From Anaeramoeba ignava BMAN (lineage: Eukaryota > Protista > Anaeramoebae), in NCBI GenBank assembly GCA_028826165.1, contig JAPDFW010000054.1, forward strand, positions 434,001 through 498,000: a stretch of DNA of 64,000 nucleotides. Direction: 5' to 3'. Made by a program: the position numbers and the translations under genes. Below the pieces are notes generated by a model. That model searched no databases. It was not told where the DNA came from and saw only the letters and a program-made list of their open reading frames with translations. Below, piece after piece: positions 1-64,000 of this stretch (its first letter is position 1; each line of letters starts with the position of its first letter).

Positions 1-400
1 AATTAAAATTAAAATTAAAATTAAAATTATAATTAAAATTAAAATTAAAATTAAAATTAAAATTAAAATTAAAATTAAAATTAAAATTAAAATTAAAATT
101 AAAATTATAATTAAAATTAAAATTAAAATTAAAATTAATATTAATATTAAAATTAAAATTAAAATTAAAATTAAAATTAAAATTAAAATTAAAAATTAAA
201 ATTAAAATTAAAATTATAATTAAAATTAAAATTAAAATTAAAAATTAAAATTAAAATTATAATTAAAATTAAAATTATAATTAAAATTAAAATTAAAATC
301 AAAATTATAATTAAAATTAAAATTAAAATCAAAATTAAAATTAAAATTAAAATTAAAATTATAAAATTAAAATTAAAATTAAAATTATAATTAAAATTAT
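1..400. repeat. (AATTAA)n intronic microsatellite
   Basis: Near-continuous hexamer repeat ending at the acceptor AG. Confidence 0.95.
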
Positions 401-402
401 AG

Positions 403-927
403 GAACCAAGAGCAGTTGCAAGATTTGGTTCCTGGCAAAAAGCAGATGCAGCAGCATTAGTAGCATTAACACTTCCAGGAATGAAATTTAGTTTTATGGG
501 ACAATGGGACGGATATCACAACAAATTAGATATTCATTTACGACGAGCTGAATCTGAATCTGCAGTAGCTGATGTTCAAAGTTTCTATTCAAAATTTATA
601 CCAATGATTTCAGAAGATGTTTTTTTAAAAGGAACTTATAGTTTAATTACAGGATGTGATAATAAAAATCAGTTATTGACTTGGAAATATTATCATGAAA
701 ACCAAGACGGAACTTATGATAAGAGATTGTGTGTTATTAACTTCACTGGTTCAACAGCTTATGGTCATGTTGTTGTTTCTGATGCTTATGGAAAAGATGG
801 AAGTGATAATATTGATATTACTGAATTATTCACTGGAACTGTTTATCAAAGATCTGCTAGTCAAATGAGAAGTGAAGGATTAACTGTTATCATTGATCCT
901 TGGTTTGCTCAAATTTTCTCTTATTAA
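403..927 (+). CDS. Last exon of an alpha-amylase-family (GH13-like) glycosidase; 5' part lies upstream of the window
   Basis: AG acceptor at 401-402, then in frame EPRAVARFG...LTLPGMKFSFMGQ, matching the GH13 (NHD)EPR...TLPG region, followed by a beta-rich C-terminal domain. Continuous with ORF 481..927. Confidence 0.7.
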   Translation, partial: EPRAVARFGSWQKADAAALVALTLPGMKFSFMGQWDGYHNKLDIHLRRAESESAVADVQSFYSKFIPMISEDVFLKGTYSLITGCDNKNQLLTWKYYHENQDGTYDKRLCVINFTGSTAYGHVVVSDAYGKDGSDNIDITELFTGTVYQRSASQMRSEGLTVIIDPWFAQIFSY

Positions 928-1072
928 TCAAATAATTCTTTAAAACTAAAACGGAAATTTTTTTTTTGATTGATTTTTTTTTTGATTGATTGAATTTTTT
1001 TTCAAAACAAAAAATTTTCATTCCAAAAAAATTATTTTCATTTTCTCATTTTTGATTCTTTTTTTTTTTTAA

Positions 1073-3198
1073 ATGGAAAACAAAAAACAAATTACAGAAA
1101 TTCAAAAAATTTGTTTAATTGGAGAAAAGAATTGTGGAAAATCAACTTTGGTTCATAAATTTTTAACTGGAAAATTTGAAGAACTTAGAGCAACAATTGG
1201 AGGTAAAATAAAATTTAATTCAAAAACAAAAAACAAAAACAAAAACAAATTTTATTTAATTAATTAATTAATTAATTATTTATTTATTTATTTAAAAAGG
1301 TTTTGCTCAAAGAAAAATACCTTTTGGTTCAATTGAAGTAATTTAGAAAAAAATTCAAAATCAATTTAAAATTTTTTTCAATTTTATTTTATGAAAGGTT
1401 GAAATTCAAATTTGGGATACTTATGATCAAGAAAGATTTGGAAAATTAGCTCCAATGTATTATCGTGGTGCAAGAGCTATTTTAGTTGTTTTTGATATTA
1501 CAAAATATGTAAAATTTGGAATGATATTTTTAAATTTTTTCATTCCAAAAAAAAAAGTGGAATTGATTTGATTTAAATATTATTTTTTTATATTCAATAT
1601 TTGATTAAAAGGATACTTTTTTGAAAGCTGATCAATGGCTTAAAGATTCAATTGAAAATAATTCAAATCCACATATAATTTTGATTGGAAATAAATCTGA
1701 TTTAGAATTTGAAAGGAAAGTAGAAACAACCGAAGCTGAAGAATATGCCAAAAAAGTTAATGCAATTTATTTTGAAACTTCATCAAAAAATGGTCAAAAT
1801 GTTAAAGAAATTTTTATTGAAGCAGGTATAATGATTAATTTTAGAATTGAATTAAAGTTTTTGGATTGATATAAAATTGATATAAAATTAATATAAAATT
1901 GATATAAAATTGATTTAGAATTGAATTAAAGTTTTTGGATTGATATAAAATTAATTTAAAATTGATTTAAAATTGATATAAAATTAATATAAAATTGATT
2001 TAAAATTGATTTAAAATTGATTTAAAATTAATATAAAATTGATTTAAAATTGATTTAAAATTGATATAAAATTGATATAAAATTGATATAAATTTGATAT
2101 AAATTTGATATAAAATTGATTTAAAATTGATATAAAATTGATTTAAAATTGATTTAAAATTGATATAAAATTGATTTAAAATTGATTTAAAATTGATTTA
2201 AAATTGATTTAAAATTGATATAAAATTGATATAAAATTGATTTAAAATTGATATAAAATTGATTTAAAATTGATTTAAAATTGATATAAAATTGATATAA
2301 AATTGATATAAAATTGATTTAAAATTGATTTAAAATTGATTTAAAATTGATATAAAATTGATTTAAAATTGATATAAAATTGATATAAAATTGATATAAA
2401 ATTGATATAAAATTGATATAAAATTGATATAAAATTGATATAAAATTGATATAAAATTGATATAAAATTGATATAAAATTGATATAAAATTGATATAAAA
2501 TTGATTTAAAATTGATTTAAAATTGATTTAAAATTGATATAAAATTGATATAAAATTGATTTAAAATTGATTTAAAATTGATATAAAATTGATATAAAAT
2601 TGATTTAAAATTGATATAAAATTGATATAAAATTGATATAAAATTTTTGGATTGATATAAAATTGATTTAGTGAATTATATTAGATTTATAAATTTAATT
2701 TAAAATTGATTTAATGAATTATATTAGATTCGTTTTAAAATTCAGAGTTAATTGATCAATTAAATTATTCGATTAAAAAGATTTACCACTTAAACTAAAT
2801 ATTATTATTAGAAATTAAAATTTGAAATAAATCTCTATTTTATTTTAATTTAGATTTGAAAATTTTTTCGTAAATAAACTGATCAATTCTTATTTATTCT
2901 TATTATTCTTATTATTCTTATTATGGATTAATTGATCAATAATAAATTTATTATTTTATTTAAAAATAAAAATCGAATGAAAAAATAAATAAAAATTAAC
3001 AAAAAAATAATCAAATAAATTAAATTAAATTAAATTAAATTAAATTAAATTGTTTTAAATCTTTTAACTCTATTTTAAGCTAAATTCACTTTAATTGATT
3101 TGGAAAAAAATCCAGAAAAAGTAAAAATGAAAGATAATGAGGAAATGGAATTAAAAATTTACGATCCAAAAATTGAAAAAAAAAGTTGTTGTTTTTAA
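1073..3198 (+). CDS. Divergent Rab5-like small GTPase, 5 exons (approx. 1073-1203, 1300-1337, 1398-1508, 1612-1825, 3080-3198)
   Basis: GEKNCGKS P-loop, [18 protein letters not shown] (Rab5-like), GNKSD, ETSSK, C-terminal SCCF. GT-AG joins keep frame. Confidence 0.88.
1866..2670. repeat. 11-bp intronic satellite (AAAATTGATWT)n
   Basis: Tandem AAAATTGATAT/AAAATTGATTT units filling Rab intron 4. Confidence 0.95.
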
Positions 3199-3930
3199 AA
3201 AGAAAAATTTGGAACAAAAATTAAAAAATTAAAAAAAAACATTAAAATATAAATAAATTTTAATTGAAAAATTGTATTTGTTGTTGTTTTTTGTTATTAA
3301 ATTAAATTAAAAAAAGATCAATTATCTTTTTAATTTTAATTTTGTTTTGAATTATAATTTTATTTTAATCACTTTTTTCTTATTCATTTTAAAGTTTAAG
3401 TTAATTAAATTTTATTAATTTTTTGGTTAAAATTCTTATTAAAAAAATATTTAAAAAATGCCCCCAATTAATTAAATTAAAAAAATTAAATTAAAATTTA
3501 AATTAAAAAAATTTTTTTTATTTTTTTCTTTTTTCATTTTCTTTTTTCTTTTATTTTCTCTATTTTTCTTTTCTTTTTATTTAAAGTAAAATATAAATTT
3601 CTTACTTATTTTTTATTTAAAAATAATTTAAAAAAAAAAATAAGAAAAAGATTTAATTAAAAAAAAAAAATTTAATTTATAATTTATAATAATTTTAATT
3701 TTTAAATCAAAAGAAAGGAATTATTTATAGTTTTCCTTCTTTTTTTTTCTTTCAAAATTTTATTAATTAAAAAAATTTTTTTTTATTTAAATAATTTTTA
3801 TTAATTAAAAAAAAATTTTTTTTGTTTTAATTGAAAATTTTCATTTTTATTTTCCTTTTTTTTCTTCCAAAAAAAAAAAAAAAAACAAAACAAAACAAAA
3901 ACTTAAAATAAAAGATTCAATCTCATAAAA

Positions 3931-5174
3931 ATGAAACGTTTAAAGTTAGTTTGTGTTGGTGATGGTCAAACAGGAAAAACATGCATGTTAATTACATTCG
4001 CTAAAGATGAGTAAGCAACTATTCAGAACTTCACAAACAAATTATAATAAAAAAAGTTTTCGAAATTAATTCCAATTTTATTTCTATCAATTTTTTTTAT
4101 CATTTATTATTATTATTATTATTGAATAAATGAGAAAAAAAAATATTAAAAAAAAAAATTACAAAAAAAAGAAAAAAAGAAAAAGAATAATTCAAATTTA
4201 AAAATATTTTAAATTCTAATTTATTTTCCATTTTGAAATTTATTTTGAAATTTATTTTGAAATTTATTTTGTATTTATTTTGTATTTATTTTGTTCCCTT
4301 TTTGGAATTATTTTTCAAAAAAAAAAAGATTTCCAGCAATTTATGTTCCAACTGTTTTTGAAAATTATATTGCTGATATTACTGTTGATGATAAAACTTA
4401 TGAGCTTAATCTTTGGGATACAGCAGGTTCGCAAAATAAATAATTTCCAAAATAATTTATAATTTATAATTTATAATTTATAATTTATAATTTATAATTT
4501 ATAATTTATAATATTTCAGGGCAAGAGGATTTGGATAGATTACGTCCATTAAGTTATCCTGATTCACATGTTGTTTTAATTTGCTTTGCTATTGACAGTC
4601 ATATGTCATATGATAATGTTAAACTCAAAGTAATTTTCATTTTTTTTTAAAACACAAACAACCGAAAAAAACTCACATTTCCCCAATAACCACTTTAAAA
4701 TTTATTAATTATTTAATTTATTAATTTAAATTTTATTAATTTTTAGTGGATTAAAGAAGTCCGACATTATTGTCCCAAAGTCCCAATTCTTTTGGTTGGG
4801 TTAAAAACAGATCTTCGAACAGATGAAAAAGTTATTGAAACATTGAGAGAAAATGGAAAAGAACCAATAACAAATCAACAAGTAAATTATTTTTATTGAA
4901 AAAAATTTAAATTAACATGAAACGAATAAAAACAATTTAAAAAAATTTAAATTAACATGAAACGAATAAAAACAAAACAAAAATAAAATTGAATTGAATT
5001 AAATAAATTTTTACCAATCATTTTTAGGGAGAATCACTTGGAAGAGACATTAAAGCTTGGAAATATGTTGAATGCTCAGCAAAAACAGGAGATAATTTGA
5101 AATTTGTTTTTGAACAATCAGTTAGAGCAGCTTTGGAAAAACCGACTAATTCTGGTCATTGTCTTCTTCTTTAA
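3931..5174 (+). CDS. Rho-family GTPase (RhoA/Rho1-like), 5 exons
   Basis: Spliced translation [17 protein letters not shown]...YVPTVFENY...[21 protein letters not shown]...GLKTDLR, Rho insert, ECSAK, CAAX box CLLL. Not captured by the ORF track. Confidence 0.92.
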
Positions 5175-5549
5175 AATCAAAAACTAAAACTAATTCTCTC
5201 TAATTTCCAAAGAGTTGTGATCTCTTTTTCAAAAAATCTTTTTTTACTTTTTTGCTTTTTTTACTTTTTTTGCTTTTTCTTTTCTTTTCTTTTCTTTTCT
5301 TTTCTTTTCTTTCTTGTTTCTACCTTCTTTTTTTTTTTGGGTTTCTCTCAAAATTTTTATGCGTTTCTTTTCCAAAATAAAACCAAAATCACTTTATTTA
5401 CGAAATAATAAAAAATTTTTTTTTAATTTAATTTTATTTAATTATTATTTTTTAAGAATTTTTTTTCATTTTTTTCTTTTTGCTTTTTTATTTTTTATTA
5501 TTTGATTTTTTTTGACGTTTCAAATTACTTAATTAAAATTAAGAACAAA

Positions 5550-8500
5550 ATGACAACTAAAGAATTAAAAGGAATTCAAATACAAAAATTTCGAACAGAT
5601 AAAGTAGGATTTATAGTTAATCCTAAATCAGGGAATGGACGAGCGAAAAAGATATGGCCAGGAATAGAAAAAAAGATCAAGAAATTATTTACAAATTATT
5701 TAATAAAAAAAACAACGAAAGCAGGAGATGCAAGAAAATTTGCAAGTGATTTAATAAAAGAGGGGTATACAACAATATGCGCGGCCGGAGGAGATGGAAC
5801 AACACATGAAGTTTTCAACGGTATAATGGACGCAACACATGAAAACCCATCTTTAATCAAGAGAACCAAAAAAAACCGCAAAAAATTACCAAATATTTCA
5901 TTTGCAATTTTGCCAATTGGAACTGGTTGTGATTGTATTAGATCTTTCGGTGTTGGTGATAATAAAGCTTCTGTTGATGAATGTTTGCAAGCTATTATTG
6001 ATGGTATGTGTGGTTATATTGATATAGGAAAATGTAAATGTATTGATGATGATGGAAATCCTGCGATAAGATATTTCTTTAATATTAGCTCTTTTGGAGG
6101 TGATTAATCATTCTTTTTCTTTCCATTTGTGAAATCATATCTGGATTTTAATAATTAATTTTATAAATAATTTTATAAATAATTTTATATTTAATTTTAT
6201 AAATAATTTTATAAATAATTTAATAAATAATTTAATAAATAATTTAATAAATAATTTTATATTAATTTAATAAATAATTTTATATTTAATTTTATAAATA
6301 ATTTTATAAATAATTTTATAAATAATTTTATAAATAATTTTATAAATAATTTTATAAATAATTTTATAAATAATTTTATATTTAATTTTATAAATAATTT
6401 TTATATTTAATTTTATAAATAATTTTTATAAATAATTTTATAAATAATTTTATAAATAATTTTACATTTAATTTAATAAATAATTTTATATTTAATTTTA
6501 TAATTAATTTTTATATTTAATTTTTATATTTAATTTTATAAATAATTTTATATTTAATTTTATAAATAATTTTATAAATAATTTAATAATTTTATAAATA
6601 ATTTTATAAATAATTTTATATTTAATTTTATAAAATAATTTTATAAATAATTTTATAAATAATTTTATAAATAATTTTATAAATAATTTTATAAATAATT
6701 TTATAAATAATTTTATAAATAATTTTATAAGTAATTTTATAAATAATTTTATAAATAATTTAATAAATAATTTTATAAATAATTTAATAAATAATTTTTA
6801 TATTTAATTTTATAAATAATTTTATAAATAATTTTATATTTAATTTTATAAATAATTTTATAAATAATTTTATAAATAATTTTATAAATAATTTTATAAA
6901 TAATTTTATAAATAATTTTATAAATAATTTTATAAATAATTTTATAAGTAATTTTATATTTAATTTTATAAATAATTTTATAAATAATTTAATAATTAAT
7001 TTTATAATTAATTTTATAATTAATTTAATAAATAATTTTATATTTAATTTTATAAATAATTTTATAAATAATTTTATATTTAATTTTATAAATAATTTTA
7101 TATTTAATTTTTATAAAATAATTTTATAAGTAATTTTATAAATAATTTTATATTTAATTTTATAAATAATTTTATAAATTAATTTTATATTTAATTTTAT
7201 AATTAATTTTATAAATAATTTTATATTTAATTTTATATTTAATTTTATAAATAATTTTTATATTTAATTTTTATAATTAATTTTATAAATAATTTTATAA
7301 ATAATTTTATAAATAATTTTATTAATAATTTTATAAATAATTTTATATTTAATTTTTATAAATAATTTTATAAATAATTTTATATTTAATTTTATTAATA
7401 ATTTTATATATAATTTTATATTTAATTTTATAAATAATTTTATATTTAATTTTATAAATAATTTTATATTTAATTTTATAATTAATTTTATAAATAATTT
7501 TATAAATAATTTTATAAATAATTTTATAAATAATTTTATAAATAATTTTATAAATAATTTTATAAATAATTTTATAAATAATTTTATAAATAATTTTATA
7601 AATAATTTTTATTAATAATTTTATAAATAATTTAATAAAAATAATAAATAATTACATAAATAATTTTAATAAATAATTTTATAAATAATTTTATATTTAA
7701 TTTTATAATTAATTTTATAAATAATTTTATATTTAATTTAATATAATTTTATAAATAATTTTATAAATAATTTTTATAAATAATTTTATAAATAATTTTA
7801 TAAATAATTTTATAAATAATTTTATAAATAATTTTATAAATAATTTTATAAATAATTTTATAAATAATTTTATAAATAATTTTATAAATAATTTTATAAA
7901 TAATTTTATAAATAATTTTATAAATAATTTTATAAATAATTTTATAAATAATTTTATATTTAATTTTATAAATAATTTTATAAATAATTTTATAAATAAT
8001 TTTATAAATAATTTTATATTTAATTTTATAAATAATTTTATAAATAATTTTATATTTAATTTTATATTTAATTTAATATTTAATTTAATAAAATTTATTC
8101 AAAAAAAATTAGGTTCTGCAATGATTGCATATAATATGAATAGAACATCAAAAGCATTAGGTTTCATTTCTTATATTTGGGCTTCTTTCCTTGTTGGAAT
8201 ATCATTCAAAATGCCAACAATATTTTATAGATTTGTAGGACCTGATTCAATTGATCCAAAAAGAAGATTAGATGGTGAAGAACAAGAATTTTCTTATTTT
8301 GATGATGAAGATCAAGAAGAAGATAGTTCAAACTCAAATGAAAATTCAGAATTAGAAATTAATAATAAAAATTTGGAAGATTCTCAAGAAAAAAAAGAGG
8401 AATTTAGTGAATTTAAAAGAGAACAAGTTATGTTTTTCAATATTTGCAATGGAAGTACTTTTGGAGCAGGAATGGAAGTTGGTCCAACTGCAAATCTTGT

Positions 8501-9136
8501 TGATGGTTTACTTGATGTTTGTGTTGTTAGACATTTGGATGTTAATGGAGTTATAGAAATCCTTTATAAATTAAGAACAGGAACTCATGTTTCAATGGAT
8601 TCTGTTTATAGTTTCAGATGTAAAAAGATTGAAGTTCTTCTTCCAAAAGATGCAATTAAATATTTGAATCCAAATTATGAAATTAAAATTGAAAATGAAA
8701 ATGAAAATGAAAATGAAAATGAAAATGAAAATGAAAATGAAAATGAAAATGAAAATGAAAATGAAATTAAAAATCAAAAAGAAATCAAAATGAAAATCAA
8801 AAAGAAATTGATAGTGATAATGAAGATGATATCCTTTTAGAAACTGATACTTCTTTTTCTGAAGATGAAGATGAAAATGAAAATGATATTGATGATAATA
8901 ATAATAATAATAATAACCAAAATTCCCTTTCAAACAAAAAATATGAATTTAATGAAAAACAATTTGAATTGGATTTAAAATCAATCTCAAAACAAAATAT
9001 TATGATTGAATCTGAAGGTGAAATGTCTGGAAATATTTCTGCAACATTTAAAGTTAAACCTCGATTTCTTAAATTTATTATTCCTTCAAAATCTTTTCGA
9101 AAATCAGATCTTAAAGAAAATCAAAGAAAAAAATAA
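5550..9136 (+). CDS. Diacylglycerol/sphingosine-kinase-family lipid kinase (YegS/DgkB type), exons 5550-6099 and 8113-9136, apparent 1-nt deletion near 8783
   Basis: NPKSG, GGDGT, LPIGTG, NISSFG, CNGSTFGAGM..P.A..DGLLDV motifs. The C-terminal IESEGE...ATFKV segment is in a shifted frame after the EN repeat. Confidence 0.85.
6150..8080. repeat. 12-bp intronic satellite (ATAAATAATTTT)n
   Basis: About 1.9 kb of tandem 12-mers with ATATTTAATTTT variants. Confidence 0.95.
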
Positions 9137-9248
9137 CCGAAAAAAAAAAGGAATTTTTTCATTTTCATTTTCTTTTTCTTTTTATTTTTTTTTTTTTGAG
9201 TTTTGATTTGAATTTCTTTTTCTTTTTTCTTGAATTTTTTTCTTCTTC

Positions 9249-12200
9249 TTATTTTAAAAAATTTTCTTTTAAATTTTCTTTTTCATTTTCTTTTAAAAAA
9301 AGATTTAAAAGATTTCCAAATTTCTGAAAAACTTGAATCAATTCATTTCTAAGATAAATATTTCTACTTTTAAATAAACTTAAAATTTCATTATAAGCAA
9401 TCTTTGTAATTTTAATAAAAGATTCTTTTTCTAATTCAAGAATTTTTTTAAAAGAAAAAATTAGAACTGGATCCCAAAAAATAAGTTCGGTATGTTTTGT
9501 TTGAGAAATTAATATATTTTCTTGTTCTGTAAATTGATTATTATTTTCAATTTGAATTTCATTTTGATTTAAATTTTCATTTTCATTTTGAATTTCATTT
9601 TCATTTTCATTTTCATTTTCAATTTGATTTTCATTTTCATTTAAATTTTCTTTGTAGTTTGTTATTGTTTGAAACTTCATTTTAATTAAATGTTTTTTCC
9701 ATAATTTTCTTAAAGTTTTAAATAATAATGCTTGAATTAATTTTGGTTCAAATTTTGGTTCAATATTCTTTTGAGGATCATATAAAACAAACAAAATACT
9801 AATTAGAACTTGAATTCCTAAAGTTTCTTGTTTAAGTAAATTAGGGATTTGTTGTTGAGTAAATTCTTGACGATAAAGTCTTATTCTTAAAACCATATTT
9901 TCATTAAATGATTTTGCTGCTTTATATGATTGATTCACAGTTTTGATAAGTTTCTTAATTTCTTCCACATCCAATTTATCCAATCCAACTGCTATTAAAT
10001 CATAAGCCGCTTGAATCAAATTTAATTGAGCAACACATTTGGTTTTTAAAAAGTTGAATTTTTGCTTGATTTGATTTTGCTTTTTTTGTGATCGATGAGT
10101 TCTTCTGCGATGAGGTCTGGTTCTTTTATGTCTAACTCCATCTTTGTTCTCATCATTCTCTAATTCTTGATCTTTTGGGAAATCATATTGAGAGAAAATA
10201 TTTTCAAAAATAGATGTTATTGTTTGTCTTGAAAGTAGTTGTGTTATTGATAAATTTTCGTTGTTTTCAATAAGATTTTTTTCTTGTTCTTCTTTTTCTT
10301 TCAAAATGAATTCATTTTTTTGAGATTCCAAAACATTTTCTATGATTGAAGAAACAGTATTTTTTGAAAAATCTCTGATAATTTGCTTTTCACTTTTTGG
10401 ATTTTCTTTGACATTTTGATTTGGTTCTTGGATTTCAAACTCAGATTGATGAGGAATTGTTAAATTCAAAAGCTCGGTAACAAATTTACAAATCCAATTC
10501 ATGATTCCTGTTGTAAATGTATTACTTTTTTGTTTAATTAGATTGATTAAAGATGAAACACTTGCTGTAACTAAAGCTTCAGCATGTTGGAAAATGATAT
10601 TTTTGATCAATTCAAAATATTCTGTTAATAAAAATGAAATATCATCAAATGAATTAATAAAAAGTTCTCCAACTCCTTCAATCAATTTAACACATGTAGT
10701 TTCGATCCATTCTTTTCTTCGTCTTTTTGCTTTTTTTCTTTCTTCGTCTTGATATTCAAACATTGGGAAAATTATTGATTGGAAAATTTCTTTCCAAATT
10801 TCTGAAGTGAAAAGATTTGCATTTTGTTTGAAGATATTGAAAAGAATTTGTTGTGATTTGTTTCTAATATGAACATTTGTATGTATTGATGTGATTGTTT
10901 TAAGGAGATTGCTAAACAAAGGTAACCAAAATTGTTGTGAAAAATCATTATCAAATTTTTGCAAAACTGGAACGTTTTCGTTTTGGAAATCATCTTGTGT
11001 TTGAAATATTTTGATATTTTCATTCTTTGAATTTTCTTTGATGAATTGATTTGCAAATGATCCAAAAAGATCAATGGAAGATAAACCAATTTCCATATTT
11101 TTTGTGTTTTGGGAAAAAAGTGATAAAGTTGAAACAAAATCAGAAAAGCATTTCTCAACAAAAATAACTGGTAAATAATCCTTTGCAATGGATGAAAGTG
11201 TTTGGAATGCAGAAGATAAAACAGAGTCTTGATCTTTAGAAGCTGATTGAAGAACCATAAAAACAGATTTCCAACCACTTCTAATATTTTTGGAACTTGC
11301 ACGAATGATTTTATCAATACTTTCAATTGCATAATTTCTCAAATCCATTATTTTTTGATTTAGAACGATATAATGGAATGGTAATAAAACTTCTTGTTGA
11401 AAATGATAGTTTGTTAATTCATCCTTCTCCAAAAATTTTGTTGATAATTGTCTTAAACTATTTATTGCAAACATTGAAACTTTTAAATTTTCATGACAAC
11501 CAAATTCATTTAAATGTCTTGAAATATATTTCCATATTTTTTTCCATGTTATTCTAATTCTATGAAGATTATAATATCCAACATCCATTAATCTTTTCAA
11601 TGAAAACATCCAAGGTTCTGTTGAGGATGTGATTTCAATTTTGCTTAATTTGCACAAACTTTTCACAAAATAAATAATTGCTTCATCATTTAATGTTGCT
11701 GTATTTGTAAATATTCTATCAATACTAGTTGGATTTATTTTTGATACTAAATTTCTTGAGTTGATTTCTTCAAGTTGTTTTGAATCAATTAGTTTGATTT
11801 GTGATTTTTTTTGTGGTGTTTTAGGTTTAGATGTTCTAGAATTACAAAAAATAATATATTATTAAATTATTATTAAATTATTTTATTTTATTTTATTTAT
11901 TTACTGTTCAGAAGTAGTTCCAATCATTAAATTTGTACTTTTTCTTAATTCTTCTGAAAGATTTGAACTTGAACCGATAGCTTGAAATTGTTCAAGTTGA
12001 GAAAGACATTTTAAAATTTCAAACCAACTATCTTGCAAATAATTACCATCTATTAAAAATATTAAAAATATTCAAAATATAAAAAATATTAAATATAAAA
12101 TTAAAATTTAATATAAATGAATTTCTACCTAAAATTGCAATTTTAATTAATATTTTAATTGATTCAATGTTTTTAGGTTTAATTTCAGCTGTGCTTCTTA

Positions 12201-15200
12201 ATAAAGTAAAGCTTGTTAATGATTTAACAAAAATGCTTCTTTCTAAATCCATATAAAATAATCCTGCAATTTTAATAGCATATCTAAAACCAGCAAGACA
12301 TTCTTTAGCAGTTTTTATATCATCAGTTTCTTCAAGTATTGATGAAAAAGAAGCTAAAATATCTCTCCATGAAGTTTCAAACATTGGTCTTGCATGAGCA
12401 ATATGAGTTGCTGTATAAAATAAAGGATCATTAAATAATGTTTGTTGATTAAATAGTTCTTGAGATTTTTGGATCATTTTTTCACTTTCTTGAAGAAATA
12501 ATTCGACTTTTTGTTTTGGAGTTAAAAATTCTAAATAATTTATAAAAAAGAAAATATTAAATTTTTTGAAATTTGAAATTAGAGATTTTTTCTAAATTTT
12601 TCTACCATCTCTTTGAGAAAGATGAAACTCTTTTTCATCACCATCCATTTTCATTTCAATAGAAATAACATCATCATAAATTTTAGAAAGAAATTCAGGA
12701 GGAAGATCATTTCCAGAATCAATTCCTCTATTATTAGAAATAAATTCTTCTTTTGTCATTTTATTCTTAATTCTAGAACTATGCGCATCAGTATGAAGCA
12801 TAATAACAGCATAAGCCATTACATAAGCAGTATCTGCACTTGAAAAAATATGTGGATTATTTTGACAAAATTTCTCTGAAAATTTTTCCATTATTCTGTC
12901 TATTTTTTGTGATTCTCCTGGAAGTCGAAATCCTAATAAAAAGTTTCTTAACGCTGAATAAAAATCCATTCCTGTAAAATCTAATGTATCAACCCAATTA
13001 TGTAAAACCTGTAAGCAAAAAGGATTAGGATTTCCTAAATATTCTCCTATTTGTAATTTGCTTAAACCTTCTGTGTTTCTCATAAAATTTGTAATTGCTT
13101 CAACTGTATTTTCTAATTGATTATTTTCAATTAAAAATGCAATTCCCTTTTTTTTTTGATTTGATTTGATTTTAAATAAATATTTTAATTTAATTAATTT
13201 AATTTAATTTAATTTACTCGTCGAGAAGAACGATTAAACAATTCAATTCCTTGTTCAAATATTTTTTTAACTTCAAATTGTTTTTCAAGAGTTTCAGGTA
13301 ATTTCACATTTAATTGTGATTTTTCTTTTTTTCCAATAAAACTTTTTAAATGATAAGAAGATAATCTGAGTTGAGAAGAAACTTTTGGTTTGACAGGATG
13401 AGTATCATTATCATTAGGATTATCGTTATTATTAGTAATTTTCTGGTTTTCTGATTTTGTTTTTTCTTCTTTGTTTTCAGTTTGTGATTCACTTTGATGA
13501 GATGATTGAAATTCAGAAAATTCATCTTCTGTAGTTGAAAAATCAGAAAGATGTTTTGAATCAATTAAATTAATTTGCTTTTCATTTTCGTTTTCGTTTT
13601 CGTTGTTTTCATTTTCAATATCATTTTCGTTTTCGTTTTGATTATCATTTTGATTATGATGTAAATCCTCGCTCCAAAGCATTGTTGATTTTGTAATTGT
13701 GAATAAAATTCTCAAACAAATTCTTCGGAGCGATGTATGTTGTTCAACTGACATCCAATTTTCCATTCCTGATTTATAAATTTCACGAGACATTTTTGAT
13801 AATATTTGAACTAATCGTTCAAAAATACTTGATGATATTGTTTTTGTTCCACAATCATAATTTACAAAGATATCAATTATGTTTTGAGGATCTTTGGATA
13901 AATTTAAAAAGGTTTCCAAAACATATTGTTTTTGTTGATATGTACTATGTTTACTTTCAAGAATTTGAAGGAAATTATTCAAAAGAACTCCAATTTCGTT
14001 CTTTTTTTTTAAAAAAAAGAAATATTAATATTTAAATTAAAATTAAAATTAAAATATTTTTTACTTTCAAATAATATCTAAAAATATTGAATAAGGAATT
14101 GAAAAGAGAATAAACAATTTTAAGAACAGGAATTGTTGAAGAAACTCCATTTTTTAAAACAGAAACACATAATTCTTGTTTAACTTTCAATATGAAATCT
14201 TGAGATGAATGAAATTCAATACTACTATTCAATACCATTTGATTTAAAAGCTCCAAACTTAAAATTTTTCCACGAAGACTTTCTGAATTTGGTTTTAAAG
14301 ATTCTTTACAAAAATAAGAAAGAATTGAACCTCCATCTTGAATATCGTTTTGTGATATTTCTCTTGAATTATCTTGAATTAATTTATCTTTTTTCAAGTT
14401 ATTTTTTTGATGTTTTTTAGTTTTGAGTTTAATATTTTTATCTTCATCAATAACTTGAGGTTTTGTTATTTGATTTTGATTTAAATTTTTTTCATTTTCA
14501 TTATTTTTTGAATTTTGATTTTCCATTTCATTTTGATTTAAATTTTTTTCATTTTGATTTAAATTTTTTTCATTTTGATTTTGATTTTTGATTTTGATTT
14601 TGATTTTGATTTTGATTTTCATTTTGATTTTGATTTTCCATTTCATTTTCATTTTTGATTTTTGATTTTGATTTTGATTTTGATTTTGATTTTCATTTTC
14701 ATTTTGATTTTGATTTTGATTTTGATTTTGATTTTGATTTTGATTTTGATTTTGATTTTGATTTTGATTTTGATTTTGATTTTCATTTTGATTTTCATTT
14801 TCATTTTGATTTTGATTTTGATTTTGATTTTGATTTTGATTTTGATTTTGATTTTGATTTTGATTTTGATTTTGATTTTGATTTTGATTTTGATTTTGAT
14901 TTTGATTTTGATTTTGATTTTGATTTTGATTTTCATTTTGATTTTCATTTTGATTTTGATTTTGATTTTGATTTTGATTTTGAATTTGATTTTGAATTTG
15001 ATTTATTTTTGTCATGCTTGGATCAAATTTTAAAACAGCATTTACTAATTGAACTAAAAGACCTTTTGCTGTTAATTGATTATTTTGATTTTTGCTTTGT
15101 GTATAAACTGCAAAAAATGTTTTTGTAATTTTTAATAAACTTTCTCCACGAATTTCAACTTTTTTATTTATAACAATTTCAAATAAAGTCTAAAAGAGAA

Positions 15201-15962
15201 AATTTTAATAATTTTTAATAAATTTTTAATAAATTTTAATAATTTATTACTTGAATTGCTTTTAATTTTGTAATTTCATCTGATAAATTTGAACAATGAA
15301 TAATATCATCAATTGCAATATCAACAATTTGTTGAGAATTATTATCAGGAAAATAAAAATCTGGAGTAAAATAATTATAACTTGCCATTTTCTAAATAAA
15401 ATGAAAGAAAAAATTTTTTTAAATTGATTTTTAAATTCAAATTCAAATTCAAATTGATTTTTAAATTTAAATTGATTTTTAAATTTAAATTGATTTTTAA
15501 ATTTAAATTCAAATTCAAATTAATTTTTAAATTCAAATTGATTTTTAAATTTAAATTTTAAATTTAAATTTTACATTAAATTGAAGCAGTAATAAATTTT
15601 GAGTTTTTGAAATTAATTGCTAAATGAAATGGTTTAAAAATAATGTGTTTTGTATTGTTATCTAATTCTTCTCCAGATTTATTTCTGAAAATTTAAATAG
15701 AATTTATTTTAAAATTAAATTTTAAATTTTAAATTTTGATTTTGGATTTTGAATTGATTTTTTTACTTGGTTTTTTGAGCAAAATCTAATTTTAAAAGAA
15801 ATTTAAAAGAAAAAATTGAAATGTTTAATTTTTCAGTTAAAAGAAAATAAAAATAAATTTACCTAAAGCTTGTTGACAAGATTGTTTTAAAAGTTTAAAT
15901 TTCTTTGAATTTCCACACTTTCCTTGAATTTCATTAAGTGAATGTTTAAGAAAAGGAAGCAT
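9249..15962 (-). CDS. SEC7: BIG/Sec7-type large Arf guanine-nucleotide exchange factor, multi-exon
   Basis: Sec7 domain with glutamic finger FRLPGESQKIDR, HUS motif FVNYDC, HDS motifs (SLRQLSTKFLEKDEL, NIRSGWK), N-terminal DCB-like exons starting MLPFLKHSL at 15962. Confidence 0.93.
14575..15000 (-). repeat. Coding (AATCAA/AATGAA)n repeat encoding poly-NQ/NE within the Sec7 GEF
   Basis: In frame with ORF 14032..15015; source of the spurious DF/IL/KI ORFs. Confidence 0.9.
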
Positions 15963-16105
15963 TTAAATTTAAATTAAAAAATAAAAAGAAAATCAAGAAA
16001 GCAAATTTTAATTAAGAAAAAAAATGAAAAAAAAAAATGATTAAAAAAAAATTTTATTTAAAAAAAAAAAAAAATAAAATTTTCAAAATAAAATCTTTTT
16101 TATTA

Positions 16106-16384
16106 TTAATTTTCTTTTTTTTGATCAAGTATTTGATTTAATGAAATAATAAATGAAGTTTGTTCATTCATTTTATCACAAATTTCTTGCACTTTTACAG
16201 CATTTTTTGTTATAGAATTAAATAATTTTGAAAGATTTGTTGCAATCTAATTTTAATTTTAATTTTAATTTTAATTTTAATTTTTAATTAAAGAAATGAA
16301 AATATTTAGAATTCAAATTAGATTTATTTGTTTTACAGATTCAATTTGTTCGTGAATTTCTTGAGATTTATTTTCTTCTTCCAT
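16106..16384 (-). CDS. Putative 62-aa two-exon helical microprotein (exons 16337-16384 and 16106-16246)
   Basis: ATG preceded by an A-run, GTAAAA donor, TTAG acceptor, phase-0 join, stop-free: MEEENKSQEIHEQIES|IATNLSKLFNSITKNAVKVQEICDKMNEQTSFIISLNQILDQKKEN. GC above flanks. Confidence 0.62.
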
Positions 16385-16706
16385 TTTTTTTATATATATA
16401 AAATGAGAAAAAAAATGAAATTTATATTTTTTGAAAAATATTTTTTTATTCCACTTTTTTTTTAAATTTGATTTTGAATTTGAATTTTATTTTAATTTAA
16501 ATTTAAATTTGAATTTAATTTTCAATGTCAAAATAATGAAATTTATATTTTTTGAAAATATTTTTTTATTCCACTTTTTTTTTGATTTGATTTTGAATTT
16601 GAATTTGATTGAATTTAATTTTCAATGTCAAAAATAATGAAATTTATATTTTTTGAAAAATATTTTTTTATTCCTTATTTTTTCTCTTTAATTTGCTTGA
16701 TTTAAA

Positions 16707-19700
16707 ATGAAAAATCAAGAAATGGAAAAAAATAAAAAAAATGATCAAATTCAAAATGAAGAATTAAAAAAATTTATTCCAATTCTTCAACAGAAAATTA
16801 AAAAAATTGAAATTGAAATTCAACAAAAAAATGAACAAATTCAAAAAAAAGAAGAAGAAAATGAAAAGAAAAAAAAAGTAATGAATAAAAAAAAAATAAT
16901 TTTTTTTTGTTCCACTTTGTTTTGATTAATAAAAAAAAAATAAATAGGATTTTCAATTAAAATTAAATAATAGAAAACTCCAAATAAAACAAAAATTGGA
17001 AAAAGATTGGGAAATTTTAGAAGCGAAATTTGAAGAAGAATTAAAAAAAATAAATGAAAAGGAAAAAAAAGAAGAAAATTTAAAGAAAAATAATTGAAAA
17101 TGAATTTAATGTCAAGAAGAAAGAAATTGAAGAAGAAATTGAACATTTTGAAAAATCAGAAGAAAAAAGAAAAGAAAATGAAAGAAAATATGAGAAAATT
17201 TTTAAAGAAGAAGAAGAAGAAAAAAATCGGAAAAAAAAATTTCAAGTTGAAAATCAAAAGGAAAATTTACTCCAAGAAATGGAAGAAAAAAAAAGGAAAT
17301 ATATTGAAGAACTACTTGAATCACAACAAAAAGAATATATGGAAATGAAGATTTTTTACGAGAGAATAATTGAAAAAACACTTGGAATTATAAAGAAATT
17401 GAGAGAAAAATTAGTGAAAATGGAAAAAAAAAATTTTTTACAAAATCAAAAAGTTCAACAACTTGAAAATTTAACAATTCATTCAGAAATGGAAGATTTG
17501 AATAAAAAAAAACAAGATTTGGAAAGGTTTTTGATTAATAAAAAAAAAGTGGAACAAGATCTTAATTTATTTGCAAAGAAAAATAATTTGATTGAAGTTA
17601 GAAAATCTCAAATTGAATTTGAAACTGAAATTTTAACACAAAAAATTCAAGAAGCAAAACAAAAGAAAAAACAAATGGAAATTGAATTTGAAAGAGATTT
17701 AGAAGAAATTTATCAAAAATTAGCTTTAAAAAGAGACTTAATAGAAAGAAAAGTAACAAGTCTTTCTTCACAAACAACAAAATCATTTTAAAAAAAAAAA
17801 TTTTTTTTTGATTTTTTTTTTTCATTTTTTTTTCTTAATCAAATTTAAAAATGATAGAAAATAAATTAAATCAAGCTTCGATATGGTTAGCAAATTTTTT
17901 AAACAAACCTGATCTAGAATTAGATCAAAAAAATGATAGAAAATTACAAATTATAGTTGGAAAAATAATAAGAAGGATTAATATTCCGAAAGAACTTAAA
18001 AAATACAAGTAAGAAATTATAAAATTAAATTACAATTATAAAATTAAAATTCATTTATAAATTAAAATTCATTTATAAATTAGTTTGGATCAAGATGAAA
18101 GATTTACACATTTGGTTACAAAATTCCGAAAACGTAAAAACACACTCAAAAGAGAAGAAATGAACGAAATGATTATTCAATTATGGGAATTTGTGGGTCA
18201 GAAAGACCAAGAAGAACAAAAGGAAGAAAACGAAAAGGAAGAACAAGAAATTGAAATGGAGAACAAAATGAACGATAAAAAAAAGGAGATTGAAGAGAAA
18301 AAAGAAAAACAAACAATAATGAATAATTTTGTAATTGGAAAAGCAACGTTTTTAGTTGAAATTTTTAATGGAGAAAACAATTGGAAAAATGGAAGAATTG
18401 ATATAAGTGAGGAAAAAATAACGGTTTTTATGGAAGGATATTGTGTAAGTGAAGGCAGACTTGCACAAAAGAAGGAAGTTGAAATTCGTTTCAGTCAAGA
18501 ACAAGAGATGATTATTTGCATAGTTATTAAAAAAACAAAGCGAATTATTGTGAAAATGCAGAATGAAAAAGAGCGAAAAATTTTATGGAAAACTTTCCTG
18601 ATGTTTTCGCGGTACTACGGCGGTGTTCCCGAATGTGTTTCGATAGACGGGAGTATTCTTGGGGTGGAGAACGAGATCCAAGCGTTAGTTAGTCGCTGTG
18701 GAGATGAGAAAGAAGCGCGGTTTATTGTGAAGATTCTGGATTGCGAACAAAATTGGAAAGAGAATTTTTTATTGATGAATAAGAAAGAAATCAAGATTTA
18801 TTCAAAAGAAGGAAACAGTTTCGAAATTGTTTGGGAAGATATTCTTGCAATAACACAAGTTGGCGATAATTCACAGCAAGGCTTCTTGAAAATTGAAGCG
18901 AAAGATGAAGTTTTTATTGTAATTTCGACAGATTCGGGACATTATAACGAGCTAATTTTAGGATGTGCTAGAAAATATATGGGCAGCTTATTTTCTAGCG
19001 ATAACAAAGAATATGAACTATTGAATTTCAGTAAGAAAATGGATCATTTGGAAAGCGAGCTGGATATGGAGAATAAGGAGGAGTGGAGCCGAGTTGAGCG
19101 TAGATACAATCGGGAAAAGAGACAAAGAGTGTGTGTGACAAAGTTTAATGTGCTAACAGGGGGTCCTGAGATTCTGCGTTCAAAACCCTTTTTCCAGCGA
19201 ATAAGCACAAAGTTGGGTCAAATTGAAAAGGAAAAAATGGTCTCGGAAATTTCTGAAGCGGTCGAAAACTTGCAGAAAATAGGACGTGCTGAGTTTGCGG
19301 TTGAATATACTGGCACAGAAGGTGAAGAGCTGCTTTCTGGTTGGTTCTGCATCTCGAAACAAGGCGTCGAATTGCTCAGTGACAAACGCCAGCTTGTTCT
19401 TGTAAATGACTTTTGTTCTTCCCAGAGAATGTTTCTCCATTCCACAAAAATCACATGTTTTGTACTACAAATTGACACTTCCACCTCGCTTGTCATGTTT
19501 GCGGAATCTGTTTTTTTGCGCGATGTGATTTTCAATTTCTTCCGCAAAATGCAGAATGCGCATGTCAAAATGTTTTCTGAAACGTCAGATGAAATGAGCA
19601 TTTTTTTCACGCCAACCGACGTTAGTTTATATCCAGAAAATTATCCGAAAATCAAGGAAGTTCAACAGATTTTAGAGGCATCTAATCCAACAAAGCAATC

Positions 19701-21598
19701 TTTATTTCGGTACACGCCAGAAAACATATTCGGAGGGAAAATATTTCCTCAATTTTTTCCGGGAGAACAAACATACCCCCAAAATTTTTCTGGCGAACAA
19801 ACAATCCCCCAAAATTTTTCTGTTGATAATCTTTTTTCGCGAACAATTTCGCGTGATTTTTCTGACTCCCAAACGTCATTATTTTCGTCAGCAATCCAGA
19901 CGCCTACGCAAACAATGGAGCAGTTGATGCTTCACAGACGGATCAGCAGTATTGACGTTGGGGAGCTTCGGACAACGGAGGCGCATGCGAAACGGCAAGA
20001 GCAGTTGGGACGGAGTTACACGATTGCGGTTCTGGATTCTTTTTATGTTTTCCACGGACTGTGCTTTGTTAATCTTGAGCCAGACCATCTTGTTCTTGGA
20101 GCTTCCTTCACAACCGCCTATTTACAGGAAATACAATCCTTATTCCAATCTTGTTGTTGATTCTGTGGATCACCGAGTTTTCCGTTTCCACATTGACGAG
20201 CTCCAGTTTCTGAACATTGTTTTTGCCAACGGACAAACACAGAAGCTTTTTGCGCACGATTTACGGATCAAAAAGCAGTTGAACATCCATCGCAAGATCT
20301 TTGTGAAAAAAAGATACAAGTGCTGGATCATCACGTCTTCCGGAAGATGCCAAGCGGAGATTGAATTACGCCCGCATTTCTTCAAGATCAAAACGTCGGT
20401 TGAACCGAAGCTTGTTCTGGAGTATTCGTTTCCGCATCGCATTGAGGAGGTTCCTGATCGCGATGGTTATATCAAACTTTTTCTCAACGATCAACTTTAT
20501 CTACTTCTTTATTTTGCGCAAGAAATCAGCGACAATCCAGACACGAAACTGACGCAGAATTTCTCTGAGAATTTCGACACAAACAAGCACAAGTTCATCT
20601 CACGCACACTTGGGTCGCATTACGAGAAATTTGCCTTCTCTTTTCTGGACGGAGCGCGACCGATCCAAGAAGGGTCTATTTTCCTGACATCCTCAAAGCT
20701 CTCGATCTGCACAGATTACTTTAGTTTTGGGTTTTCTTATAACACCGAGATTTACACGCACAAGAAAGTCAACACCATTGCTCGCGTGTCTTTTCCCGAA
20801 TCGGAAACACAAGTTTTTATGGAGTTTCCCAGTGCGGAAGAGCGCGCAAATTTCTTGCGGAAATATTATCATTATCGCGACAAACACACCGCGCTTTTCC
20901 GTAAAGAGCCGTGCGATCAAAGGATTACTTTGGATTCGCAGAGTCCTGTTGAGCCGTCTTTTGTGGTCACGTTTCTTCCGCGAGACAAGCTTCATCCAGC
21001 GCGGAAGGGAAGCGTTGAAATACAGAACGAAATGCTTGTTCTTGTTCTTCCCGATCAAACGAAGAAAATCCGGAACATCAAAAACGTGCGACTTTTTGTG
21101 AATGTACCGAATCCACGAGTGTGCAAAATTGTTGTTCTTCATCTTAGTGAACTTTTTATCATCAGATTTGCCGAGCCAAGTATTGCTGAAGTATTTGCGA
21201 GTTCTTTTCGACTTCAGCAAGGACAGCTTTTATCGTCGCCTAAGACTTCTTCTTCCTCTTCTTCTCTTGGCGCTATTGATTATTCACTTCTTAGTTCGCA
21301 AGGAGTGCATTCATGGGATGTTATTCTTATGTCTCAAGGGTTTGTTAAACTTGATATTGGGAAGATTGTTTTGAAACGAGGGAAGGCTTTTGTTCTTTCT
21401 TCCTCGAGCCGTTCTTATGCGCTTAGTAGTTTTGCTAATTGTCATACAAGTACTTTTGTAAAGAAGCCTAGTGTTCTTCAAATTTCTTTTTCCGAGTCTC
21501 ATTTTATACTTGATTTTTCCCGTGTTGAATTTTTAGTTGAGTTTGTATCACATTGGAAGAGTGGTTATCGCTCTATGCGGAAAGGGATGCGGATTTAA
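16707..21598 (+). CDS. Large uncharacterised protein: N-terminal coiled coil plus multiple tandem PH-like beta modules; apparent extra base near 20098
   Basis: E/K/Q-rich ORFs 16707-17791, short introns, then ORFs 18085..20160 and 19952..21598 that join as DHLVL-ELPSQPP on removing one G. Recurrent beta-strand run followed by an R..F helix. 5' exon boundaries are uncertain. Confidence 0.65.
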
Positions 21599-21604
21599 AT
21601 TTAC

Positions 21605-22920
21605 AATTTAAAATTTACAATTAATAATTAAATTAATAATTAAATTTATAATTAAATATATAATTAAATTTATAATTAAATTTATAATTAAATTAATAAT
21701 GAAATTTATAATTAAATTTATAATTAAATTTATAATTAAATATATAATTAAATTTATAATTAAATTTATAATTAAATTTATAATTAAATTTATAATTAAA
21801 TTTATAATTAAATTTCTGAACAATTTTATTAAATTTATAATTAAATTTAAATTTATAATAAATTTATCAAATTTTATAATTAAAAAATTTATAATTAAAT
21901 TTTATAATTTCAAATTTATAATTAAAATAAATTTATAATTAAATAATTAAATTTATAATTAAATTTATAATAATTTTATAATTTTATTTATAATTATAAT
22001 TTATAATTAAATATATAATTAAATTTTTATAATTAAATTTATAATTAAATTTATAATTAATTTTAATAATTAAATATATAATTAAATTTATAATTAAATT
22101 TTAATTAATTAATTAAATTTAATGAAAAAATGAAATTTAAATTTATAATTAAATTTATAATTAAATTTTATAATTTAAATTTATAATTAAATTTATAATT
22201 AATCGTCTAGACCGTTATAATTAAATTTATAATCAAATTTATAATTAAAATTTAGAATTAAATTTAAATTTATAATTAATAATTAAATTTTAATTAAATA
22301 TAATTAAATTTATATTAAATATAAAATTTATAATTAAATATATAATTAAATTTATAATTAAATTTATATAATTAAATTTATAATTAAATTTTAAATTTAT
22401 AATTAAATTTATAATTAAATTTATAATTTAAATTTAAAATCAAATTTATAATTAAATTTATATCCAAATTTATAATTAAATTTTATAAATTAAATTAAAT
22501 ATAATTAAATTTATAATTAAATTAATAATTAAATTTATAATTAAATTTATAAAAATAGAGTTGAAATTGATAAAATTTATAATTTATAATTAAATTTATA
22601 ATTAATTAAATTTATAATTAAATTTATAATTAAATTTATAATAAAATTTATAATTAAATTTATAATAAAATTTATAATTAAATTTATAATTAAATTTATA
22701 TCCAAATTTATAATTAAATATATAATTAAATATATAATTAAATTTATAATTAAATATATAATCAAATTAAAATGAAATTAAAATTAAATTTATAATTAAA
22801 TTTATAATTAAATTTATAATTAAATTTATAATTAAATTTATAATTAAATTTATAATTAAATTTATAATTAAATTTATAATTAAATTTATAATTAAATTTA
22901 TATTTAAATTTATAATTAAA
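21605..22920. repeat. Intergenic 12-bp satellite (TTATAATTAAAT)n
   Basis: Tandem array between two convergent genes. Confidence 0.92.
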
Positions 22921-23155
22921 AATAGAATTGAAATTGATAAAATTATCTAGTTTTTTTTTTGAAATAATTTTGTTTGAAAAAATAAAAAAATAATATTAAA
23001 AGAAAGTTGTCATTTCATTTTGTTTTTTTTTCGAACTTCAAAAAAAAAGGAAAAACAAACAATCCAAAAATCAATTTGAAAAGAAATCAATTTGAAAAAA
23101 GAAATCAATTTGAAAAAAGAAAAAGAAAAGAAAAAGAAAAAAAAGAGATTTTGAA

Positions 23156-26382
<3,227 letters not shown>

Positions 26383-26949
26383 TCTATTTTTATTATTTAT
26401 ATTTATTATTTAATTATTTTTTAATTTATTAATTTAAAAAAAAAAAGAAAAAGCAAAAAAAAAAATTTTTTTTATAATTTTAGTCTTTTTTTATTAATTT
26501 TTACTTACTTTTAATTGTTAAATTGAAAAGAAAAAAATGATTTTTATTTATTTAAAAAAAAACTTTTTTTAAATTAAAAAAAAAGCAAAAAAAAAAATTT
26601 TTTTAATTAAAATTAACAAAAACAAAAAAAATTAAAATAACAAACAGCATTTATTTAAAGAAAGAATAAATAAAAATAAATATAAAAATAAAAATAAATA
26701 AAATTTAAAGGAAAAAGAAAAAAAGAAAATTGTTTTATTCCTTTTTTTTTTTTGTTTCAATTTTGATTAAATTTTGATTAAATTTTAATCATTTAATTCT
26801 TATTGAAATAAATGAATTTAAAATTGAAACAAAATCAAATTCTTTTGAATTGAAATTAGAATTGAAAAAAGAATTCTTTTTAAAAGGAAAATGTAAAGTA
26901 AAAGTAAAAGTAAAAGTAAAAGTAAAAGAGAAAGTGAAAAAGAATTGAA

Positions 26950-29178
26950 TTATTCCCAATTAACATCAGGCGCATTATTAATCACTTTCAAAATACAAGC
27001 TCCAAGTCGATATCCAGCAATAGCAATTTGTTCTTGTGAAATTTCAAAACATCTTGAAGTGTAACTACTTGATGGATAAGTATTTGGTTCAATATCTGTA
27101 TATCCATATTTAACAGCTGCTGAATATGATTCATTTGCCCATCTATTGAAATCAAAATCTGTTGGACTGAATCTTCCTTTGAAATAAGAAACTGGATATT
27201 TTTTCATAATTTCTGTTGCATTTGCTACTAAATCATTAATTTCACTTTGTGTAAGTGGATAATTTGTTACATATTCTCCTCCTGCTGCATCCCAAAAAAA
27301 GTGTAAACTTGAATCATAACTTGCATCTCCTTTTAATTTAAATTCATTTCCACCTCTATCTCCATCTGGAAATTGTTTTGAAAATAAATCAATGCAATGG
27401 AAAGGTTGATGACTATTTTTTTGATTTAATTTTATAAATGAATTTTAATTTTAATATCAATATGAATTTTAATTTTAATTTTAATATCAAAATGAATTTT
27501 AATTTTAATATCAAAATGAATTTTAATTTTAATTTTAATTTTAATTTTAATTATTTGATTTGATTTGATTTGATTTGATTTGATTTGATTTGATTTGATT
27601 TGATTTGATTTAATTTGATTTGATTTGATTTAATTTGATTTGATTTGATTTGATTTTGATTTGATTTGATTTTAATTTGATTTGATTTAATTTAATTTAA
27701 TTTGATTTGATTTAATTTGATTTGATTTGATTTGATTTGATTTGATTTGATTTGATTTAATTTAATTTGATTTGATTTAAATTGATTTAATTTAATTTGA
27801 TTTGATTTAATTTGATTTGATTTGATTTGATTTGATTTGATTTGATTTGATTTAATTTGATTTGATTTGATTTAATTTTAATTTTAATTTTAATTTGATT
27901 TGATTTGATTTGATTTGATTTGATTTGATTTGATTTGATTTTGATTTAATTTGATTTTATTTGATTTGATTTGATTTGATTTGATTTGATTTGATTTAAT
28001 TTGATTTTATTTGATTTAATTTAATTTAATTTAATTTAATTTGATTTAATTTGATTTGATTTGATTTAATTTAATTTAATTTGATTTAATTTAATTTAAT
28101 TTGATTTAATTTGATTTAATTTAATTTGATTTGATTTGATTTGATTTAATTTTGATTTGAATTTGATTTGATTTGATTTGATTTGATTTGATTTGATTTT
28201 GATTTGATTTGATTTTGATTTGATTTGATTTAATTTAATTTGATTTGATTTGATTTGATTTAATTTGATTTGATTTGATTTAATTTTAATTTAATTTGAT
28301 TTGATTTGATTTGATTTAATTTGATTTAATTTGATTTGATTTGATTTTGATTTTGATTTGATTTGATTTGATTTAATTTGATTTAAAATTTAATTTGATT
28401 TTTTAATTTGATTTAATTTGATTTGATTTAATTTGATTTAATTTAATTTAATTTGATTTGAATTTAATTTGATTTAATTTAATTTGATTTGATTTAATTT
28501 GATTTAATTTGATTTAATTTGATTTTATTTGATTTTATTTGATTTGATTTAATTTAATTTGATTTGATTTGATTTGATTTGATTTAATTTGATTTGATTT
28601 GATTTGATTTAATTTGATTTTATTTGATTTGATTTGATTTGATTTGATTTGATTTGATTTGATTTAATTTTAATTTTAATTTTAAATTTTAATTTTAATT
28701 TAAATTTTTAATTTTAATATCAAAATGAATTTTAAATTGAATTTTAATAAGAAGCTTACATATCACCAACAAAATGGAATAATTGTCTTAATTGGAAAGC
28801 CCAAGCCCAAACAGAAGTACAACTATTATCCTCCAAAGTATCCAAAGCTTGTTGGCATTCAGCAATAACATTTCCAGGAGGAAGAGTATAATTAACTTTG
28901 ATATTATCAGGATTATAAACCAAATCAGCAAAATGCCAACCAGCCATTGAATCAATTTTAATTGGCGGAGATTTAATTTTATCAGCCCAAACTGCCGCTC
29001 CATATAAATCACCTGGAAAATCTGGTTCCCATGTTGATAAAATGTCTAAAATCTTGTTTTTTTGTGTTGTTGTTAAATTTCTTGATGCTATCTCTATTAT
29101 TATCATGTGACTGTTATCCCACCATGAAAAAACAAAACAAAATAAAAATCCTAAAACAATAACTTGTGTTAGTTTCAT
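26950..29178 (-). CDS. Secreted S1/P1 nuclease, copy A (exons 28760-29178 and 26950-27412)
   Basis: Signal peptide then WWDNSH, WADKIK, WHFAD, HFVGDI|HQPFH, DRGGN, LHFFWD, AGYRL: the zinc-ligand motifs of the S1/P1 family. Confidence 0.93.
27550..28670. repeat. 5-bp intronic satellite (ATTTG/ATTTA)n
   Basis: About 1.1-kb pentamer array. Confidence 0.95.
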
Positions 29179-29574
29179 CAAAAAAAATATAAAAATATCA
29201 AAAAAGAAAAAAATGAAAAAATTAAATTAAAAAAATTTTTTTTTCTCTTTTTTTTGTTTTTGTTTTTGTTTTTTGTTTTTGTTTTTTTTTTTTTTTGTTT
29301 TACTTTTATTTTAAATTTTTTGTGATCAATAACGAATTTTAATTAAAAAAATTTTCTTTTTTTTTAAATTTGTTTTTTTTTTTCTTTGTTGTTGTTTCTT
29401 TTTTAATTTTTTTGGTTTGTTGAAAGAATAAAACCTTTTTTAAAAGGGATAAAAAAATTAAAAAAAAGAATTTAAAAAAGAATTATAAAAGAATTATAAA
29501 AGAATTTAAAAAGAAGTCATTGATCAAATCCCAAATAAATTTGTTTTAATTCAAATTACAAAAACAGCTGGAAT

Positions 29575-30047
29575 TGAAATTGATTTATAATTGAATTTAT
29601 AATTGAATTAAAATTGATTTTGAATTGAATTTGATTTTGATTTGATTTTGAATTGATTTTGAACTGAATTTGAATTGAATTTGATTTTGAATTGAATTTG
29701 ATTTTGATTTTGAAATTGATTTTGAATTGAATTTGAATTTGAATTGAATTTGAATTGAATTTGAATTGAATTTGAATTTGAATTAATTTTGAATTGAATT
29801 TGAATTGAATTTGAATTAATTTTGAATTGAATTTGATTTTGAATTTGATTTTGAATTAAAATTGATTTTGAATTGATTTTGAATTAAATTTGAATTGATT
29901 TTGAACTGAATTTGAATTGAATTTGATTTGAATTGAATTTGATTTTGAATTTGAATTTATAATTGAATTGAATTTGATTTTGATTTGATTTGATTTGATT
30001 TAATTTGATTTTGATTTTGAATTGAATTTGAATTTGAATTTGAATTA
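29575..30047. repeat. Intergenic degenerate (TTGAAT/TTGATT)n repeat
   Basis: Low-complexity array between the two nuclease genes. Confidence 0.8.
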
Positions 30048-30062
30048 TAAAAAAGAAATCCT

Positions 30063-31866
30063 TCAATCCCAATTAACTTTAGGTTGATTATTAATCACTC
30101 TCAAAATACAAGCCCCAAGTCGATATCCAGCAATAGCAATTTGTTCTTGTGAAATTTCGAAACATCTTGAAGCGTAACTACTTGATGGTGTAGTATTTGG
30201 TTCAATATCTGTATATGCATATTTAACAGCTGCTGAATATGTTTCATTTGCCCATCTATTAAAATCAAAATCTGTTGGACTGAATCTTCCTTTGAAATAA
30301 GAAATTGGATATTTTTCATAATTTCTGTTGCATTTGCTACTAATTGAGCAATTTGATTTTGTGTAAGTGGATAATTTGTTACATATTCTCCTGCTGCTGA
30401 ATCCCAAAAATAATGAAGATTTTTTTCATAACTTGCATTTCCTTTTAATTTAAATTCATTTCCACCTCTATCTCCATCTGGAAATTGTTTTGTAAATCGA
30501 TCAATGCAATGTAAAGGTTGATGACTATTAAGAAATAAACAATAAATTTGGTTATCAGATTGAATTAAATTGAATTAAATTAAATTAAATATTGTGAATT
30601 AAATTGAATTAAATATTGTAAATTAAATATTGTAAATTGAATTAAATATTGTAAATTAAATTGAATATTGTAAATTGAATTAAATTGAATTGAATTAAAT
30701 TGATTTAAATTAAATATTGTAAATTGAATTAAATATTGTAAATTAAATTGAATATTGTAAATTGAATTAAATATTGTAAATTGAATTAAATATTGTAAAT
30801 TAAATTAAATATTGTAAATTGAATTAAATATTGTAAATTAAATTAAATATTGTAAATTGAATTAAATATTGTAAAATTGAATTAAATATTGTAAAATTGA
30901 ATTAAATATTGTAAATTGAATTAAATATTGCAAAATTGAATTAAATATTGTAAATTGAATTAAATATTGTAAATAAATATTGTAAATTGAATTGAATATT
31001 GTAAATTGAATATTGTAAATTAAATATTGTAAATTAAATATTGTAAATTAAATATTGTGAATTAAATTGAATTAAATATTGTGAATTAAATTAAATATTG
31101 TAAATTGAATTAAATATTGTAAATTAAATTAAATTAAATTAAATTGAATATTGTAAATTGAATTAAATATTGTAAATTGAATTAAATATTGTAAATTAAA
31201 TTAAATATTGTAAATTAAATATTGTAAATTGAATCAAATATTGTAAATTGAATTAAATTAAATATTGTAAATTGAATATTGTAAATTAAATATTGTAAAT
31301 TAAATATTGTAAATTGAATTAAATATTGTAAATTAAATATTGTAAATTGATGTAAATTGAATTAAAATTGAATTGAATTGAATTTGGATTAAATATAAAA
31401 TGGGTATAAGATCTTTAAAAAAAAAAGTGGAAAAATAAACTTACATATCACCAACAAAATGGAATAATTGTCTTAATTGGAAAGCCCAAGCCCAAACAGA
31501 AGTACAACTCTTATCCTTCAAAGTATCCAAAGCCTGTTGGCATTCAACAATAACATTTTCAGGAGGAAGAGTATAATTAACTTTGATATTATCAGGATTA
31601 TAAACCAAATCAGCAAAATGCCAACCAGCCATTGAATCAATTTTAATTGGGGGTTGTTTGATTTGATCAGGCCAAATAGCTGCTGCATATAAATCACCTG
31701 GAAAATCTGGTTCCCATGTTGATAAAATGTCTAAAAGTGTATTCTTTTGTGATGTTGTTAAATTTCTTGATGCTATCTCTATTATTATCATGTGACTGTT
31801 ATCCCACCATCCTAAACTTAATTTTAAAAGCAAAATTATTAAAAAAATATTATTTAAAAATTTCAT
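30063..31866 (-). CDS. Secreted S1/P1 nuclease, copy B (tandem paralogue); apparent 1-nt deletion near 30315
   Basis: Same motifs and intron position as copy A. ATG AAA AAT ATC here versus ATG AAA AAA TAT in copy A. Confidence 0.88.
30560..31380. repeat. 14/19-bp intronic satellite (AAATT[GAATT]AAATATTGT)n
   Basis: Tandem array in the copy B intron. Confidence 0.9.
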
Positions 31867-32246
31867 TTTAAAAAGAGAAAATCCCAAAAAAAAAAAAGAA
31901 ATAAAAAGAAAAATAAATTAATTAAAATAAAATTTTTTTTCACTTTTTATTTGATCAAAATTGAATAAGTCAAAAATTCGTTAAATAAAAAAAATAAATA
32001 AAAAAAATAAATAAAAAAAATTCAATTAAAAAGTCAACAAAAAGAAAAATGATCAAAAATAAAAATAAAATTAAAAAAAGAGAATTAAAGAAATGTTTTC
32101 CTTTTTTTTTGTATTGATTTGTTTGGTGAAGAAAAAAAAAACAATCAAAAAAAAAACAAAAAAAAAATTGAAAAAGTGAAATTAGTTTTGGAAATTAAGT
32201 TGAAAATTTTTTTTTGGAGAGAAAATGACAAGAATTCAACTGAGAA

Positions 32247-35200
32247 TTACTTTTCCTTTTCTCTCTTTTTATCTTTATCAATAAAATGTTGAATTAATTC
32301 TCTTAAAGGAGCTTTCTCTTTTTTATCAAGAATCCTTTTTTTAAAATTAAAATAAAAATAAAATTAAAATTAAAATTAAAAATTAAAAATTAAAAAAATC
32401 AAACCTAAATTCATTCATAAAGAAAATAAAATGTTTAAATGAAGTATTCAAGTGTGCTTCTTCACCAAGTGATGAAATTTCTTTAAAATGGTGATGATAT
32501 ATATGTCCATAAACTCGAAATAATCTTTTAAAAATTGTTTTCACAATAGACATAAAATTTTTTGGAAAGCTATAACCTTTTCATTTTAAAATTGATTTAA
32601 AATTGATTTAAAATTGATTTAAAATTAATTTAAAATTGATATAAAATTGATATAAAATTGATTTAAAATTGATTTAAAATTGATTTAAAATTGATATAAA
32701 ATTAATTTAAAATTAATATAAAATTGATATAAAATTGATTTAAAATTGATATAAAATTGATATAAAATTAATTTAAAATTAATTTAAAATTGATATAAAA
32801 TTGATATAAAATTGATATAAAATTAATATAAAATTGATATAAAATTGATATAAAATTGATATAAAATTGATATAAAATTGATATAAAATTGATATAAAAT
32901 TGATTTAAAATTAATATAAAATTGATATAAAATTGATTTAAAATTGATATAAAATTAATATAAAATTGATTTAAAATTGATATAAAATTGATTAAAAATT
33001 AATATTTAAAATTAATATAAAATTGATATAAAATTGATATAAAATTAATTTTAAATTTGATATAAAATTGATATAAAATTGATTTAAAATTGATATAAAA
33101 TTGATATAAAATTAATTTAAAATTAATTTAAAATTGATATAAAATTGATATAAAATTGATATAAAATTGATATAAAATTGATATAAAATTAATAAAAAAT
33201 TGATTTAAAATTGATTTAAAATTGATATGAAATTGATTTAAAATTGATATAAAATTGATATAAAATTGATTAAAAATTGATTTAAAATTGATTAAAAATT
33301 AATATAAAATTGATTTAAAATTGATTTAAAATTGATTTAAAATTGATATAAAATTGATTTAAAATTGATTTAAAATTGATTTAAAATTGATTTAAAATTG
33401 ATTTAAAATTGATTTAAAATTGATTTAAAATTGATTTAAAATTGATTTAAAATTGATTTAAAATTGATTTAAAATTGATATAAAATTGATTTAAAATTGA
33501 TTTAAAATTGATATAAAATTGATTTAAAATTGATTTAAAATTGATTTAAAATTGATTTAAAATTAATATAAAATTGATTTAAAATTGATTTAAAATTGAT
33601 TAAAAATTAATATAAAATTGATTTAAAATTGATTTAAAATTGATTTAAAATTGATTTAAAATTGATTTAAAATTGATTTAAAATTGATTTAAAATTGATT
33701 TAAAATTGATTTAAAATTGATTTGAAATTGATTTGAAATTGATATAAAATTGATTTGAAATTGATTTAAAATTGATATAAAATTGATATAAAATTGATAT
33801 AAAATTGATTTAAAATTGATATAAAATTGATATAAAATTGATATAAAATTGATTTAAAATTGATATAAAATTAATATAAAATTGATTTAAAATTGATTTG
33901 AAATTGATTTGAAATTGATTTGAAATGGGAATTGAAAAGGAAATATAAATAAAAAGATAAATCTAAGTACCCATTCTTGAAGGGAAAATTTCTTCATTAT
34001 CAAGCTGAGATTGAATCCAAGTCATTAATCTATTAACATATTCAGGAGCAGAAACTTGAATAGGTTTTTTAACAGTAACTCCATCAGCCCAATAATATTC
34101 ATATTGAGGTCCAGCAGACATAACTTTGCATGTTTCTTCAGTACAATATTCAGAAATACTTCCATAAAGCATTGTTACTTGATTAAAAAAGTCAACAACT
34201 AATGTTTATTTAAAAAAATATATTTAATTTTATATTTAATTTTATAAATAATTTTATATTTAGTTTTATAAATAATTTTATAAATAATTTTATAAATAAT
34301 TATATAATTAAATTTATAAATAATTTTATATTTAATTTTATAAATAATTATATAAATAATTTTATAATTAATTTTATATTTAATTTTATATTTAATTTTA
34401 TAAATAATTATATATTTAATTTAATAAGTAATTTTATAAATAATTTTATAAATAATTTTATAAATAATTTTATATTTAATTTTATAATTAATTTAATAAA
34501 TAATTTTATAAATAATTTTATAAATAATTTTATAAATAATTTTATAAATAATTTTATAAATAATTTAATAAATAATTTGGCTTGGTTTTGATTCTTGCCA
34601 AGTGGCATATTGAGCTTATTGGCTTATCGAGCCAAAAGCAAAAAAAAAATAATTGAAACTCAATTAGATCAAAAAAAATACCCCCTATTTTTGCCAATTT
34701 TGGCAATAAGATTTAGAATCTGATCAATAAAAATTAAAATCCCTAATTTGCCAATTAAGAACTTTTTTATTTACGATTTCCTTTTGTCAAAATTCGCATT
34801 TGGCAAAAAAAAGTTGAAAAAAATCAGAAAAAAAAAATTTTTTTTGGCTCAGAAAGCCAAAATTCATTTAAAGAAGAAATCCCTTTAAAACCATTTATCT
34901 CCATTCTTAGGACATGTTACTTTATTGTGTCCAGGTTTTCCACATTGAGAACAACAATATTTTTTTTCAGAGTTTTTATGTCTTTTTTTTTCGAATCCAT
35001 TTTCATGTTCAGAAACTCTTTCTTCTGATAAATCAAAATCTTCTTCAGAACTCCAATCAGAAAAAGAAGAATGTCTATATAGCTTTCTTTTGGGTTTTGG
35101 CTTCTTTATTTCTGGTCCTCCTTCATCCATCTGAATAATTTTAGTCAAATCATTATCTTCTTCATCCATAAAGTGTTCAGAGTTATGTAGAATTGGATTT

Positions 35201-37498
35201 TCAATAAATGGAATATTTTCATTATTTTGATTTGGATCAATCTCCTCTTCATATTCACTGACATAATTCTCTATTTCTTCTTGTATTATTTGATTTTCCT
35301 CTTGTTCTTCTAAAATTTGAGAAGATTGTCTCTTCTTCTTATCTTGACTGTTTTTCCTTCCTTGTTTTTTTCTTACTTGAGAACTTAATCTTAATTCATC
35401 CTTTTTTTCTTCATCCTCTTTCCTATATTTCTGAACTTTCTCCCACCATTTTGTTGTTTCTTCATTATCTGTTGGAATCTCTCTTGATGTCCAGTTCTCT
35501 CTTTGAAATTGAATTTTTTTTCTTATCAATTCTTCTTCAGATTTCAATAATTCAACCATTTGTATCAATTTGGGTTTTTCATGTCCAATTCTTCTGTTTA
35601 ATCTTTTATGATATCCTTCTAATGGCCCATTTGTTCTTTGGCTTAAATCTGGAAAACTTGAGATATTCCATATTTGAGGTGAATATTTTCTCATCCATAT
35701 TTTTGAAAATATTTAAAAAATTCTTCACAACCTTTAAAATGAACTTTTATTTTCTTCAATTTCTCTTCAATCATATTTAATGGAATATAAGTTAATTCCT
35801 CTAGTGATTCAACTAATTCCTTTTTTTGATTTTCATCTAATTCTGAACACAATTTATTCACCTTTTTCCTTATTGCATTTTTCCAGTGAAAAAAACAACC
35901 TATCAACTGTGCTTCTGGAAGAACTTTCTTGATTGCATTCTGAAGAGAAACTTCAAAGTCACAAGTGACATATTTAAATTTCCATTTGGAATTGAGGAAG
36001 TATCTAAAGATGTTTTCAAAGATAAATGTATACATATCCTGCTTAGAAGAAGTTGAAATTGCATAAACTGCTGGAACGTAAATTCTACTTGAATGATCAA
36101 AACACATAATTGTAATTAATTGAGTAAAGGGTTTGGCTGCACTTAAAAAAGTGCCATCAATAAATATCTGATTGGCCTGAAACAAAGAACTAGCTACACT
36201 ATCTGAAAACCAACAAACAGCCATTTCTTTTTTGTCTTGAATCAATACTTCAGAGGAGAATCTCCAAAATTTTTTTTCATTTTTTGTTTGTGAATAAGGA
36301 GATTCAGAAAGGATTCTTATTAATTCAAAAGGAAATCTTGCTTTTCTAATTGTTGAAATAGTCTGCAAAACATGATGAGCAGGTGGTATTTCAAAATGAT
36401 CATCTTCCCCAATTTCAGAATTGATTCTTTCAACAGCTAATTGGTAGATCTCCATAGAAGTCTTTCCTAATTCAGATGCCATTTGATTAATAAATTCCCA
36501 GAATCTTTTGGATAATGATTCATTTCCTTGAATTTGCTTTTCACATTCTTCTGAATGAGGACGATTTAAACGGTATTGATTGTTGAATCTGATCAATGTT
36601 GCACCACAATTAGGAGTCATACACCGATAATACTTCTTCCCTGTCTCTTCAACAAAACTTTTTAATCGAAAAATTCTTGAATTGAAAATAAGTTTCGAAT
36701 TCATCAAAAAAGAAAAAAAATTGAAAAAAAAAAGTCAAAAAAAAAATGAGAATGAAAAATAAAAATTTTTTTCTTTTTCTTAAATATTTTTTTTTCGCAA
36801 GATCCGTGATTGGGGAGAGATCTTTTTGTTTTTTGGTTTTTATTAAGAAAAATAAAGTTTTTCAATTTGATTTCAATTTAAAAATATGTTTATTTTATTT
36901 TATTAGCTCGATAAGCCAATAAGCTCAATATGCCACTTGGCAAGAATCAAAACCAAGCCAATAATTTTATATTTAATTTTATTTAATTTTATAAATAATT
37001 TTATAAATAATTTTATAAATAATTTTATAAATAATTTTATATTTAATTTTATAAATAATTTAATAAATAATTTAATAAATAATTTTATATTTAATTTTAT
37101 ATTTAATTTTATAAATAATTTTATATATAATTTTATATTTAATTTTATATTTAATTTTATAATTAATTTTATAATTAATTTTATAATTAATTTTATAATT
37201 AATTTTATAAATAATTTTATAAATAATTTTATATTTAATTTCATAAATAATTTTATAAATAATTTTATAAATAATTTTATAAATAAAATGTGAATGGAAT
37301 TTTTCTTCATTTAATCGATTGAATACCATGAACTGCTAACCATTCATTCAAATCCTCTCCTTCTGGTAAAGCAACTGCTAGCTTTAAATTACCACTTCCT
37401 AATGTTGCTTCAGCATATTTCTTTAGTTCATATTGTTTTGTGTTTTCAGGCACTTTTCGCATCTTCATTGTTTGATTTTTCCCAAAAAACGACTTCAT
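32247..37498 (-). CDS. MOB1: MOB kinase activator 1, 4 exons (37327-37498, 33971-34198, about 32405-32577, about 32247-32334)
   Basis: [24 protein letters not shown]|[39 protein letters not shown]. Confidence 0.95.
32585..33925. repeat. 11-bp intronic satellite (AAAATTGATWT)n
   Basis: Same unit as 1866-2670 and 46860-47945. Confidence 0.95.
34220..34578. repeat. 12-bp satellite (ATAAATAATTTT)n, left half of the array split by the transposon
   Basis: Same unit resumes at 36960. Confidence 0.9.
34579..36959 (-). mobile_element. Mutator-like (MULE) DNA transposon, 2381 bp, with perfect 54-bp TIRs and an apparent 8-bp TSD (AATAATTT)
   Basis: GGCTTGGTTTTGATTCTTGCCAAGTGGCATATTGAGCTTATTGGCTTATCGAGC at 34579-34632 and its exact reverse complement at 36906-36959. 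AATAATTT at 34571-34578 and 36960-36967. Internal transposase gene. Confidence 0.95.
34885..36704 (-). CDS. MULE transposase, about 605 aa (FLYWCH/WRKY-like zinc finger, DDE core, C-terminal CCHC knuckle), split by a 1-nt indel near 35700
   Basis: YYRC....C.A...H; IFIDGTF; CDFE; CFFH; [10 protein letters not shown]; [14 protein letters not shown]. The two ORFs join as FQKIWMRK on adding one A to an A-run. Confidence 0.92.
36960..37285. repeat. 12-bp satellite (ATAAATAATTTT)n, right half
   Basis: Continuation of 34220-34578. Confidence 0.9.
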
Positions 37499-37807
37499 TT
37501 TCTTTTTATTTTAATGTTTTTGTTTGCGTTTTGCTTGTAAATGTTTTTGTAAATTGAAAAAAAAAAGTCAAGAAATCAAATGAAAAAAGAAATCAAATGA
37601 AAAAATGAAAAAAATGAAAACTGGAAATGTTTAAAAAAAAAAATTAAAATTTAAAAAAAAAAGAAAGTAAGAAAATTAAACAAGAAGAGAAAAATTTAAT
37701 TTGTTTTTGTTTTTTTGTTTTTTGTTTTTTTGATCTGAATCTTTTCAACTTTTTTTGATCATTTCTTTTTTTTTCATTTTCATTTTTCATTTTTTTTCTT
37801 TTTAAAA

Positions 37808-39648
37808 ATGAATGATTGTTTATTTTTTGGTTATAATTATAATCCAATTCTTTTCAAAAATGAACCAGATGAAATAACAAAACCAATTCAATTTAAATTT
37901 GAAAATGAAAATGAAAATGAAAATGAAAATGAAAATGAAAATGAAAATGAAAATGAAAATGAAAAACAAATTAAACAAATTTCATCAGGTTATTTTTCAA
38001 CAATTTTCCTTTTTAAAAATGGAAAAGCAATAGAATATTCAAATCAAAATCCTTCAAAAATCCAAATCAAAAATATTCAAAAAGTAACTGTTGGTTATGA
38101 AAATGAAGCTATTTTAACAAAAGAAGGAAATGTATTTGCCAAAGGAAGAGATATTAATCCAAATAATCCATTTGAATTTATCAATATTTCACCATTAATT
38201 GAAGATAAAAATGATAGAGTAATTCAAGATATTATTTCTGGATATAATTCAATTTACTTATTAACTTCAAATCAAAATGTTTATGGAATTGGTTCAAATA
38301 AATATGGTCAACTTAGTCTTAGTTCTAAAATAGTTATTAAAAAACACAAAAATCTGAACAGAAAAATAAGAAAAACAGAAAAACCAATTTTAATGATGAA
38401 AAATGTTTCTAAAATATTTTCAGGAAATTCTTCAAATCATGTTTTTCTTTTAAATTTAAATCAAGAATTATTTATATGCGGATATAATAGATATGGTCAA
38501 GTTGGATTAGGATTTCGGAAAAAACACATCAAAAATTAACACAAATCCAAAATATTCCAAAAGGTAAAATAATTGATATTAAATGTGGAAGTTATCATTC
38601 AATAATGTTGATTGAAGATGAAAATGAAAATGAAAATCCAAAAAGAAAACTTTATTCATGTGGAGATCCAGAATATAATGGACTTGGCAAAAATGAAAAT
38701 ACTTATGAATTTACTGAAATCAAATCATCTTTATTTGAAAATGATGATTATATTCTTGATTTTTCTGTTGGATATTATCATAATTTGATTTTAACTTCAA
38801 ATTCAAAATTAATTGGATTTGGAAGTAATAATTTTGGTCAATTAGGAACTGGAGATAGAGAAAAGCGATCAATTCCAATTCAAATTCAAATTAAACTTCC
38901 TAAATTAAGATTTAATGAAAATATTTATAATTATCATGTTTCTTGTGGTGAAAGTAAATCATTTCTTTATTATTCTTCTTTTTCTTTTTCCAATCTTGAA
39001 GAAGATTTGATAAAATTATTTAGAAGAAAAGAATTTTGTAATATTTCATTTAAAACCGAAAATGGTTCAATAATCAAAGCTCATAAATTAATATTGAAAT
39101 ATAGATTAAATCTAAATCAATATCAAAATGAAATTGAAAAACTTCAAGAAATTATTTCAAATAAATCAATTAAAGAATCAAATCAAATATTTGAAATGAT
39201 TTATTCAAACAGAATAATAAATCCAAAATTATATTCTGAAATTAAAGAAATTATAAATTTAAATGAAAAAATTGAAGAAACAATGAAAAGAATTTATTTA
39301 AATGAAAATGAAAATGAAAATGAAAAATATTTTATAATTGAAAGAAAAGAAAAACAATATAAATTTCCCTAAAATTAATATTAATAATGAGAAGTGAATT
39401 ATATCGAGGAATGTTTTTATCTGTTACTGAAGATAACTTCAAATAAAGTTACAGATTATAGTGAATTAAGTAATAAATCATTTCAAATATTTGAATATTG
39501 GATTTATTCAAATCAAATTAAAAATGAAATTGAAATTACACAAGAAATGATTAATGAAATTCAAATTGGAATTGATTATTTCCAATTAAATGAAACAAAT
39601 CCAAATTTATTTGATTTATTAATTAACAAATTTAATAATCAAAATTAA
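37808..39648 (+). pseudogene. RCC1-repeat + BTB/POZ protein, copy A, frameshifted (pseudogene or assembly errors)
   Basis: Collinear with the intact copy B, with indels near 38532, 39368-39374 and 39437. Confidence 0.6.
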
Positions 39649-39742
39649 AATTAAAATTAAAATCAAAATTAAATTTAAAATTAAAATTAAAATCAAAATT
39701 AAAATTCCAAAAATTATTTTTTCATTTTTTTTCTTTTCAAAA

Positions 39743-41584
39743 ATGAATGAAATTATATTTTTTGGTTTAAATCAATATCCAAAACTTTTCAAAAATGAAC
39801 CAAATCAAATAACAAAACCAATTCAATTTAAATTTGAAAATGAAAATGAAAATGAAAATCAAAATGAAAATGAAAATCAAAATGAAAATGAAAATGAAAA
39901 GCAAATTAAACAAATTTCAACAGGTTATTCTGGAACAATTTTCCTTTTTAAAAATGGAAAAGCAATAGAATATTTAAATGAAAATGATTCAAATCAAAAT
40001 CCTAAAAAAATCCAAATCAAAAATATTCAAAAAGTAACTGTTGGTTATCAAAATGAAGCTATTTTAACAAAAGAAGGAAATGTATTTGCCAAAGGAAAAA
40101 ATATTTATCCAAAAAATCCAAATCAATTTATCAATATTTCATCATTAATTGAAGATAAAAATGATAGAATAATTGAAGATATTATTTCTGGAGATAATTC
40201 AATTTACTTATTAACTTCAAATCATAATGTTTATGGAATTGGTTCAAATAAATATGGTCAACTTAGTCTTAGTTCTAAAATAGTTATTAAAAAACACAAA
40301 AATCTGAACAGAAAAATAAGAAAAACAGAAAAACCAATTTTAATGATGAAAAATGTTTCTAAAATATTTTCAGGAAGTTCTTCAAATCATGTTTTTCTTT
40401 TAAATTCAAATCAAGAATTATTTGGATGCGGATATAATAGATATGGTCAAGTTGGATTAGGATTTCGGAAAAAACACATCAGAAAATTAACACAAATCCA
40501 AAATATTCCAAAAGGCAAAATAATTGATATTCAATGTGGAAGTTATCATTCAATAATGTTGATTGAAAATGAAAATCAAAATCAAAATCCAAAAAGAAAA
40601 GTTTATTCATGTGGATTTTCTCAATATAATGGATTTGACAAAAATAAAAATACTTATGAATTTACTGAAATCAAATCATCTTTATTTGAAAATGATGATA
40701 TTATTCTTGAAATTTCTGTTGGTTATACTCATACTTTGATTTTAACTTCTAAATCAAAATTAATAGTATTTGGAAATAATAATTTTGGTCAATTAGGAAC
40801 TGGAGATACAAAAAATCAATCAATTCCAATTCAAATTGAACTTCCTAAATTAAGATTTAATGAAAATATTTCTAATTATCATATTTCTTGTGGATATAAC
40901 AATTCATTTCTTTATTATTCTTCTCTTTCTTTTTCCAATCTTGAAGAAGATTTGATAAAATTATTTAGAAGAAAAGAATTTTGTGATATTTCATTTAAAA
41001 CCGAAAATGGTTCAATAATCAAAGCTCATAAATTAATATTGAAATATAGATTAAATCAAAATCAAAATGAAATTGAAATTGAAAAACTTCAAGAAATTAT
41101 TTCAAATAAATCAATTAAAGAATCAAATCAAATATTTGAAATGATTTATTCAAACAGAATAATAAATCTAAAATTATATTATGAAATTAAAGAAATTATA
41201 AATTCAAATGAAAAAATAGAAGAAACAATGAAAAGAATTTATTTAAATGAAAATGAAAATGAAAAAGATTTTATAATTGAAAGAAAAGAAAAACAATATA
41301 AATTTCCAAAATTAATATTAATAATGAGAAGTGAATTATATCGAGGAATGTTTTTATCTGTAACAGAAGATAATTCAAATAAAGTTACAGATTATAGTGA
41401 ATTAAGTAATAAATCATTTCAAATATTTGAATATTGGATTTATTCAAATCAAATTAAAAATGAAATTGAAATTACACAAGAAATGATTAATGAAATTCAA
41501 ATTGGAATTGATTATTTCCAATTAAATGAAACAAATCCAAATTTATTTGATTTATTAATTAACAAATTTAATAATCAAAATTAA
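39743..41584 (+). CDS. RCC1-repeat + BTB/POZ domain protein, copy B (intronless, 613 aa)
   Basis: G.N.YGQLG-type RCC1 repeats (GNNNFGQLGTG, CGSYHS, VGYTHT), then FCDISF...IKAHKLIL and a second BTB-like segment (KLILIMRSELYRGMF...EYWIYS). Confidence 0.88.
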   Translation: MNEIIFFGLNQYPKLFKNEPNQITKPIQFKFENENENENQNENENQNENENEKQIKQISTGYSGTIFLFKNGKAIEYLNENDSNQNPKKIQIKNIQKVTVGYQNEAILTKEGNVFAKGKNIYPKNPNQFINISSLIEDKNDRIIEDIISGDNSIYLLTSNHNVYGIGSNKYGQLSLSSKIVIKKHKNLNRKIRKTEKPILMMKNVSKIFSGSSSNHVFLLNSNQELFGCGYNRYGQVGLGFRKKHIRKLTQIQNIPKGKIIDIQCGSYHSIMLIENENQNQNPKRKVYSCGFSQYNGFDKNKNTYEFTEIKSSLFENDDIILEISVGYTHTLILTSKSKLIVFGNNNFGQLGTGDTKNQSIPIQIELPKLRFNENISNYHISCGYNNSFLYYSSLSFSNLEEDLIKLFRRKEFCDISFKTENGSIIKAHKLILKYRLNQNQNEIEIEKLQEIISNKSIKESNQIFEMIYSNRIINLKLYYEIKEIINSNEKIEETMKRIYLNENENEKDFIIERKEKQYKFPKLILIMRSELYRGMFLSVTEDNSNKVTDYSELSNKSFQIFEYWIYSNQIKNEIEITQEMINEIQIGIDYFQLNETNPNLFDLLINKFNNQN

Positions 41585-41697
41585 AATTAAAATTAAAATT
41601 AAAATTAAAATTAAAATTAAAATTAAAATTAAAATTAAAATTAAAAAAGAGAATAAAATTTGGAAGCTTTTTTTTATTATTATTCTTTTTATTTTTT

Positions 41698-44610
41698 TTA
41701 TTGACATAATAAGAGTAAATGTAAAATCAATAAATGCTTATTTAAAGGATTATTTCGAATTTTCATCAAAAGATCAATTACTCTAAAATTTCCAAATGTA
41801 ATTTGATTAAAAATTTTTTTATGAGTTTCTGGTTGAAAATCAAGTTCTGCAAGAATTTGATAAGCAGTCATCATTAAATCTCCAGTATCATCTTGTTCAA
41901 GAACAATTGTGTTATCATCTGAATAAGTTACTAAATAAGGATGATAAAATTTATTATGAGAATGAGAATGAGAATGTTTTTTTGATTTTCTTCTTTTTCT
42001 TTTATATTTTTCTTTATGTTTATTTTTTTTATCTTTTTTATTTTTCTTTTTTTTCTTTTCTTTTGATAAGGATTCATCATCACTATCTTCTGAACTAGTA
42101 TTTGAACTTAAACTTGAACTTGTTGAAGACAATTTATGATTTCGATATTTTTTACGATTTTTTCTTTTCTTTTTTCTTTTTTGTGATCTTAATTTTCTTA
42201 TTTGAGATTTTTTAGGAAATTCCACATTTTGATTTGAAGAATAATTTTTTGAATAATCACTTGATTCATCACTTGATTTTGAATTATCATTATCATTATC
42301 ATTATCATTTTCATAATCATTTAATTGAGATCCCCATTCAGATAAACCATAAGTAGCTGTATTTCTATTGTAAGTAAATCCATGTTTTTGATAATTTGAA
42401 GGAAGAATAAATCTACCAAAATTACTTGATCTTGTATTTGGAGGATAAGCTTCTTGATAGCATTCCCAAATTTCAGGATAAAGTTCTTGTGTTTTTTTGA
42501 TTATTTTCATTCTTGGAATTGGTTTTCCATATGATCTAATTGCTTCTTGTCCATAAATCCATCCTGGTTTACGAACAATATTTCTTTGTGCAAGTAATTT
42601 AACGAGTTTTTCACCTCCAGATTTTTTTTTATGTTTATTTCCTTTATTTTTGGATTTTGTTTTTTTAGATTCTTCTTTACTTGTTTCACTTTTTTTTTTA
42701 GGTTTTGATTTTAATTTAGATTTAGATTTAGATTTAGATTTTGATTTAGATTTTGATTTAGATTTTGATTTAGATTTTTCTTTTGATTTTGAATTTGAAT
42801 TTGATTTTGATTTTTCTTTTGATTTTGATTTTGAATTTGATTTAGATTTCTCTTCTAATTCTTCTTTTGATCTTGATTCTTCTTTTGATTTAGAATTAGA
42901 TTTTGATTTAGATTTCTCTTCTAATTCTTCTTTTGATCTTGATTTTGATTTTGATTTTGATTTTGATTTTGAATTTGATTTTTCTTCTAATTCTTCTTTT
43001 GATTTTGATTTTTCTTTTGATTTAGAATTTGAATTTGATTTAGATTTCTCTTCTAATTCTTCTTTTGATTTTGATTTTGAATTTGAATTTGATTTTTCTT
43101 TTGATTTTGAATTTGAATTTGAATTTGATTTTGAATTTGATTTTGAATTTGAATTAGATTTTGAATTAGATTTAGATTTAGATTTTGAATTAGATTTTGA
43201 TTTTGAATTAGATTTAGATTTTGAATTAGATTTAGATTTAGATTTTGAATTAGATTTTGAATTAGATTTTGATTTTGAATTAGATTTAGATTTAGATTTT
43301 GAATTAGATTTAGATTTAGATTTATATTTAGATTTTAATTTTGATTTTTCTTCTAATTCTTCTTGTGATTTAGATTTTGATTTTTCTTCTAATTCTTCTT
43401 TTGATTTTGAATTTGTTTTGTCTAATTCACTTTGATGATAGGCTTCATTAAGTGAATATCTTAATGTTTTACTATCAAAAATAAATCTTGGCTCTTTTGA
43501 ATTTCCCTTTTGCAAAAGTAAATTACCAAAATTGGTTTTTGCAACTGATTCAGGATATATTTTTTTGTAACAATTCCAAATAGCTGGGAATTTTTGGATC
43601 GCAATTTTCACAATTTCTTTTTTTGTTAATGATTTTTTTTGTTCTTGTAAAATTTTAGCTCCATAAATATAACCTTTTTCTCTTTTAGGGACATGAACAT
43701 TCAAAAGTGCCTTGATTTTTTTTGCTGGAGTATCTTTTTGCCGATGTTTGTTTTTCTTTTTTGAATCATTTTGACTTTTTTCTTGGGATTTTGAGTTGCG
43801 ATCATCTGAACTAACATCAATTTTCATTTCTTGAATTGATTGAATATTTGTATTGTAATCATCATTATAATTTTCATTGATATTTTCGTTGATATTTTCG
43901 TTATTGTTTTCTTTTTCACTTGAATTTGATTCGAAATCAGATTGATAAATTAAATTTAAATTTTTTTTTTGTTGTTTTTCTTCTTCTTCTTGTTGTTGTT
44001 GTTGTTGTTGGATTTGAACAAATTGATTTTCATCTTCATTATTACTTATATAAATATTATCATAATCATTTCCATTAAATACTTGATTTTCTTCACTTTG
44101 TAATTCAGAATCATGTTTTCTTTTATGCTTTTCTTTGTGTTTCCTTTCTTTTGAATGTTTTGATTTGGTTTTTTTTCTATTCTTTTTTCTTTTTTTATTT
44201 TTACTCTTTTCAGAATTATTATGATTTGGTTTGTTTTCAATTGTTTGTTCGTCTTGATTTGAAAAGAGATGAATTAAAGAAAATGTTTAAGATTAGTCTT
44301 AATATTATTATTTGGATTTTGAAAATGATTTCAATTTCAATTTTAATTTGATTTTTATTGATTTAAAAAATATTTAATTCAAAAAAAGAAATGAAAAAAA
44401 ACAAAATCATAAATTGAAATGAATTCAAATATTAAATCATTTTAATCATTTATTTATTAAAAGAAATTAAATAATAATAATAATGATATTAATATTAATT
44501 ATTTATTTTGGAAATTTATAAAAAAAATCAATTTTGTAAATTTTTGATTTGTTTATATTTTCTTTTTAAATCATTAATTTACCAATTTCAGATTCATACG
44601 CTTTATCCAT
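41698..44610 (-). CDS. About 860-aa basic S/K-rich protein with two HARE-HTH-like winged-helix domains (exons 44583-44610 and 41698-44252)
   Basis: MDKAYESEI G|gt...ACTAAT...polypyrimidine-caag|AC joins in frame to ORF 41698..43827 (2583 nt in total). Two similar 80-aa segments flank a SKSK linker. Confidence 0.72.
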
Positions 44611-44776
44611 TTTATTAAATAAAATCAATTACTTTTTTATTGAAACGAAATCAAAATATTTTTAAAATATGATAAAAAAAAATGAAAAAACTTGATTTTT
44701 TTGAATCAAAAAAAAAAAATTTGAAAAAAATCAAAAAAAAATCATGTTTCATTTTTTTTCATTTTTTTGAATTAAA

Positions 44777-47700
44777 ATGAACCAAATTTTCGCATTCGTT
44801 TTAGTTCTTGGGTTTTTGTCATCAACATTCTGTTTGGATTACATTCAAAGATTTGGTGAATTCAATAAAGAAAGTGTTGAGAAATTTATGAATCAAACAC
44901 TTGATCATTTCGACCCTCAAAATAACAAAACCTTTATTCAAAGATACTATATCAATGATACGTATTGGACTTCATCTGATAAGCCTATCATCTTATACAT
45001 TGCTGGTATTTACTATTATTAATTTTTATATTTGTTTATTAATATATTTTTTTTTTATTTTTTATTTTGTTATTTTATTTAAATAAATTAATTAATATTA
45101 ATCAATTATTTTATAATAAATTATTTATAAATTAAAAGTTATAATTAAATATATTATTATTTTATTTTATATTTTATTTTATTTAATATATTTTTTTATT
45201 TAATATTTTGTTATATTTATTTAAACAAATTAATTAATATTAATCAATTATTTTATAATAAATTATTTATAAATTAAAAGTTATAATTAAATATAATATT
45301 ATTTTATTTAATATTTAATTTTATTTAATATATTTTTTTATTTAATATTTTGTTATTTTTATTTAAATAAATTAATTAATATTAATCAATTATTTTATAA
45401 TAAATTATTTATAAATTAAAAGTTATAATTAAATATATTATTATTTTATTTAATATTTTATTTTATTTAATATATTTTTCTATTTAATATTTTGTTATTT
45501 TTATTTAAATTAATTAATTAATATTAATCAATTATTTTATAATAATTTATTTATAAATTAAAAGTTATAATTAAATATATTATTATTTTATTTAATATTT
45601 AATTTTATTTAATATATTTTTTTTATTTTATATTTTGTTATATTTATTTAAATAAATTAATTAATATTAATCAATTATTTTATAATAAATTATTTATAAA
45701 TTAAAAGTTATAATTAAGTATATTATTATTTTATTTTTATATTTTATTTTATTTAATATATTTTTTTATTTAATATTTTGTTATTTTTATTTAAATAAAT
45801 TAATTAATATTAATCAATTATTTTATAATAAATTATTTATAAATTAAAAGTTATAATTAAATATATTATTATTTTTATTTAATATTTAATTTTATTTAAT
45901 ATATTTTTTTATTTAATATTTTGTTATATTTATTTAAATTAATTAATTAATATTAATCAATTATTTTATAATAAATTTATTTATAAATTAAAAGTTGTAA
46001 TTAAATATAATATTATTTTATTTAATATTTAATTTTTATTTAATATATTTTTTTATTTAATATTTTGTTATATTTATTTAAACAAATTAATTAATATTAA
46101 TCAATTATTTTATAATAAATTATTTATAAATTAAAAGTTATAATTAAATATAATATTATTTTATTTAATATTTAATTTTATTTAATATATTTTTTTATTT
46201 TATATTTTGTTATTTTTATTTAAATAAATTAATTAATATTAATCAATTATTTTATAATAATTTATTTATAAATTAAAAGTTATAATTAAATATATTATTA
46301 TTTTATTTTATATTTTATTTTATTTAATATATTTTTTTATTTTATATTTTGTTATTTTTATTTAAATAAATTAATTAATATTAATCAATTATTTTATAAT
46401 AATTTATTTATAAATTAAAATTTATAATTAAATATATTATTATTTTATTTAATATTTTATTTTATTTAATATATTTTTTTATTTAATATTTTGTTATTTT
46501 TATTTAAATAAATTAATTAATATTAATCAATTATTTTATAATAATTTATTTATAAATTAAAATTTAATATTTAGGAGAAGCGCCTTGTGAAGGAACACCA
46601 ACAGGTTTTATTGAGAAAATAGCACAAGATAATAATGCATTAATTTTAGCACTTGAACATCGATATTATGGAAAATCAATTCCTTTTACATCAACTGAAA
46701 CTCATAATCTTCAGTACTTAACTGTTGAACAAGCTCTTGAAGATTTAGCTTCTTTTATTGTCTATTTCCAAAATTCTATTAATGAATTAACTGGAACTTT
46801 TGTTCAAAATGCTTGGTTTACTATTGGAGGTTCTTATGCTGGTGCTTTAAGGTTATTTTCAATTAATATAAAATTAATATAAAATTGATTTAAAATTGAT
46901 ATAAAATTGATTTAAAATTGATTTAAAATTGATATAAAATTAATATAAAATTGATATAAAATTGATTTAAAATTAATATAAAATTGATTTAAAATTGATT
47001 TAAAATTAATTTAAAATTGATTTAAAATTGATATAAAATTGATATAAAATTGATATAAAATTGATATAAAATTGATTTAAAATTGATTTAAAATTAATTT
47101 AAAATTGATTTAAAATTGATTTAAAATTGATATAAAATTGATTTAAAATTGATATAAAATTGATATAAAATTGATATAAAATTGATTTAAAATTGATATA
47201 AAATTGATTTAAAATTGATATAAAATTGATTTAAAATTGATATAAAATTGATTTAAAATTGATTTAAAATTGATTTAAAATTGATTTAAAATTGATTTAA
47301 AATTGATATAAAATTGATTTAAAATTGATTTAAAATTGATTTAAAATTGATTTAAAATTGATATAAAATTGATATAAAATTGATATAAATTTAAAATTGA
47401 TTTAAAATTAATATAAAATTGATTTAAAATTGATTTAAAATTGATTTAAAATTGATATAAAATTGATATAAAATTGATTTAAAATTTATTTAAAATTGAT
47501 TTAAAATTGATATAAAATTGATATAAAATTGATTTAAAATTAATTTATTTAAAATTAATTTAAAATTGATTGATATAAAATTGATATAAAATTTAAAATT
47601 AATATAAAATTGATTTAAAATTGATATAAAATTGATTTAAAATTGATTTAAAATTGAATATAAAATTGATTTAAAATTGATTTAAAATTGATTTAAAATT

Positions 47701-49747
47701 GATTTAAAATTGATATAAAATTGATATAAAATTGATTTAAAATTGATTTAAAATTAATTTAAAATTAATTTAAAATTGATTTAAATTTGATATAAAATTG
47801 ATATAAAATTGATATAAAATTGATTTAAAATTGATTTAAAATTAATTTAAAATTAATTTAAAATTGATTTAAAATTGATATAAAATTAATTTAAAATTGA
47901 TTTAAAATTAATTTAAAATTGATATAAAATTGATTTAAAATTGTATATTTTGTTGATATAGTGCTTGGTTCCGTTTAAAGTATCCACATTTAACACGAGG
48001 ATCACTTAGTTCAAGTGGAGTAGTAAATCCAGTATTAAATTTCATACAATTTGATGAACAAATTGCAACAGCAACAGCAGGAGATTGCGCAACAGCATTA
48101 AGATTAAACACGGAACTAATTGATACAGAACTTGAAGCGAGTCCCGAAAGAAACGCAGCAGTCAAAGAAAAATTCAATGCAACGACACTTAATGATGGAG
48201 ACTTCAGATATTATATTGCAGATGCTGGCGCTCTTCCTGTTCAATACAGCAACAAGGAGATCCTTTGTGATCCTATGATTAATGCTCTTAAAAACAATCT
48301 TTCTATTATTGATACTTTTAAAGACTATGCTATGTCTTTTTTCTTGAATAATATGAGCTCTCCTGCTTATCTTTACTCAAATTGGTTCATGAAAATTACT
48401 ACTATTGATCCTGATAGCAGACTTTTTGCACAAAGAATTTGGGTAAATTAATTTAAATTTAAAATTAAAATTAAAATTAAAATTAAAATTAAAATTAAAA
48501 TTTAAATTAAAATTAAAATTTAAATTAAAATTAAAATTAAAATTAAAATTAAAATTTAAAATTAAAAATTAAAATTAAAATTAAAATTAAAATTAAAATT
48601 AAAATTAAATTTGAAAATCGGATAAAAAATTAAAATTAAAATTAAAATTAAAATTAAAATTAAAATTAAAATTAAAATTAAAATTAAAATTAAAATCAAA
48701 ATTAAAATTAAAATTTATTTGAAATTAAAATTAAAATTAAAATCAAAATTAAAATTAAAATTAAATTTGAAAATCGGATAAAAAATTAAAATTAAAATTT
48801 AATTAAAATTAAAATTAAAATTAAAATTAAAATTAAAATTAAATTTAAATTTGAAAATCGGATAAAAAATTAAAATTAAAATTAAAATTAAAATTAAAAT
48901 TAAAATTAAATTTGAAAATCGGATAAAAAATTAAAATTAAATATTTATTCCTTTTTTTATATTTTAGTGGTACCAAAAATGCTCTCAAGTAAATCCAAAA
49001 AAATTTAATTCTTCCAATAAAATTTATCTAATTTAAATGATATAATTCTTTTTTAGTTGGCTTATTTCCAAAATGCACCTCCAACTAACCCAATTCGTTC
49101 ACCAAAAATCACAATGGAATGGCATAGAGAAAAATGTGCTGATGTCTTTGAAATGAATCTCTTTCCAGATACAGAAGCAATAATCACAGAATTTGGTTCA
49201 AACAAAATTGATGCAACAAATGTTTTCTTTTCTCAAGGCGGACAAGTAAAACAAACATCAAAATCAATAATTAAATTTTACTAAAATTATTCCAAAAACA
49301 AAATAGAAATATTTTTAATTCAATTAAATATAATAATTTTGTTTTTTCTTTTATAAATTTCAATTTTTATTAATTTCTTTACTTTTCTTTGATTTCTTTT
49401 TTTTTTTAAAATAAAATTTAGGATCCTTGGCAATGGGCTGTAAGAAATAATGAAATACAATTAATTCTATTATTTAATTTTTCTTTTCATTCATTTTTTT
49501 TTAATTAATTTTTTTAAAAAAATTTGTTCCACTTTTTTAATTTTTTTTTTAATTTTTTTTTAATTTAATTAAATAGGGAGTTAGAGAAACCTTATCAAGT
49601 CTAGAACCAGCTCATATTATACAAGGGAATGATATGGGACATTGTATTGATTTACATCAACCAACAGCTAATGATCCACCTGATTTAGTTGCAACAAGAG
49701 CAGAAGAATCACAATACATTGCAACTTGGATTTCAACTCCAAATTAA
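44777..49747 (+). CDS. Serine carboxypeptidase, family S28 (PRCP/TSSP-like), 7 exons
   Basis: Signal peptide, QTLDHF, QRYY, LEHRYYGKS, QALEDLA, nucleophile GGSYAG, Asp in DPW, His in GHCIDL. Exons 44777-45005, 46575-46851, 47962-48442, 48968-48988, 49057-49245, 49422-49439, 49577-49747. Confidence 0.93.
45040..46562. repeat. About 142-bp minisatellite, about 11 copies, filling peptidase intron 1
   Basis: Marker ATCAATT recurs at 45101, 45243, 45385, 45527, 45670, 45813, 45956, 46100, 46242, 46384 and 46526. Confidence 0.93.
46860..47945. repeat. 11-bp intronic satellite (AAAATTGATWT)n
   Basis: Third array of this family in the window. Confidence 0.95.
48446..48942. repeat. (AATTAA)n intronic satellite with four interspersed TTTGAAAATCGGATAAAAAA units
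   Basis: Insert near 48610, 48766, 48850 and 48911. Confidence 0.88.
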
Positions 49748-50134
49748 AAATCAAAATCAAATTAAAAATCAAAATTCAATCAAAAATCAAAATCAAAATC
49801 AAAATTCAATTCAAAATCAAAATTCAATTCTAAATCAAAATTCAATTCTAAATCAAAATCAAAATTCAATTCAAAATCAAAATCAAAATTAAAATTCAAA
49901 TTAAATTCAATTTGAATTTTTCTCTTTTCTCTTTTCTCTTTTCTCTTTCAATTTCAAAACAATAAAAAAAGAAAGAAAGAAAAAGAAAATTTAAAAATAT
50001 CCACTTTTTTGTTTTGTTTTAAAAAATTTAACGGAAAAAAGAAAAAAAAAAGTTTAATTTGTCCAATTTTTATTTTAATTTTTTTTTCATTTTTTTTCAT
50101 TTTATTTTAATTTGTAAAAAAAAATCCGTTTAAA

Positions 50135-51532
50135 ATGTTCAATCCACAAAATACTTTTAAAATACTTTGTTTAACAGGAAGTAATTTAGGTTATAAAGAA
50201 AATGATCGAATTTGTCAAAATGATTCATTTGCATTATTTGAAGAAGCACTTCAAATAGCTGAAGAAAGAAAAGTTGATTTTATTTTACATTGTGGAAATT
50301 TTTTCTATTCAGAACCCTCAAAAGAAACACAGAAAAAAGCACTTCAAATCATAAGAAAAGTTTGTTTTGGAGAAAGAAAAGTGGGGTTTTCTGGATTTAA
50401 AATGGAAAAAGAAGGACATGATCAAAATCAATCACTCAATTTTCATGATCCAAATTTTCAAATCAAAATTCCCATTTTTGTGATTCATGGAAATTTTGAG
50501 ATCAATGAATCATCTCCTCTCGATATTTTTTCTGAGGCTAAATACATCAATTATTTTGGCCAACTTTCAGATCTTGATTCATCAATTCAACCAATTAAAT
50601 TATTAAAAGGATCCACAAAATTGAATTTATTTGGACTTGGATTTCATCCCATTTTGGATCAACAATCCACAAATACATCTCGCAATAATTCTATATTTAA
50701 TATTTCGCAAGGAGATTCACAAGCATTCAATCTCTTTGCTATTCATAGTTATTCCAATTTTAATCAAAATATTCTTGATCCAAAATCAAATTTCGGATCT
50801 TCGCAAAATTTAGTACTTTTTGGATCAGAATCTGGTTTTTTAAATAACAACTCAAATTCAGGGAATCTGGTTACATTAAAACCTTCGCTTCCTGTCGAGT
50901 TGCCAGATAGGGGTTTAAGTGACTGGGAAGAAAATAGGTGCATGATATTGGAAATTTCTGATAATAAATTCAAAATTGAATCAATTAAATTTGAAAATTT
51001 TAGAAAATTTTTTTATAATTCAATTCCTTCAATGGAAAAAAATGAACTTTATAATTTAGTGAAAAGAGAGTGCCAATATATTAAAAGACATATTCCACAA
51101 AAAACACGCTCATTTATATTTCCACCAAAATTTCTTGAGCTTCCTTTAGCTAGAATTGATATTACCTTGAAAGGTAATTCGGGTGATTTAATAAGAATAA
51201 ATGAAAATGATTCATTTTTTTCTGAATTAATTGCAAATCCAGATTCTGCTTTTAATTTTATTCAACATTCTTTTAATTTTCAAGATGAATCAAGTGTTCA
51301 AAATCGTGAACAAAATTTGGAAGAGATTTTCCAAAAAGAAATTCGATCTTTTGGTAATTCAACAAATATGCCTTCTTTTTTTGATCAATTTTTCACAATG
51401 AATTTATCTCAGAAAAAAAGTAAAAATTCAAATTCAAAAAAAAAACGGAAATCGGAAAGTAAAAAAAAGAATCCAAAACTTAAAAAGAGTAAAACAAAAA
51501 GTTCAAAAAAGAAAAAAAAAGATGATTTTTAA
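50135..51532 (+). CDS. MRE11: MRE11-like protein, intronless, with degenerate phosphoesterase motifs
   Basis: FKIL..T...LGY.E.D....NDSF..FEE.L.IA....VDFIL, N..DPN..I.IP.F.IHGN, GSTKL.L.GLG, FNLF.IH, LPL.RI, IANP: the eukaryotic MRE11 nuclease and capping domain pattern. Confidence 0.85.
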   Translation: MFNPQNTFKILCLTGSNLGYKENDRICQNDSFALFEEALQIAEERKVDFILHCGNFFYSEPSKETQKKALQIIRKVCFGERKVGFSGFKMEKEGHDQNQSLNFHDPNFQIKIPIFVIHGNFEINESSPLDIFSEAKYINYFGQLSDLDSSIQPIKLLKGSTKLNLFGLGFHPILDQQSTNTSRNNSIFNISQGDSQAFNLFAIHSYSNFNQNILDPKSNFGSSQNLVLFGSESGFLNNNSNSGNLVTLKPSLPVELPDRGLSDWEENRCMILEISDNKFKIESIKFENFRKFFYNSIPSMEKNELYNLVKRECQYIKRHIPQKTRSFIFPPKFLELPLARIDITLKGNSGDLIRINENDSFFSELIANPDSAFNFIQHSFNFQDESSVQNREQNLEEIFQKEIRSFGNSTNMPSFFDQFFTMNLSQKKSKNSNSKKKRKSESKKKNPKLKKSKTKSSKKKKKDDF

Positions 51533-51631
51533 TCAAATATTTTTCTTTTATTCAATCAATCAATCAAACATTTGATTAATTTTTTTATTTTTTTTTTTTT
51601 TGGAAAATAATATGGGAATCAATAAATTAAA

Positions 51632-53123
<1,492 letters not shown>

Positions 53124-53265
53124 TTTTGAAAAAAAAAAATGAAAAAATTCTTTTCAATTCTTTTCAATTTTTTTAAATTTTTTTTCCTTTTTTTTTATTA
53201 AAAAATTTTTTTTTCATTTTTTCTTTTTCATTTTTTTTCATTTTTTTTTCTTGTAAAATTATAAA

Positions 53266-56200
53266 ATGGAAGATAAATATAAACTTAATGGAATTATTGG
53301 AGAAGGTTTATTAATTTTTTATTAATACAAACAAAACTAAATCTTCTGAATTTTAAACAAAACAAAAAATTGAAAATTTTTTATGATAAAAAAAAAACGA
53401 ACAAAAAATAAAATCAAATAAAAATTATTATAATTATAATTGATAATATTTTCAGGTTCTTATGGAGTTGTTTATCAAGCTTATCATACTGAAACAAGTA
53501 AATATGCAGCTATTAAAGAGTATAAAAAACCCAAAAGAGGAAGTGATGTTGGAATTATGTTATCAACAATTAGGGAAATTAAACTATTAAAAGAACTTAA
53601 TCATGAACATATTGTTAAAATTGAGGATATTTTTTGTGATACAAATGAAAGGAAATTGTTTATTGCTTTTGAATATGCAGAGCATGATTTGATTGTAAAT
53701 TATTTTATTTACAAAATATTTTAATTCAACAATTATTTTATTTACTAAATAATTTAATTCAATAATTATTTTATTTACAAAATAATTTAATTCAATAATT
53801 ATTTTATTTATTAATTATTTTATTTACAAAATAATTTAATTCAACAATTATTTAATTCAACAATTATTTTATTTACTAATTATTTTAATTCAACAATTAT
53901 TTTATTTATTAAATAATTTAATTCAATAATTATTTAATTCAAAATATTAATTATTTTATTTACAAAATATTTTAATTCAATAATTATTTTACAAAATATT
54001 TATTGTAATTATTTTTTTAAAGGATTTAATTCAATAATTATTTTATTTACAAAAAATTTAATTCAAAAAATAATTTAATTCAACAATAATTTAATTTATT
54101 TCAATAATTATTTTATTTACAAAATAATTTAATTCAACAATTATTTTATTTATTAAATAATTTAATTCAATAATTATTTTATTTCAATAATTATTTTTAT
54201 TTACAAAAATAATTTATTTACAAAATAATTTAATTCAATAATTATTTTATTTATTAAATAATTTATTTCAACAATTATTTTATTTCAATAATATTTTATT
54301 TACAAAAATAACAATTATTTCAAATAATTATTTTAATTACAAAATAACTTAATTCAATATTTTTATTTACAAAATAATTTAATTCAACAATTATTTTATT
54401 TACAAAATAATTTAATTCAAAATTCAACAAATTTCAAAAAATTAAGTTCAATAATTAAATTCAAAATTATTTTAATTCAATAATAATTTAAAACAATTAT
54501 TTTTATTCAATAATAATTTAATTCAACAATTATTTTATTTACAAAATAATTTAATTCAATAATTATTTTAATTCAATAATAATTTAATTCAACAATTATT
54601 TTATTTATTAAATAATTTAATTCAATAATTATTTTATTTACAAAATAATTTAATTCAATAATTATTTTATTTACAAAATAATTTAATTCAACAATTATTT
54701 TATTTATTAAATAATTTATTTCAACAATTATTTTATTTCAATAATTATTTTATTTACAAAATAATTTATTTACAAAATAATTTAATTCAATAATTATTTT
54801 ATTTATTAAATTGATTAATTATTTATGTCCACTTTTTAAAGGATATTCTTGATTTTTATAAAAAGCAAAAAATGTTGATGCCTGAAATTATTGTTAAAAG
54901 TTTAATGTGGCAAATTTTAAATGGAATTCATTATTTACATACAAATTGGATTATTCATAGAGATTTGAAACCTGCAAATATTCTTATAAAAAATACATCA
55001 GAAGAAAGAGGAATTGCTAAGATTGGTAAATTAAATCAAATCAAATCAAAATTAAATCAAATCAAATCAAATCAAATCAAATCAAAATCAAATCAAAATC
55101 AAATTAAAATTAAATTAAATTAAATCAAATTAAATTAAATTAAAATCAAAATCAAAATCAAATCAAAATCAAATTTAAATTAAATTAAATCAAAATTAAA
55201 TTAAATTAAATTAAATCAAATTAAATTAAATTAAATTAAATTAAATTAAATCAAATCAAATCAAATCAAATCAAATCAAATCAAAATTAAATCAAATTAA
55301 ATCGAATTCAAAATTAAATCAAATTCAAATTAAATCAAATTAAATTAAATCAAATTAAATTAAATCCAAATTAAATCAAATTAAATCAAATCAAATTAAA
55401 TTAAATCGAATACAAAATTAAATCAAATTAAATCAAATTAAATTAAATCAAATCAAATCAAATTAAATTAAATTAAATTAAATTAAATCAAATTTAATCA
55501 AAATCAAAATCAAAATCAAATTAAATCAAATCAAATCAAATCAAATCAAATCAAATTAAATTAAATTAAATTAAATTAAAATTAAATTAAATTAAATTAA
55601 ATCCAAATTAAATTCAAATTAAATCCAAATTAAAATAAAATCAAAATTAAATTAAATCAAATTAAATCAAATCAAAATCAAAATTAAATTAAATCAAATT
55701 AAATCAAAATTAAATATTTTTCAAAGCCGATTTTGGACTTGCCAGAATCTTTCAAGATCCATCAAAAAGTTTAGGAAAAGATGGAGATGTAGTAACATTA
55801 TGGTATCGAGCACCGGAACTATTACTTGGAGCACAACATTACACACCAGCAATAGACATGTGGTCAGTTGGGTGTATATTTGCTGAACTAATCCAAAATC
55901 GGGAATTATTTCATGGAATTCCAGCAAAAAATGGAGGATTTGAAGAGGATCAGATCCGGAAAATCATCAATATTCTTGGAATTCCATCAACAAAATGGCC
56001 TGAATGTGTTAAACTTCCATATTATCGACATATATCCCAATGGGAACCACAATCAAATCAAATGAACTTGGCACAAGAACTTCGGATCGAAAGTGGAACA
56101 ACAAAATACAACTTGATCTCTCGAATGTTAAAATACGATCCAAAAGAAAGAATCACAGCACTTGATGCATTAAAACACACTTACTTCAACGAACCACCTT

Positions 56201-56582
56201 TGCCTTCTCCTTATGCTTTTAGTGAAAATGAGTTTGAATACCCAAAAAGACCTCTCAAACGAATTCATAAACTCCCTCAACAAATCTTATCTAATCAACA
56301 ACAACAAAACCCCAGTAATCCATCTAATCCCCCTATTGTCCCTATTGATCAAAATATCCCCCGAATTTCTATCCCAAAAAATCAAAATCGAAATCAAAAT
56401 CAATATCAAAATCAAAATCAAAATCAAATCAAAATCAAAATCAAAATCAATATCAAAATCAAAATCAAAATCAAAATCAAAATCTAAATCAAAATGTTTC
56501 TAATTCTTCTAAAAAAAATGAAAAAATTCTTCGTCAAAAAAAAAGAATTGTTTCAAAAAGAACTAAAAGAAAAATTAATTGA
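53266..56582 (+). CDS. CDK8: Cyclin-dependent kinase 8-like (exons 53266-53305, 53456-53694, 54842-55025, 55727-56582); frameshift in the NQ tail near 56428 makes the stop uncertain (56487 as assembled)
   Basis: [89 protein letters not shown]: CDK8 signatures. Confidence 0.9.
53700..54812. repeat. Degenerate about 33-bp intronic minisatellite (AATTATTTTATTTACAAAATAATTTAATTCAAT)
   Basis: Recurrent unit throughout CDK8 intron 2. Confidence 0.82.
55028..55715. repeat. 5-bp intronic satellite (CAAAT/TAAAT)n
   Basis: CDK8 intron 3. Confidence 0.9.
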
Positions 56583-56982
56583 GGGAAATTAAACAAAATT
56601 TTGGGTAATTCTTTTGTTAAATTATCCAAATTTTTTTTTTTTTTTATAAATTTTTTTTTGATCAAATGATAAGATTTAAAAAAAAAAATAATCAAAAATA
56701 AAATTAATATTAAAATCAATTATAAAAAATAAATTATAATAAAAAAAATAAAAAAAAGGAAATTAAAATTGGAATTTCTTTGAAAGGCAAATTTATTAAT
56801 TTTTTTTTAATTTAATTTTTTAATTTAAAAAAATTTTTTTTTTATTGGAAATTTTTTTCATTTTTTTTATTTTTCTTTATTCATTTTTAATTTTTTTCTT
56901 TCTTTATTTTTTTCTTCTTTAATAAACAAACTTTTTTTTTTTTTGTAATTTCAAAAAAAACAAAAAAAAAAACAAAAAAAAA

Positions 56983-59900
56983 ATGAACAGCGATGCAAAT
57001 TTTACTTATGAAAGACCAAGAAGACCTATTCCACCAGTTCCACAAAAAGAACAAGGACCTACGAATCAAAACACAAACAATAATATACAAAACGTATATG
57101 AAACAACTCAACAAAAACCGAAAAAACCGATAAATAAATCTATGAATAACGAAAAAAGGCCAAATCAGCCCAACACACAAAACCCTACACAAAGAAGAAA
57201 CACACCACCGCGAACAAAGCCTCGTTCGCCATCACCTCATGCGCAACAAAACCCAAGTAACCCAACAACTAGCAGCAATCATCACAGAAAAATGTCAGAA
57301 AAAAAATCTCAACTTCCACCACTTCCAACACAAAAATTACCAGAAATTCCGACAGAAACAGAGCAACCAATTCAATCGAAATCACCACCACCAAAACCTG
57401 TATCAAAACCGCCACCAAAACCTACATCTAAACCGCCACCAAAACCCAATGCAAAACCTCCTCATTTAATTCGAAAAAATAATCGACCAAATTCTGATCC
57501 AAATCAAGATCCAAATAATCAAAATAATCCAAATCAAAATCAAAATCAAAATCAAAATCAAAATCAAAATAATCCAAATCAAAATCATTCAAATAATAAA
57601 AAATCTTTTGATATTAGTGATCCTCAATCTAAAACAACAATTCATTCTTTAATTTCTAAAACAGGTTTTATTGTTTCTAAACAAACTGGAGAAACAATGA
57701 TACAACAACCACAAAAACCAACAGGTAATATTAGATTTTATTTTTTAAGAAGAAACCGAGGAGATTTTTGGGGAAATATATATATATATTTATATTTAAT
57801 ATTTATTTTAATATTTATTTTATTATTTGTTTTAATATTTATTTTAATATTTATTTTAATATTTAATTTAATATTTATTTCAATATTTAATTTAATATTT
57901 ATTTTAATATTTATTTTAATATTTATTTCAATATTTATTTTAATATTTATTTCAATATTTATTTTAATATTTATTTTAATATTTATTTTAATATTTATTT
58001 CAATATTTATTTCAATATTTATTTCAATATTTATTTTAATATTTATTTTAATATTTATTTTAATATTTATTTTACTATTTATTTTAATATTTATTTTAAT
58101 ATTTATTTTAATATTTAATTTAATATTTATTTTAATATTTATTTCAATATTTATTTCAATATTTATTTTAATATTTATTTTAATATTTATTTTAATATTT
58201 ATTTTTAATATTTATTTTAATATTTATTTCAATATTTATTTTTTTATTTTATTAATATTTATTTTAATATTTATTTATTTTAATATTTATTTTTTTATTT
58301 AATATTTATTTTAATATTTATTTCAATATTTAATTTAATATTTATTTCAATATTTATTTTAATATTTATTTTAATATTTAATTTAATATTTATTTTAATA
58401 TTTATTTTAATATTTATTTTAATATTTATTTAATATTTATTTCAATATTTATTTTAAATATTTATTTTAATATTTATTTCAATATTTATTTTAATATTTA
58501 TTTTAATATTTATTTTAATATTTATTTTTAATATTTATTTTATTATTTATTTATTTTAATATTTATTTTAATATTTATTTAATATTTATTTTAATATTTA
58601 TTTATATTTAATATTTATTTTTAATATTTATTTTAATATTTATTTTAATATTTATTTTAATATTTATTTAATATTTATTTTAATATTTATTTTAATATTT
58701 ATATATATTTATTTTAATATTTAATTCAATATTTATTTTAATATATATTTCAATATTTATTTCAATATTTATTTTTAATATTTATTTTAATATTTATTTC
58801 AATATTTATATATTTATTTAATATTTATTTTTAATATATTTCAATATTTATTTCATTATTTATTTCAATATTTATTTTAATATTTATTTTAATATTTATT
58901 TTAATATTTATTTTAATATTTATTTTAATATTTATTTTAATATTTATTTTAATATTTATTTTAATATTTATTTTAATATTTATTTTAATATTTATTTCAA
59001 TATTTATTTTAATATTTATTTTAATATTAATTTCAATATTTATTTTAATATTTAATTTAATATTTATTTCAATATTTATTTCAATATTTATTTAATATTT
59101 ATTTTAATATTTATTTTAATATGTATTTTAATATTTATTTCAATATTTATTTTAATATTTAATTTAATATTTATTTCAATATTTATATATATTTATTTCA
59201 ATATTAAATATTTCTAGCTCCTCGAAGAAATACAGTTCACTCATCAAAAAAACCAACATTAGGAGCAAAACCACAATTAAGCTTCCGAGAATCTAAACCA
59301 AAAGCACCATCACATTTAGCAGTACCTAACAGTTCAAACAACCTAACAAACACAGGGAACAAAACAGAAGAACAAGGAAATAACGGACTTGAAATAAACA
59401 TACAAGAAGCACAAGAAGTGGAAGAAGTAGAAGAAACAAAAGCAGAAAAAACAACATCACCAAAACACAAAACATGGGCGAAATTCAAAGAAAAAACGAA
59501 GAAATGGGGCGGAAAAGCAAAAAGGGGATCTAAAAGCTTTTTTCAAAAAGCAAAAAACAAACTAACAAAAGATTCCAAAGAAACAGAAACAAACACACGA
59601 AACGCGCCCGTTTTTGGGGTTCCGTTGCAGCAGGCAATTGAGAACGAAGGAAGAACAAACAACCAACCGCCAAGTGTAATTGAAAAGGGGATCATGTATT
59701 TAGAAGAAAGAGGAAAACTCGAAGAAGGAATCTACCGACTGTCAGGAAGCATGAAGCAAATGGCGGAGCTTAAAGAAGCCTTCAACCGAGGCGAGGATGT
59801 TGACCTATCAATTGTCAAAGACGAAAATACAGTTGCTAGTTTAATCAAGCTCTATTTCAGAGAGCTACCTGAGCCACTTTTAACTGAGAAATACACACAA

Positions 59901-60200
59901 CGTCTCGCGAAATTAATAAAACAACCCCATGAAACAATCCTTAAAAGACTCAACCATGCTTATAATAGAATCCCTGAGGTCAACCAGGCTGTTCTTCGTT
60001 GGCTTCTTCCTCATTTAGATAGAATTCAAAGGCAAAGTTCTTTGAATAAAATGACTTCTTCTAATTTGGCTATTGTTTTTTCTCCAACTCTTCAAATTCC
60101 TACTGAAATACTCCAGATTTTAATTAGTAGATGGATGGATATTCTTTGTCCTGAAATTGATTCTGGTGACTCAAAAGATTCAACTAGAGATTCAGACTAA
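56983..60200 (+). CDS. RhoGAP with proline-rich N-terminus (exons 56983-57724 and 59218-60200)
   Basis: VFGVPL, arginine finger EGIYRLSG, ASLIKLYFRELPEPLL, NKMTSSNLAIVFSPTL. PxxP-rich exon 1; phase-1 GT-AG join. Confidence 0.9.
57790..59210. repeat. 12-bp intronic satellite (AATATTTATTTY)n
   Basis: About 1.4-kb array; produces the spurious ILIF tail of ORF 56983..58302. Confidence 0.93.
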
Positions 60201-60476
60201 TTTTATCTTTGAATTTTATCTTTGATTTTTTTTCCGTTTTTTTTTTTTGATTTTTATTCATATTTGTTTTTGCTTTTTTTCTTTTTCTTTTTCATTTCTT
60301 TTAATGTTTGTATTCTAATTCGTTTACAACATTCTTTACTATTTGAATTCCCCTTTTTTTTTTGGTTTGATTTTTTGGATTTTCAAAAATAAAAGAAAAT
60401 TGATTAATTTTTTTCATTTTTCATTTTTATTTTTCATTTTTCATTTTTATTTTTCATTTTTCATTTTTTATTTTTT

Positions 60477-63400
60477 ATGGATTTTTCAAATTCTTTTTTT
60501 AAAACAAAAGAAATTATTGATAATTGGTTTTCAGAGCTTTATGCTCCATTAGTTATAGTTTCTGTTAGTCCTGATGCAGAAAATGCTTGTTTAAAAAATG
60601 GTGTTTCTTTTGTTGATATGATTCGATGTTTTTGTCCAAATTCTTTTTCTGTTAAAATACAACATCAAACAAAGAAAAATGAAAAAAATATTTCAGAAAA
60701 TTCAAATTCTCATTTAATTTCAAAGTTTTTTGTTAGATTTGAAACTATTGAAACTTTTAATAATTTTAAAAAAACAGATATTGAAGATAGTTTATTTAAA
60801 ATTGTTTTGAAAAACAGTGTTTATGAAAAATCTGAAAATTTAAAATCTGGTTTTATTACTCAAATGTTAAACAGTAAGAGGAAATAAATTCAAAATTAAA
60901 TTCAATTTAAAATTCAATATTAAATTCAAAATTAAATTCAAAATTAAATTCAAAATTAAATTCAAAATTAAATTCAAAATTAAATTCAAAATTAAATTCA
61001 AAATTAAATTCAAAATTAAATTCAAAATTAAATTCAAAATTAAATTCAAAATTAAAATTAAAATTAAAATTAAAATTAAAATTATTAAAACTTTTCAAGA
61101 ATATCAAAATCCAATGACTTGGTTTGATCATTATATACAACAATTCTCTAAACTTTTATATTGGTCAAAATTTCAAACAATAAATCATCCAGTTTCATTT
61201 ATATATGTAATAAGTACAGAAATTGGAGATGCAACAACAGCAATTCAATTTTTAAAAATGCAATGTGATGAAAAAAATCCACCTCGATTTATGATTGAAA
61301 ATAATATGGATCCAAATGTTCATCGATATTTTCTTTTAATTCATGATATACAAAGTCCATATCCAGAAAAGTAAATAGAATGGAAATCAGGAATTAATAT
61401 TTCCAAATATTTATTATTTCAAAATATTTATTATTTATTATTTATTAATTAATATTTATTATTTCAAAATATTTTCAATTATTTAATATTTAATATTTCC
61501 AAATATTTAATATTTCCAATTATTTATTATTCCAATTATTTAATATTTCCAAATATTTATTATTCTAAATATTTAATATTTAATATTTAATATTTCAAAA
61601 TATTTCAAAATATTTCCAATTGTATTTTTAATATTTCCAAATATTTATTATTTATTATTTTTATTTATTATTTAAATTTATATTTTCAAATTATTTCATA
61701 TTTATTTTCAAATTTTAATATTTCAAATGTTTAATATTTAATATTTCCAGAAAAATATTTATTATTCTAAATATTTATTATTTATTATTTATTATTTAAT
61801 ATTTATTATTTCCAAATATTTATTATTCTAAATATTTATTATTTATTATTTATTATTTAATATTTATTATTTCAAAATATTTTCAATTATTTAATATTTC
61901 AAAATATTTAATATTTAAATATTTATTATTTAATATTTCCAATTATTTAATATTTATTATTTATTATTTATTATTTATTATTTAATATTTAATATTTATT
62001 ATTAAATATTTAATATTTTCAAATATTTATTATTCTAAATATTTAATATTTTCAAATATTTATTATTCTAAATATTTAATATTTCCAAATATTTCCAATT
62101 ATTTAATATTTATTATTTAATATTTATTATTTAATATTTATTATTTAATGTTATTTTTAGAATCTCAGAATTTTTACAAAAAATGGAAGATACTTTTGGA
62201 AAAAATTATTGCTTCTTTTTACCAATAAACTCACTCTCAAATAGAAAAGAAAAAAAAGAAACAATTCCTGAAGAAAGAATCCAAAAATATAAAAAATTAG
62301 TTTCTTTTGATGGATCTTTACCAGAAAACTTTTGTAATTGCTTAAGCGAAAGCGATATTTCATTCATTTCTTCATTTATTCGATTATTTGTTTCTGAATC
62401 ATTAATTCCATTTATTGAAAAAAGAATTCAAACTTTAAGTGAAATAGTCAATAACTCTTCGAAAAAAGGATTTAAAAAAGCGTAATTAAAAATAATTTCA
62501 AGAGAAATCAAAATCAAAAAAGAAATATTAATTTGGAAAATAATTCAAAATCACAGTTTCAAAAATCTATTTGGAAAACAAAAAGAACAAACAAATACCA
62601 CAGAAACATTCAATAAAATTGAATTCCAAACTAGAAAATTAGCAGATTATTACTTTTTCTTAAAAGATTACGACCAAGCTTTAGTTTACTACAAAATGGC
62701 ATCAAACGAATTCAAAAATTCAAATTCATGGGATTATTTTGCAAGTGTTCAAGAAATGGCAACAATATGCAGTTTTATTCACGAAAGTAGAATCATTGAT
62801 TCATTGCTTGATGCTGCTCAATATGGATATAAAAAAGCAAAATCATCGCCTTGTTTCTTGACAAATTTATTTTGGATTTTTGCAGAATTATATAAGAATT
62901 CAATGAACAAAATCGAAAAAGCAATTGAACTTTATCTTCGAATTAGTTCATATGAATCAAATATCACTTCTGCTATTAATCTTGAACAAGCTGCTTACTG
63001 TTTTTATTATATGAAACCTTCATCATTTCGCAAATACCATTTTTATTTAATTTTGGCTGGGCAAAGATACAGTTTTTCAGGACAAAGCAACCACACAATC
63101 CGTTGCTATTCTAATTTTCAGCAAGAATTTCGAGACAAAAATTGGATCACAATTCAAAATCATTTAAATTATACAATTGCTTTGCATTCATTTTACATTT
63201 TGGATTTTGCAACTTCAATTCGTTGCTTCAAGGAAATTATCGGAAAATCAAAAGAATCCGATCAACAACAACGCTCATATTTGGAAGAGCTCATAATAGC
63301 TTCTCAAGGAGCTTCACAAAATTCTATTTCGCGAGTCTTTGAATTTCGCGTTCCTCAAATTTTAATGAATTCTATCAATGTTCTAATCAATGATGATTTT

Positions 63401-64000
63401 GTTCAAATTGATAATTCTTCTCAAATTCCTCCTTCTGAAGATTGGAGTGATCATGAAAATCTTTTCTTGAGAAAATTATCACAAAAAATCCCTATTAAAC
63501 CTCCTCAAGATCAAATGGAAAAAATTATTTTGAAAATCAAAAAATCAAATATTCATCAATTGCTTGAAAAAATTCCCAAAAAAACCAGTCCTGTTGGTGA
63601 ATCTATTATTGTAGAATTTTTTGTTTATAATCCTCTGAAATTTATGTTGAAATTTGGTCAAGCTTATTTGATTGCTGTTTATGAAAATAATGAAAATAAT
63701 GAAAATAATGAAAATAATGAAAATAATGAAAATAATGAAAATAATGAAAATAATGAAAATAATCAACAAGAATCCAAAAATATGATCAAAAATATCAATT
63801 GTGATTCAAAAGAAATTGAAGAAATATTAAAAAAATATGAAAAAAGTATTCATAAAAATGAAATTATAGTTGAAAAATCAGAATTCTCTTTATATCCAAA
63901 TGAAAATCGTTTATTAGAACTTAAAATTACTCCTCAAAAAGAAGGAAGACTAAGGATTATTGGAGTTGAATTTCAATTTCAAGAGCGATTGTTACTTTTT
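60477..64000 (+). CDS. TRAPPC8: TRAPP complex subunit 8 (Trs85), partial, runs off the window end
   Basis: QTINHPV, ESLIPFIEKRI, EFQTRKLADYYFFLKDY, LEQAAYC, FRKYHFYLILAGQRY, VGESIIVEFFVYNPL. Exons approx. 60477-60873, 61100-61370, 62161-62481, 62557->64000. Confidence 0.87.
60886..61082. repeat. 12-bp intronic satellite (AAATTCAAAATT)n
   Basis: TRAPPC8 intron 1. Confidence 0.88.
61395..62150. repeat. Degenerate AATATTT-based intronic repeat
   Basis: TRAPPC8 intron 2. Confidence 0.75.

Follow-up and report, generated by a model that had tools for sequence, protein, structure and literature searches.

A transcribed MRE11 paralogue without a catalytic site in Anaeramoeba ignava, a candidate pseudonuclease encoded beside an intact MRE11

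Introduction

MRE11, a nuclease of DNA-break repair, is generally regarded as a homodimer encoded by one gene copy, and engineered point mutants have been the only means of separating its cutting role from its structural one. In XPF-ERCC1 and MUS81-EME1, which belong to a fold unrelated to that of MRE11, a homodimeric nuclease was duplicated, and one of the two paralogues lost its active site and stays as an obligate partner. In the case of yeast MRE11, the mre11-D56N and mre11-H125N alleles each abolish nuclease activity and keep other repair functions (PMC2625443). When we searched the full-text literature for naturally occurring MRE11 pseudoenzymes, for dead MRE11 paralogues, and for Anaeramoeba MRE11, we found nothing relevant.

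Here we describe an MRE11 homologue of the anaerobic amoeba Anaeramoeba ignava. It is encoded in a 64,000-nucleotide stretch of the genome, referred to below as the window. Like the eukaryotic MRE11 proteins (human MRE11A, Schizosaccharomyces pombe Rad32, and Chaetomium Mre11), the protein has a phosphoesterase domain, a capping domain, and C-terminal helices in the same order, with the conserved stretch at the N-terminus and the DPN motif of the loop still in place. In contrast to those proteins, it is short (465 aa), its RAD50-binding region is shortened, and it lacks a Gly-Arg-rich motif. It resembles the products of the two yeast alleles because the motif II Asp is Asn and the motif III His is lost at the same positions, but its changes are natural, are far more extensive, and are located in an extra gene that exists beside a live one. 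The presence of a live and a dead nuclease paralogue in one genome is also reminiscent of XPF-ERCC1 and MUS81-EME1, by analogy with which a heterodimer could be proposed.

Results

The ORF, its MRE11 match, AF2 and Foldseek analyses, and a transcript indicated that positions 50135 to 51532 on the plus strand of the window contained a complete gene, in one exon, that encodes an MRE11 paralogue of 465 aa without a catalytic site. The ORF extended from an ATG to a TAA and had zero in-frame stops, while the other five frames over the same interval had 21 to 56 stops each. The chance of finding 465 stop-free codons at the ORF's own base composition was 3.7e-19. In a genome with a GC content of 19%, the GC content of this gene was 36/30/15% by codon position, which is the pattern expected of a maintained coding sequence.

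Two neighbors were noted at the locus. Immediately downstream, at a distance of about 100 bp from the stop codon, was a minus-strand gene (window 51600-52000) that resembled one exon of a small GTPase of the Rab type. On the plus strand, window positions 53440-56487 contained a CDK-like protein kinase in several exons, and its introns were full of microsatellite-like AT-rich repeats.

A phmmer search of PDB sequences aligned residues 3 to 379 of the window copy with human MRE11 (3t1i; E 1.3e-36), and the next matches were S. pombe Rad32, Chaetomium Mre11, and yeast Mre11. When 1.84 billion representatives were searched exhaustively with phmmer, 1014 matches were obtained at E values up to 0.001, and all of those that were looked up by name were MRE11. 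The score for Pfam Metallophos (PF00149) was 20.6 bits, under the cut-off of 21.5, which fits the loss of motifs described below. Pfam Mre11_DNA_bind (PF04152) had no match in the window copy, and the DNA polymerase B-subunit family (PF04042) gave a sub-threshold match (E 0.064; 13.1 bits versus a cut-off of 29.1).

A single-chain AF2 model of the window copy was built from a 107-sequence alignment. Its mean pLDDT was 79 and its pTM was 0.77, and the pLDDT exceeded 90 across most of the phosphoesterase core. When the model was compared with the PDB via Foldseek, the best match was human MRN (9q9m_D; E 1.2e-29), and the other top matches were Chaetomium Mre11 (4yke) and S. pombe Mre11-Nbs1 (4fbw); the top three had E values of 1e-28 to 1e-29 and TM scores of 0.66-0.80. 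The phosphoesterase and capping domain fold was present in the model, and a helix after motif II, at the position of the dimerization helix bundle, was predicted with high confidence. Specifically, phmmer, AF2, and Foldseek placed a capping-domain-like region at residues ~268-377 (window 50936-51265, plus strand), which aligned with human MRE11 up to residue ~400. AF2 and the alignment placed a predicted helix-loop-helix (H395-406 and H412-441; window 51317-51457, plus strand) in the place that the RAD50-binding domain occupies in canonical MRE11. Compared to that canonical region, about 16 residues were missing, and a second MRE11 copy in the A. ignava genome, the C64 copy described below, was shortened in the same stretch. 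The sequence of the C-terminus contained a Lys-rich basic tail that was NLS-like or DNA-binding-like (residues ~425-462; window 51407-51520, plus strand) and had no Gly-Arg-rich motif; the C64 copy ended with the motif RGRGRGRG.

The residues that define the enzyme were a different matter. In motif I (window 50174-50191), TDIHLG was replaced by TGSNLG (residues 14-19), with an Asp-to-Gly and a His-to-Asn change at metal-A ligands (D20G and H22N in human numbering). In motif II (window 50291-50308), CGNFFY (residues 53-58) was found in place of GGDLFH, so the bridging Asp was Asn (D60N) and His63 was Tyr (H63Y). Motif III (window 50489-50500) was changed from GNHD to GNFE (residues 119-122), which kept the Asn, converted the catalytic His to Phe (H129F), and converted the next Asp to Glu (D130E). 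The His of motif IV (window 50738-50752) was kept, but VIHQN read AIHSY (residues 202-206) and the conserved Q-N-R was S-Y-S. In motif V (window 50819-50833), WGHEH was FGSES (residues 229-233), with both His residues converted to Ser (H245S and H247S) and the Trp converted to Phe. All five remnants were on the plus strand; motifs I, II, III, and V were placed via phmmer and alignment, and motif IV was placed via phmmer and the conserved-column table used below.

In total, about six of the nine catalytic or metal-ligand positions were replaced (GNNYNFHSS versus DHDHNHHHH). The only conserved positions left were the motif III Asn and the motif IV His, the acidic ligands of both metal sites were all gone (D20G and D60N), and the losses extended to the QPGS stretch and to the QNR that follows motif IV. 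The nine-column signature was read in a 155-sequence alignment that covered the best 150 of the 1014 matches and included the window copy and the C64 paralogue. The signature was DHDHNHHHH in 116 sequences and DHDDNHHHH in 16; among these best matches, GNNYNFHSS was found only in the window copy and its own transcript. Residues N55 and F121 of the window copy are natural equivalents of the positions altered in yeast D56N and H125N. Because of these two residues and the many further changes, nuclease activity of the window copy is very unlikely. By descent and predicted fold, then, the protein is an MRE11; by the features that define the enzyme, it is not.

These results agreed with the first-pass annotation of the locus, which had described an uninterrupted, intronless 465-aa ORF with the MRE11 scaffold and a basic, NLS-like C-terminal tail. 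All of the motif I to V substitutions that it had listed were recovered in the phmmer alignment to human MRE11. The alignment by HMM and structure prediction that it had proposed as a check identified the protein as MRE11 by both sequence and fold, with the Pfam Metallophos score just below the cut-off.

A 448-aa ORF in the EukProt A. ignava transcriptome (P0001) corresponded to the window copy, and the identity was complete over residues 1-437. Thus, the gene is transcribed, and its transcript has precisely the same substitutions, which are therefore not assembly errors. The agreement between P0001 and the genome stopped at residue 437, at an A10 run (window 51436-51445), and the last 11 residues of P0001 (FKKKERKLKRK) were encoded nowhere within the window, so that the 3' end of the mRNA can be placed only tentatively. 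We took the 3' mismatch to be an assembly problem in A-rich, low-complexity sequence.

A six-frame search of the 42.8-Mb A. ignava assembly identified one further MRE11 locus (G000:C64, ~698345-700108). This locus was a single 587-aa ORF, and it was also intronless. Its motifs (SDNHIG, CGDLFE, GNHD, MHQ, and GHLH) gave the signature DHDENHHHH, in which neither the metal ligands nor the catalytic His have been lost. The C64 copy passed Pfam Metallophos at 52 bits, matched human MRE11 with an E value of 4.6e-40, and was the only match in a genome-wide PF04152 search. Neither a transcript nor a close relative was found in the protein database when the C64 protein was used as a query, whole or as residues 185-540 only; low-complexity words swamp the index, and the result is uninformative on expression.

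The eukaryote-specific loop between MRE11 motifs II and III contacts NBS1 in solved complexes. In the C64 copy, this loop contained an in-frame, low-complexity, Asn/Gln-rich insert of ~95 residues with NLNES and QNIQN repeats.

The assembly also encoded a 1153-aa RAD50 (G000:C137) with Walker A (GKNGSGKS), a CVIC hook, the signature SQGQQ, and Walker B (LSLDE). Its best PDB matches were Chaetomium, yeast, and human RAD50. The Pfam Rad50 zinc hook HMM gave no match or a sub-threshold match, and the hook was read directly as CVIC in the C137 ORF. Pfam HMMs for the NBS1 C-terminus and SAE2 found no homologue in the A. ignava genome; NBS1 and Sae2/CtIP are short and fast-evolving, so a miss by Pfam does not show that they are absent. 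A candidate second RAD50, based on an AAA_23 match on C59, was rejected because it was a midasin-like AAA protein. Many other AAA_23 (SMC/RecF-type P-loop) matches were located on G000:C111, C91, C134, C127, C104, and C38, and several had in-frame stops, which suggests a multi-copy ATPase gene family with some broken members.

The C64 MRE11 and the hook-bearing RAD50 decided between the two readings that the first-pass annotation had offered. The reading that survived was that of a catalytically dead paralogue encoded in addition to a canonical MRE11, and the idea that the window encoded the organism's only, nuclease-dead MRE11 was abandoned once a paralogue with an intact site was found. A speculative link to the satellite expansion seen in the window went unsupported, because a live MRE11 and RAD50 are both encoded. 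The proposed genome search for MRE11 partners was partly successful: the canonical MRE11 and RAD50 were found, but NBS1 and Sae2/CtIP were undetected by the Pfam HMMs.

To compare the distribution of losses, we used 77 alignment columns that were conserved in at least 85% of 105 other homologues. The window copy had lost 18 of the 23 motif columns and 12 of the 54 others (Fisher p 6.5e-6, with a motif set that was chosen after seeing the table). The corresponding losses were 8 of 23 and 19 of 54 in the live C64 copy (Fisher p 1) and 2 of 23 and 7 of 54 in A. flamelloides MRE11 (Fisher p 0.72). Outside the active site, the window copy was better conserved than the live copy. Specifically, it kept N102 and N107 (the DPN loop motif), H118, N139-Y140, D24, S31, and F35, and the live copy had lost all of these residues. 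Complementary loss between the two copies was not observed beyond chance, and 15 columns were lost in both compared to 10.4 expected.

The MRE11 of the sister species Anaeramoeba flamelloides (P0010) was 871 aa long, had an intact site (DHDNNHHHH), and was 33% identical to the window copy and 28% identical to the live copy. Among the named matches from A. flamelloides, only canonical MRE11 was found, and its locus had no neighbors in common with either A. ignava locus. A Tc3/DDE_3 transposase (L018:4776-5902, JAOAOG010000345.1) was located ~4 kb upstream of the A. flamelloides gene. A word-indexed search, the exhaustive phmmer search, and clustering of the 155 sequences yielded no orthologue of the window copy beyond its own transcript and nothing above ~34% identity.

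The two A. ignava copies were sisters in three trees (SH-aLRT 81 and 87; FastTree 0.93). Their end branches were long and near-equal (3.35 and 3.34; 4.97 and 4.64), which indicated that the window copy is not evolving faster than the live one; the A. flamelloides MRE11 branch was 1.1-1.5. The sister grouping may be a long-branch artefact because both of the branches that it unites are long and have an odd composition. A clade of all three Anaeramoeba MRE11 sequences was not rejected (lnL difference 2.9; p-AU 0.375). The data fit, without proving, a duplication in the A. ignava lineage that was followed by fast change in both copies.

The open reading frame, the GC content by codon position, the equal branches, and the targeted pattern of loss pointed to selection for something other than catalysis. 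We infer from these sequence features that the window copy has been retained by purifying selection and is not decaying.

Discussion

The explanation that we favor, with a probability of about 0.6, is that the window copy is a retained, transcribed pseudonuclease paralogue of MRE11 that has a non-catalytic role in the MRE11-RAD50 complex, possibly as a heterodimer partner. MRE11 would have been duplicated, probably in the Anaeramoeba lineage. The C64 copy would then have retained the two-metal phosphodiesterase site, and the window copy would have lost both metal sites and the catalytic His while retaining the fold of the phosphoesterase and capping domains, the compact II-III loop that is specific to eukaryotes, and the C-terminal helix-loop-helix at the RAD50 site. 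A protein of this kind might still dimerize and bind RAD50, either as a heterodimer with the live paralogue, which would have one active site per complex, or as a dead homodimer. It could supply DNA-end binding, tethering, recruitment of partners, and control or restraint of nuclease access without cutting DNA. We infer RAD50 binding, the dimer partner, and the cellular role from the predicted structure and by analogy. The proposed mechanism draws on the retained fold and surfaces, the behavior of the nuclease-dead yeast alleles, and the precedent of XPF-ERCC1 and MUS81-EME1. The window copy could plausibly act as a scaffold or an asymmetric partner, given the retained fold, the non-catalytic conservation, and the predicted C-terminal helix-loop-helix.

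A more specific version of this proposal, an obligate asymmetric live/dead heterodimer like XPF-ERCC1 or MUS81-EME1 with divided labor, is tentative, and we would not bet on it. In such a heterodimer, the compact II-III loop of the dead subunit and its residues N102, N107, H118, N139, and Y140 would serve partner binding. The live subunit would provide the active site; its II-III loop is interrupted by the ~95-residue insert, and it has lost those non-catalytic residues.

It is unlikely that the window copy acts outside the MRE11-RAD50 pathway as a neofunctionalized protein whose fold is reused to bind DNA ends, nucleic acid, or another protein, although several observations are in line with this idea. 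The RAD50-binding region is shortened and Pfam Mre11_DNA_bind has no match, the branch is very long, and the Lys-rich tail is found instead of the Gly-Arg-rich motif of the live copy. The B subunits of DNA polymerases alpha and epsilon, in which inactivated calcineurin-like phosphoesterase domains are used as scaffolds, provide a precedent, and the window copy has a weak, sub-threshold match to PF04042. However, the shortening is not specific to the window copy because the live copy is shortened in the same RAD50-binding stretch, and conservation outside the active site, including the motif II-III loop, is above that of the live copy.

A duplicate that is transcribed and open but no longer under selection, and is drifting toward loss, would be in keeping with the missing catalytic site and with the finding of no orthologue in other organisms, and the lack of an intron makes a retrocopy origin possible; the live copy is intronless too, however. 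We consider such drift quite improbable, since the gene is ~70% diverged from every relative, yet its 465 codons are stop-free (chance 3.7e-19), its GC content by codon position is 36/30/15%, its substitutions are concentrated in the motifs and not evenly spread, and the live copy has a branch of about the same length. The idea that N55, N120, H204, and S231 form a remodeled enzyme that binds one metal and hydrolyzes some substrate takes advantage of the fact that the metal-B ligands Asn120 and His204 are kept and that Asn and Ser can ligate metals. It is nevertheless highly improbable: the acidic ligands are all gone, Phe is found in place of the catalytic His, Ser has replaced each His of motif V, the QNR and QPGS stretches are lost, and a single change at D56 or H125 already abolishes the yeast nuclease (PMC2625443).

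If the pseudonuclease paralogue is indeed retained beside a live copy, it would be a natural separation-of-function experiment. It could show which surfaces of MRE11 matter when cutting is not needed and whether a single active site, or none at all, is enough for an MRE11-RAD50 complex to work. If a heterodimer forms, MRE11 would join the nucleases that evolved a dead partner subunit. A. ignava is hard to manipulate, and the function considered here comes from the sequence and the predicted fold only.

Loss of the MRE11 site may have occurred more than once and escaped study, because partly degenerate MRE11-like proteins are found in unrelated lineages. Several catalytic positions are replaced in proteins from Sitodiplosis mosellana (P0021; DHNHKLNGS), Heterolobosea sp. 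BB2 (P0022; DHNHCNHHT), and Prymnesium parvum (P0097; DHNHDRHHH), and these proteins are possible independent MRE11 pseudonucleases. Compared to the window copy, each of the three has fewer losses and keeps motif I, and they come from independent lineages and do not group with the window copy in the trees.
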